A stretch of DNA of 63,919 nt, counting the filler, from Collodictyon triciliatum (taxonomy: Eukaryota), in assembly GCA_043381765.1 (NCBI GenBank). It is 5 parts of 5 records of this genome, joined end to end, with 100 filler letters (N's around TTAATTAATTAA, not from the genome) between each part and the next. Parts side by side here need not be neighbours in the genome. Positions count along the whole stretch, not along the records: positions 6,793 to 29,286 come from JBHJMP010000240.1; 4 more parts are not named here. One strand, 5' to 3'. The notes beneath the pieces were generated by a model. It was not told the origin of the DNA. It did no database searches and saw only the letters and a program-made list of their open reading frames with translations. The number at the start of each line of letters is the position of its first letter. Positions within the stretch are counted from its first letter, which is position 1. The position numbers were made by a program, and so were the translations under genes. Below, piece by piece: positions 1 through 63,919 of the stretch.

Positions 1-100
1 AAAACAACAATAAAAAAACAACAATAAAAAAACAACAATAAAAAAACAACAATAAAAAAACAACAATAAAAAAACAACAATAAAAAAACAACAATAAAAC
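1..100. repeat. 13-mer tandem repeat (AAAAAAACAACAAT-like)
   Basis: Direct reading; intronic in LSM14. Confidence 0.9.
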
Positions 101-204
101 CAACATGCAAAAAAAAAAAAAAAAACTCATACATTTAATTTAGCAAGAGCGATATAAGACTTTTCTGATAGTATCGCATTGACTAAAAAAATGGCGCAAA
201 ACAG

Positions 205-3200
205 TTCGCCCTTTCGGAACTGAGAATCGACCTGCACCTAACGGCATAGAAGTCCCGCCAGCCAATGTTGTCTATCCCGAAATATCCTTCAGCTCAGCTG
301 ACATCGAAAGCTTAAACGTGATCGAAAACCAGGTTACTACTTCTTCGCTTCTATTAGTCTTGCATATTTTTTTTTTTGAATTCAAACTCTCATCTTGCAC
401 TCTTCTTCCTATCACATATGTTGGTTCTTGTAATATCAACATTGATATATTCACAAACTTACCAATACGGGTGTGACCATGGTACTCCTTTAAAACAATT
501 CATCCTTTTTTACCTCTCACCATTTTCTATCACTTTGCATCACTTATCATCATCTATCCTACATCCTAGCCGCTGTATCCTGTAAACGCCTACGAGACAG
601 CACATCCATACCACCTTGCATCTCAAAATCCCTACACCAATGCCTCGCTCAGTTCGCAAGTCATGAACCCGTACGCCAATGTCGGAGTCCCATCCATGCA
701 TTATCTTGCGCAAATGCAAAACCAAATGGCATATCCCCAAATGCAGGGATTTATGCAATCACACTATTACCAAATGTATCTTCATTACATCCATTCTCTG
801 AACGCACAGATGACTTATACACCGAACTCAGCTGACACCTTTTTGTCTCAAGTGGTACGATATCTTACCCAAAAGGCACAAAAACACCAAAGCAAAGAGA
901 CAGCGACACCAAATCTAATTAAAATACTCTATATTTTCCTTACATAGCCTACCGAATCCATAGCAAATCTTCAAATTCATTCGAACTCAGAGTCTTTACC
1001 TCCAGAGTCTGACCCAGGTTTTTATTTCTCTATGCAGTTTTTTTTTTTTGAATACTAAGAAACTATGTTTAAATAGAACCTCAATGCCTTTTGTCAGACT
1101 TCATCATATACTAGATGCTTGTATTTATTTTAGCCCACATAGCATCATATTTAAGACAAAAATCAAGAGAAAAATCATTTCCAATTCACACATTTTTTTA
1201 ATTATTAAACCCTCTTTTGCAGCTCCAACAAACATACAATATGCAGACGCTGTACCAGTTTCTACTGTCCCACACCCGAATCCTGTTAAATTTGAGCCTG
1301 CATCGAGCATTCTACCATCTGTTCAAGAAACGCCCAATGATTTCCCTGCCCCTACCAGTGACGCACAGGAACAAACTCTATCAAACTCTGTAACACAGTC
1401 AAATGAGGCTGAATCCAACACGAAGGTTGAATCTAACGCCAAAGTCGAAACCGAACCCAGCTCCAAAATCGACGACGAGACTGAAGTAGATAATTCAAAC
1501 ACGGACCCGAAAGTGGAAGAAAGTGCTCGTCTGGCTCATTCTCCCGAAGAAAAAAACAAGGAATCCAGCGCTGTTGTAAATGAGGAAAAAGAGCAACAAG
1601 AAAACCCAGTGGTATCATCAAAACCTGTGGCCCAAACAAGCGGAGTTGTGACGACCTCTTTGCGTGTACCTTTTCACTTTAAAATCAATTAAAAAAATGA
1701 AGGAGCAATTAGACAGCTGAGCTATTTCCTCCTGTTGTTGTAGATGAATGCTTACTTATCATAATAATATCCACAGGTGGGCTCCAACAAACTACTTGTT
1801 TCAATCTCTACAGTGGAATGCGGTGTGCGCAAAGACCTTGAAAAGACAATATCTGCCGAAGAAACTACTACGAATGTAAAGAGCAAAGAAGTCAAGACGA
1901 GAAGTAAGCATGATGTACACAAAGTAGAAGCCACAAAGGAAGGTCAAGCACAAAAAGGACCTGTGCCGGCAAAATACCCGCCACGTGATACCAAGATATC
2001 GACTGGTATTTATTTATTAATTTATTAAAAAAGTGGACATGCATAATGTGTCAATGTGGTTGTGGAGCTTTATTTTGAAAATTACTTTTTTTTTTCCTGT
2101 TGAGATCGAAACAAAAAAAAATCATATCAATTATACACATGCTGTCTGCCCTTCCTTCTGCTCACCCACTTATTGTACCCACAAGCAGTTGATTCCAAGC
2201 ATGAGCTCAACAGCAGCAAAAGAGTTCCACTCCAAACTATCCACAAGAACACTCCATCTCAATCACACACTCCATCTCAATCACACACAAAATCCTCGAC
2301 ACAACCGCATCCACACTCGCGAGCAAACAAAAAAGACACTGTCATCACGGGCCACGTACCTCTCGAAGAGTTTGACTTTGTGCTTTCCACATCTCTGTTC
2401 GACAAGGAGCGGTTCATCCGGGAGATGAAGGCGAGTTTTTTTTTCCACACCTGACTATAAACGCAATCCACTTTAATTCGATACACAACAAAAAAAATAA
2501 AAATAAAATGAAATTAAGATAAAACACAATAAATGAAAATAAAATTAGATAAAATAAAAGAATAGGTAAAAAAAAAAAAAACGAATAAATTTAGTTTAAA
2601 AAAGAACGAAAATGAATACATGAATCAAGGTAAGAAAATAAAAATTCATTTCATATATTTTTTTTTCCAAATAGGCGGGCGACTCGAAACAAAAATCACA
2701 CAGGCACAACGGGGACAGTGACCAGCAGAACGGAGCAGATTCACACACAAGCGCATACACAAAAACCTCCTTCTTTGACAATCTTTCATCAACGCCCACC
2801 GCCCCACCAATCCGCCGCCGAATCCGCCGCCCACAAAGCAGCGCAGAGTCTGCAAACTTTGACGAGGAGGAATCCGCAGATGCAGCGTCGTTTCCGTCCA
2901 GAGATTATGGAATGACACGCGGACGTGGACGCGGACGTGAGCGTGGACGCGGACGCGGAGTCTCAACGCGGACAAACACCTTCTCCGACGCAGACTTGAT
3001 CCCCAGCGAATCCGCCCCGCCTTCTCAGCCGCATCACGAGACCAACACGGCGCAATACTTGCAAGACAGACTCGCCAAGCGCAGCCACTTCGCCCAACGC
3101 CGCGCAATCACAGACGCCCACGCGCATCACAATTTCCCATCACGTTCGCGCTTCCCAACCAGGCAGCAATCACGCAATCAGCCTGCTGAATCCGTGGACT

Positions 3201-3549
3201 CGAACGCCTCGGCATTCCCGTCAAAATCCTCCGCTCCCTTCCGCGGCGGAGACAGAGTAATCTTCCGTTTGATATGTGTGATGAAATATGCTGATCGTGA
3301 CTTTATTTACTTTTCCTTTCTTCTTTTGGACTTTAATTGATGTGATTTTGTGTTGGATAGTTGGGATGATTCTTTTTCTTTTCTTCTTCTTCCTTCCTGT
3401 CCTGTCCTGTCCTTTCTTTTCTACTCCAGAATCTTTCATACCCAACTTCTTTCAGATAATTTATTTAATGCTATTATTTTTATTTATTTATTTATTTATT
3501 TTCTTCTTGTTTTATTGTTATGAATCCGTTATAGCGCTTTACCGATTAA
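205..3549 (+). CDS. LSM14: LSM14/Scd6/DCP5-like mRNA decapping activator (multi-exon, 5' end outside window)
   Basis: Exon 205-332 reads VRPFGTENRP..VPPANVVYPEISFSSADIESLNV (Lsm14-type Lsm domain). FDF motif EEFDFVLSTSLFDKERF at ~2365-2415, FFD box YTKTSFFDNLSS at ~2756-2791, RG-rich tail RGRGRGRERGRGRG. Last exon RFTD* ends at 3549. Confidence 0.85.
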
Positions 3550-3799
3550 ATCTTGTTTCGGGATGAAACGACGAGACGAAAAAGCGACTGCAGCAGAAGT
3601 CAACAGGAGGAGAATAAATGCAATTTTTCTTTTAATATAATGATGATAACAAAAATGGCAATAATAATAATAATAAATATAATAAAAGTCGGAATCATCA
3701 AAAACATCTCTTGGACAATCTTATGTTGCCGAGATGAGTGAACAAGCCAGACTATCTTTCTTTGTTCTTTTCTCTTTTGCGTGATTTATTTCGAGTTTA

Positions 3800-6466
3800 T
3801 TAGACGCGCGGGATTGGCCCCGTTTTCTCCCAAACAAAGGAGAGGATTTGGTTTAAACGGTCCAGCAAAGAAGTGTCTGACGAAGTGACTCGCTGAAGAC
3901 ACAGTACACATATTATCATGATTGTTTTAAATTAATTTCATTAAAATATAAAACGCACACTTATATATGAACACATGATATACACACGGATGCGAAGGTG
4001 TAATTGGCTGCTGAAGAAATACGACGACTGCGCGAGACATACTTTGTTGCGCATGTCGATTTCAATGTCTGCTCCGTCGAAGCAGCCCCGCGCAAACCCG
4101 TCGGGAGTCACTTGCAGGTGGCCAAAGTACTCGGAGAGGATGCGGAGGAGAGGGACGAGGCTTTCGTCTGCCTCGGGCGCGTCTTTCTCCTCGGCGCATT
4201 CGCCCTGGACGTCGATGTGATGGTCGTTGTGATTGTGATTGTGATTGTGATGGTCGTCGTGATTGTGGGGCTCTTTGTGATGCTCGTGGCTGCAGGACGT
4301 TCGTGGGAAATCTGCGTTTCGTAGTGGCCTTTGTTTAATAGTAATAATAAAAAGAGTTGAGGGTGAAATAACTGGATAGATAAAAAGAAGAAGAATAATA
4401 ATAAAAAAAAGAAAGAATTAACGTGATGGGATGAATTCGAGTAACAATGACAATAAGTAATCCCTCGTCTGTGAAAAAGAAAAAAGAAAGAATGAATGCA
4501 GAGGAGGACGGGTTCGTGCGATTCAACAGTCGAGACACTTTTGTTGTGACTGTGTTTTTTATGGCGTGGAAAGAAGGATATCCCGAACGCACATTTGATG
4601 TTGTGTGGATTAGTCTCGATCTGCGTAATCAGCGTAATCAGAGAGTCGGCAAGCATGTCGCTCAGGGGATCCGTGTCCCAGCTCAACGAAACGCCGCCCT
4701 CTGTCTCGCTCACTTGAAGCAGCTCCTCGACCTATGGATTGGATGAATTGGTTTATATGCTCCTTTTTCTTTTTCATTTTTTTTTAATCGTCCATCAGGT
4801 TCATATCTTTTGGGGTGGAGTGGTTTCGTCTCCAGATTAACTGATTTGTTTACCACAAGGATGTTTGGATCGGACTCTCGCGAAACGGGGGAAAACATTT
4901 GTCGCACAAAGTATTCCAGGATATCGAAAGCATGCCGGTAAATGATGCGAACGGTTTGCTTGATGGTAACCACAGATAACTTTGTTTTTTGTTTTTTGTT
5001 TTTTGTTTTTTGAAAATAGAAAATAGAAAATAGAGAATAGAGAATAGAAAATAGAAAATAGAAAATAGAAAATAGAAAATAGAAAATAGAAAAGAAAATA
5101 GAAAAGAAAATAGAAAAGAAAATAGAAAAGAAAATAGAAAAGAAAATAGAAAAGAAAATAGAAAAGAAAATAGAAAAGAAAAAAGANNNNNNNNNNNNNN
5201 NNNNNNNNNNNNNNNNNNNNNNNNNNNNNNNNNNNNNNNNNNNNNNNNNNNNNNNNNNNNNNNNNNNNNNNNNNNNNNNNNNNNNNAAAAAAAAAAAAAA
5301 AGAAAAAAAAAAAGAAAAAGAAAAAGAAAAAGAAAAAGAAAAAGAAAAAGAAAAAGAAAAAGAAAAAGAAAAAGAAAAAGAAAAAAGAAAAAGAAAAAAG
5401 AAAAAGAAAAAAGAAAAAAGAAAAAAGAAAAAAGAAAAAAGAAAAAGAAAAAAGGAAAAGAAAAAAGAAAAATTTAATAGACAGTATAGCATCGATATTC
5501 TCATACCCGCGCGTATTTTTCCTTGTTAAAGTAGAGTGTTACAGTATCAACATTTTTTGGTGTATGGATATTTGGGTTGTATCTCCTTTCCTGCATGCCT
5601 TCAAACTTGCGCGTCAGTCCTTGCTTCAGGTCATCTGTCATCTTTGTGTCTCCATGAACTAAAACCTATAGCACGTATATGAGCCCATTCATGAACAGAA
5701 TCCGTGATAGATACGAAGAGTCCACGCATCTCGAAATGCACTTATTTCTTCTTTTTTCTTTTTTTAATCCTGAAAAAATATTTACTATGTGCGGCGGCCG
5801 AAGAATTGTCACAAATTTACTGGTGTCATCAAAATCGGCGTGAGCAGAGAAGGAGACATCCTCTACTTTCATTCGAAGAGGAACCTCGTGTCCGGAACTG
5901 GTGACAACTTTTGTTTGACGCAGCGTTGTAATTTGCTGTTCCATACGATTGATTTTAATGACATAAATTGCAAATGAAAAGTATGAGGGTGAGAAAGAAA
6001 ATAATATAATACATATATATGAATGAATAAATCTAAGCAGTGAGTTGATGGCATTCATTGGTAAGCACAAACATGTGCAAGGGTTCCTTTCACGCAGTAT
6101 CCAGGAACAATGACTCCGTTTCTTTCATCAGAACACCACTTGTCAAAAAGACGACGAGAAGGCCCATTCTATGATATGGTAATGGCTTCATTTACACTAA
6201 CTGTTTAGGACTGATGTTGGTAGGTGTTGGTTGGTTGAAATGATATTTCGATAATCATGGATAAAATAAAACAACAACCAAATTTTTAGAAATATTCTGA
6301 TGTCAATAAACTGAATTAATAATAGTAAAAAGAAAAGAAAAAGAAAAAGAAGAGAAGATTCACTTGTAGCATGCCTGGACTGGCCATCACAACACAAGGT
6401 TCGCTTTCATCAAGTTCCTCAATTTTGCGCAGGTTGCGAACGTATCGAAATTCGAAAGGGTTTTTT
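3800..6466 (-). CDS. CPSF3: Cleavage and polyadenylation specificity factor 73 kDa endonuclease (beta-CASP and C-terminal part; 5' half lost at scaffold join)
   Basis: Spliced exons give [20 protein letters not shown] / [32 protein letters not shown] / VSFSAHADF / VLVHGD / [14 protein letters not shown], diagnostic CPSF73/Ysh1 motifs. Stop at 3800-3802. Confidence 0.92.
5012..5470. repeat. Purine-rich (AGAAAAT)/(GAAAAA)n tract around an N gap
   Basis: Direct reading. Confidence 0.9.
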
Positions 6467-6577
6467 CTACACGCAAGTGATTTGGGGGTCATGAAGAAAT
6501 AATGTTAGAAAGAGAAAAAAAAAGATAATAAAGCCATACATGTGTATTCCATGGAGCGATGCTCTTTGTTTTGATAG

Positions 6578-6690
6578 ACAAGAACAAGAACAAGAACAAG
6601 AACAAGAACAAGAACAAGAACAAGAACAAGAACAAGAACAAGAACAAGAACAAGAACAAGAACAAGAACAAGAACAAGAACAAGAACAAA
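6578..6690. repeat. (CAAGAA)n microsatellite
   Basis: Direct reading. Confidence 0.95.
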
Positions 6691-6692
6691 AA

Positions 6693-6792
6693 NNNNNNNN
6701 NNNNNNNNNNNNNNNNNNNNNNNNNNNNNNNNNNNNTTAATTAATTAANNNNNNNNNNNNNNNNNNNNNNNNNNNNNNNNNNNNNNNNNNNN
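6693..6792. other. Artificial scaffold-join spacer N44-TTAATTAATTAA-N44
   Basis: Six-frame-stop linker inside Ns; truncates CPSF3. Confidence 0.95.
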
Positions 6793-7013
6793 TGTATGTC
6801 ATGCCCTTCTTTGTTGGGGAGAGTTGATGGGATGTCAGACTCTTTGGGGGCGCGTATCTCCACGCGACAGCGTCTTCCTTTGTTTTCTTCTTTTTTTTTT
6901 TTTTTCCCCTTTTTCCCTTTTTTTTTTTTTTTTTGCGCTCTGCAATGGAAAATATGAACAAGCGGAGGAGAATAACAAACTCGTTTGTGTGTTTGGTTGC
7001 CATGCTGTCTTGT

Positions 7014-8192
7014 TTATGATGGTTTTCGTGATGGCCTGCGTTCAAACGTGAGGCGGGACTCGTAGAATCTGATCACGAGCTGAGGGATCTTGTGGGAAAG
7101 CACACTTGATTTGTAAAACGTGATGGTTGGCGGGTCTCCCATGCTGGCGTGTGTGTGTGCGAGTGTGAGTGTGAAGCGTAAGGACGGGTGAGAATAAAGG
7201 GATTAGAGGGCTCGAACGAAAGGGCACAGAAGGTGGGTGGAATCAGAGGTCTTGGATGGATGGCGCATACCACTTGACGGCAAGATATACTTGTTCCTTA
7301 AACTTGAAGGCACCAAGCACTTCTACAGGCTCGCCTGGGAAGTCAAATTCGTCCTTGTGTATGAGTTTGTACAGAGTCAAGTCTGGATCGGCCGTCGGCT
7401 TTGGATGTGTGCTGCTTGCCTGCTCCGTGTTCGAATTGGTTTGATCGGCTAGTACAAGAGATGGCGATGATGATTAGGAAGAGTGTGAGTGATTGCGAGG
7501 GAGATACACACAGTAGGTAAAGCGTTTGAAATGTGGGAATGGTGGTTATAACTGGTGGCAGAGTCCGAGCCGAAATCCAATTGCCGCCTAGCTTTGTTGC
7601 GTCGCCTGGGTTCGTTGATGGAGGAGGACGATGCACCTTCTCGCTTGGCCTTGCGAGATGATGAGGATGATGCCTGATCTATCGAGCCACTGCTAAGTCT
7701 CTTGGTTTGTGATGGTGTCTGGTTGCTGGGTTTTGTCTTGGGAGAGCGCTTGGAGGATGCTGTTCTTGTTCTCTTTAAGTAATCCATGATAAGGAGCTCA
7801 CAGCCAATCAAGTTCCTTTCGTCTTCCCATGATGGCTCGTCATAGCCGACCCACTTGAGAAGATACTTCCAGCGACTCTGTAGTGTGTTGAGATCAAACA
7901 AATGTAACCAGACAGAAGAGGAGCAAGGGAAGGAAGAAAGAAAGTTTGGGATAACAAGAAGAGAAAGGAAAAGAAATGAAAAGAAAATCCTAGATGGCGA
8001 AGGTATTTTTTCTTCTCTCTGGGGCAGATCTCTTAGTCTTGTGATGTAAATCAAAAGTGAATGTGTCTTGTGAAGGGCTTTGGGATGCCCGGTGGCATAG
8101 ACTAGGGCGCTCAGCCTTCAGGGGAGGATTCCTACCTTTTCTTTCTTCCGATCAAGGATCGCCTCAACAGAGTAGATTTCTTTGCTCGACAT
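7014..8192 (-). CDS. HP1/Swi6-like chromodomain plus chromoshadow protein (4 exons)
   Basis: MSSKEIYSVEAILDRK|..YLLKWVGYDEPSWEDERNL (chromodomain), basic Ser-rich hinge, PVEVLGAF..YLAVK|..IPQLVIRFYESRLTF (chromoshadow). Stop at 7014-7016. Confidence 0.88.
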
Positions 8193-8958
8193 GTTCTACT
8201 TGCGTGAAGCTGCAGCTAGCATCTTTTTTTTTAGCTCTTCTTAGACACCTGACGGGACGCCCAAAAAAAAAGGCATCCAACACGTTCGGAGTCCACTCGC
8301 GCGGGCAGAAGTGAAGGGGCGCATGAATGCCAACACTGAAAGGAATCAGAAAACGCGATATGGCTTAATGTGAGCAGGTAAATAAAAAAAGGGGAATGAT
8401 TTGCAGACTGTGTTTATTTGCGTGTTTGATTGGTTCTGTGTCCACAGAATGTTCGAGCCCAGGCCAGAATTGTTGATATATTCTTTACCAATCAATGTGA
8501 ACAAACGTGTTGATCACAACGAGACAAAGTTAAAGAGAACAATATAAAAAAAAACACAATGATTAAAAAGTCTTTTGCTGAGAAACAAGCAAACTGAGAG
8601 AAAAAGGACACACCCCGGAAAATAATATTATTAAACTGGCTTTTTTTTTTCCTACTTCTCACAACACGCCACATTCTGAAGCCGGAAAAAAAAAACAAGA
8701 AACAAAGAAGCGATCGAAAAGACCGATCCCGAGAAGTACGAGACCGACGCCACGGCCCTGCCCCTTGGAATGCCTACTTAACGTACGCAAAATGAGAAGG
8801 CCGACGCAGCCAACGCAAAGAGCAAAAAGGTCACTCGGCCACATCCCTTGCAACACAGGTTATGCACCGAGACACACCGACGATCAAGACGCCAGCTGCC
8901 ACCGACCCGTGAGTACAACGACCTACTAACAAGACAAAGCGAGCTCTCTGAAACAAGT

Positions 8959-8959
<1 letters not shown>

Positions 8960-9053
<94 letters not shown>

Positions 9054-9058
9054 TAACA
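8960..9058. repeat. (AAT)n microsatellite
   Basis: Direct reading. Confidence 0.95.
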
Positions 9059-9211
9059 AAGGGTAATAAAAAAAGGCCTATCCAGCTCCAGCCACCGACC
9101 CACGGGCAACAAGATAATAATGATTATAGCGCTCGGTATTAGTTGCTCTGATTCATTCATTTCTTTTTTCTTTTCTTTTCTTTTCTTTTCTTTTTTCATA
9201 GGGTTTAGGTC

Positions 9212-12200
9212 TCATTCAGCCTGTAAATGGATAAACTTAATTACAAACGTTGTTACGAACTTGGTTTTATCCCTTTCAAGGACAATACATTTTATACAAC
9301 GAAAGTGTACCCATATAAATATATAGCAATTTATTGCACAGACAACCCTCGAATTAAATCTGGATTGACAAAAGCAGAAGCTTTGATGAACCCCAAAAAA
9401 GACCTGAATAATACAATAGTTTAATTAGTATATATAGTAAGGTTAAAAATACTAGATAATCTCATTCTATTCCTATAATCAATTTATATTTTATTGTTCA
9501 TTTATGTAATATTATAATTAAAATTCAAAGATTACAAACAAGTCCTTGCCTTGGCCCGGACAGAACCCACCCTATAAACCTGCCAACAAACATGCATTTC
9601 AAAAAAGCATACTATCCACACTTGCGGCGATAATCATGTTGTTTGGGGGCGATATATTGACTATCAATCACAACAGCTATACGGCCATCCTTTCGAACTC
9701 GCCGAATTGGCTCTCAGCGTTTTATCTGAAATCACTTATAAAAAAACGATGTGTGTTTGTTTGTCACAAAGCGCACACTTTGAGAGTCCCGGCAGATGCT
9801 CAATTTTACATAAATTGGTTATTTTTTTTTTTTTTTTATAGTTTTTGTATTTATAAAATTGACTAATTGAATGAAGTTTTATTAAAATTGAAAACTCGGT
9901 AGTTATCTAAAGGAAAAAGTAAAACGAAGACTTTCAGATGAAGAAAAGAAAACGTCTTGAGTCTGAGAATCTAAAGTCTGTAGAACCAGACTATCAAAAT
10001 GTGAAAACATCTCTTAAGTCGATGGTAAAGAATCCGGATGACTATTACAAAATCAACGATACGGTTTTATTGTGTCATAATTTGGTTACCGATACTTATC
10101 TGTTTACAAGATGCTACATATTTTTTTCCTTTATTCGATTCAACAAGATGTTACATATTGAAATCACAACTACTCCCAACAATCGATGAATTTTTTTTTT
10201 TTTGTACGCTTTAAAGACAGTCTGAATAGCTTCACAAGATAGACCCGCAAGTTTTTTAAAAAAAAAACAGAAATGAATAAAGACATGATGGCTTTCTATC
10301 TCTATGATTTTCGATTCCTTTTGTCCCAAGAAGAATGCTTTCTGTCGGTTAGATTGTCTCATGCACTACCGTACTTGGCGAAGCAAGTATTAACAGCTTA
10401 TCATAATAACATTAAGGAACATTCTGTAAAGAGGTTAATGCGCTTTATAAACCAGACAGTTCCTAAAGATGAGAATATGACGGAAGCTATTAAAAAGGCA
10501 GAGTTACGAAACTTAAAAAAAGCCATATTCAAGAATCTCGAAATACTGGAACAATATAAATAATGGGCTAAAATACATTTGAATCGTATCATTCCCAGCG
10601 ATATTGTAAATGGTATCGAATATGATATCAGAGCCAATCCAGATGAGTAAATTCCAAGTCTGATTTACGTGAATCGCATTTTTGAGGACATTGAACCAAA
10701 CTGCTTCAATCAATCCCTATAAGAACTAACAATATACCATGTCATATTACTCTAGATACCGCATGTTTGATAGATCTATTAGTATTATCTGGAAAATCAT
10801 TATTAAAGACTAATATATCAGGATGCAAAGATACTCTATGGGATGACTTCTTTGAAATGAAGAGGAGGGTCTTTCATCAAAGAGACTAGAATTTTAAATA
10901 CATGATACAAACAGTCGGCTTGGCGGTGTCATCGTTGTTTGAAAAGAAAGGTATTTCAAATTCAAAATCCAATTATAAACAAAAAACTCAAAGAATATGG
11001 TTATATAGGTGAACTTTCCAAAGAGCAGCTATCTTTATTAGCGACAAAAAATATGTTTGAGTGGACGCAGGCAAGTTTAATTTTGGTTTACATGGTGGAT
11101 GAGGCAGGTAAGAAATTACGTTACACGGCACGCCAAAGAAGACATGATGGCGAACCTCTTAAAATCACAAAATAATCTTGCACGAGAAAGAAAGTAAAGT
11201 ACAATGCTTCAGGGATATGCACAGCAACAGGTTTACAAAGTGCTGTTTCTTTTGTTCCCCTGACTTTTGAAGAGAATCAGCAGTTTGAGACATCAAGAGT
11301 ATCTTAAATCGATTTAGAGACAGAACTGAGTAAACATTATTCATGCACCGTCGATTATGAAAAATTCGAAAATGTGTATCTATGAAATCAAGATACCAGA
11401 TAGAATTATTCAGATTTTATGAACAAGTAACTTTTCGAAAGATGAGATGGAGACAGTATGTTAATACAAAAAGAAGTGAACAGTTGTTTATGGACTGAAT
11501 CGAAAAGACATTTGGCAAGGATGTTATAATGGTGTATGGAGACTGGAGCAGAAAATCTCAGATGAAATGTTTTATGCCATCAATCGGAAGAGGATTACGA
11601 AAAATACTATCCAAACGTTTTGAAACAGTTTGTGTAAATGAATTTAGAACCTCCAAGATGTGCTGCAACTGCGAAAAAGACTGGAACATATGAAGCCGAA
11701 AGGAACTCAAAAAAGGCGTATATAGATGTCTCACATGTGTATAGAATGCAATCACTCAGAAAGCAAACAAAGTGTATTCTTGACAAGGGACTTTAACAGC
11801 GCTAATGATATACTCAGCAAAGTTCTTCCAATCCTTCAAAAAAATTAATTAATCTTCCTCTAAAAAAATAGGCTGTCGGGTCAGTCCTGGCAGCCTTCAC
11901 TACTACACAAACTTTGTGAAAAAAAGTGGCGAGACATTGGATGCTAGCGCACCAAGTTTACCAATCTTTCGATTGGTATATCCCTTCTAATAGGCCAGTG
12001 TATAACAAAAAGAAAAAGAAAAGAAGTAGAGAAGAAAAAAGCCTACTACTCGTGTTAGTTGTAAATAACTATCTACTCAGTGATTTCAGGTGTAACCAAT
12101 ACATTTTGTTTCTTTTAATGGTTTTTCTTTATACATAGATTATCATCCATGTCGACATCTGTCTTAACCTTAACACGTTGTACATGACACAGCCTGCACG

Positions 12201-12731
12201 AGGACTTATTAGAACGGAAGAAAGCAGGCTTGAACAGCAACTATTCAACCATCTTATTCATCCGTTCACACAAAATTGAATATCGCTATGATAAAATATC
12301 AAACAAACATAAAATAACTAGACTCGTACCTTCAAAAGACAAAGACGGCAGGATATATATCAATATCTCTCAATATCGGAAAAGAGAAAAGAAAAGAAAA
12401 GCGAGGACTAAAATGCCGTCGAAATACGGTGCCTGAGTCTGGCCGATAAGACCACCAGACAAATCCAAGGACAGATAACAACGCAGGCTCCACAGGATAG
12501 AATATGCAAGACCTTCTCGACGTGGCATGGCGAGTCAGGCGCAACCCGTCGGCGTGAAATGCGTGTGTGTGCGTGGTCGCCGGGTGCTTGTTTGCTGGTC
12601 TCCGGCGGAATGTGGAGCATCGATCCCTTATGTGGAACAGCGCCCGGTTCACAAGACGCTTTGCCACCCGATACCCAATAGGAAACAAACCAATTAGGAT
12701 AATCCTGAAAAGGGAAAAATTGCTCCTCCAC
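9212..12731 (-). CDS. Putative ~130-aa MATH/TRAF-like protein; 8 small exons spanning the Fanzor element
   Basis: Phase-consistent GT-AG exons 12731-12691, 12512-12428, 12240-12169, 9798-9779, 9710-9683, 9571-9540, 9403-9347, 9272-9212 give MEEQFFPFQDYPNWSCIFYPVEPALLSVL...GGFCPGQGKDLSFLGFIKASAFVNPDLIRGDKTKFVTTFVIKFIHLQAE*. W-x3-YP and F-x2-FI resemble MATH motifs. Exons 4-5 have weak GAG acceptors. Confidence 0.4.
9855..9891 (+). promoter_or_regulatory. Two AAAATTGA motifs (Mimiviridae early-promoter consensus) just upstream of Fanzor
   Basis: AAAATTGA at 9855-9862 and 9884-9891, ~45-85 bp before the first in-frame ATG. The motif is AT-rich and also occurs elsewhere in the window. Confidence 0.35.
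9938..11848 (+). pseudogene. Fanzor1 (eukaryotic TnpB-family RNA-guided endonuclease), decayed by stops and frameshifts
   Basis: Across frameshifts: VKTSLKSMVKN..INDTVLLCHNLVTDTYLFTRCY; LPYLAKQVLTAYHNNIKEHSVKRLMRFIN; RTNNIPCHITLDT; YMIQTVGLAVSSLF; RuvC-I VDAGK (D 11064); FRKMRWRQYVNTKRSE; YGDWS..MPSIGRGLRKILSKRF; RuvC-II VNEFRTSKMCCNC (E 11640); CIEC; RuvC-III TRDFNSA (D 11789). Confidence 0.9.
11860..12000 (+). ncRNA. Candidate Fanzor omega-RNA (fRNA) scaffold
   Basis: Four tandem hairpins directly after the Fanzor stop: 11870-11896, 11898-11928, 11937-11955 and 11959-11978 (perfect TACCAATC-tttc-GATTGGTA). Confidence 0.6.
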
Positions 12732-13635
12732 AAATGGAATATAGCAACATCATATCCATATCTGGAGCAATACATTCAGCCAAAAAAGGAACAGAAAACC
12801 CCAAGAACCGTCCCCTCGCACCCAGGCCAAGACCAAAAATCATCATAAAGGAACAATGTCTCACAGTATATCGAATTTCTGCCACTGCACCCAAAAAAAA
12901 CCGCCGGAGCAGCCGACAAAGCAAAGCGCACCGCAGCAAACGAGCGAAGCATCGCGCAGTGATTAGCCACCCTTTGATTAATGAGCCGAGCAAAGATACA
13001 AAGTATCGCCCGAAATTAATCACGAGGTGATGAAGAGAAAGAGAGAAAGAGAGAGAGAAAGAGAGAAAGAGAGAAAGAGAGAAAGAGAGAAAGAGAGAAA
13101 GAGAGNNNNNNNNNNNNNNNNNNNNNNNNNNNNNNNNNNNNNNNNNNNNNNNNNNNNNNNNNNNNNNNNNNNNNNNNNNNNNNNNNNNNNNNNNNNNNNN
13201 NNNNNNNNNNNNNNNNNNNNNNNNNNNNNNNNNNNNNNNNNNNNNNNNNNNNNNNNNNNNNNNNNNNNNNNNNNNNNNNNNNNNNNNNNNNNNNNNNNNN
13301 NNNNNNNNNNNNNNNNNNNNNNNNNNNNNNNNNNNNNNNNNNNNNNNNNNNNNNNNNNNNNNNNNNNNNNNNNNNNNNNNNNNNNNNAAATAATATTAAT
13401 TTATAAACGAGGACAATTCATAAAAGGTTTATTGCAGGGGTAACGCTCTTTCCTCTCATATCTTCAAATAACCCTCTGCTTTTTATAATAAAAATAATAC
13501 GATATACACTTGAAGTTCACAAGCTGCGTTTCTTTAAAGGATCTTGGTGTGTTTTTTTCTTTTATGTTTATAAGGGCGAGTAACTACCATGAAGAAAGAA
13601 ATAAAGAAAAGGAGAAAGAACTCATAGTCACTCAC

Positions 13636-13704
13636 CAGCAGGTTGAAGCGATACTTGACCGGTTGGGCCCCGATGCGGTTCACCTGCTTTCGGAAAAACG
13701 ACAT
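13636..13704 (-). CDS. First coding exon of a possible NT-C2 (EEIG1/EHBP1-type) protein; remainder not found (N gap 13106-13388)
   Basis: tag|ATG...ctg|gtgagt exon encoding MSFFRKQVNRIGAQPVKYRFNLL, resembling the KRLQRVGKxAxKFQF start of EHBP1-like NT-C2 domains. Confidence 0.35.
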
Positions 13705-14896
13705 CTACAAGAAAAATAACAAGAAACGAGAAACAAGAAAAATTGAAACAAAAGATAGACAAGTAACTCAATAGATAAACAAATAAATAAATGAAATAAT
13801 AAAGAAAAAGAACACAAAAAACAATAAATAAGGTAAGAGGAAAGGAAAGGAAAGGAAAGGAAAGGAAAGGAAAGGAAAGGAAAAGGAGAGAAAAGTAAAA
13901 GGAAACGGAAACAGAATAGATCAATAAAAAAATAAAAAAAGGGGAATGAAAAAGAGAGGAGAAAAGAAAAATTAGAACCAAAAAAAAAAAAAGAAGGAAG
14001 ACAGTTCTTGGTCGTCAGAAGTGAACAACACCAAGACGGGTGGCCCGAGCCAATCGAGACCAAACAGCACTCATTCTTTCACAGCTCCTCCAAGGCTGCT
14101 TTGCTTACGCGCATTTCCTCCGTATTAGAGTTTATTGGAGTATAATGCGGCATAACACAGTGTATCCGAGTGCGTTTGTGTGTGCGAAAGCCGCGCCTCC
14201 AAACTGACAGTTTCCGAACAATCGCCCATCCACAAGACTCGAGCGGAGACCCGATTCGATCAGGCTAAACCGTAGCCAAAAGACAAGACGAGGCCCAAAC
14301 AAAAACCCATTTTCGCCTCGCTGCGAAGCAATTGGTTTCGATAAACCCGCGGCGCGGCATTCTTTTTGCTCCTCTTCAATTGCGGCCGATTCCAGCCGTC
14401 GAAAGGGGAAGATTTCTCGGAATTATCACAGATAGCCTTAATAGAATGGCCATTTGTGGAATTGAAGGCAAGGGTGGAAGATGTGGTTTCTGTTGCTGTG
14501 GCCTATCGCCTTGGACTGCGAGCCAGGTAGAACGAGAACATTGGGAAGCGGCGCCGAAAGAAGCCCCTTTTCTGTTGTTACAGCATTATTTTCCCATACA
14601 TCTGAGTCCAAACAAAAAAAATAATATACAAATATAATAAACCTTATATTTCATACATCTCTTGCATATCTCTTTTTTTATTTTTATTTAAAAAATGAGA
14701 AGGAAGAAGTAGAAAGATAGCCAAAGATACGGCGATTTGTGGGGCTCATAAATAGGAAGAAAGGAAGTGTCCATCACAGGGGTGTAGCGGACACAAATCT
14801 TTCATTCATTTTCGTCCTATTTTCCAAGTTGCCGTGTATATCAGAATATCACCACCACTCTCACTCGGTTCTTGAATATTCCAGGACGTGTTGTAA

Positions 14897-17800
14897 TTAT
14901 TGGTTGCCAAACTGTGTAGCGAGCTTTGTCTGTAGCATGCGCACATCTTGTAGCAACGCAAGGAGGTCTTGGTCGGTGTCTGTTAAGAGTGATGTCCGCT
15001 CTCTGATTTCGTTCATGATTTGCCCCCGTGATTGAGCCAGCGCAGCATGCTCCGATCGAAGTCGCTCATAGTCCTATTGGAATATTATGGTCATCATAAA
15101 ATAAAAGCAAATCGATGCAATTGTGAGTAAACCAGACTCAAAGCATTCCAGATATTAGAATCCACTATCGCGAAGTGCATAATAGTTATATAATTTAAGT
15201 ATCAACCAACTTGAGAACGACGACTGAGCTCTGCTTGTTCTGCTTCCAGTTGGCGCATAATCATCACGGAGCGATTAGTTTCTTCTTCTATTTGCTGATA
15301 TATTGAAACGTGAGAAAGGACTATGCTAATACAAAAATCCTCCAATATGGACCAATATGAGGGTAAGGAATAAGGAAGGAAATGGATGAACAGCCAAGGC
15401 AAATCATAAGCCCGTTTTTACAAATAATTGCTTTTACGCGAGATCTGAGTTCATATTGTTGGGCCTGTTGTTGTACGGTGGCATGCTCTGATTGAATCTG
15501 AGCTGACCTCTCAGCGTATTCGTCTTTTAGTTGCTTCTGTTTTGCTAAGGCTGTCTTGGCAGCCGACTCGTGTGTCTTGACATATTTACTGACAACGTCA
15601 GCAAAACTTCCACTAATGGTTGGAAACATGGCTTTAAGCGACAGTAATTTTCATTTATATATTATTGTTGGCCCGGGTTATTCAATTAAGTAAAAGACAA
15701 ACTAAACACAGGTAGGTAGCTTATATAAAACAGTATGGTAATTATCAAGAGACAAAGTTTCGATGGGTTTTAAGTAGGAGGAGGAGGAGGAGGAGGAGGA
15801 GGAGGAGGAGGAGGAATAGTGCAAGCTTGTAAGTCTATCAGACCTAAGGAATTTCTGGAGTACATCCATTTTTGCAGGCACGTTAGGGGTACGTTGAAAG
15901 TATTCAGCAAACAGACTTTTCAAAGCAGCAGAAAAGTCTTCAGCTTCGGCAAACTGTGAACTAGAAAGGCGAGACCAAAGCTCTTCCTGTATAAATGATG
16001 GTTTCAACCTCGTAAGAATAACACGCCATATTTTAAATGAAAGTATCTATTATATCGCTCCTTTTTCGTCATAAAAGGGCTAATAACCAGTATTCTTGCA
16101 CAATTTTCAGAGGCATGCTTCTCCACAGTTTGTTTCAGATGGGCATACTCTTGCATCATTTCAGTCTGCGTGTATATTAAGTTCAGTAACAAGAACAAAC
16201 CGCATGATTAACTGCAATTTAAGAGTTGAAAGCAGATGCACTTTATAGACTCACAAATCACAATTGAACAGGGTGAATATTTACCTTAAACTTTGCAAAA
16301 AACTCATCTTTCCGCATTCCAATTGCTTTCTCATCAAAAATTTTCTGAGCCTGTGACATGAGACTACATAGATAATTTGTAGGATTTTAGTCATTCCAAA
16401 ATCTCTTATTAACCATTGGATAAGTACCATGATTCAATTTTTTTTCACTACATTTCGATTATCTGAATAGGAAGAGTCCTATTCTCACCTCTGATGAAGC
16501 TGCTCAAATTCGGCAAGGGAAGGAACGCCACGTTCAAAAGGCTTTCTAATGCCCTGGCGATACAGATTGCGGATGATTTCTAGTGCCTCATGACAAGCAA
16601 CTGATGCAACCTGTTCAATATGTTAATTTGAAAATGTAAGAGACCATTTTTATCGATTTAAAAAAAAATCTTTGAAAAATTTCAAGTAAAAACAAACAAA
16701 CATAAACTCAAATTAATACATTTTCCCATGCACTCATAATGGTAGGGACTGCGCCTTTGTTAATGGCCTCGACGTAGGTTTGGGTCATCACAAGAAGCAC
16801 TAATAGATTAAAGAGTAATTTTGTTCAGCTATTGGTATTATTAAATCTAAAAATTACAGCCGTTTCTAATGCGACAGTATGATAACAAAATGTCCTAGGC
16901 CTGGAAAAGCGAGTCACAGTCATGAATGAAATTCCTATAAGTTGCCTTGGGAATATGTCAAGTTACGCAGCCCTTCATTACACATCCTATAGTTACTTAC
17001 TTGATCCGTTTAGCTCCTGTCCATGAATCATCTTTGGTCGCAACTGCTTAAACACTGTTTGTTTAAACTCCTGAAGCTGCCTCAAAAACTCTGGTCGCAA
17101 GCTAGGTATCGACAAGATTTTGAGCTTCAGGTATCGATATAAAACATTGAATTCGGGATTGATTGGAGAATAATTTATCATACCTAGATATTGGAAGCTC
17201 AGACATGTGTTTTAGGTCTTTCTCTTCCTGGACAGGTCTAACAAAGGTAAAACAGTCACGTTGGGGAAAGACCTGTCTCAAAGTCTCTCGAATATTGTTT
17301 CTTTCTACTGTCCTTTGCGAATCTCCGGGCTGATTTCTGAATGCGCTCTAACCATGGCAGAAAACGAGCGGCATATTATTTATTAGGATTTTGAGCTATA
17401 ATGGATTTACAGAAAGGCAATATTTGCTTAAGGGATGTTGATTTATGATCATTTGTTTGTATGGCTCGTATACATACATATATATAATCTGGTATAGACT
17501 TCAAACCTCGAGATACGCCTTCGGTGTAATCGGAGCCCCATTCCGGTCGACTAGTTCCAGAGAAAAATCACGAAGGAGCCATAAGAAAGAAGGAAAGAAC
17601 TCTGCCAGTGCAGAGGGATTTTCCTAAACACATATAACTTGATTAATTGTCATTAAAGCCATTATGCCGCGAAAAAAAAATTGTCTGAGGAATGGGTCAT
17701 TAACATTATCGCGGTCGTTGGCAAATCGCTTGATTCTTTTCGTCACTTCAGCTACCAATGTAATGAAGTCATGGATAAACGCAATCAAATTCCCAAAGTT

Positions 17801-19017
17801 CATATGTAAATCCAAGAACCACTCATGGATCGAAAGAAAAATGTAAATTGAAGAACCCATATGATGAAAAGATGTCTAAAAGAAAGAGAAAAAACACATC
17901 GATAGTGGTTGGATATGAAATTCTGTCGATAGCACTCTCATCAATGGTGTGCATGCTATTGTAGATAAAGAAAGACGACAATAATAATGCCATGGCAAAA
18001 ATATGGACGTTTGCTTCCTCGCTTCTCTCCAGCGAGTCGATTCCCTCTGTATCTAACAAAAGCATCTGGGTTGGGCGCCCATCATAACTAGTCGTTTGAA
18101 TTGGTTCTCCCCATATCCAAATACCTGACATTAATTTATGTAGCCATTAAGAAACGATTTATTGTGGTAAAGTATTCCTTTCTGAACCGCAAATTAGAAA
18201 ATAGACAAGATACCAATGTTTTTTCCTGAGATATTCAAAACCTTTTGTGCATGCATTTACAGTGCTGCCTGTTTGAAATCCACCGCGGCCTGATTGTCTC
18301 CCTGCGAGTTGATTCAGCAAGTAGCTTTTGCCTGTCCTGTATACTCCAGCGACAGAAACGACAGAGACACGCCCCTGAATCCTCTGCAGAATTTGCTGGG
18401 CCTGACCCGATATGGTGAACTTGCCATCCTCTTCGTACTAATGAGTTTTGTCAAATGGAGTATTCAATGGATCCAATCAGGGATAGCTCTTGAAAATTAA
18501 GGATGAAACCAAGAGGTCTAGACTGGTTTCCTTGTCTGCATGAGAAAAAAAGACGCATAACATGATTGAAAAGTCATGAACAATGATGGTAATTCAAAAG
18601 AAAAACCTGGATGAAAGGAACTGGACTTATGGATCCTTCATTGCTTAGGGAAACAGGTTGAGGAGGAAGAGACGATGCAGCAGGAGATCTGCAAGAGACC
18701 AAGAAACAAAAACAAAAAAAAATTGAATCGGATCAGATATAATGAATGAAAAGGAGCCATATGAAGCATACCAGGCACTAGATCACAAACCTTATGGGCG
18801 AGGCACCGGCGAGATCGGAGTACTGGGAAAACTGCGGAGCAGACATGGCCGAGTATGAATATCCAGTTTGTGAGGGTCTTGGATCCGGACTGAAGGTGTT
18901 TACAGAGGATGAAGACTGGATCGAAGGCGTTAAACCAGGCGAAGTTGATCGGCCATAGCCAGAAGCGCCACTCGGCGCATAACCACCCCAGGAATCCTGT
19001 GAATACGCCGGATTCAT
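14897..19017 (-). CDS. Guanylate-binding protein (GBP/atlastin-family large GTPase) with N-terminal low-complexity region and C-terminal coiled coil
   Basis: G1 AGVYRTGKSYLLN, G2 TVNACTKGIWIW, G3 LLLDTEG, FIYNS, FLWLLRDFSL, RDCFTFVRP, LRPEF, TYVEAINKGAVPTI. About 15 exons; stop at 14897-14899. Confidence 0.93.
17760..17916 (-). other. U12-type (minor spliceosome) AT-AC intron in the GBP gene
   Basis: 5' site ATATCCAAC, branch TATCCATGAC 9 nt before the terminal AC. Removal restores DESAIDRIS|LVAEVTKRIK, matching the conserved GBP helix. Confidence 0.85.
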
Positions 19018-19660
19018 CTGCAAGACGAGGAGAGAGGGAAAGACCTTCAAAATCTTTTCAAATCCATGGGTTTCTATCCATGATATTCTGGATACTTGAA
19101 CTTCTCCGGAGTTCCAACACTCTTAAGAGGCGGACTTGAGTCTTTGCCGTCAGGCGCCCCCGATCTTGCGGCTGCCTTGCGCCTTTGGCCTTGGTTGCGG
19201 TTGCTGTGCTTTGAAAAATGGATTCATCTCCGCCATTATAATCTATTGTGGAATATAAATGTAATAATTCAATATTCATCCATAATTTTATTATCATATC
19301 ATATAAGTGGCATTTTTCATTGATAATACAATAAATATTTAATTTCATAATTCATAGGGCGTCCTTCCTTCCCACCGTCTCAGTTCTCGCGATTTTCCCT
19401 TCTCAGAACTCGGATTCTTTCGGATTTTTTCACAGAATTGTGCGCACCGGTTGGCTCGCCTCTCTCGTTTATAAACCCGCAGCAGAAAGCAGCTCCGACA
19501 ACAAATGCAGTCATAATAACAAAGCGACTTGGCAAACACGAGCGAATCAGCAGAAGCAGAAGACACATGAAACCACAACAAACATGGTGATAAGTATTGC
19601 AGCCTTGTCCACTCTTTATCCTTCAAAGGAATGGCTGACCTTTTCGTTTCTCATCCAAGG

Positions 19661-21242
19661 ATGAAGTCTCTGAAGATCGCTCTTCTCTTCGCCTGCCTGG
19701 CTTTGGTGGCCTCGGCGGCCTCTGGCAAGAAGGATTACACCTACGAGGCTGACACGATCATCAAGGAGGCTTTGTACGGTTCTCGCATCCATATGCTCGA
19801 GTATCTTTGTGATACTTTTGGCCCACGACCAAGGTTTTATTCTTTCTTTTATATGTAAATTGCGCTACATATTTTATCCAGTTTTTATCTTTATATATGT
19901 CAAATATTTCAATCAAATTCAAACCTTGTTTTCTCCTTCATCAACCGGATCACTGACTCGGTATTATTGTAGTGGCTCAAAGGCCTTGGACCTTGCCAGT
20001 GACTGGCTTCTGAGTGTGATGGCGAATGATCGTCTTGAAAATGTTCACTCTGAGGGCTGCATGATTCCTCGCTGGGTTCGTGGAAAGTATGTGATTCGAT
20101 GAGTATATCTTACACTCTCTTCGACAATTCCAGACCGAATAAAATAACTCATTTACAGGAATATGTAAATTAGTCGGATTATTAAAGTATCTTTCTGTTC
20201 CAAAATATAGATTCTATCCTTCCCCTACTTTTCTTTCCACTTTCAAAAAGAAAGCTTTGTCCTTGAAAATTAAGCCAAAGTTCCCCGTCATCAACCTTGC
20301 TGCATTATGAATCAAATATTTATTACGAAAACAGCTAGGGATCATCGATCCAGCATGCAATATACTAAAGTTACTATTATTATTATTTTTTTTTAGCGAG
20401 TATGCCTATGTTCGTAGACCGTACGAACGAAAGTTGAATATGATTGGACTTGGCCACTCAGTCGGAACCGGCCCCAACGGAGTCACAGGAGAAGTCATCG
20501 AGGTTCTCAGCTACCCTGATCTCGAAAACAAAGCCAAGGTATTTACAAATATATATTTGCTGAGCTAGCAAAGCAGGAAAAACATAACACGCTGATAGAA
20601 TAGCTCGCCAACTTTAGAACGCGTTTCATAGTCCCAGCTTCCAATATATTTCTTTATCTGATCTAAATGAGTTCCTGTGAAACATAGCAAGGACTGATTG
20701 CTGGCAAAATCGTATTCTTTAATGTCCCATTTACAACTTATGGTGAAACCGTCAAGTACCGAAACTCGTATGGTTTTATCTTTCAATAACGTTGTTCATA
20801 TTACCTTGTTTCATATATATCTATGACGTAAACATCAACCTTTCGACTACATCGTAAACCTTTTTTGTTTTACATTTTGATTACTTTAACTCTACACTGA
20901 ACTAGTGGCCCTGCTGAAGCTGCAAAATATGGGGCTGTTGCTGTTCTAATCAGGTTTGATTCAGCAAAGTACCGAGTAGCCCTTTTTACATTCTAGTTTT
21001 CGTGCCATCCAATATGGCCTGCCAAATAGTAAAAGGGTTTCTTTATGCTTGATTATAAATAGATCAGTAACTCCGTATTCTCTTCAATCTCCTCATACCG
21101 GCCTCACTCGCTATGTGGACGGTGTTCGCAAAATCCCCGGGGCTGCCTTGACCTTGGAGGATGCTGATGTATTTACTAACCGAGGAATACTAATTTTTTC
21201 AATGTTTCTTCTCATGTTCATGCCATCAATATTATAATACTC

Positions 21243-21339
<97 letters not shown>

Positions 21340-23336
21340 GACTTTGGTTGGTGATATAGCTTCTTTCTCGCTACCTCCACCGCGGCGAGACTGTTGTTGT
21401 CGAGCTGTATATGGAAGCTACATTCTACCCGGACGTTGAGGGTCGCAACTTGGTGGCTGAGATTATTGGCCGCGAGAAGCCCGACGAAGTCGTTGTTATG
21501 GGCGGTATGTTAATCTTCCATGTGTCTTTCATTTTGTCCCCCTATTAGGTGAACCCCCCTTCCATCACAATATCTCTTATAACAAACTAAAATAAAATAA
21601 TAGGTCATATCGACAGCTGGGATAATGCCGATGGGGCACGTACGAACTTTTTTTTTCTTATTTTCAATTTATGAGAAGTAGAGGAGTTTGTAACAGCAAC
21701 TCCCCCTTTTTTCTTCTTCCTTTTAACATGCCAATTTCTTCATTTTGACACATCCTTTACTGGTTATTTAGTGGATGACGCAGGAGGTGTCTTTACGGCA
21801 TGGGAGGGTGCTCGTATCATGATTGACCTCATAAATGGTAACAATATGTGAAAAAACAACAAAACAACAATCAACAATCAATAGCCCAGCGAAATTCACA
21901 ATTTAAGACATAATCCTGGCTTTGAGTCAATAATTTTTTTTTTAAAAAAATAATAATAATTGGCCACTAGCCGGTAAAATTCAGCGCCCGCGAAGAACGA
22001 TTCGTGTTGTGGCGTGGACCGATGAGGAAACCGGAGCTCGTGGAGGGTTTGCGTACCGGTATTGCTTTAAAAGCAACATATCAGCTGGCAACAATGACTC
22101 CTGCTTTATTTTGTTAATGCTCTGCTACTTTTCTATACATTTAGGGGGGTTTGTTTTGAAAATCGACACACCATCATGAAAGCTGACAAATTTTCAATCA
22201 TTTTTCTTTTTGCATCTTCTCCTCTAAATATACAGAGACCGGTACATGAGCGTCCTCGACAAGCATGTCTTGGCCATGGAATGTGATGGAGGTAAAGTGT
22301 ATGAGTAGTATTGGATACCTCAGCTCAGTTTTTTTTTTAATTCTGAAAACTATATAAAAGAAGGATATGGAGTTTTTTGTTGATAAAAATAAGAAGTATG
22401 GAATCAGAGGGTTGTGTATTATTTGATGGCCAACTATTAAAGGTCATCTGAGCCCGGTGGGATTCAGTTTCACTGGTAGTGATGCTGCTTACTATATGCT
22501 TGCCGACATTAGTAGCAAGTATCTTGTAAGTTGAAAATCCCTGCAAAAATATATTTATGGTAAAAATAGACACTTTTCACTCTTACCCTCTTAAAATTCA
22601 GTCATGGAGGTTGGCTATTATTTTTTGTTCATACACATATGACTGATTTTTCAGGGAGCATAGTCTAGTTCTCTATCTTTCTCTTTCTCTTCTCAAAGAT
22701 GAAATATATGAAGGGTTCGATTGGAGTCGGAAACATGACCCGCGGAGGCGGAGGTGTCGACATCGACCCAATAATGAAGCAAGGTAAAGTGTACAAAACA
22801 ACGGAATATAATCGATTAGAATTTTAAAAAATAATTTAACTTACTTAAACCGCCTATCGGACTTTTTTTTTTTTTGGTACCTATCGTGTGTCGTGATTTA
22901 TGTCAGATAACTAAATATCCGATGCATGGCAAGGTGTTCCTGGTATGGGACTTGAAGACTCTACCAGCGGTAAAGCATTTGGAATGGACGCCAAGTACTT
23001 TTACTACCACCACACTAGCGCTGATACCGCCAGTATGATTCGCCCCGAGGTTCTGCTTTTCTTCTATCTTCTTTTTTTGTATTTATAAAAAAAAAACCAA
23101 CTGTTAATATATAATTGAAGAGAGAGAGGTGATCCACCGCCATTTTTTCCTTTCTTTCTTGCTTCCATCAGCAGAATGTGAAAGCTCTCGCCAATGTCCA
23201 GACTAACAACATTCTTGCTGCTTGAGTACTCATGCGTATCAACCAACAATCGTAGCAACTGTCCAAGGCCACCGCCATGATGGCAGTCATGTCCTACGTC
23301 GTAGCCGACCAAGTCGATCCTGTCCCTCGCGACTGA
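19661..23336 (+). CDS. CPQ: Carboxypeptidase Q / plasma glutamate carboxypeptidase (peptidase M28, secreted)
   Basis: Signal peptide MKSLKIALLFACLALVASA, DTFGPRPSGS, PRWVRG, LGHSVGT, RSVTPYSLQSPHTG, GGHIDSWD..GALDDAGG, WTDEETG, MECDGG, YFYYHHTSADT. Fully reconstructable with GT-AG introns. Confidence 0.95.
21243..21339. repeat. (TAT)n microsatellite in CPQ intron
   Basis: Direct reading. Confidence 0.95.
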
Positions 23337-23378
23337 TCCCTTCGCCTCCAGAGTGCTCATGGCTGAATAAAATTATAA

Positions 23379-23480
<102 letters not shown>

Positions 23481-23710
23481 ACTACACAAGTAAACATTAC
23501 AGGAGCGCACCATTTTCTTTTCTTTTCTTTTCTACCATGCATCCATACATCCATCCATAATAAACAATTACTGTGGAAGTGTATCGCTATTATGTATTAG
23601 TGGAGTATACCATTTTTTCTCGATCACTTTCCTCTGCCTCTCCCCCTGCTTCAAAACGGCCTCTGTCTCACTCCTCCACACATCGGCCCAGCAGGCCTCC
23701 CCACGCGAAA

Positions 23711-28993
<5,283 letters not shown>

Positions 28994-29286
28994 AACGGAG
29001 TAAGAAAAGCCCTGGGTCGTTTTTTTTCTCTTTCTCTCTTCGTTCCGATAAGTTCGTATTTAAATCCTAGTCAGATGATTCAGTGGGTTGTGTGCCATAC
29101 TTTGGAAGGGAATTTCTATCTCTATTCGAGAGATGGTTCGACTCAGGGGTTGTTTCCATTTCAGGGGCTTATTCTCTCCTTGCCTCTTCAGATAGCAATC
29201 TTTATATATTTATTAAATCGACGAATGACACAGACAAAAAAAAAAAAAAAACCCAAAAAAAAAAAAAAAAAAAAAACAAAAAAAAA

Positions 29287-29386
29287 NNNNNNNNNNNNNN
29301 NNNNNNNNNNNNNNNNNNNNNNNNNNNNNNTTAATTAATTAANNNNNNNNNNNNNNNNNNNNNNNNNNNNNNNNNNNNNNNNNNNN
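29287..29386. other. Artificial scaffold-join spacer
   Basis: Same linker; truncates the BEACH gene 5' end. Confidence 0.95.
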
Positions 29387-29568
29387 CTCCCATGCTTGCT
29401 TCTTTTTTTTTTTTTTTTTTTTTTTTTGCCCCACTTTTTTTTTTTTTTTTTTTACAAAGCTAATGAAACAATTGTATTTTTTCTGAAATAATAATAATAA
29501 TAAAAATAAAAAATTAAAAAGCAAATTAGGGTTGCCTCTATAAGGAGCAAAATTGATGATTTTGATAG

Positions 29569-36434
<6,866 letters not shown>

Positions 36435-36939
36435 CTCACTGCAGCAAAAATGCGCCCGAGTTCCTATAAAGAAAAAAAATGGGCATTTCGCTCGACTATA
36501 TAATCCCTAACCTTTTCCCCTCTCTTCTTTCACGACTTTCGTCCTTTATCATCCACCGCCCGCAAAGCCCCGTGGGAGACTTTCCAGCTTCAATTACATA
36601 CCAAGATTAAAAACACACAGTCTAAGAATAATAAATCCTTGGGATTATAAAGCACACCGGCTTTGATTTGTGCCTATGCAGGACAGGCGAAAGCGTGGCC
36701 AACCAACAATCAAGATATATCGATGGTCTAGTCATCTGTACTGTAACTGTGATTGCTATTGTTACTCTGATGGGAACAAATAATCAGCCTCAGCCTCTTC
36801 CTTCCGAATAGAAGAGGCGATAAATAAAATGACAAAGAAATGCACCGGGAAGAAGGCCGGGATTGCAACTGACCAGCAGCGCAGGGAGAAAATGGGTCAA
36901 GGAAGTTGTTTAACAAGGCCATCCAGGCAAATAGAGCAT

Positions 36940-45383
<8,444 letters not shown>

Positions 45384-45476
45384 CTTTTTTTTTTTTTTTT
45401 ATAAAGTAAGGGGTGAAAAGTAAAATTTTGTTTTTTTTTATATTCAATGAGTATTTTTTTTTTTATTTTTTTTTTT

Positions 45477-45575
45477 NNNNNNNNNNNNNNNNNNNNNNNN
45501 NNNNNNNNNNNNNNNNNNNNTTAATTAATTAANNNNNNNNNNNNNNNNNNNNNNNNNNNNNNNNNNNNNNNNNNN
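45477..45575. other. Artificial scaffold-join spacer
   Basis: Same linker; coiled-coil and NAA35-like genes lack 5' ends on either side. Confidence 0.95.
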
Positions 45576-46653
45576 NGAACCTCACTTCTCTTTTCACCAT
45601 CCTATTCGACACCTTGCGCCATCAAAGCAGTATTCCCCCTCCTCCATCCAATCAATATCACCCGTCCTTTTTTTTTTCTCATGCTCGCGGGACACTATCA
45701 CGCGTCCGCAAAAGAAATCCATGCGTCTCTTATCAAGCCTCAAGGACCTCTCTTTTCCCTTTTTTTCTTTTTCTTTATTTTTATCCCTGTTTTTCTTTTT
45801 CTATCTCCCACACATCCCCACCTACTTTGGAATTACTTGCCTGTTGGTTGAATGAAAGATTGTTGAGACGGGCTCAACAGCTAAGATTTTAGAATAAAAA
45901 ATTATTTCTGTGTTAATAAGTATACGATTTATATTCAAGTCGTCGCAATTATGATTGAAATCCATGTGATATGCTTTGGTTTTTTTCATTTAAGGCGTTT
46001 TCATTCAAATACCATTTCGTTATATTTTCATTTATTGTGAATCTTTCCTGCTTTTGCTTATTCTCACAATTTTGATTTGTTTGGAAGTTTTACTAACATC
46101 GCAATTAAAACAGGCTACAAAGAGCTTACCCTCATCACGCTTCCTAAAAAAAACCATTTCCCATCAAGCTCTTCTCAATCATGCCAGAGAAACTGAAAAG
46201 AAACCGAAAAAAAAAACAGGCGGCAAAAATTGATGAAGCACCAACCGAAGCTCATCAAGGTTTCAAAGAGGTAGTGTTTTTGATATAACAATACTCAACG
46301 AAATCATTTACATTTATCTCTTCACTTTTCCTTTCGGAGACAATCTAACATAATTTTATTTTCACATACAAACGTTGTCCCTAAAAGAAAAAAAGCCTTA
46401 ACCTTTCTGTTTTCTATATTGGTGCTCCCAGCCATTCTCAATCTGGATGGCGCATTTTGAATCCTTTATAACCAAAAATGTCGTCTCTCTTGACTTCTGT
46501 TTGGAACTTTATCATCCTGCCGAAATGTCCGTTCTGTCCTGGTGGATGAGCGTTGTTTTTGGGTCGACGGTTCATATTAAAGTCTTATCACATCCTGGTC
46601 TGAATGCTGGATTAAGAAAAAAAATACACGTGAGTCATATGTAATACTTGGAT

Positions 46654-46704
46654 GCCAACATCTTCACCATCATGCACAGAATTGAAAGGAAGAATAAAAA
46701 ATAT
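46654..46704 (+). mobile_element. 51-bp LINE 3'-end micro-insertion with 17-bp TSD
   Basis: GCCAACATCTTCACCATCATGCACAGAATTGAAAGGAAGAATAAAAAA matches ~48394-48445 (3 mismatches). Flanked by ATATGTAATACTTGGAT at 46637-46653 and 46705-46721. Confidence 0.88.
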
Positions 46705-47721
46705 ATATGTAATACTTGGATTGCACCCCTATTCTTGATACATTGGTATATGAACTTGAATATCCCAATCAATTTTTTTTTATGAAACGATATATAAATA
46801 CATGCATCATGGTCTCAAAACAGAAAATCTAATCCTTTGAAATTGGAAAATATAGAGATGAAAAAGAGAAAGGTTTAGATGTCCCGCAAAGCATAAACGT
46901 TGCCACACACACTTTGAAAAAGGGCTCGAACTATATTACCAAGCTTTTGTTAATGTAGGTTTATAGCTATATCTACTATGCAATAATTTGCAACTTAACG
47001 CACATAAAACATGTGCAATATAAATATATGTATGTAAAATATAACTGAATAAAAATATGTAGATGTAATTTTTTGTACTATCTAAGTATCACGCCATTTT
47101 CTACCCTTTCATCTCGTTTCAGATTGTTCAAGGTGTGCTTGTTGACCGACGTTTCAAAAGACAGAAGCCATCTCTCCCGCGCGGTTGATTGGAAAACGCT
47201 TTCGACCATCGCGTCGCGCCCTTTGATGATTTTTGCTTTCCGATGCCTGTTGGATTCGACTCGTTTATGAGATTCTTGGATTACACTTTGGTATCCGTGA
47301 GTGACTTATTTTACCTGGTATACCGTCTATGCCCACATTTTAAGTGTGAAGGAAACTCTTGCAGGATTTACCTTAGTATATATTTCATTTCGAATATTGA
47401 GAAAGGCCACTCCTGCTTTGGCCCATCCAGTCTTATTTTCAAGTATATCAGTCCTTGGTTCGAGCAAAAGAATCATTTGAGAGAGTTTCAAAAAAGGCCA
47501 ATCTACTTCCTGAGTTGAGTGCTGAAATCCTTCTGGCCCGAAAAGCAAGTGAATTTTAAAAATTAGCACATTACTTTCTTTTTCTCTTCCTGTTGTAATG
47601 GTGCTCCGTTTACGCCTCACGCGGTTGCGTTCACCACACTTTATCAGTTTGTCCCCAAAAGTAATAAAAAAAAAATTAATGATTTATAAATGCGCGTATG
47701 AAAAGATAAGGATTTTAATCA

Positions 47722-48451
47722 CAACCACGAGCTGGAGAAAAGTACGAACCCGCAAGTCCTCCCAAATCACCGCTCTCTAATGCATAATATCACCAATAGG
47801 GAGCTATGGATAGGCACACGCGCGGCAAAACCTGCCAAAGTCTCCCAACAATACACGCTTTGCAGCAACGGTGATGAATCCATTGAGCACACATTTGTGC
47901 AATGTCCCTTCGCTCAAAACATGCGCGAAACAGTCGGTGAGATTCTTCGACTGACACTCAAGACGGCTGCAGCTGTTTGTCCAATCCAGGCGATATTTGG
48001 GCCTCTGCAACAGCTGCGTCCAGATGCAAAAAAATTCTGGGCATTGACGCGAGGCCATTTGCTATGGACTATGTGGATAGCGCGCATATACTCACGCAAA
48101 GCAAGACTCAACAACCAGCCACCCATTCCTGATAATAGGCTGAATGACATCATACAAATCTATTTTCTCAACACCTTCCTTCGCCATCTGCGCGTTCTCT
48201 ACTACTCAGACCTCGTGAGAAGAGACATGTGGAAAGAGGCTGGGAAAGAGATTAAACCTCGCCTTGTCTCTCTCATGCAAGCACAAGACCCAGGCTGCAG
48301 GCCAAACCGCAGATGCAATTCCTGATTACCGACTACTTCTCCGCCACCCGGCCACCAAGTAGCGCCCATGCAAACGATGGCTGGCGAACCAAAGCCAACA
48401 TCCTCACCATCCTGCACAAAATTGAAAGGAAGAATAAAAAAAAAATAAAAA
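47722..48451 (+). mobile_element. 5'-truncated non-LTR retrotransposon (L1/Tx1-like) 3' fragment: zf-RVT region, 3' UTR, A-tail
   Basis: Intronless ORF 47780-48325 with LC..GDESIEHTFVQCPFA and LLWTMWIAR (zf-RVT / ORF2 C-terminus). AATAAA-polyA tail. 16-bp TSD ATAAGGATTTTAATCA (47706-47721) / ATAAGGAGCTTAATCA (48452-48467). Confidence 0.88.
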
Positions 48452-48797
48452 ATAAGGAGCTTAATCAAATTATACCTCCTGTGTTAGTCTGAAGCGGCCT
48501 ACCTCTCAGCCTGGGCCAAATCATGAGTCCTGAGGTTGGAGAATTCACAAAGCTGAACGATTCATTCAACCACCACAAAAATCTCCCGATTGTGTGGATC
48601 AACTGAATAATTACATCAAGCATTCTATCACCGATAGAGAAAACATGAGAAAAGTCTCCCCCGTTTTTTTTTTTTAAAAAAAAGGCAGAAAGGAGATGAA
48701 TGATGATAGAAAGGAAGGATTAAATTAGCTATATTTACACAGGGTGCAATAATGCCATTTGATATATGCCAAAAAAAAAAATGGTTATCTAATTATT

Positions 48798-51700
48798 TTA
48801 ATAGTATTTTTCCGTTCTACTATTACTTTTTGAACCTAAATTGACATGTACCAGGGCACGTAGCGCTAGTTTAGAACATGCTGTCAAAAGAATGCAAAAC
48901 ATGTATTTATATAAAATACCAGATATATGAAGCGAGTCAAAGATTCTGGACACGCAGCGGGTCTTTGTGCGCCATCCAAAACACACAAACGAGCCGTACA
49001 TCCTTCTCCAAAGGGGGACATCAACAAAGCAATATGGGACAATAACAGCACTAACAACCGATTATTTTCGTATGATTTATTTTGCTGTTGGTATTAGGGA
49101 GAGGAGTTTACTTATGAAGCCTGAAGGTTCTGGAGGGGCCACGGACTCTTTGAAGATGATTTCCGGAGTGGAGAGAAAGTAGTGAGAGCATTTACAGAGG
49201 AAGTGGACCCCCTTGCATTTGAAGTGTGTGATGGTTCTTGTTGGGCCCCTGGGTGAAGGACCACGAAATTGTAGTCCAGGTCGGAGTCATCATAGTTTGC
49301 CGGCAAAAGCGCATTTGGTTGCTTCTGGATTGTACGGAAACTTGGAGTATCAGGGGCAGCAACAGTAGTGTCCATTTCTCTCGAAAGACAAAAGTTTACA
49401 GAGTGAACGAGCAAAATCTGATGTAAAAGGGGCAAATATCATCAGAATACGATGCTTGTTTCTTGTTTCTTGTTTCTTTGGTTTTCTTTTTTCTATTTCT
49501 TTTCAAAAACAAAATGTATTGAAATGCCTCGTAATCTTGTGTGTGCATTCGACAAGTTCGCATAAAAATTAAGACATTCTATGGTTATCCACCTAAAAAA
49601 AATGTGTCTACTCTCAATGAAATAAAATATTGCAAAGACTCATAATACCTTTGTGACCATACATAGCGGGATGGATGCAGCCCGAAGGTCATGCTTGTCG
49701 GTGGTGGGCGATTGAACGATGAGGATGAGCATTCCAGTGGCCCAGTTCACCAGAGACAGGAAGTTTGCCGATGTAGCCTAGCCAATCACCGATTTTTTTG
49801 TTGTTAGTCTCGGGATAGTTTTTACACAATCTGATCATTTTTATTTGAAGATGTTTTAGTTGAAAAGGTTTTAGTTGAAAAGGTTTTAGTTTGTGTACCA
49901 TGAATTATTTTTTACTCACTACTCTTCCCCAGTAATGATCGTTTCCGTAGATATACACCAGTGAAAATATTGATGGTGCAAATAACAGGAATGGCAAGAA
50001 TAGTACCAATAAAAGGCTTGACAACTCATCGATGATAAACCAATAGACGACAGTATAGAGCGTTAAAATCTGATTATGAATGAACGTGTTGTTACATATC
50101 GCCACCTGCTTCTCTGTGTCATTTGAATATTCTTTTAACTATGATAGAAAATATCAGGAATTATAAAATGGTACTTACAAAGTCCACTATTGATAAGAGT
50201 ATGGCAGTGAAAGCAGGGCGATACTTCATCGAGATGCTATCGTATACGGGATAATAAAGCTCCTCGAGCAAATAAACAATTGTCCCCCAGAAGCGACTTT
50301 TATCTGAATAACATAATAATAAATTGTGTTCTTCAACGAAAGAATTTTTATTTTTTGCTGTGTCGAACGAATAAAAATCAAGTGAAAATAAAAGAATATT
50401 CCAAAAAAAAAAGGAGACATAAAACGGTTGTCCCACTCACATATATTCATTTGCTGTAAATGTGCATCACTGGTGAAATGGATTATGTGAGATTCAAGTG
50501 TTATCTCGCGAACTCCCTCTGGGTTCATGGAGACATTGTATTGTTCCCACAGACGAACATGACTACCAGATAGCCTATGCTTCCTCTCTGATTCTTCTTG
50601 CTGGTCCAGCTTTGCTGACGATGAATGCGACGCAGCATTGTGGGAGCTGATAAGAAGAGCCTAAAATACCAGATAAAATGGATGTAATGGGTCGATAAGA
50701 GTTTTATCTAATCCACTCACTTATTAGAACTTTTGCAATTAAAAACATGGAGGGGAATTGCACTATGTTCACTCATGATTGCACAAGGATGATTCTTGGA
50801 GAGAAAAAAAACAGGTAAATAAATGCAATGAGGATATCGTGCGGGTTTTAAATGTAATAAAATATTTTTTTTTTATTCTTCCTTTCAATTTTGTGCAGGA
50901 GGGTGGAGAAAATGTAATAAAATAATAATGGTGAAGAGATACCAATTTATACTCTGGAAATACGCGAATAACTTCAAGGTTACATTGGATGTTATATCTC
51001 TCCAAGAAACTTTGATTTTGGTCAATCAAGTATGTTAAAACTTTGCCAATTGATCTGGTAATGTGCCTTTTACGGACTAATCTCAACTTGACATTTAATC
51101 CATCAATAAAATTGCTCCAATTTTCACGAGCATTTAATCTGTTATATTTGAATTCGCAATCACTATTACATTCGCATGTAGTTTATGAAGAAAGAAAAAA
51201 GAATAAGTGCACATATAGAAAGACTCACGGAAGGATATGTGATATGGATATTATTATCGCGTCACTTGTGTCAATAAAGTATGGTGAGTGATAGCCTCCG
51301 TCTCCACCTGAATTGTAAGTATCAAATGGATTCACCGTCTAAATTCTTCTTGGAAAATATAAATGGAGGCTTTTTCTATTTTTTTGTACATAGTGAGAAT
51401 ATCATTTCTCAAATAAAAACTCATCAAGCTGAAAGGAATATGAAATATTTTTATTTTTGAGTAACGAACCAACTGCGACATGTGCTGGCAGAGATGCAGA
51501 GTCTGCGTTCGAGTTGAAGTTTTCATCAGATATGTCAAAAAACTGTGTATGATTCAGTTTCATTAAAATTAAATACGTGATTAATCTGGAACACAAGGAG
51601 CACAAACTGACAGGAGGAACAAAAAAAAAAAAAAACCAACTGAAATAGATGGACTGCATACATAAATGTGAAGGCCCAGATTTATTTCACAATTCTTTCG

Positions 51701-54700
51701 AAACATAACTAATATGTTAGACTCACCCCTATAGCCATGGCACTGCAAACACCGAGTTGAATGCTGGTCATATTTGAGCAATTTTTGAAATCGTCAAAGA
51801 AACCAGAATTCCCTTGTTGTATACAATAATCAGATAGCGCCTTGACCTTTTGCAGTCGATTTCTCCGCAGCCAAATTACTTGCAGAGGGAAAATCAATTT
51901 GACCGCATAATAAGCCTAATATCATATTGAGGAAAGATGATGTCTATATTACAAGGGTCGTGTCTGATGTACCTCAAAAAATTTTGTATTGTGATTGAAG
52001 AATGAGAATGAAAATAATACAATGTTTTCATATTTTGACCAAGAAATGAGCTTGTTGCATTCTGCCCTGAACAACTCAAATTTGTCCATATTGAACAATG
52101 AATCATAATCTTTCACGGGAAAATCACTGGTAAAATGTATTCATATGATTTTTTCTGTGAATCGAACATCAATAAACAACGAAATACAATACAATACAAT
52201 ACAATACAATACAATACAATACAATACAATACAATACAATACAATACAATACAATACAATACAATACAATACAATACAATACAAAAAAAAACACAATTAT
52301 TTGCTACATTTATAAGCAACAGGCCATAAATACTTCATGCATACCTAGGTATGACCCATGGGTTTGAAGGAGTATTCGATCCAACAAAATACACTCTGCA
52401 GAAATGATGCTGTATATCCGAAGCGTATATCCCTCTTGGGAGGTGGGATGCGAATGGGTCAATTACGTCGTTATGAACGCTGAAGTGAGATATTCATAAT
52501 CAGGATTTTGGCTATGAAGGGCAAAGGCTACGTGGTGGTTAAATAATACAAAAGTCTCAATAATTTTACAATTTATTAAAGACTCAAAAGAATACATGTT
52601 TGGATTTGATATAAAAAAGAAATACGTAGGTGATAATTAAAGAGAAAAAGAGAAAATAAAATAAATGCTAGTGTCATAAAATTCTAAAGTCGACCTTTGC
52701 TTGGGTTGGATTGAGTGTCCTTCACTATCCAAAAGTTGCATTTTAAATAAAGTGTGGTTTTGTAGTCGCCTCTTATGCTACATGTTTACGATAAATGAAT
52801 GGAATTAAAACAAATGATTATGTGATGAACAAATAGTTGAGCTAAATCGATATAAGAGGACAAACAATCATGTAGTAAGCTCCCAACAGGGCAAGAATTA
52901 AAAAGCAAGAGCCGATGGCAAAGAAGATCGGTCCTCCGAGTAGATTCCATGTATGAATTAGTGGTCCAACTGCAATAACATTTTCAAATCGCATCATAAC
53001 CCACTTCATAGCCCGTATCTTTAGATTCTCAAATGTGATTCCTTATGTAATACCTCCCAGCTCTCATATTTTATTTTATCCTTCTTATATTTATTTCCCT
53101 TGAAACGTACAGACACATGATTATTTACATAATTGTTTAAATGAAACCAACCGCATTCTGATGTAACATATCCAGGGAGACATTCAAAGGGGCAATTTGC
53201 TGTTGTCCAGCCTTCTTTTGTATATTCTGCATTTTCGGGTGCGTTGAGACAAGCACTGCAAGGTTTTCCTATCCGGTCGCTGAATGTACCGGTTTCGCAT
53301 GGGGCGCACGATGACCCAAACCTACCCATGGGACACGGGGATGAGTCCAAGAGGCCTGAACCGCCATCATCACCATCATCTGCTCCACGGCCTCCCAGGA
53401 TGTAATACTGCCCTTTGAAGGAGATGTCGGCATCGGAGCTTTGATCCAGAAAGTTTACATAGATTAAACCACCGCCGCCGCCGCCTCCGCCTTCAATTCC
53501 ATCACCACCATCTGCAGATACCAATCCACCACCCGAAAATCGTCGTGCTGACAAGTATATGGCCCCGCCAGCGCCTCCGCCTCCCCCGTATTCATTCTCT
53601 CTCCTGCCCATGTAGCTTTTGGGTGCATTTTCTTCTGACTCCCGTGATATTCCATCGCGCCTCTTGGATCGATTTACGGAGCCATCTGCTGAGTCTCCAT
53701 CTGCGAGGATAACCCCGTCGATGACCAATTGGTCCAGACACTCGAGCCATACCACTCCCCCGCCATCACCGCCTCCAGAGTTGGAACCTCCGCCTCCACT
53801 TCCACCGTAAATAGGGGGGATTCCGGAGTCGTATTCAATGCCTCCAGCTGCAACCTCATCACCAAACCGGCCTCGTCCTCCTGGCCCGCGATGTCCCCCT
53901 CCTCCTCCTGGAACGTTGGGGATGGTCTCTCCTTTCCCTACCCCAGTTCCAGAGCCACATCCGAGACCTATGTTGAAAAAAAGTGAGAAGAATTATAAGA
54001 AACAAAACAAAACAAAACAAAACAAAACAAAACAAAACAAAACAAAACAAAACAAAACAAAACAAAACAAAACAAAACAAAACAAAACAAAACANNNNNN
54101 NNNNNNNNNNNNNNNNNNNNNNNNNNNNNNNNNNNNNNNNNNNNNNNNNNNNNNNNNNNNNNNNNNNNNNNNNNNNNNNNNNNNNNNNNNNNNNAACAAA
54201 ACAAAACAAAACAAAACAAAACAAAACAAAACAAAACAAAACAAAACAAAACAAAACAAAACAAAACAAAACAAAACAAAACAAAACAAAACAAAACACA
54301 AGAGAATATCAGAAAAGAAAGAAAAAGAAAAATGGAATACAGCTCGCGCATATTGATGATCCAAGATAGAATTTCAAGTTTAAGATTGCATTGCAATTGT
54401 GAAAAAAAGAAAAAGAAAAACAAAGGGAAATATAAACATACCAACGGACGATATAACACCTGTAACTATGATGGTTTTTCCAATAAAATGTACTTTTCCG
54501 CTTTGGATATAACCCAGAGAACGAATAATCAAGGTTTCTGTGATATTCGCAAAAACAGCGACTTTATCCTCCTTGTCGCAATACCGTGATGTGGCAGATA
54601 TAATTCCTGTCACATCCATGGAAGCTGCCTCTATATGTAGCGAGCTGGTGCGTATGACAGAAAAAGGTCCAAAAGTAACCCGTTCGGCAGACGTAAAGTT

Positions 54701-57700
54701 GCATAAATTAGATACTTGGATAGTCCCCTATGTAAATTATGAAGAAAAAGTGTTACATATCTGAACGAACTTTAAAATCCACTTTCATAGGTGTTATTTC
54801 AGGGTTGGTGGATAAATATTTTAAAATAAGATACATATGATCATAAAACCAAAGATCAAGAAAAGAGATAAGAAAGAAAAGAAATAGAAAAGAAAAAGGA
54901 AAATAAAATAACGAGGTTTTAATAAACCTAGACATTTAAAATATCACTTATTTTAAAATAAAAGACGAAAAATCATAAATAAAAAAATACACAAAGAAAT
55001 TGATCACATGCAAACCTCAATCTGCATGGTTTCCATGGACGTGAGTAAACTATCAGCAATGGATATGTAGCTGTTTTCAAATACGTCCAATATTGATCCT
55101 TTGTGCACGGTTGGTAACACATAAACAGAACCGGATGCAATTAAAGAGCTTCCCGTATAAAATAGAAGGGATTTCGTCTTGATTCTAAAAATACCTTTAT
55201 TTGTATACAGAGCCCCATTTGTATAAACTGTTATAGTTTCACAAACCGAAAGTAATGAGCCAAGTGAGCGAATTTTTCCATTTGCGAAAATGATGAGTTT
55301 TGATATGATACATGGGTCGGATAAATGCATATCTGTAAAAAAGACAGAGTCGTGGCTGTTGAAAACCGCAACTATACTCCCGGTTAATGAATGAATTGTT
55401 CCACCAGCCCCGATAGCCCCACATGTACCTGCTCCACCGCTGGCAATGATGGTTCCTGCGCTTTTTTCGGACAGGGTTGGGAAAGTGGATGGAAGCCGCG
55501 ACATTGAGATACGACCACCACTTCCCCCGCCACCGGGAACTTGGAAATTATCAGACGCCCTCGAACTCCCACCATTGGCAGAGATCTGGTAAGTGGTAGA
55601 GTTGACTATATCGATGAAGCGCATGCAGATAGATCCACCAGACCCACCTCCTGCGCCATATGGAATATCTATGCTGTCTCCTCCATTGGCCTCAATCAAG
55701 CTTGCCAACCCCATGGATATAAATCGTGATTCCAAATTAATTACACCGCCACCTCTTCCAATCTCGTGTTCATCAAACCTCGAAATTGATTGACAAGAAC
55801 GAACTCCAGGGTTTCCAGGAAAATCGGGGTTTGTAATACTACCAAATGCTGCGGGGATGGAGTATGTCGATTTACAGCTTGAACCACTTCCCGCATGCGA
55901 CCCACCATATGCCAAGTCATCACACACCGGATATTCACTCAAAGGTCCCAAATTGGATGAGGATATGATAGATTCAGTCCCGATAGTGATGTTTTGGTTT
56001 GCTTTCATTCGTATAATTGCTCCAATGACTGAGACTTGCTGGAAGGATATACCACCTATACTCGTCACTGTAAGATTTCCATATCCTGTGTTGATAAGAT
56101 TGTTGGTGTCTCTTATGCCTTTTGATGTTGCTTTTGGTAATGTGGGTCCACGAATGACAATAGAAGACAGATTTGAGGAATCATGTATGATAAGAGAACT
56201 GGATTGATTTCCGTCTGTTCGAATATTGCCTTCGATCAGAAAAGGCAAGTTGGTGTATACCATGTTGCTAGTGACTTCTAAAGGTTGTCGGACCAGGGAA
56301 ATAGTGTTTCCGAATAAGAAAGCTGTTGGCTTGATGCTAATGGAACCAAGTGCCGATGTTGACAGGTACATCAGATTGCTTGATGTTATTGACCCTTCGA
56401 TCAAAATGGAAGATTTGGCTGTGAGTCTGACATCTGATAAAGTGCTGGACCAACGTAAAAATTTACGGTTATCGCCTCCCATCCTAGCACCTGATTTTAC
56501 CACAAGTCTATCGCACGTGATATGCAGTACTTCCACTTCGAACGGACCGTCTGCATTGAAATCAACTTGTGGTGCATTCAGAGTCAGAGTTGCCCTTGGC
56601 CCAGGTAACAACACTATAGTTAAACCGGTCACCGAAATCGAACTGGTGGAAGATATGTCTAAACTTGATGCAGTGTCAGACACGGGTGATAGATAAAGAT
56701 AACCCTCCAAAGATACATGAGATACCAGCACATTTGGAAAGGGTGTGTCTGCATATAGTCCGAGTAAGAGGCTAGATATCAAAAGAGTTGAAGTAGAACC
56801 ACCTTTTGAGTACACAGTCCCAGCCCCGCCACCAAACATGCCACTACTTTCAGTCCCTCCACGAGCACTAATAACCACTGTGGAGTGAGTGACCAACTGC
56901 GTCAAGCCTATTAACGATATTCGGCCTCCACTTCCTCCTCCACTTCCTCCTCCACTTCCTCCTGTTTTGTTGTTGTCAGAACTGAATCCGCCATTACCGC
57001 CATTACCGCCATTGGCCGATAAAGCTGCATTTGTACGAAGGAAGATACTGTTCCCAGTCATGTATATTGTGCCTCCACTACCAGCTCCCCATGTTGACCG
57101 CTCTCCTACAATACCCAATGGAATATATATTTAATCCTATCGACATATCTGATATGAGAAAGGTAATGTTACATATATTTGAAGCGCGTGAATAAGCACC
57201 TTCACGAAACCCATTTGACCCGTCTGCATGTATGATGCCTTCTATTACAATATCTCCTTTCGATTGAATTGAGACAACACCTCCACCACGTCCATATTGA
57301 TCTGGTTGGAAGCCTCGTCCTGCCGAACCGGCCATTGAAGGATGCACACTGTCGTCGTAAGGCATCCCTCCTCTGTGGCTGATACCAGAACCCTGATCCA
57401 CCTGCAGTCCTCCTCCATAACCACCATGACCACCTCCACACCCGAGACATTCTGGATCCACGTGCGATAGATCTGATGATGAATCACTAACATCCAAGCG
57501 AGATCCTGACAATAGCTCAAAGTTTCGGGCTGAGATGGCGATTGAACTAATGCCACCACCAAGTAAGGCTCCGTTGGAAATGCGAATTAGTCCATCGAGA
57601 AAGTCTAGTTGCAAAGAACAACCCCCTTTAGGACAAGTGAATTGGGCGCGGTCCAGCACAAGGCTTCCGTTTCCTCTTAAAATAAGTGCTGTATTTTGAT

Positions 57701-57802
57701 CGAGTGTATATGAGCTTCGGACGACACACGTCGAGGCTGGGTCTCCCAAATCTCCTTCGTCACAAACAAAAGCATGGAACTTTGCTGATGTGCCCAAAAC
57801 TT
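48798..57802 (-). CDS. Giant glycine-rich membrane protein (GGGSGGxI repeats, Cys-rich ephrin-receptor-like module, multi-TM C-terminus)
   Basis: Repeated GGGHGG.GG, GGGSGGSI, GGGGGGLI units; CPMGRFGSSCAPCETGTF..CPFECLPGY; TM LLGGPIFFAI; VYFVGSNTPSNPW; GDGGYHSPYFI. Architecture matches the uncharacterised plant/protist family of Arabidopsis At5g11700-type proteins. First exon lost at join. Confidence 0.8.
52182..52282. repeat. (AATAC)n microsatellite
   Basis: Direct reading. Confidence 0.95.
54000..54297. repeat. (AAAAC)n microsatellite spanning an N gap
   Basis: Direct reading. Confidence 0.95.
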
Positions 57803-58006
57803 CTATGTATGTAGATAAAGACAAAGAGGCAAAGTGACTCTGATTAGAATGTGAAGTTTGTAGTTTTCCTTGGTTTTTTTGTCTTTTTTAGTGCCTTTTT
57901 ATGATCTTTTTTATATGGTCTTTTTTTATATGGTCTTTTTTTATATGGTCTTTTTTTATATGGTCTTTTTTTATATGGTCTTTTTTTATATGGTCTTTTT
58001 TTATAT

Positions 58007-58106
58007 NNNNNNNNNNNNNNNNNNNNNNNNNNNNNNNNNNNNNNNNNNNNTTAATTAATTAANNNNNNNNNNNNNNNNNNNNNNNNNNNNNNNNNNNNNN
58101 NNNNNN
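58007..58106. other. Artificial scaffold-join spacer
   Basis: Same linker; glycine-rich and PH genes lack 5' ends on either side. Confidence 0.95.
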
Positions 58107-58373
58107 ATTTGTTTTGTTTTGTTTTGTTTTGTTTTGTTTTGTTTTGTTTTGTTTTGTTTTGTTTTGTTTTGTTTTGTTTTGTTTTGTTTTGTTTTGTTTT
58201 GTTTTGTTTTGTCTTGTTTCTTATTATTATAATTATAATTTTCAATAGCCACTCCGCCATAATGCCCTACATTTAAAAGAAGAATAAAAAAATTTTCAAT
58301 AACCAATCTTCTCTGATCGATATCGTTGTTTGATTTGGTTTGATTTGATTTGATTTCATTTCAAATTTTGTAG

Positions 58374-61300
58374 GATGCACGTTCATCGTCGATACTGGAG
58401 ACCGCGTTTACTACCTATTGGCAAACTCTCGAGATGAAATGTGGAAGTGGGTTGAAGGCCTCGAAAAGCATCGAAAAGTGGCTCTTCAGAATTGGGAGAC
58501 AGAGTCCGCTGCAGCAAAAACAAGCCCTCCTGGCAGTCTTGGGATGCTTCAAACGCAAGTCTCTAGTGCAAGTCTCACGAGAAGCAAAAACGAAGAGGAA
58601 ATGCGCGAGGCTGTTTTCGAAGATGGTGTGATGAAGGTTTTCCTCCTCTAACTCTATCACCACGTGAATCGTTCTTTTTTTTTCTTTTCCCCCTTTGGAT
58701 AATTATTCTTAATGTCTGAATGTACTTTTTTTATCTTTATTGTATCGTATCATCATTTACTTTTATGACGAAAAGGGGTATTTGACCAAGAGAGGACCAT
58801 CGAGCTTGACTGGCTTCAAACAGCGCTGGTTCGAGGTTTCCGAGGAGAAGATTTGTTATTATCGTGTGAAAGGAGATTCCGAACCGATTGCAGTCATCCC
58901 GATCGAATGTGTTAATTATGTGACTCCGTCAAATAACATTTCCGGTCTTTCAAAGAAGCACATCGGATCTGCGTTCTTGATTGATACAGAATCGCGCATT
59001 TTTTACTTGGTTGCCTCTACGAAGGAAGACATGTGGAAGTGGGTGGACACCATCACAAAGTTTAGGAAAAAGTCCACAGAATCACCTGATTCCAGCAGTG
59101 ATTTAGTTGCTTTGAATGTTTTCATCAAAAAAGCATCTTACCTCTGCTATGAGAAGTTTATGAATGTAAATTTAATCTTAAGTTTCCTTTTCTTTTTTCC
59201 TTATCTTTTTTTTCTCTTCCTTTTCTCTTCCTTTTCCTTTCTTTTTCCTTTTTTCTTTTTCCTTTTTTCTTTTTCCTCTTTTCTTTTTTCTTTTTTCTTT
59301 TTCCTTTTCCCTTTTTCCATTTTCCTTTTCTTTTTCCTTATCTTGTTCTTTTCTTTTTCTCCTTTTTTCCTTTTTTTCCTTTCTCCTTTTTTCCTTTTTT
59401 TCCTTTCTCCTTTTTCCTCTTTCCTTTTTCTTTTTTCTTTTTTCTTTTTTCTTTTTTCTTTTTCCTTTTCCCTTTTTTCCTGACCCATCTCCCTTTTCCC
59501 TTTTCTTTTTTCTTTTTTCTTTTTCCTTTTTCCATTTTCCTTTTCTTTTTCCTTATCTTGTTCTTTTCTTTTTCTCCTTTTTTCCTTTTTTTCCTTTCTC
59601 CTTTTTCCTCTTTCCTCTTTCCTTTTTCTTTTTTCTTTTTTCTTTTTTCTTTTTCTTTTTTCTTTTTCTTTTTTCTTTTTCTTTTTCTTTTTCTTTTTCT
59701 TTTTCTTTTTCTTTTNNNNNNNNNNNNNNNNNNNNNNNNNNNNNNNNNNNNNNNNNNNNNNNNNNNNNNNNNNNNNNNNNNNNNNNNNNNNNNNNNNNNN
59801 NNNNNNNNNNNNNNNTTTTTCTTTTTCTTTTTTCTTTTTCTTTTTTCTTTTTCTTTTTCTTTTTCTTTTTCTTTTTCTTTTTCTTTTTCTTTTTCTTTTT
59901 CTTTTTCTTTTTCTTTTTTCCTTTTCGTCACACCAACATTTCAATCATCTAGATTGTAGATGGGGATGACTTCTCCTTGATTGCTGCACTTTCCGAAATC
60001 GCTCACGACAAAATGCTGATATCCACATGTTTTTCAAGATTCAAGTGCTTAAAAGGCGAAAGATTTTCTCTAATGAAATGGGCAGCGTTGCATATAATAT
60101 CCTCATATGGTACTTCCCAATATTATTGAAACCCTCGTTTTTTCATTCCATTCCTCTCCATCCCTCGTCTCCTTTCATTTTATCGTGGTTTATTCCACTT
60201 TCTCTCGACAATATCGGTGAGTGCTCGTGTCCATCATAATTCGAACTTTTCTTTTCTTTGTTGTTGTCAGTTGCTGATGATTTTGGATTCATTTTGTTCC
60301 CTCAAAATACCTGACAGGTTCTGTTCAGTCATTTAAAAAGTGGCAGCCCAACACCCAGCTTGTTCCCGTCTCCGTTGTTTCAAACTATCTTGTGGCTTAT
60401 GACCACGAATTCTTGGACGCACTTTGTTGGGTTATCGATCCGCAAATGGTATTTTTTCTTTTGTATATATATATATTCGTTGAAACATTCTAAAAGCCAT
60501 CGATATGGAGTTTCTGTTCTGTTTTCGGCCGCCACTTTAATGCATCCTTTGGTGCAATCAGAACAATAGGATTATACCCATGAATATATAGTAAATTAAA
60601 AACCCTTTGGCATATTTCTAGGATAAACTAAGAACGGAAAAATCCTCCTTCGAAGTTGTCCGTTTCATGGTTGAGACATTATCGTCAAACTGGCACGGTG
60701 TCTCGAGGTGACAATAGAAAACTGAAAAAGAATAATAAAAATAATTGTGTAATGTAACATAAACACTGCCACTTTTAATATTCTTAATTTGAAAATTTTG
60801 AATCGATGAGGCTTTTCCTATTTCCTCGAAGTAGTTCAGCGAATAGAATTAAGTTATCTTGTTCCTTTAATTGCAGGCCTATACGCTATTTCTTTTTCCA
60901 GGCGATGATGGGTTTCCATCTCAAGTTTGTCACGAACGAAAACTTTGCTGTGTCGGGTGCGGTGACACTCATATTACTCGCTCTCCTATCTCCATCAGTG
61001 CCAACTATCAGCCCGTCCGTATTGGAATTGGAAGGTATTCAAGAACAGCGTCCAATCATTTTTACGATTGGCTTTTGAGACAATATTTACCATATGATAG
61101 AATTAATTGATCTAATGATTGTAATGAACTCTCTTGACATGGTTTTATTAAGCCGAGGGGAAAGCTGCTATAATTCTCTCAAATAAAAATACAGCATTAA
61201 ATCAACATATTTCATTTATAGCGAGATCAAAGACGGATATACCTCGTTCAAGATTCATAAATATGACCTTTGAGCAGATTTCGTCGATGCTTTGTAAATA

Positions 61301-63722
61301 TTTTTCTTTTCTTCTTCCTCTCTTCTTCCTTTCTTCTTCCTTTCTTCTTCCTTTCTTCTTCCTTTCTTCTTCCTTTCTTCTTCCTTTTTCTTCTTCCTTT
61401 TTCTTCTTCCTTTTTCTTCTTCCTTTTTCTTCTTCCTTTTTCTTCTTCCTTTTTCTTCTTCCTTTTTCTTCTTCCTTTTTCTTCCTTTTTTTTCTTCTTT
61501 TTTCTTCTTTTTTCTTCTTCTTTTTTCTTCTTCTTTTTTCTTCTTCTTTCTTCTTCTTTCTTCTTCTTTCTTCTTCTTTCTTCTTCTTTCTTCTTTTTTC
61601 TTCTTTTTTCTTCTTTTTTCTTCTTCCCTTTTCTTCTTCCTTTTTCTTCTTCCTTTTTCTTCCTTTTTCTTCCTTTTTCTTCCTTTTTCTTCCTTTTTCT
61701 TCCTTTTTCTTCCTTTTTCTTCCTTTTTCTTCCTTTTTCTTCCTTTTTCTTCATTCTTCATCCTTCATCCTTCATCCTTCATTCTTTCTTCGTACTTTCA
61801 ATGTTTCCCATCGAATATTTGAATAACCGAAGAAATTAGTAAATGTGGTGCCCGATACTAAGTTCATCTTGTTTCAAGTTGACGACGATGACGACCAAGG
61901 ACACCGCGCCGATGTCTTTGACCATGTTCACGGACTTCTAGCGACATCAGAGACCCTGCGCAATTCTTTCTTGAAGGTTTTTCTTATTCATTTCGATTTT
62001 TTGAAATACATTTTTAATTTTTTTCATTTCCACTTTCTATTTGCATGTTTTCAGTTCTTTTCAATATTTCTGAGTGCCACAGGCTTCGAGTATTTTTCGA
62101 AATATAATAATTAAAGTGCTTGTGCTATCGACAATCCTTCAACTTTGTGCTCCTCGAATATTCTTTCAGGACGAGAGCTTTGCTTTTGAGGAGAGCAGTT
62201 TTCCTCCACAACCGTCTGAACAGGAAGAAAAGGAAATTTTAGGGATTCTTCATCACCAGTTCTGTTTACATCCCGATAAGATTCTCGCTCACATGTCCAG
62301 CAACCATGATTTATATTCATTTACCCGAGTCCAAATTGAACCGGTCAGATCAGTATCCATATTGCTTTGCTTCATTTGTTTTTAGAAAAAGATCACAAAA
62401 AGCAAATCAAACATGTAGAACATCATATTCACCTTGTGTATAACTGATAGCAAAAATGTTCTCTGCTGGCAAACTTACATTCCTTATAAATAATTCATAC
62501 ATTGTAGACGGAAAGCGCTGACACGGGTGAACCTTCAGAGCAGGAGGGAAGGGAGCTGAGATACGAAATCACAATTTTGGACTCACCCTTGAGCGAATCT
62601 CCACAGACACCCGTCCCAGCCACTCCGCCTAATAAGCCATCTTCCAGACCCTCGTCTCAAAGTAATCATAGAACTCGTTTATTTATCCTTCATGACATTC
62701 TTTGGGGGTTTGTTGCATTTTAAGCTTTGGCACATCCTTGTCTCAATCTCGTGTCGTCTTCACGTGCTATTATTCAGCAAACGCAGCCAGCAGCCCAGCC
62801 AAGTCTAAGGAAACTCCGTGTGAACGTCCACAATGCGGGTTAGTTGACCTATTCGTCGGTTTCGTCGCGATACATCTGCACTTCTTCAGTTGTTTGATTT
62901 CAATTGTAATTGGGCTCTAATACTACTCTCTGCTAGGTGCCTCGTCTTCGAGCCGCATCTTTGGCTGAAGGATAAATGCCGTTCTTGCTTACATACAAAA
63001 TCAGAACATGTTTCTGCGGAGGAATTTATGTAAGTATTATATCAGCTGAAACTTGATCTTTCTTTTTCTTTTGATTTTTCTTTTGATTTCTCTTTTGATT
63101 TTTCTTTTGATTTCTCTTTTGATTTTTCTTTTGATTTCTCTTTTGATTTCTCTTTTGATTTCTCTTTTGATTTCTCTTTTGATTTCTCTTTTGATTTCTC
63201 TTTTGATTTCTCTTTTGATTTCTCTTTCGATTTTTCTTTCGATTTTTCTTTCGATTTTTCTTTTAATTTTTCTTTTCTTTTCTTTTCTTTTCTTTTCCTT
63301 TTCCTTTTCCTTTTCCTTTTCCTTTTCTTTTCTTACTCACTCTCTAAATATCATGCATATTTTCGTCCCCATCTTATTTCTTATTATTTCTCTTTCTATA
63401 ATTTGATGTTTGCATGTATTCGTCATTTGGATTCTTGTAATTTTGAGTCTTTCACTTAATCTGGCGGGCACGAATCCTGTAAACCTCAACATTCTGGAAA
63501 TGAGTATTATCTGACATATGAAGGACGAAAGCTGAGCTCATCAATATTTCTAATACGAATTCAAGGGATGAGTCTCCTTCCCCAAGTGGTCACGATAAAG
63601 CAGTTAACTCTATTAAGGACCGAAAATCAATCGACTTTGAGAAGTTTTCCAGCACTCTTCACCATGGCATACCAAAACCTTTACATTTCATCAGCTCAAA
63701 AAAGACAAAGGCGGAATCAGAG
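58374..63722 (+). CDS. PH-PH-RasGAP-like protein with Cys/His motif (truncated at both ends)
   Basis: Two PH domains (RVYYLLANSRDEMWKWVEGL; KGYLTKRG..FKQRWF..FYLVASTKEDMWKWVDTI), RasGAP-like helices (RPIRYFF..KF..AVSGAVTLILLALLSPSV), and CERPQCGCLVFEPHLWLKDKCRSCLHTKSEH. Confidence 0.75.
59185..59925. repeat. Long intronic polypyrimidine low-complexity tract
   Basis: Direct reading. Confidence 0.9.
61300..61790. repeat. Intronic (TTCTTCC/TTTTTC) polypyrimidine tract
   Basis: Direct reading. Confidence 0.9.
63060..63260. repeat. 12-mer (TTTCTCTTTTGA)n tandem repeat
   Basis: Direct reading. Confidence 0.9.
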
Positions 63723-63816
63723 GTAACTACATTCCTGGTCACTTTTCGAATAACTGTTATTATTGAACAAAACCAAAAACATGAATTCTTTATTATTTTT
63801 TTTGTTCTTGATTGAT

Positions 63817-63919
63817 TGTTTTGTTTTGTTTTGTTTTGTTTTGTTTTGTTTTGTTTTGTTTTGTTTTGTTTTGTTTTGTTTTGTTTTGTTTTGTTTTGTT
63901 TTGTTTTGTTTTGTTTTGT
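63817..63919. repeat. (TTTTG)n microsatellite
   Basis: Direct reading. Confidence 0.95.

What the first reader, a model, noticed from the sequence alone, without database searches (positions are those of the whole stretch)
9938..11848. Decayed Fanzor1 RNA-guided endonuclease hidden as ORF fragments
Seen: a ~1.9-kb stretch almost free of introns in an intron-dense genome. Stitching frames gives ~630 codons with N-terminal VKTSLKS..INDTVLLCHNLVTDTYLF and AYHNNIKEH, then RuvC-I VDAGK (D 11064), a basic helix FRKMRWRQY, YGDWS, RuvC-II NEFRTSK (E 11640), CxxC..CxxC, and RuvC-III RDFNSA (D 11789). Stops at 10561, 10648, 11496 and several frameshifts break it. Established: this motif order defines TnpB/Fanzor (OMEGA) nucleases, and the long N-terminal lobe fits Fanzor1. 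Inference: this copy is dead, but all three catalytic codons survive, so the host may carry intact or reconstructable copies of an undescribed family.
Basis: partly seen in the sequence, partly recalled or inferred. Interest (0 to 1): 0.88.

Follow-up and report, generated by a model that had tools for sequence, protein, structure and literature searches.

The report
Dead Fanzor1 nuclease gene copy
This stretch is a badly decayed, non-functional copy of a Fanzor1 RNA-guided DNA-cutting gene carried by a multi-copy mobile element, an ordinary relic of a well-known family.

Summary
Window 9938-11907 (+) is an intronless copy of a Fanzor1 gene, colinear with an intact 648-aa public protein (P0003): 390 of 636 aligned codons are identical.

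Four alignment settings give 8-9 in-frame stops and 5-14 frameshifts.

The three acidic codons (D 11064, E 11640, D 11789) fall in the family's invariant or near-invariant columns. A family profile aligns those columns with SpuFz1 D383/E541/D606.

Fanzor1 membership is firm:
- The profile hits SpuFz1 at 9e-109, PpFz1 at 2e-105 and GtFz1 at 7e-81.
- An AlphaFold model of P0003 matches only Fanzor1 structures well, TM 0.64-0.80.

"Undescribed family" is not supported. There are 3147 cluster representatives and 326 intact relatives in giant-virus contigs.

Contigs from four public runs show the element is a multi-copy repeat. Some copies lack this copy's lesions. Whether the host holds an intact copy stays open, because no host genome is held.

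No inverted terminal repeats, transposase or recognisable ωRNA were found here.

The parts
9938..11839 (+). Decayed, intronless Fanzor1 coding region, colinear with residues 1-620 of the intact relative P0003. Weaker similarity continues to about 11907.
   Evidence: tblastn. Frameshift-aware alignments: 8-9 stops, 5-14 frameshifts, 390/636 codons identical.
9938..9955 (+). Start codon and basic MKKRKR motif, a likely nuclear localisation signal (inference).
   Evidence: Sequence; identical start in P0003 and P0163. N-terminal NLSs are reported for Fanzors in PMC10530073 (passages read).
10393..10419 (+). TAYHNNIKE motif of the REC/WED lobe.
   Evidence: The fragment 10243-10560 that holds it matches GtFz1 at E 7.5e-4 and PpFz1 at 0.024, with this motif aligned in both. 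T140 and N145 are >=90% conserved in the family alignment A1.
11061..11075 (+). RuvC-I motif VDAGK. D is GAC at 11064-11066. The family-invariant proline is replaced by alanine at 11067.
   Evidence: The column aligns with SpuFz1 D383.
11433..11459 (+). Basic helix FRKMRWRQY.
   Evidence: Aligned to PpFz1 FRKMKFSTK. R487 is >=90% conserved.
11535..11549 (+). YGDWS strand of the RuvC core.
   Evidence: Aligned to PpFz1 LGNWS and SpuFz1 MGDWS. G521 is invariant.
11637..11657 (+). RuvC-II motif NEFRTSK. E is GAA at 11640-11642.
   Evidence: The column aligns with SpuFz1 E541.
11661..11749 (+). Zinc-finger (TNB) cysteines: CCNC 11661-11672 and CIEC 11738-11749, now in different frames and separated by several frameshifts.
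   Evidence: Sequence. Pfam PF07282 hit below its cutoff (E 0.018, 15.6 bits against 26.3).
11786..11803 (+). RuvC-III motif RDFNSA. D is GAC at 11789-11791.
   Evidence: The column aligns with SpuFz1 D606 and GtFz1 N658.
11850..12005 (+). 3' tail inside the repeat unit. This is where an ωRNA scaffold would lie, but none was recognised. It has hairpins at about 11871-11897 and 11960-11980.
   Evidence: Repeat coverage ends within 11962-12082. RNA fold z = -2.34, with 5 of 200 shuffles folding as well. The covariance model from the viral clade gives no hit here on the + strand.
9300..9937 (+). Upstream non-coding part of the same repeat unit. The left end is not determined because the stretch I laid began at 9300.
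   Evidence: Contigs of X1, X2 and X4 at >=80% likeness cover 9319-9938 (tables 2 and 8).

Best explanation
Window 9938-11907 (+) is a pseudogene of a Fanzor1 ωRNA-guided RuvC endonuclease. It sits inside one decayed copy of a multi-copy mobile element that spans at least 9300 to about 12040-12080.

The ancestral protein was about 640 aa. It had an N-terminal basic motif, a REC/WED lobe, a split RuvC domain with a D-E-D triad, and a zinc-finger TNB domain. By analogy with SpuFz1, PpFz1 and GtFz1, it would have bound an RNA made from the element's 3' end and cut DNA matching the guide next to a short motif, helping the element persist or spread.

This copy can no longer make that protein and is best read as inert DNA. 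The catalytic codons survive simply because most conserved codons have not yet been hit.

Shown: homology, colinearity, the lesions, the catalytic mapping and the multi-copy status. Inferred: the ancestral biochemical activity, the NLS, and the role in mobility.
For: (1) Window fragments match solved Fanzor1 chains.
- 11361-11693 (TGA read as X): PpFz1 8.6e-11, SpuFz1 5.1e-7, GtFz1 2.7e-5.
- 11499-11690: PpFz1 4.3e-8.
- 10243-10560: GtFz1 7.5e-4.

(2) The intact 648-aa relative P0003 is colinear with the window: tblastn E 5e-143, 390/636 codons identical.

(3) P0003 and its family are Fanzor1.
- P0003 alone against the PDB: GtFz1 2.1e-28, PpFz1 2.7e-24, SpuFz1 3.7e-23.
- The 67-sequence profile A1: 9.1e-109, 2.1e-105 and 6.9e-81 for SpuFz1, PpFz1 and GtFz1, full length.
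- AlphaFold model pLDDT 88, pTM 0.87.
- Foldseek ranks 1-7 are all Fanzor1 chains, with TM by query length 0.64-0.75 and by target length 0.60-0.80. The next hits (Cas12, TnpB, Fanzor2) have TM 0.17-0.40.

(4) Catalytic mapping.
- D364 and E555 are invariant and D604 is >=90% conserved in A1.
- These columns align with chain residues 777/935/1000 of 8gkh, which is SpuFz1 D383/E541/D606 after the 394-residue tag offset.
- PMC10432273 names those residues as the Mg-coordinating residues (passages read).
- The window codons at those columns are GAC 11064, GAA 11640 and GAC 11789.

(5) The copy is dead.
- 8-9 stops of all three kinds and 5-14 frameshifts across four alignments.
- The longest open segment is 106 codons.
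- The invariant P365 is replaced by A, and 3 of 20 near-invariant positions are changed.

(6) The element is multi-copy.
- 543, 517, 938 and 90 contigs of runs X1-X4 lay on 9300-12082 at >=80% likeness, with 1-22 contigs per listed site.
- Almost nothing lies beyond 12083.

(7) Some lesions are private to this copy or shared by only some copies.
- At 10650, all contigs laid there in X1 and X3 and most in X2 read C, which turns the stop TAA into TAC (Tyr, as in P0003); X4 has no cover there.
- At 7 of my 14 frameshift sites, some contigs carry a compensating indel within 7 bases: 10692, 11081, 11160, 11190, 11364, 11679, 11736.
Against: - Three of the six window fragments sent to the PDB search found no Fanzor: 9923-10189, 10906-11172 and 11726-11845.
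- Pfam gave only sub-threshold hits on 2 of 9 fragments.
- No terminal inverted repeats, no transposase remnant and no second copy or fragment in the window. The 'transposon' status therefore rests on copy number in other runs, not on element anatomy here.
- Several frameshift sites lie in homopolymer runs and could in part be assembly errors. The stops cannot be explained that way.
- The exact number of frameshifts depends on alignment settings (5 to 14).
- Runs X1-X4 are other samples under coded names. Their contigs may mix organisms, so copy number in the window's own genome is not measured.
Confidence: 0.93

Rival explanations
1. The gene is functional. On this reading, the apparent breaks are introns, a variant genetic code, programmed frameshifts or sequencing errors.
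For: About half of the 14 frameshift sites sit in or beside runs of A or T. The window is a gapped draft assembly with many N runs.
Against: - The stops are of all three kinds and align with at least five different residues (G, E, Y, L, K, plus R and Q in the first alignment), so no single reassignment opens the frame.
- A 707-codon frame elsewhere in the window is open under the standard code.
- The alignment to P0003 is colinear, with no intron-sized insertions: 13 inserted codons in all.
- Family-invariant P365 and three near-invariant residues are replaced.
- Other copies read a sense codon where this one has a stop, at 10648-10650.
Confidence: 0.02
2. The stretch is a remnant of an integrated giant virus (an endogenous viral element), not a copy of a host-resident transposon.
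For: - The nearest labelled relatives are giant-virus encoded. ESM Atlas clusters are 92-100% viral, mostly Nucleocytoviricota.
- 326 relatives lie in IMG/VR contigs, many of them giant-virus MAGs, at 38-47% identity to P0003.
- A preprint reports Fanzor1 elements shared between an endogenous giant virus and its algal host (10.1101/2024.09.03.611062, passages read).
Against: - The flanks hold ordinary eukaryotic gene pieces (Chromo, ABC_tran, PH_BEACH, PH, zf-RVT) and microsatellites, with no viral hallmark seen. I scanned only 8 ORFs.
- The repeat unit is only about 2.8 kb and its similarity to other copies stops near 12080.
- Identity to viral proteins is only about 43%: 251/586 to P0005, the 634-aa representative, the same length as the ORF of viral loci L003/L005.
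- The viral clade's 3' RNA is absent here.
- A viral origin of the element family in the distant past is not excluded and would be compatible with the best explanation.
Confidence: 0.04
3. The protein is dead, but the locus still supplies a guide RNA (ωRNA) in trans to intact Fanzor1 copies elsewhere in the genome.
For: - The 3' tail 11760-12005 folds somewhat better than shuffles, z = -2.34.
- The tail lies inside the conserved repeat unit.
- Fanzor-less 'ghost' elements that keep only the ends are described in S. punctatus (PMC10432273, passage read).
Against: - 5 of 200 shuffles fold as well.
- The covariance model of the related viral clade's 3' RNA finds nothing here on the + strand.
- No DNA of close relatives was available to test conservation or covariation.
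Confidence: 0.03

Closest known systems
Fanzor1 nucleases with solved structures: SpuFz1 (8gkh, 9ceu-9cez), PpFz1 (9cf0-9cf3), GtFz1 (9cer-9cet)
   Same: - Same domain order and fold. The P0003 model has TM 0.64-0.80 to them.
- The family profile aligns over the full length at E 9e-109 to 7e-81.
- The same D-E-D triad positions and the same DPGK, DEF/YxTS and NRDxN motifs.
- Similar size, about 640 aa.
   Different: - Only 18-21% identity in the structural alignment.
- It lacks the PpFz1 RuvC insertion: the profile match to PpFz1 splits in two around it.
- The window copy itself is a pseudogene, and no ωRNA, TAM or element ends are defined for it.
Giant-virus-encoded Fanzor1 loci (IMG/VR contigs L002-L081; Pfam DUF8286 clusters labelled 'transposase')
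   Same: - They are the closest labelled relatives, at 38-47% identity to P0003 over the full length.
- Same length, 555-640 aa.
- Same conserved motifs (A2).
   Different: - The viral genes are intact single ORFs in all 80 loci.
- 75 of the 80 carry a strongly conserved structured 3' RNA motif, which the window lacks.
- In 4 of the 8 neighbouring ORFs I scanned, a DDE_3/HTH transposase lies nearby; in L002, L003 and L004 it is divergently oriented directly upstream of the Fanzor gene, and in L012 it lies further upstream. No such gene or remnant is in the window.
Fanzor2 and prokaryotic TnpB / Cas12f
   Same: They share the RuvC-TNB core and the weak PF07282 signal. Foldseek probability is 1.0.
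   Different: - Much poorer fit: ApmFz2 TM 0.20/0.27 and ISDra2 TnpB 0.20/0.31.
- No sequence hit in the PDB searches, apart from LaTranC at 3e-4 on the TNB only.
- They lack the long N-terminal REC lobe that the window copy encodes.
Fanzor fragments and 'ghost' elements described in host genomes (S. punctatus ghosts; the C. reinhardtii chromosome 17 fragment)
   Same: They are degraded or partial Fanzor elements left in a eukaryotic genome as part of a multi-copy family (PMC10432273; 10.1101/2024.09.03.611062; passages read).
   Different: Those were defined with element ends and intact sister copies in the same genome. Here neither could be examined, because no genome is held.

Membership tests
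Fanzor1 | RuvC catalytic triad (D, E, D/N) at the positions of SpuFz1 D383, E541, D606 | tested here: met
   The window codons GAC 11064, GAA 11640 and GAC 11789 align to P0003 D364/E555/D604. These columns are invariant or >=90% conserved in A1. They align with 8gkh chain residues 777/935/1000, which is D383/E541/D606 after the tag offset. The residues are named in PMC10432273 and PMC11423790.
Fanzor1 | Full-length Fanzor1 architecture: long N-terminal REC/WED lobe, split RuvC and TNB, fold like solved Fanzor1 | tested here: met
   Shown for the intact relative P0003: Foldseek top 7 hits are all Fanzor1, TM 0.64-0.80, and the profile gives a full-length match. It carries over to the window copy through colinearity over residues 1-620.
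Fanzor1 | Zinc-finger (TNB) cysteine pairs between RuvC-II and RuvC-III | tested here: met
   CCNC at 11661-11672 and CIEC at 11738-11749. Pfam PF07282 scores only below its cutoff (E 0.018).
Fanzor1 | An open reading frame able to give the protein (functional membership) | tested here: not met
   8-9 in-frame stops and 5-14 frameshifts. The longest open piece is 106 codons. It is therefore a pseudogene of the family, not a working member.
Fanzor1 | Structured ωRNA encoded at the 3' end, running to the element's right end | tested here: inconclusive
   RNA fold z = -2.34. The covariance model R1 from the viral clade gives no hit on the + strand at 11700-12100; the best hit anywhere in the window is E 0.057. 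No DNA of close relatives was available for a covariation test.
Fanzor1 | Residence in a mobile element: multi-copy, with ends and/or an associated transposase | tested here: inconclusive
   Multi-copy: met in runs X1-X4. Terminal inverted repeats: none found. Transposase: none found. The left end was not reached.
Fanzor1 | RNA-guided, TAM-dependent DNA cleavage | not testable with these tools
   This needs biochemistry on an intact relative.
Fanzor2 / TnpB | Compact protein of about 400-480 aa without the long REC lobe, with close similarity to IS607/IS605 TnpB | tested here: not met
   The ancestral length is about 640 aa, with a 350-aa N-terminal lobe. ApmFz2 and TnpB structures fit poorly, TM 0.20-0.31. 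There are no sequence hits to them in the PDB searches.

The most novel reading that the evidence does not exclude
The window's organism and its relatives (coded organisms A and B) may carry a high-copy, possibly still active Fanzor1 element family. It would form its own subclade: at most about 61% protein identity to any public protein found here, about 43% to giant-virus Fanzor1, and about 20% to the characterised enzymes. It would have its own unrecognised ωRNA and a history of exchange with giant viruses. Intact copies could then give a new natural RNA-guided nuclease and a case of virus-host sharing of such elements.
Probability: 0.3. Interest if true: 0.4.

Novelty: new member of a known kind. 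Interest (0 to 1): 0.22.

Why it matters
On its own it matters little. Decayed Fanzor copies are an expected by-product of a family that reaches up to 122 copies per genome (PMC10530073, passage read).

Its use is as a marker. It shows that this host lineage has been colonised by a Fanzor1 element whose nearest labelled relatives are giant-virus genes. Intact sister copies, if present, would be natural candidates for a compact eukaryotic genome-editing nuclease.

It also shows that surviving catalytic codons in a pseudogene should not be read as a sign of retained function.

Tried and rejected
- **Host genome search for paralogues.** Not possible; no genome is held.
- **Pfam on 9 ORF fragments.** Only two sub-threshold hits: PF07282 at E 0.018 and DUF5958 at 0.0012, the latter taken as chance.
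- **PDB searches with three fragments.** 9923-10189, 10906-11172 and 11726-11845 gave no Fanzor hit.
- **Rfam and tRNA scans of the window.** Nothing found.
- **Terminal inverted repeats and internal repeats.** Only low-complexity or chance-level matches, E >= 0.21.
- **Close DNA relatives.** The metagenome-contig scan gave one distant locus at 21% identity. The viral-contig scan with the single protein gave none. So no dN/dS, no 3' conservation test and no element ends by comparison.
- **Cluster look-up.** No organism names. The labels were 'hypothetical protein' and one '6-pyruvoyl-tetrahydropterin synthase', which I take as a mislabel.
- **Earlier findings of the scan.** None for this genome or sequence.
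- **Expression.** No RNA holder is listed. X1 and X2 are only guessed to be RNA, so nothing is concluded about transcription.
- **Habitat.** X3-X6 are freshwater or aquatic metagenomes holding small shares. The contigs I laid are mostly 80-95% alike, so they are relatives of the element and I draw no habitat conclusion.
- **Transposase remnant.** tblastn with four viral DDE_3 transposases against the window gave a best E of 0.02 in a low-complexity stretch near 63.2 kb, and nothing near the element.
- **ωRNA by homology.**
  - blastn of the window's 3' tail against the viral 3' tails matched only A-rich low-complexity sequence.
  - Covariance model R1 gave 34 hits at E <= 10, best 0.057. None lies on the + strand at the element's 3' end; one minus-strand hit at 11975-12128 has E 9.5.
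- **Alignment A1.** Too diverse for the locus scan, so I used the 10-sequence A2 instead.
- **Fanzor1 subfamily (1a-1d).** Not attempted, because no labelled reference sequences were available. The supplements of the cited papers, which may hold them, were not seen.
Full report
**What is there**

The window is a gapped eukaryotic nuclear scaffold. It is AT-rich, has many microsatellites and N runs, and holds exon-like ORFs with ABC_tran, Chromo, PH, PH_BEACH and zf-RVT domains.

Between 9938 and about 11907 on the + strand lie short ORFs in three frames.

**Is it a Fanzor?**

Window fragments alone already say so.
- The 64-aa piece 11499-11690 hits Parasitella parasitica Fanzor1 (9cf0) at E 4.3e-8.
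- The 111-aa read-through 11361-11693 (TGA as X) hits PpFz1 at 8.6e-11, SpuFz1 at 5.1e-7 and GtFz1 at 2.7e-5.
- The N-terminal piece 10243-10560 hits GtFz1 at 7.5e-4 through the TAYxNNIxxHF helix.
- Three other pieces found nothing.
- Pfam gave only sub-threshold signals.

A word-indexed search found an intact 648-aa relative, P0003, in public metagenome data; it is 73% identical to the 111-aa piece.
- tblastn of P0003 on the window gives three linked segments, E 5e-143, plus a fourth. Together they cover residues 1-620. No second copy appears in the 63.9 kb.

**State of the copy**

I aligned P0003 to 9900-12000 with my own frameshift-aware dynamic programme.
- 636 codons align and 390 are identical (61%).
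- There are 9 in-frame stops and 14 frameshifts.
- There are 13 inserted codons and 6 deleted residues. No insertion is intron-sized.

With a harsher frameshift penalty, or with P0005 as reference, the counts are 8-9 stops and 5-10 frameshifts.
- Six stops are common to all four alignments: 10223 TGA, 10561 TAA, 10648 TAA, 10887 TAG, 11305 TAA, 11496 TGA.
- All three stop codons occur and they align to at least five different residues, so a variant genetic code cannot rescue the frame.
- About half the frameshift sites lie in or beside A/T runs and might in part be assembly errors. The stops cannot be.

The copy is a pseudogene.

**Family membership and the catalytic residues**

- An exhaustive HMMER search with P0003 found 3147 cluster representatives at E<=1e-3 and 537 at E<=1e-30. 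The nearest full-length one is 48% identical.
- I aligned P0003 with 66 full-length hits chosen from the 150 best listed (A1). D364, P365 and E555 are invariant, and D604 is conserved in >=90%.
- The A1 profile matches SpuFz1 at 9.1e-109, PpFz1 at 2.1e-105 and GtFz1 at 6.9e-81 over essentially the full length.
- In that alignment the three columns fall on 8gkh chain residues 777, 935 and 1000. With the 394-residue tag offset (checked by D-P-N = 383-385), these are D383, E541 and D606.
- The SpuFz1 paper names these as the Mg-coordinating residues (PMC10432273, passages read).
- The third column is N in GtFz1, as published (PMC11423790, passages read).
- The window codons at these columns are GAC 11064, GAA 11640 and GAC 11789.
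- An AlphaFold2 model of P0003 with A1 has pLDDT 88 and pTM 0.87.
- Foldseek ranks seven Fanzor1 chains first, with TM by query length 0.64-0.75 and by target length 0.60-0.80. It then drops to Cas12, TnpB and Fanzor2 at TM 0.17-0.40.

So the gene was a Fanzor1, not a Fanzor2 or TnpB.

**Why the surviving triad means little**

Of 27 family-conserved positions, the window copy keeps 23.
- 6 of 7 invariant positions are kept; P365 is replaced by A, right beside the catalytic D.
- 17 of 20 near-invariant positions are kept.

Three surviving catalytic codons are what chance predicts.

**The element**

No genome is held for the window, so I used public runs.
- Six runs hold small shares of 9500-12500.
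- I laid four of them at >=80% likeness on 9300-12900. They gave 543, 517, 938 and 90 contigs, mostly 80-95% alike.
- The contigs cover 9300 to about 12082, with 1-22 contigs per listed variable site.
- Past 12083 only one near-identical X1 contig continues (11885-12553, 16 differences), plus a trace of depth (2-3) in X3 to about 12445.

So the Fanzor pseudogene lies in a repeat unit of at least about 2.8 kb. Its right end is within 11962-12082 and its left end is at or before 9300.

Other copies differ at this copy's lesions.
- All contigs laid at 10650 in X1 and X3, and most in X2, read C, which turns TAA into TAC (Tyr, as in P0003); X4 has no cover there.
- At 7 of the 14 frameshift sites, some contigs carry a compensating indel.

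This suggests less-decayed copies exist in related organisms, but no intact copy was seen.

Within the window there are no terminal inverted repeats, no other fragment and no transposase remnant.

**Relatives with context**

- ESM Atlas places P0003 next to clusters labelled 'transposase' or hypothetical, carrying PF26935 (DUF8286), 92-100% viral and mostly Nucleocytoviricota.
- A scan of IMG/VR with the 10-sequence alignment A2 found 326 relatives. All of the best 80 have intact ORFs of 555-640 aa at 38-47% identity to P0003.
- In L002, L003 and L004 a divergent DDE_3/HTH transposase sits directly upstream of the Fanzor gene; L012 has one further upstream. That is 4 of the 8 neighbouring ORFs I scanned.
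- This arrangement matches the Fanzor plus Tc1/mariner-type elements described in an endogenous giant virus of Chlamydomonas, where virus-host sharing of Fanzor1 fragments is also reported (10.1101/2024.09.03.611062, passages read).

The wider literature already describes thousands of Fanzors, four Fanzor1 clades, multi-copy genomes and N-terminal NLSs (PMC10530073, passages read). The family is therefore not undescribed.

**ωRNA**

The viral loci share a striking 3' non-coding element.
- A roughly 30-base motif ends 46-141 bases after the stop codon in 76 of 81 loci, and similarity ceases right after it.
- RNAalifold predicts 18 pairs, and 10 of them show compensatory changes.
- This looks like the scaffold end of that clade's ωRNA and the element's right end.

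A covariance model built from it (R1) finds nothing at the window element's 3' end.
The window tail folds only modestly better than shuffles, z = -2.34.
The window's ωRNA, if it ever resembled the viral one, is no longer recognisable. With no DNA of close relatives, I could not define its own.

**Verdict**

The Fanzor1 pseudogene reading is supported. The 'undescribed family' claim is not. The hope of intact host copies remains open.

This is a new, dead member of a known kind and is of low interest in itself.

Noticed in passing
L001-L081, 46-141 bases downstream of each Fanzor1 stop codon (for example L012:7750-7911 and L003:7789-7950): 76 of 81 fetched loci (75 of the 80 giant-virus loci plus the metagenome locus L001, whose protein is only 21% identical) share a nearly invariant 3' motif of about 30 bases, GGCGTTT(T/G)AAATG..AAAGGTGTAAA. 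All similarity stops right after it. Upstream of it are two helices with compensatory changes (10 of 18 predicted pairs). It is probably the ωRNA scaffold end and right end of this Fanzor1 clade. I did not check whether it is already described.
   Followed up: partly
L002:4641-5678(-), L003:4648-5676(-), L004:4679-5578(-), L012:3029-4042(-): DDE_3 plus HTH (IS630/Tc1-mariner-like) transposase genes lie near the viral Fanzor1 genes. In the three closest loci they are divergently oriented about 320-440 bases upstream. The other 4 of the 8 neighbouring ORFs scanned were unrelated (RING/MORN, ribonucleotide reductase, DUF4379, none).
   Followed up: partly
window 53021-57887 (-): Three long open frames (322, 707 and 268 codons) encode a glycine-rich, repeat-like protein with recurring GGGSGG / GGxGG motifs. 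None has a Pfam match at E<=0.01. It may be a lineage-specific large secreted or surface protein.
   Followed up: no
window 47702-48325 (+): An ORF with a zf-RVT domain (E 5.7e-6, just under the Pfam cutoff). It is probably the tail of a non-LTR retrotransposon reverse transcriptase, so another mobile-element relic in the window.
   Followed up: no
window 7449-8117 (-): An ORF with a chromodomain-like stretch (Chromo E 1.5e-4, below cutoff), about 1.8 kb upstream of the Fanzor copy. Whether it is a host gene or part of a retroelement was not examined.
   Followed up: no
window 9718-9901 and 10101-10144: Several contigs of X1 and X2 skip or replace these stretches: joints 9717>9902, 9722>9909, 9746>9848, 10101>10144 and 10080>10145. 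So this copy carries extra or divergent sequence there, including the poly-T tract at 9814-9838, compared with other copies.
   Followed up: no
window-wide, for example 8960-9056, 5100-5500, 13100-13400, 31540-32140, 59200-59950: There are very many microsatellites and low-complexity tracts, each broken by an N run. Assembly gaps sit in simple repeats, so local indel errors in homopolymers are plausible.
   Followed up: no

Follow-up and report, generated by a model that had tools for sequence, protein, structure and literature searches.

The guide RNAs described for Fanzor1 nucleases combine a scaffold encoded at the right end of the element with 14-15 nt of flank (PMC10432273), and the Fanzor1 RNA has been described as three stems, the last of which contains the element end and the TSD (PMC10711439). 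Total lengths of 75-150 nt are reported for Fanzor1 omega-RNAs, or reRNAs, in the portions of these accounts available to us (PMC10432273, PMC11423790, PMC10711439). Fanzor1 genes have also been published inside Helitron2 elements, namely CRe-1,2,3, for which the available part of the source gives a 3' hairpin and variable TSDs of 7-19 bp (PMC3627910).

The window analysed here, a 63,919-nt stretch joined from five records of the Collodictyon triciliatum assembly GCA_043381765.1, contains a Fanzor1 element of about 3.6 kb that is represented by hundreds of copies in the genome (Table 1). The run of hairpins at the right end of this element is a real feature and probably the guide-RNA scaffold of an extinct Fanzor1 family; we favour, with good but incomplete confidence, its interpretation as an ancestral Fanzor1 omega-RNA (fRNA) scaffold that is now a fossil. 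Upstream of the element, on the minus strand at 7449-8117 and 5666-6504, lie what we take to be pieces of host genes, a chromodomain-like exon and exons like those of the CPSF73/Integrator-11 beta-CASP nuclease.

Table 1 Features of the Fanzor1 element and its right end, in positions of the window.
Feature	Position	Strand	Description
Decayed repeat copy (~3.6 kb), TIR-less and carrying Fanzor1	8400..11991	+	Copies align from ~8400-8475 to 11992; flanks differ between copies
Element 5' part with internal microsatellites	8400..9920	+	Common to copies; no family match
Fanzor1 pseudogene, many stops and frameshifts	9938..11919	+	Alignment to P0001 spans 9938-11839, split into 5 segments over 3 frames and containing stops
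Stem-loop 1	11870..11896	+	11 bp, two G-U pairs; overlaps last codons of family frame
Stem-loop 2	11897..11932	+	8-bp outer stem, A-rich bulge, 5-bp inner stem
Likely terminal stem, enclosing hairpin 4	11942..11992	+	Family TACTAG (11942-47) with CTAGTA (11987-92)
Hairpin 4	11959..11978	+	Perfect 8-bp palindrome, 8 nt before CTAG
Copy-specific flank, predicted guide position (~15 nt)	11993..12007	+	Conservation drops after CTAG-T-A; length by analogy with the available accounts in PMC10432273 and PMC10711439
~48-nt 3' extension	11997..12044	+	Common only to the window copy and G000 C6382 and C8004; 3/3 matches

The left end of the element is fuzzy and lies close to a TTTGCAG motif and a (GTTT)n tract. 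The right end is sharp at CTAG/T (CTAA/T in the window copy), with T at position +0 in 89% and A at position +1 in 63% of 99 copies before the sequence becomes variable. A search of the same genome with 11700-12060 returned 338 candidates, and the 40 that were scored had 82-87% identity, most of them ending near 11992. Eighty-seven copies lay 5.6-10.1% from the family majority and the closest pair 6.3% apart; judging by these distances the Fanzor1 family is old, was amplified long ago and has no young copies among the 87 compared. The two copies that share the 3' extension with the window copy are mutually close (6.3%), the body of the window copy being no closer to either. Three internally deleted copies (L257, L263 and L265) of 1.3-1.7 kb kept both ends. 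Two others, L015 and L145, have similar 5' sequence and then both pick up again at 11161, and in L032, L122 and L162 the same other repeat is joined at the same position of the element 5' part (window ~9439). When this 5' part (8400-9920) was compared in seven frames with Pfam, nothing better than E 0.09 was returned; at window 8582-8960 several copies have frames open for 100-150 codons, also without a Pfam match, which possibly represent an exon that was captured or a small second gene. A description of the family was not found in the literature searched; Repbase lay outside that search and may catalogue it.

The coding part of the family belongs to Fanzor1 by its RuvC D-E-D triad, C4 zinc finger, TDG motif and kinship to solved Fz1 proteins. 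Remnants of these persist in the frames of the window, with the RuvC-I Asp codon of this copy at 11064-66, the RuvC-II Glu codon at 11640-42 and the RuvC-III Asp codon at 11789-91. The fragment of one family copy matched PpFz1 (E 1e-4) and SpuFz1 (E 9e-4). Weak matches of one fragment to a binary-toxin domain were set aside as noise (E 0.013 in Pfam, which missed the cut-off, and at least 0.11 in PDB). P0001, a protein of 648 aa that is 59% identical to the family, gave matches to GtFz1, PpFz1 and SpuFz1 with E between 2e-28 and 4e-23 and, with P0013, also from ENA/JGI metagenome contigs of 2.6 kb, apparently represents an intact 648-aa Fanzor1. In most copies, by 39 of the 54 matches listed, the RuvC-I motif (window 11061-11072) is DAG, while DPG is found in P0001 and other relatives. 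Metagenome scans for the DNA of the P0001 relative gave, respectively, none and two distant loci, and scans of viral sequences, with P0001 and with two scaffold patterns as queries, returned no DNA of the intact relative. The window copy is riddled with stops and frameshifts, and none of the candidates scored in this genome had an intact ORF: the longest open frame among the best 150 of 405 candidates spanned 318 aa, and intact relatives used as queries gave no full-length stop-free match among the 68 of 1130 and the 71 of 1033 candidates scored, from which, because the assembly is fragmented (14,576 contigs), the absence of an intact Fanzor is not proven.

Across the 99 copies the hairpin stretch occupies the interval from the 3' end of the ORF to the right end of the element and is followed by variable flank. 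The initial annotation had placed the stop about 20 nt upstream of the hairpins. That is accurate for the window copy, in which TAA at 11846-48 lies 21 nt upstream and in our reading reflects decay of this copy, but not for the family, whose frame (column majority of 66 copies) enters the hairpins, reading through hairpin 1 to TGA at 11917-19 inside hairpin 2. A T allele at 11869, carried by 30 of the 99 copies, creates TAG at 11869-71, a stop at the start of hairpin 1. Among the 59 of 99 copies in which the frame could be anchored, it ended earlier in 17, in hairpin 1 in 8, in hairpin 2 in 11 and elsewhere in 23. P0001 and P0013 have the same C-terminal frame as the family, P0001 continuing in the read-through frame, and at the protein level the C-terminal residues of P0001 would be compatible with the stems.

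All four hairpin strings are present at the positions originally given for them, and comparison with shuffled controls bore out their stability. The segment 11865-11995 folds at -45 kcal/mol with none of 200 shuffles as low (z -5.18) and its minus strand reaches z -2.56, RNA folding of the wider 11850-12010 giving z -3.83; these scores are somewhat flattering because the region was picked after the fact. In 40 of the 99 copies the mean fold z was -2.9, compared with +0.05 for ORF windows of equal length, and the plus strand was lower in energy than the minus strand in 82.5% of the 40. The right end thus has the stable plus-strand fold of several stems that a scaffold calls for.

Hairpins 1 and 4 hold as originally drawn, with 93.9% of cells paired in stem-loop 1 over the 99 copies, but the register of hairpin 2 and the inner stem of hairpin 3 are peculiar to the window copy. 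The CACT/AGTG register of hairpin 2 needs a copy-specific T at 11901, and the pair concerned is formed in 6% of the 99 copies; the stem of the family has 8 bp, joining 11897-11904 with 11925-11932. The inner G-C pair 11943:11950 of hairpin 3 is present in only 3 of 99 copies. A terminal stem, which would bring the number of stems to three, is likelier than that hairpin. Its pairs are formed in 71-89% of 95 copies, it lies below a free tail in energy in 43 of 64 copies by a mean margin of only 0.2 kcal/mol, and it is the MFE structure in three hand-picked copies; in the window copy one of its pairs is broken. We also considered a fixed guide seed of 12 nt following hairpin 4, but set it aside since the tail is able to pair with 11942-47 and is without a second genomic source. 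The loop of hairpin 4 (window 11967-11970) is inverted between copies, reading GAAA in 66 and TTTC in 32 of 99, and inversion of a palindrome loop is a DNA-level event. One T of the 3' arm of this hairpin is missing in about a third of copies. Variant sites showed no linkage of note across stems (11955 against the tail, p = 0.81), and an Rfam scan of 11500-12300 gave two chance matches only (E 4.6 and 8.9).

The hairpins had been described as better preserved than the ORF. The reverse was observed, copies diverging by 9.7% at hairpin sites and 7.3-7.6% at ORF sites, and the window copy itself differing at 12 of 111 hairpin sites, compared with 6.4-7.8% in the ORF; the contrast was only apparent, because a stem can absorb substitutions, whereas a handful of indels is enough to destroy a frame. 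Compensatory changes, which the initial annotation had proposed as a check, did not emerge across family copies, where 11 pairs with two-sided covariation compare with 12.1 in shuffles, as expected for neutral decay, and RNAalifold returned no consensus structure for the 99 copies. At Watson-Crick pairs of stems 1-3, transitions leaving G-U outnumbered those leaving a mismatch (214 vs 106; 168 vs 106 without one CpG site, where 102 vs 106 were expected; per site p = 0.08), an excess that rests on a few shared variants.

Relatives on viral contigs were examined through the best 80 of 335 Fanzor1 loci (IMG/VR, L174-L253), of which 40 distinct 3' regions of up to 200 nt were aligned. Common to these regions are a bulged stem and a terminal stem that closes at the right TIR, and they covary, with 66 doubly changed cells compared with 21.7 in shuffles (0 of 500 as high), a figure inflated by related sequences. 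In the giant-virus alignment (A2) the last stem is an internal copy of the TIR paired with the right TIR. The viral covariance model (R1) had no match with E up to 10 at 11870-11992, whether in the window or in 20 family loci searched on the element strand. In positional resemblance to the viral regions, the family majority was equalled by 6 of 300 shuffles and the window copy by 56 of 300, which weakly supports homology of the family region to the covarying viral stems.

That the hairpins are an fRNA scaffold, as the initial annotation proposed, is the best-supported account of them: position, fold, sharp boundary and plus-strand bias all agree with it, as do the covarying stems at the same place in the viral relatives; family covariation and a match to the viral model are the parts that did not materialise. 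In an active ancestor, a plus-strand transcript would have run over the last codons, the element end and about 15 nt of flank, and would have folded into three stems, namely stem-loops 1 and 2 and the terminal stem enclosing hairpin 4, in a register and with a guide start that we infer. The folded RNA would then have been loaded onto the Fanzor1 nuclease and, by analogy with characterised systems, the flank may have served as a guide against element-free sites. The window copy, its scaffold included, has since decayed neutrally and is very probably inert today.

We think it unlikely that the hairpins lack an RNA role and are only a DNA-level structure of a transposon end or a chance self-complementarity of the last codons. 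Such an origin would suit the lack of covariation within the family, the lack of a match to Rfam or to the viral model and the inverted loop of hairpin 4, a phenomenon of DNA palindromes, and hairpin 4 with CTAG/T reads equally well as a DNA signal. It accords poorly with the G-U pairs of stem 1 and the plus-strand wobble excess, with the position, frame and motif shared with covarying stems in relatives, and with the occurrence of such an RNA at this very place in characterised Fanzor1s, as far as the available portions of their descriptions go. It is highly improbable that selection maintains the scaffold and that it functions in trans with an intact Fanzor located elsewhere in the genome, in the manner of the S. 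punctatus ghost loci. The fold does survive in the window copy, SpuFz1 ghost omega-RNAs are functional according to the available part of PMC10432273, and an intact copy could be missing from an assembly of so many contigs. However, the hairpin region diverges as fast as the ORF or faster, so that a scaffold conserved above background beside an intact Fanzor in the same genome, the mark of a ghost locus, was not observed; no intact Fanzor occurs among the candidates scored and no young copy among the 87. Action in trans, which had also been suggested initially, is left unsupported since no intact Fanzor was found among the candidates scored; the broken pair in the terminal stem of the window copy also speaks against it.

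A possible but doubtful addition to the scaffold, with which it is compatible as a dual use, is that the right end is also a Helitron-type terminator, hairpin 4 and CTAG/T forming a rolling-circle signal read on single-stranded DNA by RepHel in trans and stems 1 and 2 being the RNA scaffold. The 3' end does show the subterminal hairpin, CTRR end and following T of Helitron1, with the hairpin 8 nt before CTAG and the T in 89% of 99 copies, and is Helitron1-like by the available part of PMC3627910, the source of the Helitron2-borne Fanzor1s. TIRs are lacking, the best matches being 11-14 of 22 in 22 two-ended copies, in which TIRs bounded by TA, as in Tc1/mariner-type elements, were likewise not found. 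Candidates are more numerous at the 3' end (at least 338-405) than at the far 5' end (at least 149-168), both counts being lower bounds as contigs break inside the element. The 3' extension is common to three copies, and a Helitron Rep open frame of 1194 aa is present in the genome (L101/L104, G000 C6377). Yet there is no sharp A/TC left end, conservation running about 60 nt upstream of the sole TC candidate; the CTAG tail was not found outside the family, where 7 matches compare with 17 in the control; no end in common with the Fanzor element was seen on the Rep contig; some copies have duplications of 9-12 bp (for example 11/12 in L258); and the terminal RNA stem also accounts for the CTAG. 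None of the three Helitron_like_N matches in the genome had a shared end in the stretches read.

TSDs were evaluated by permuting own against other flanks, which gave p = 0.057 (15 copies, three false anchors left out), 0.11 (21 copies) and 0.23 (8 copies); further flank permutations, with one copy preceded by a pure microsatellite left out, gave p = 0.13 (18 copies) and 0.09 (23 copies). A search for empty sites found none. In 30 of 106 copies AATAAA lies among the first 20 nt beyond the element end, compared with 8.0 +/- 2.5 in composition-matched shuffles, and ATAAA starts at +2 to +9; the window copy is without the exact motif. This enrichment is an unexplained target preference, with insertion perhaps occurring a variable 2-9 nt upstream of (A)ATAAA. 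Read from the other strand, the motif resembles the TTA/TTTA TAMs known from other Fanzors. Possibly the motif marks a route of integration in which Fanzor cutting or TAM binding and a HUH transposase acting in trans would set the site and leave variable TSDs; Craig tentatively proposed such a route for Chlamydomonas Helitrons, in the available part of that work (PMC10288648). The combined picture, a TIR-less Fanzor1 family whose right end is at once the terminal stem of an RNA and a Helitron-type terminator and which inserts upstream of (A)ATAAA, is a speculative one and, we believe, quite improbable as a whole.

The relic itself matters little, as Fanzor1 scaffolds at element ends are already known and the window copy is dead. 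The value of the family lies in its roughly 100 aligned copies, which fix the scaffold boundary and the probable three-stem fold, a template for the guide RNA of the compact and apparently intact P0001/P0013, the best candidate for a functional nuclease test. The target motif and the TIR-less ends bear modestly on what Fanzors do for their carrier elements, and a living relative such as P0001 would make the dual-use and integration-route reading testable.

Like SpuFz1, GtFz1, PpFz1 and the SfAV Fanzor1, in so far as the available parts of their descriptions extend, the Collodictyon family has a structured right end that overlaps or abuts the end of the ORF and is followed by variable flank, and its scaffold of about 120 nt falls within the reported lengths and has three stems, with the terminal bases taking part in one of them. 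Unlike in those systems, the last stem is not made by a TIR, every copy examined is dead and RuvC-I is mostly DAG, not DPG; the scaffold here, in contrast to characterised Fanzor1 RNAs, is a predicted one. The giant-virus Fanzor1 loci, with 37-47% identity to P0001, have ORFs that likewise run into stems, a bulged stem TTCACC...AAAAAGT...AGACC with motif-level likeness to stem-loop 2 of the family, and a last stem that closes with TAC...GTA, as the family terminal stem does. They differ in their TA-bounded TIRs (left TIR in 24 of 36, with 20-22 of 22 matches), whereas the Collodictyon family is without TIR. Fragments of ATIR, Crypton or Harbinger elements were not found. Set against the MCi and CRe families, as given in the available part of PMC3627910, the family ends in CTAG/T, which is Helitron1-like and not Helitron2-like, and its TSD tests stand at p 0.06-0.23. 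It nonetheless resembles MCi-2 and MCi-5 of Mucor and CRe-1,2,3 of Chlamydomonas in having no TIR, a conserved 3' end, a fuzzy or truncated 5' end and an AT-rich target pattern (Bao and Jurka 2013, PMC3627910).
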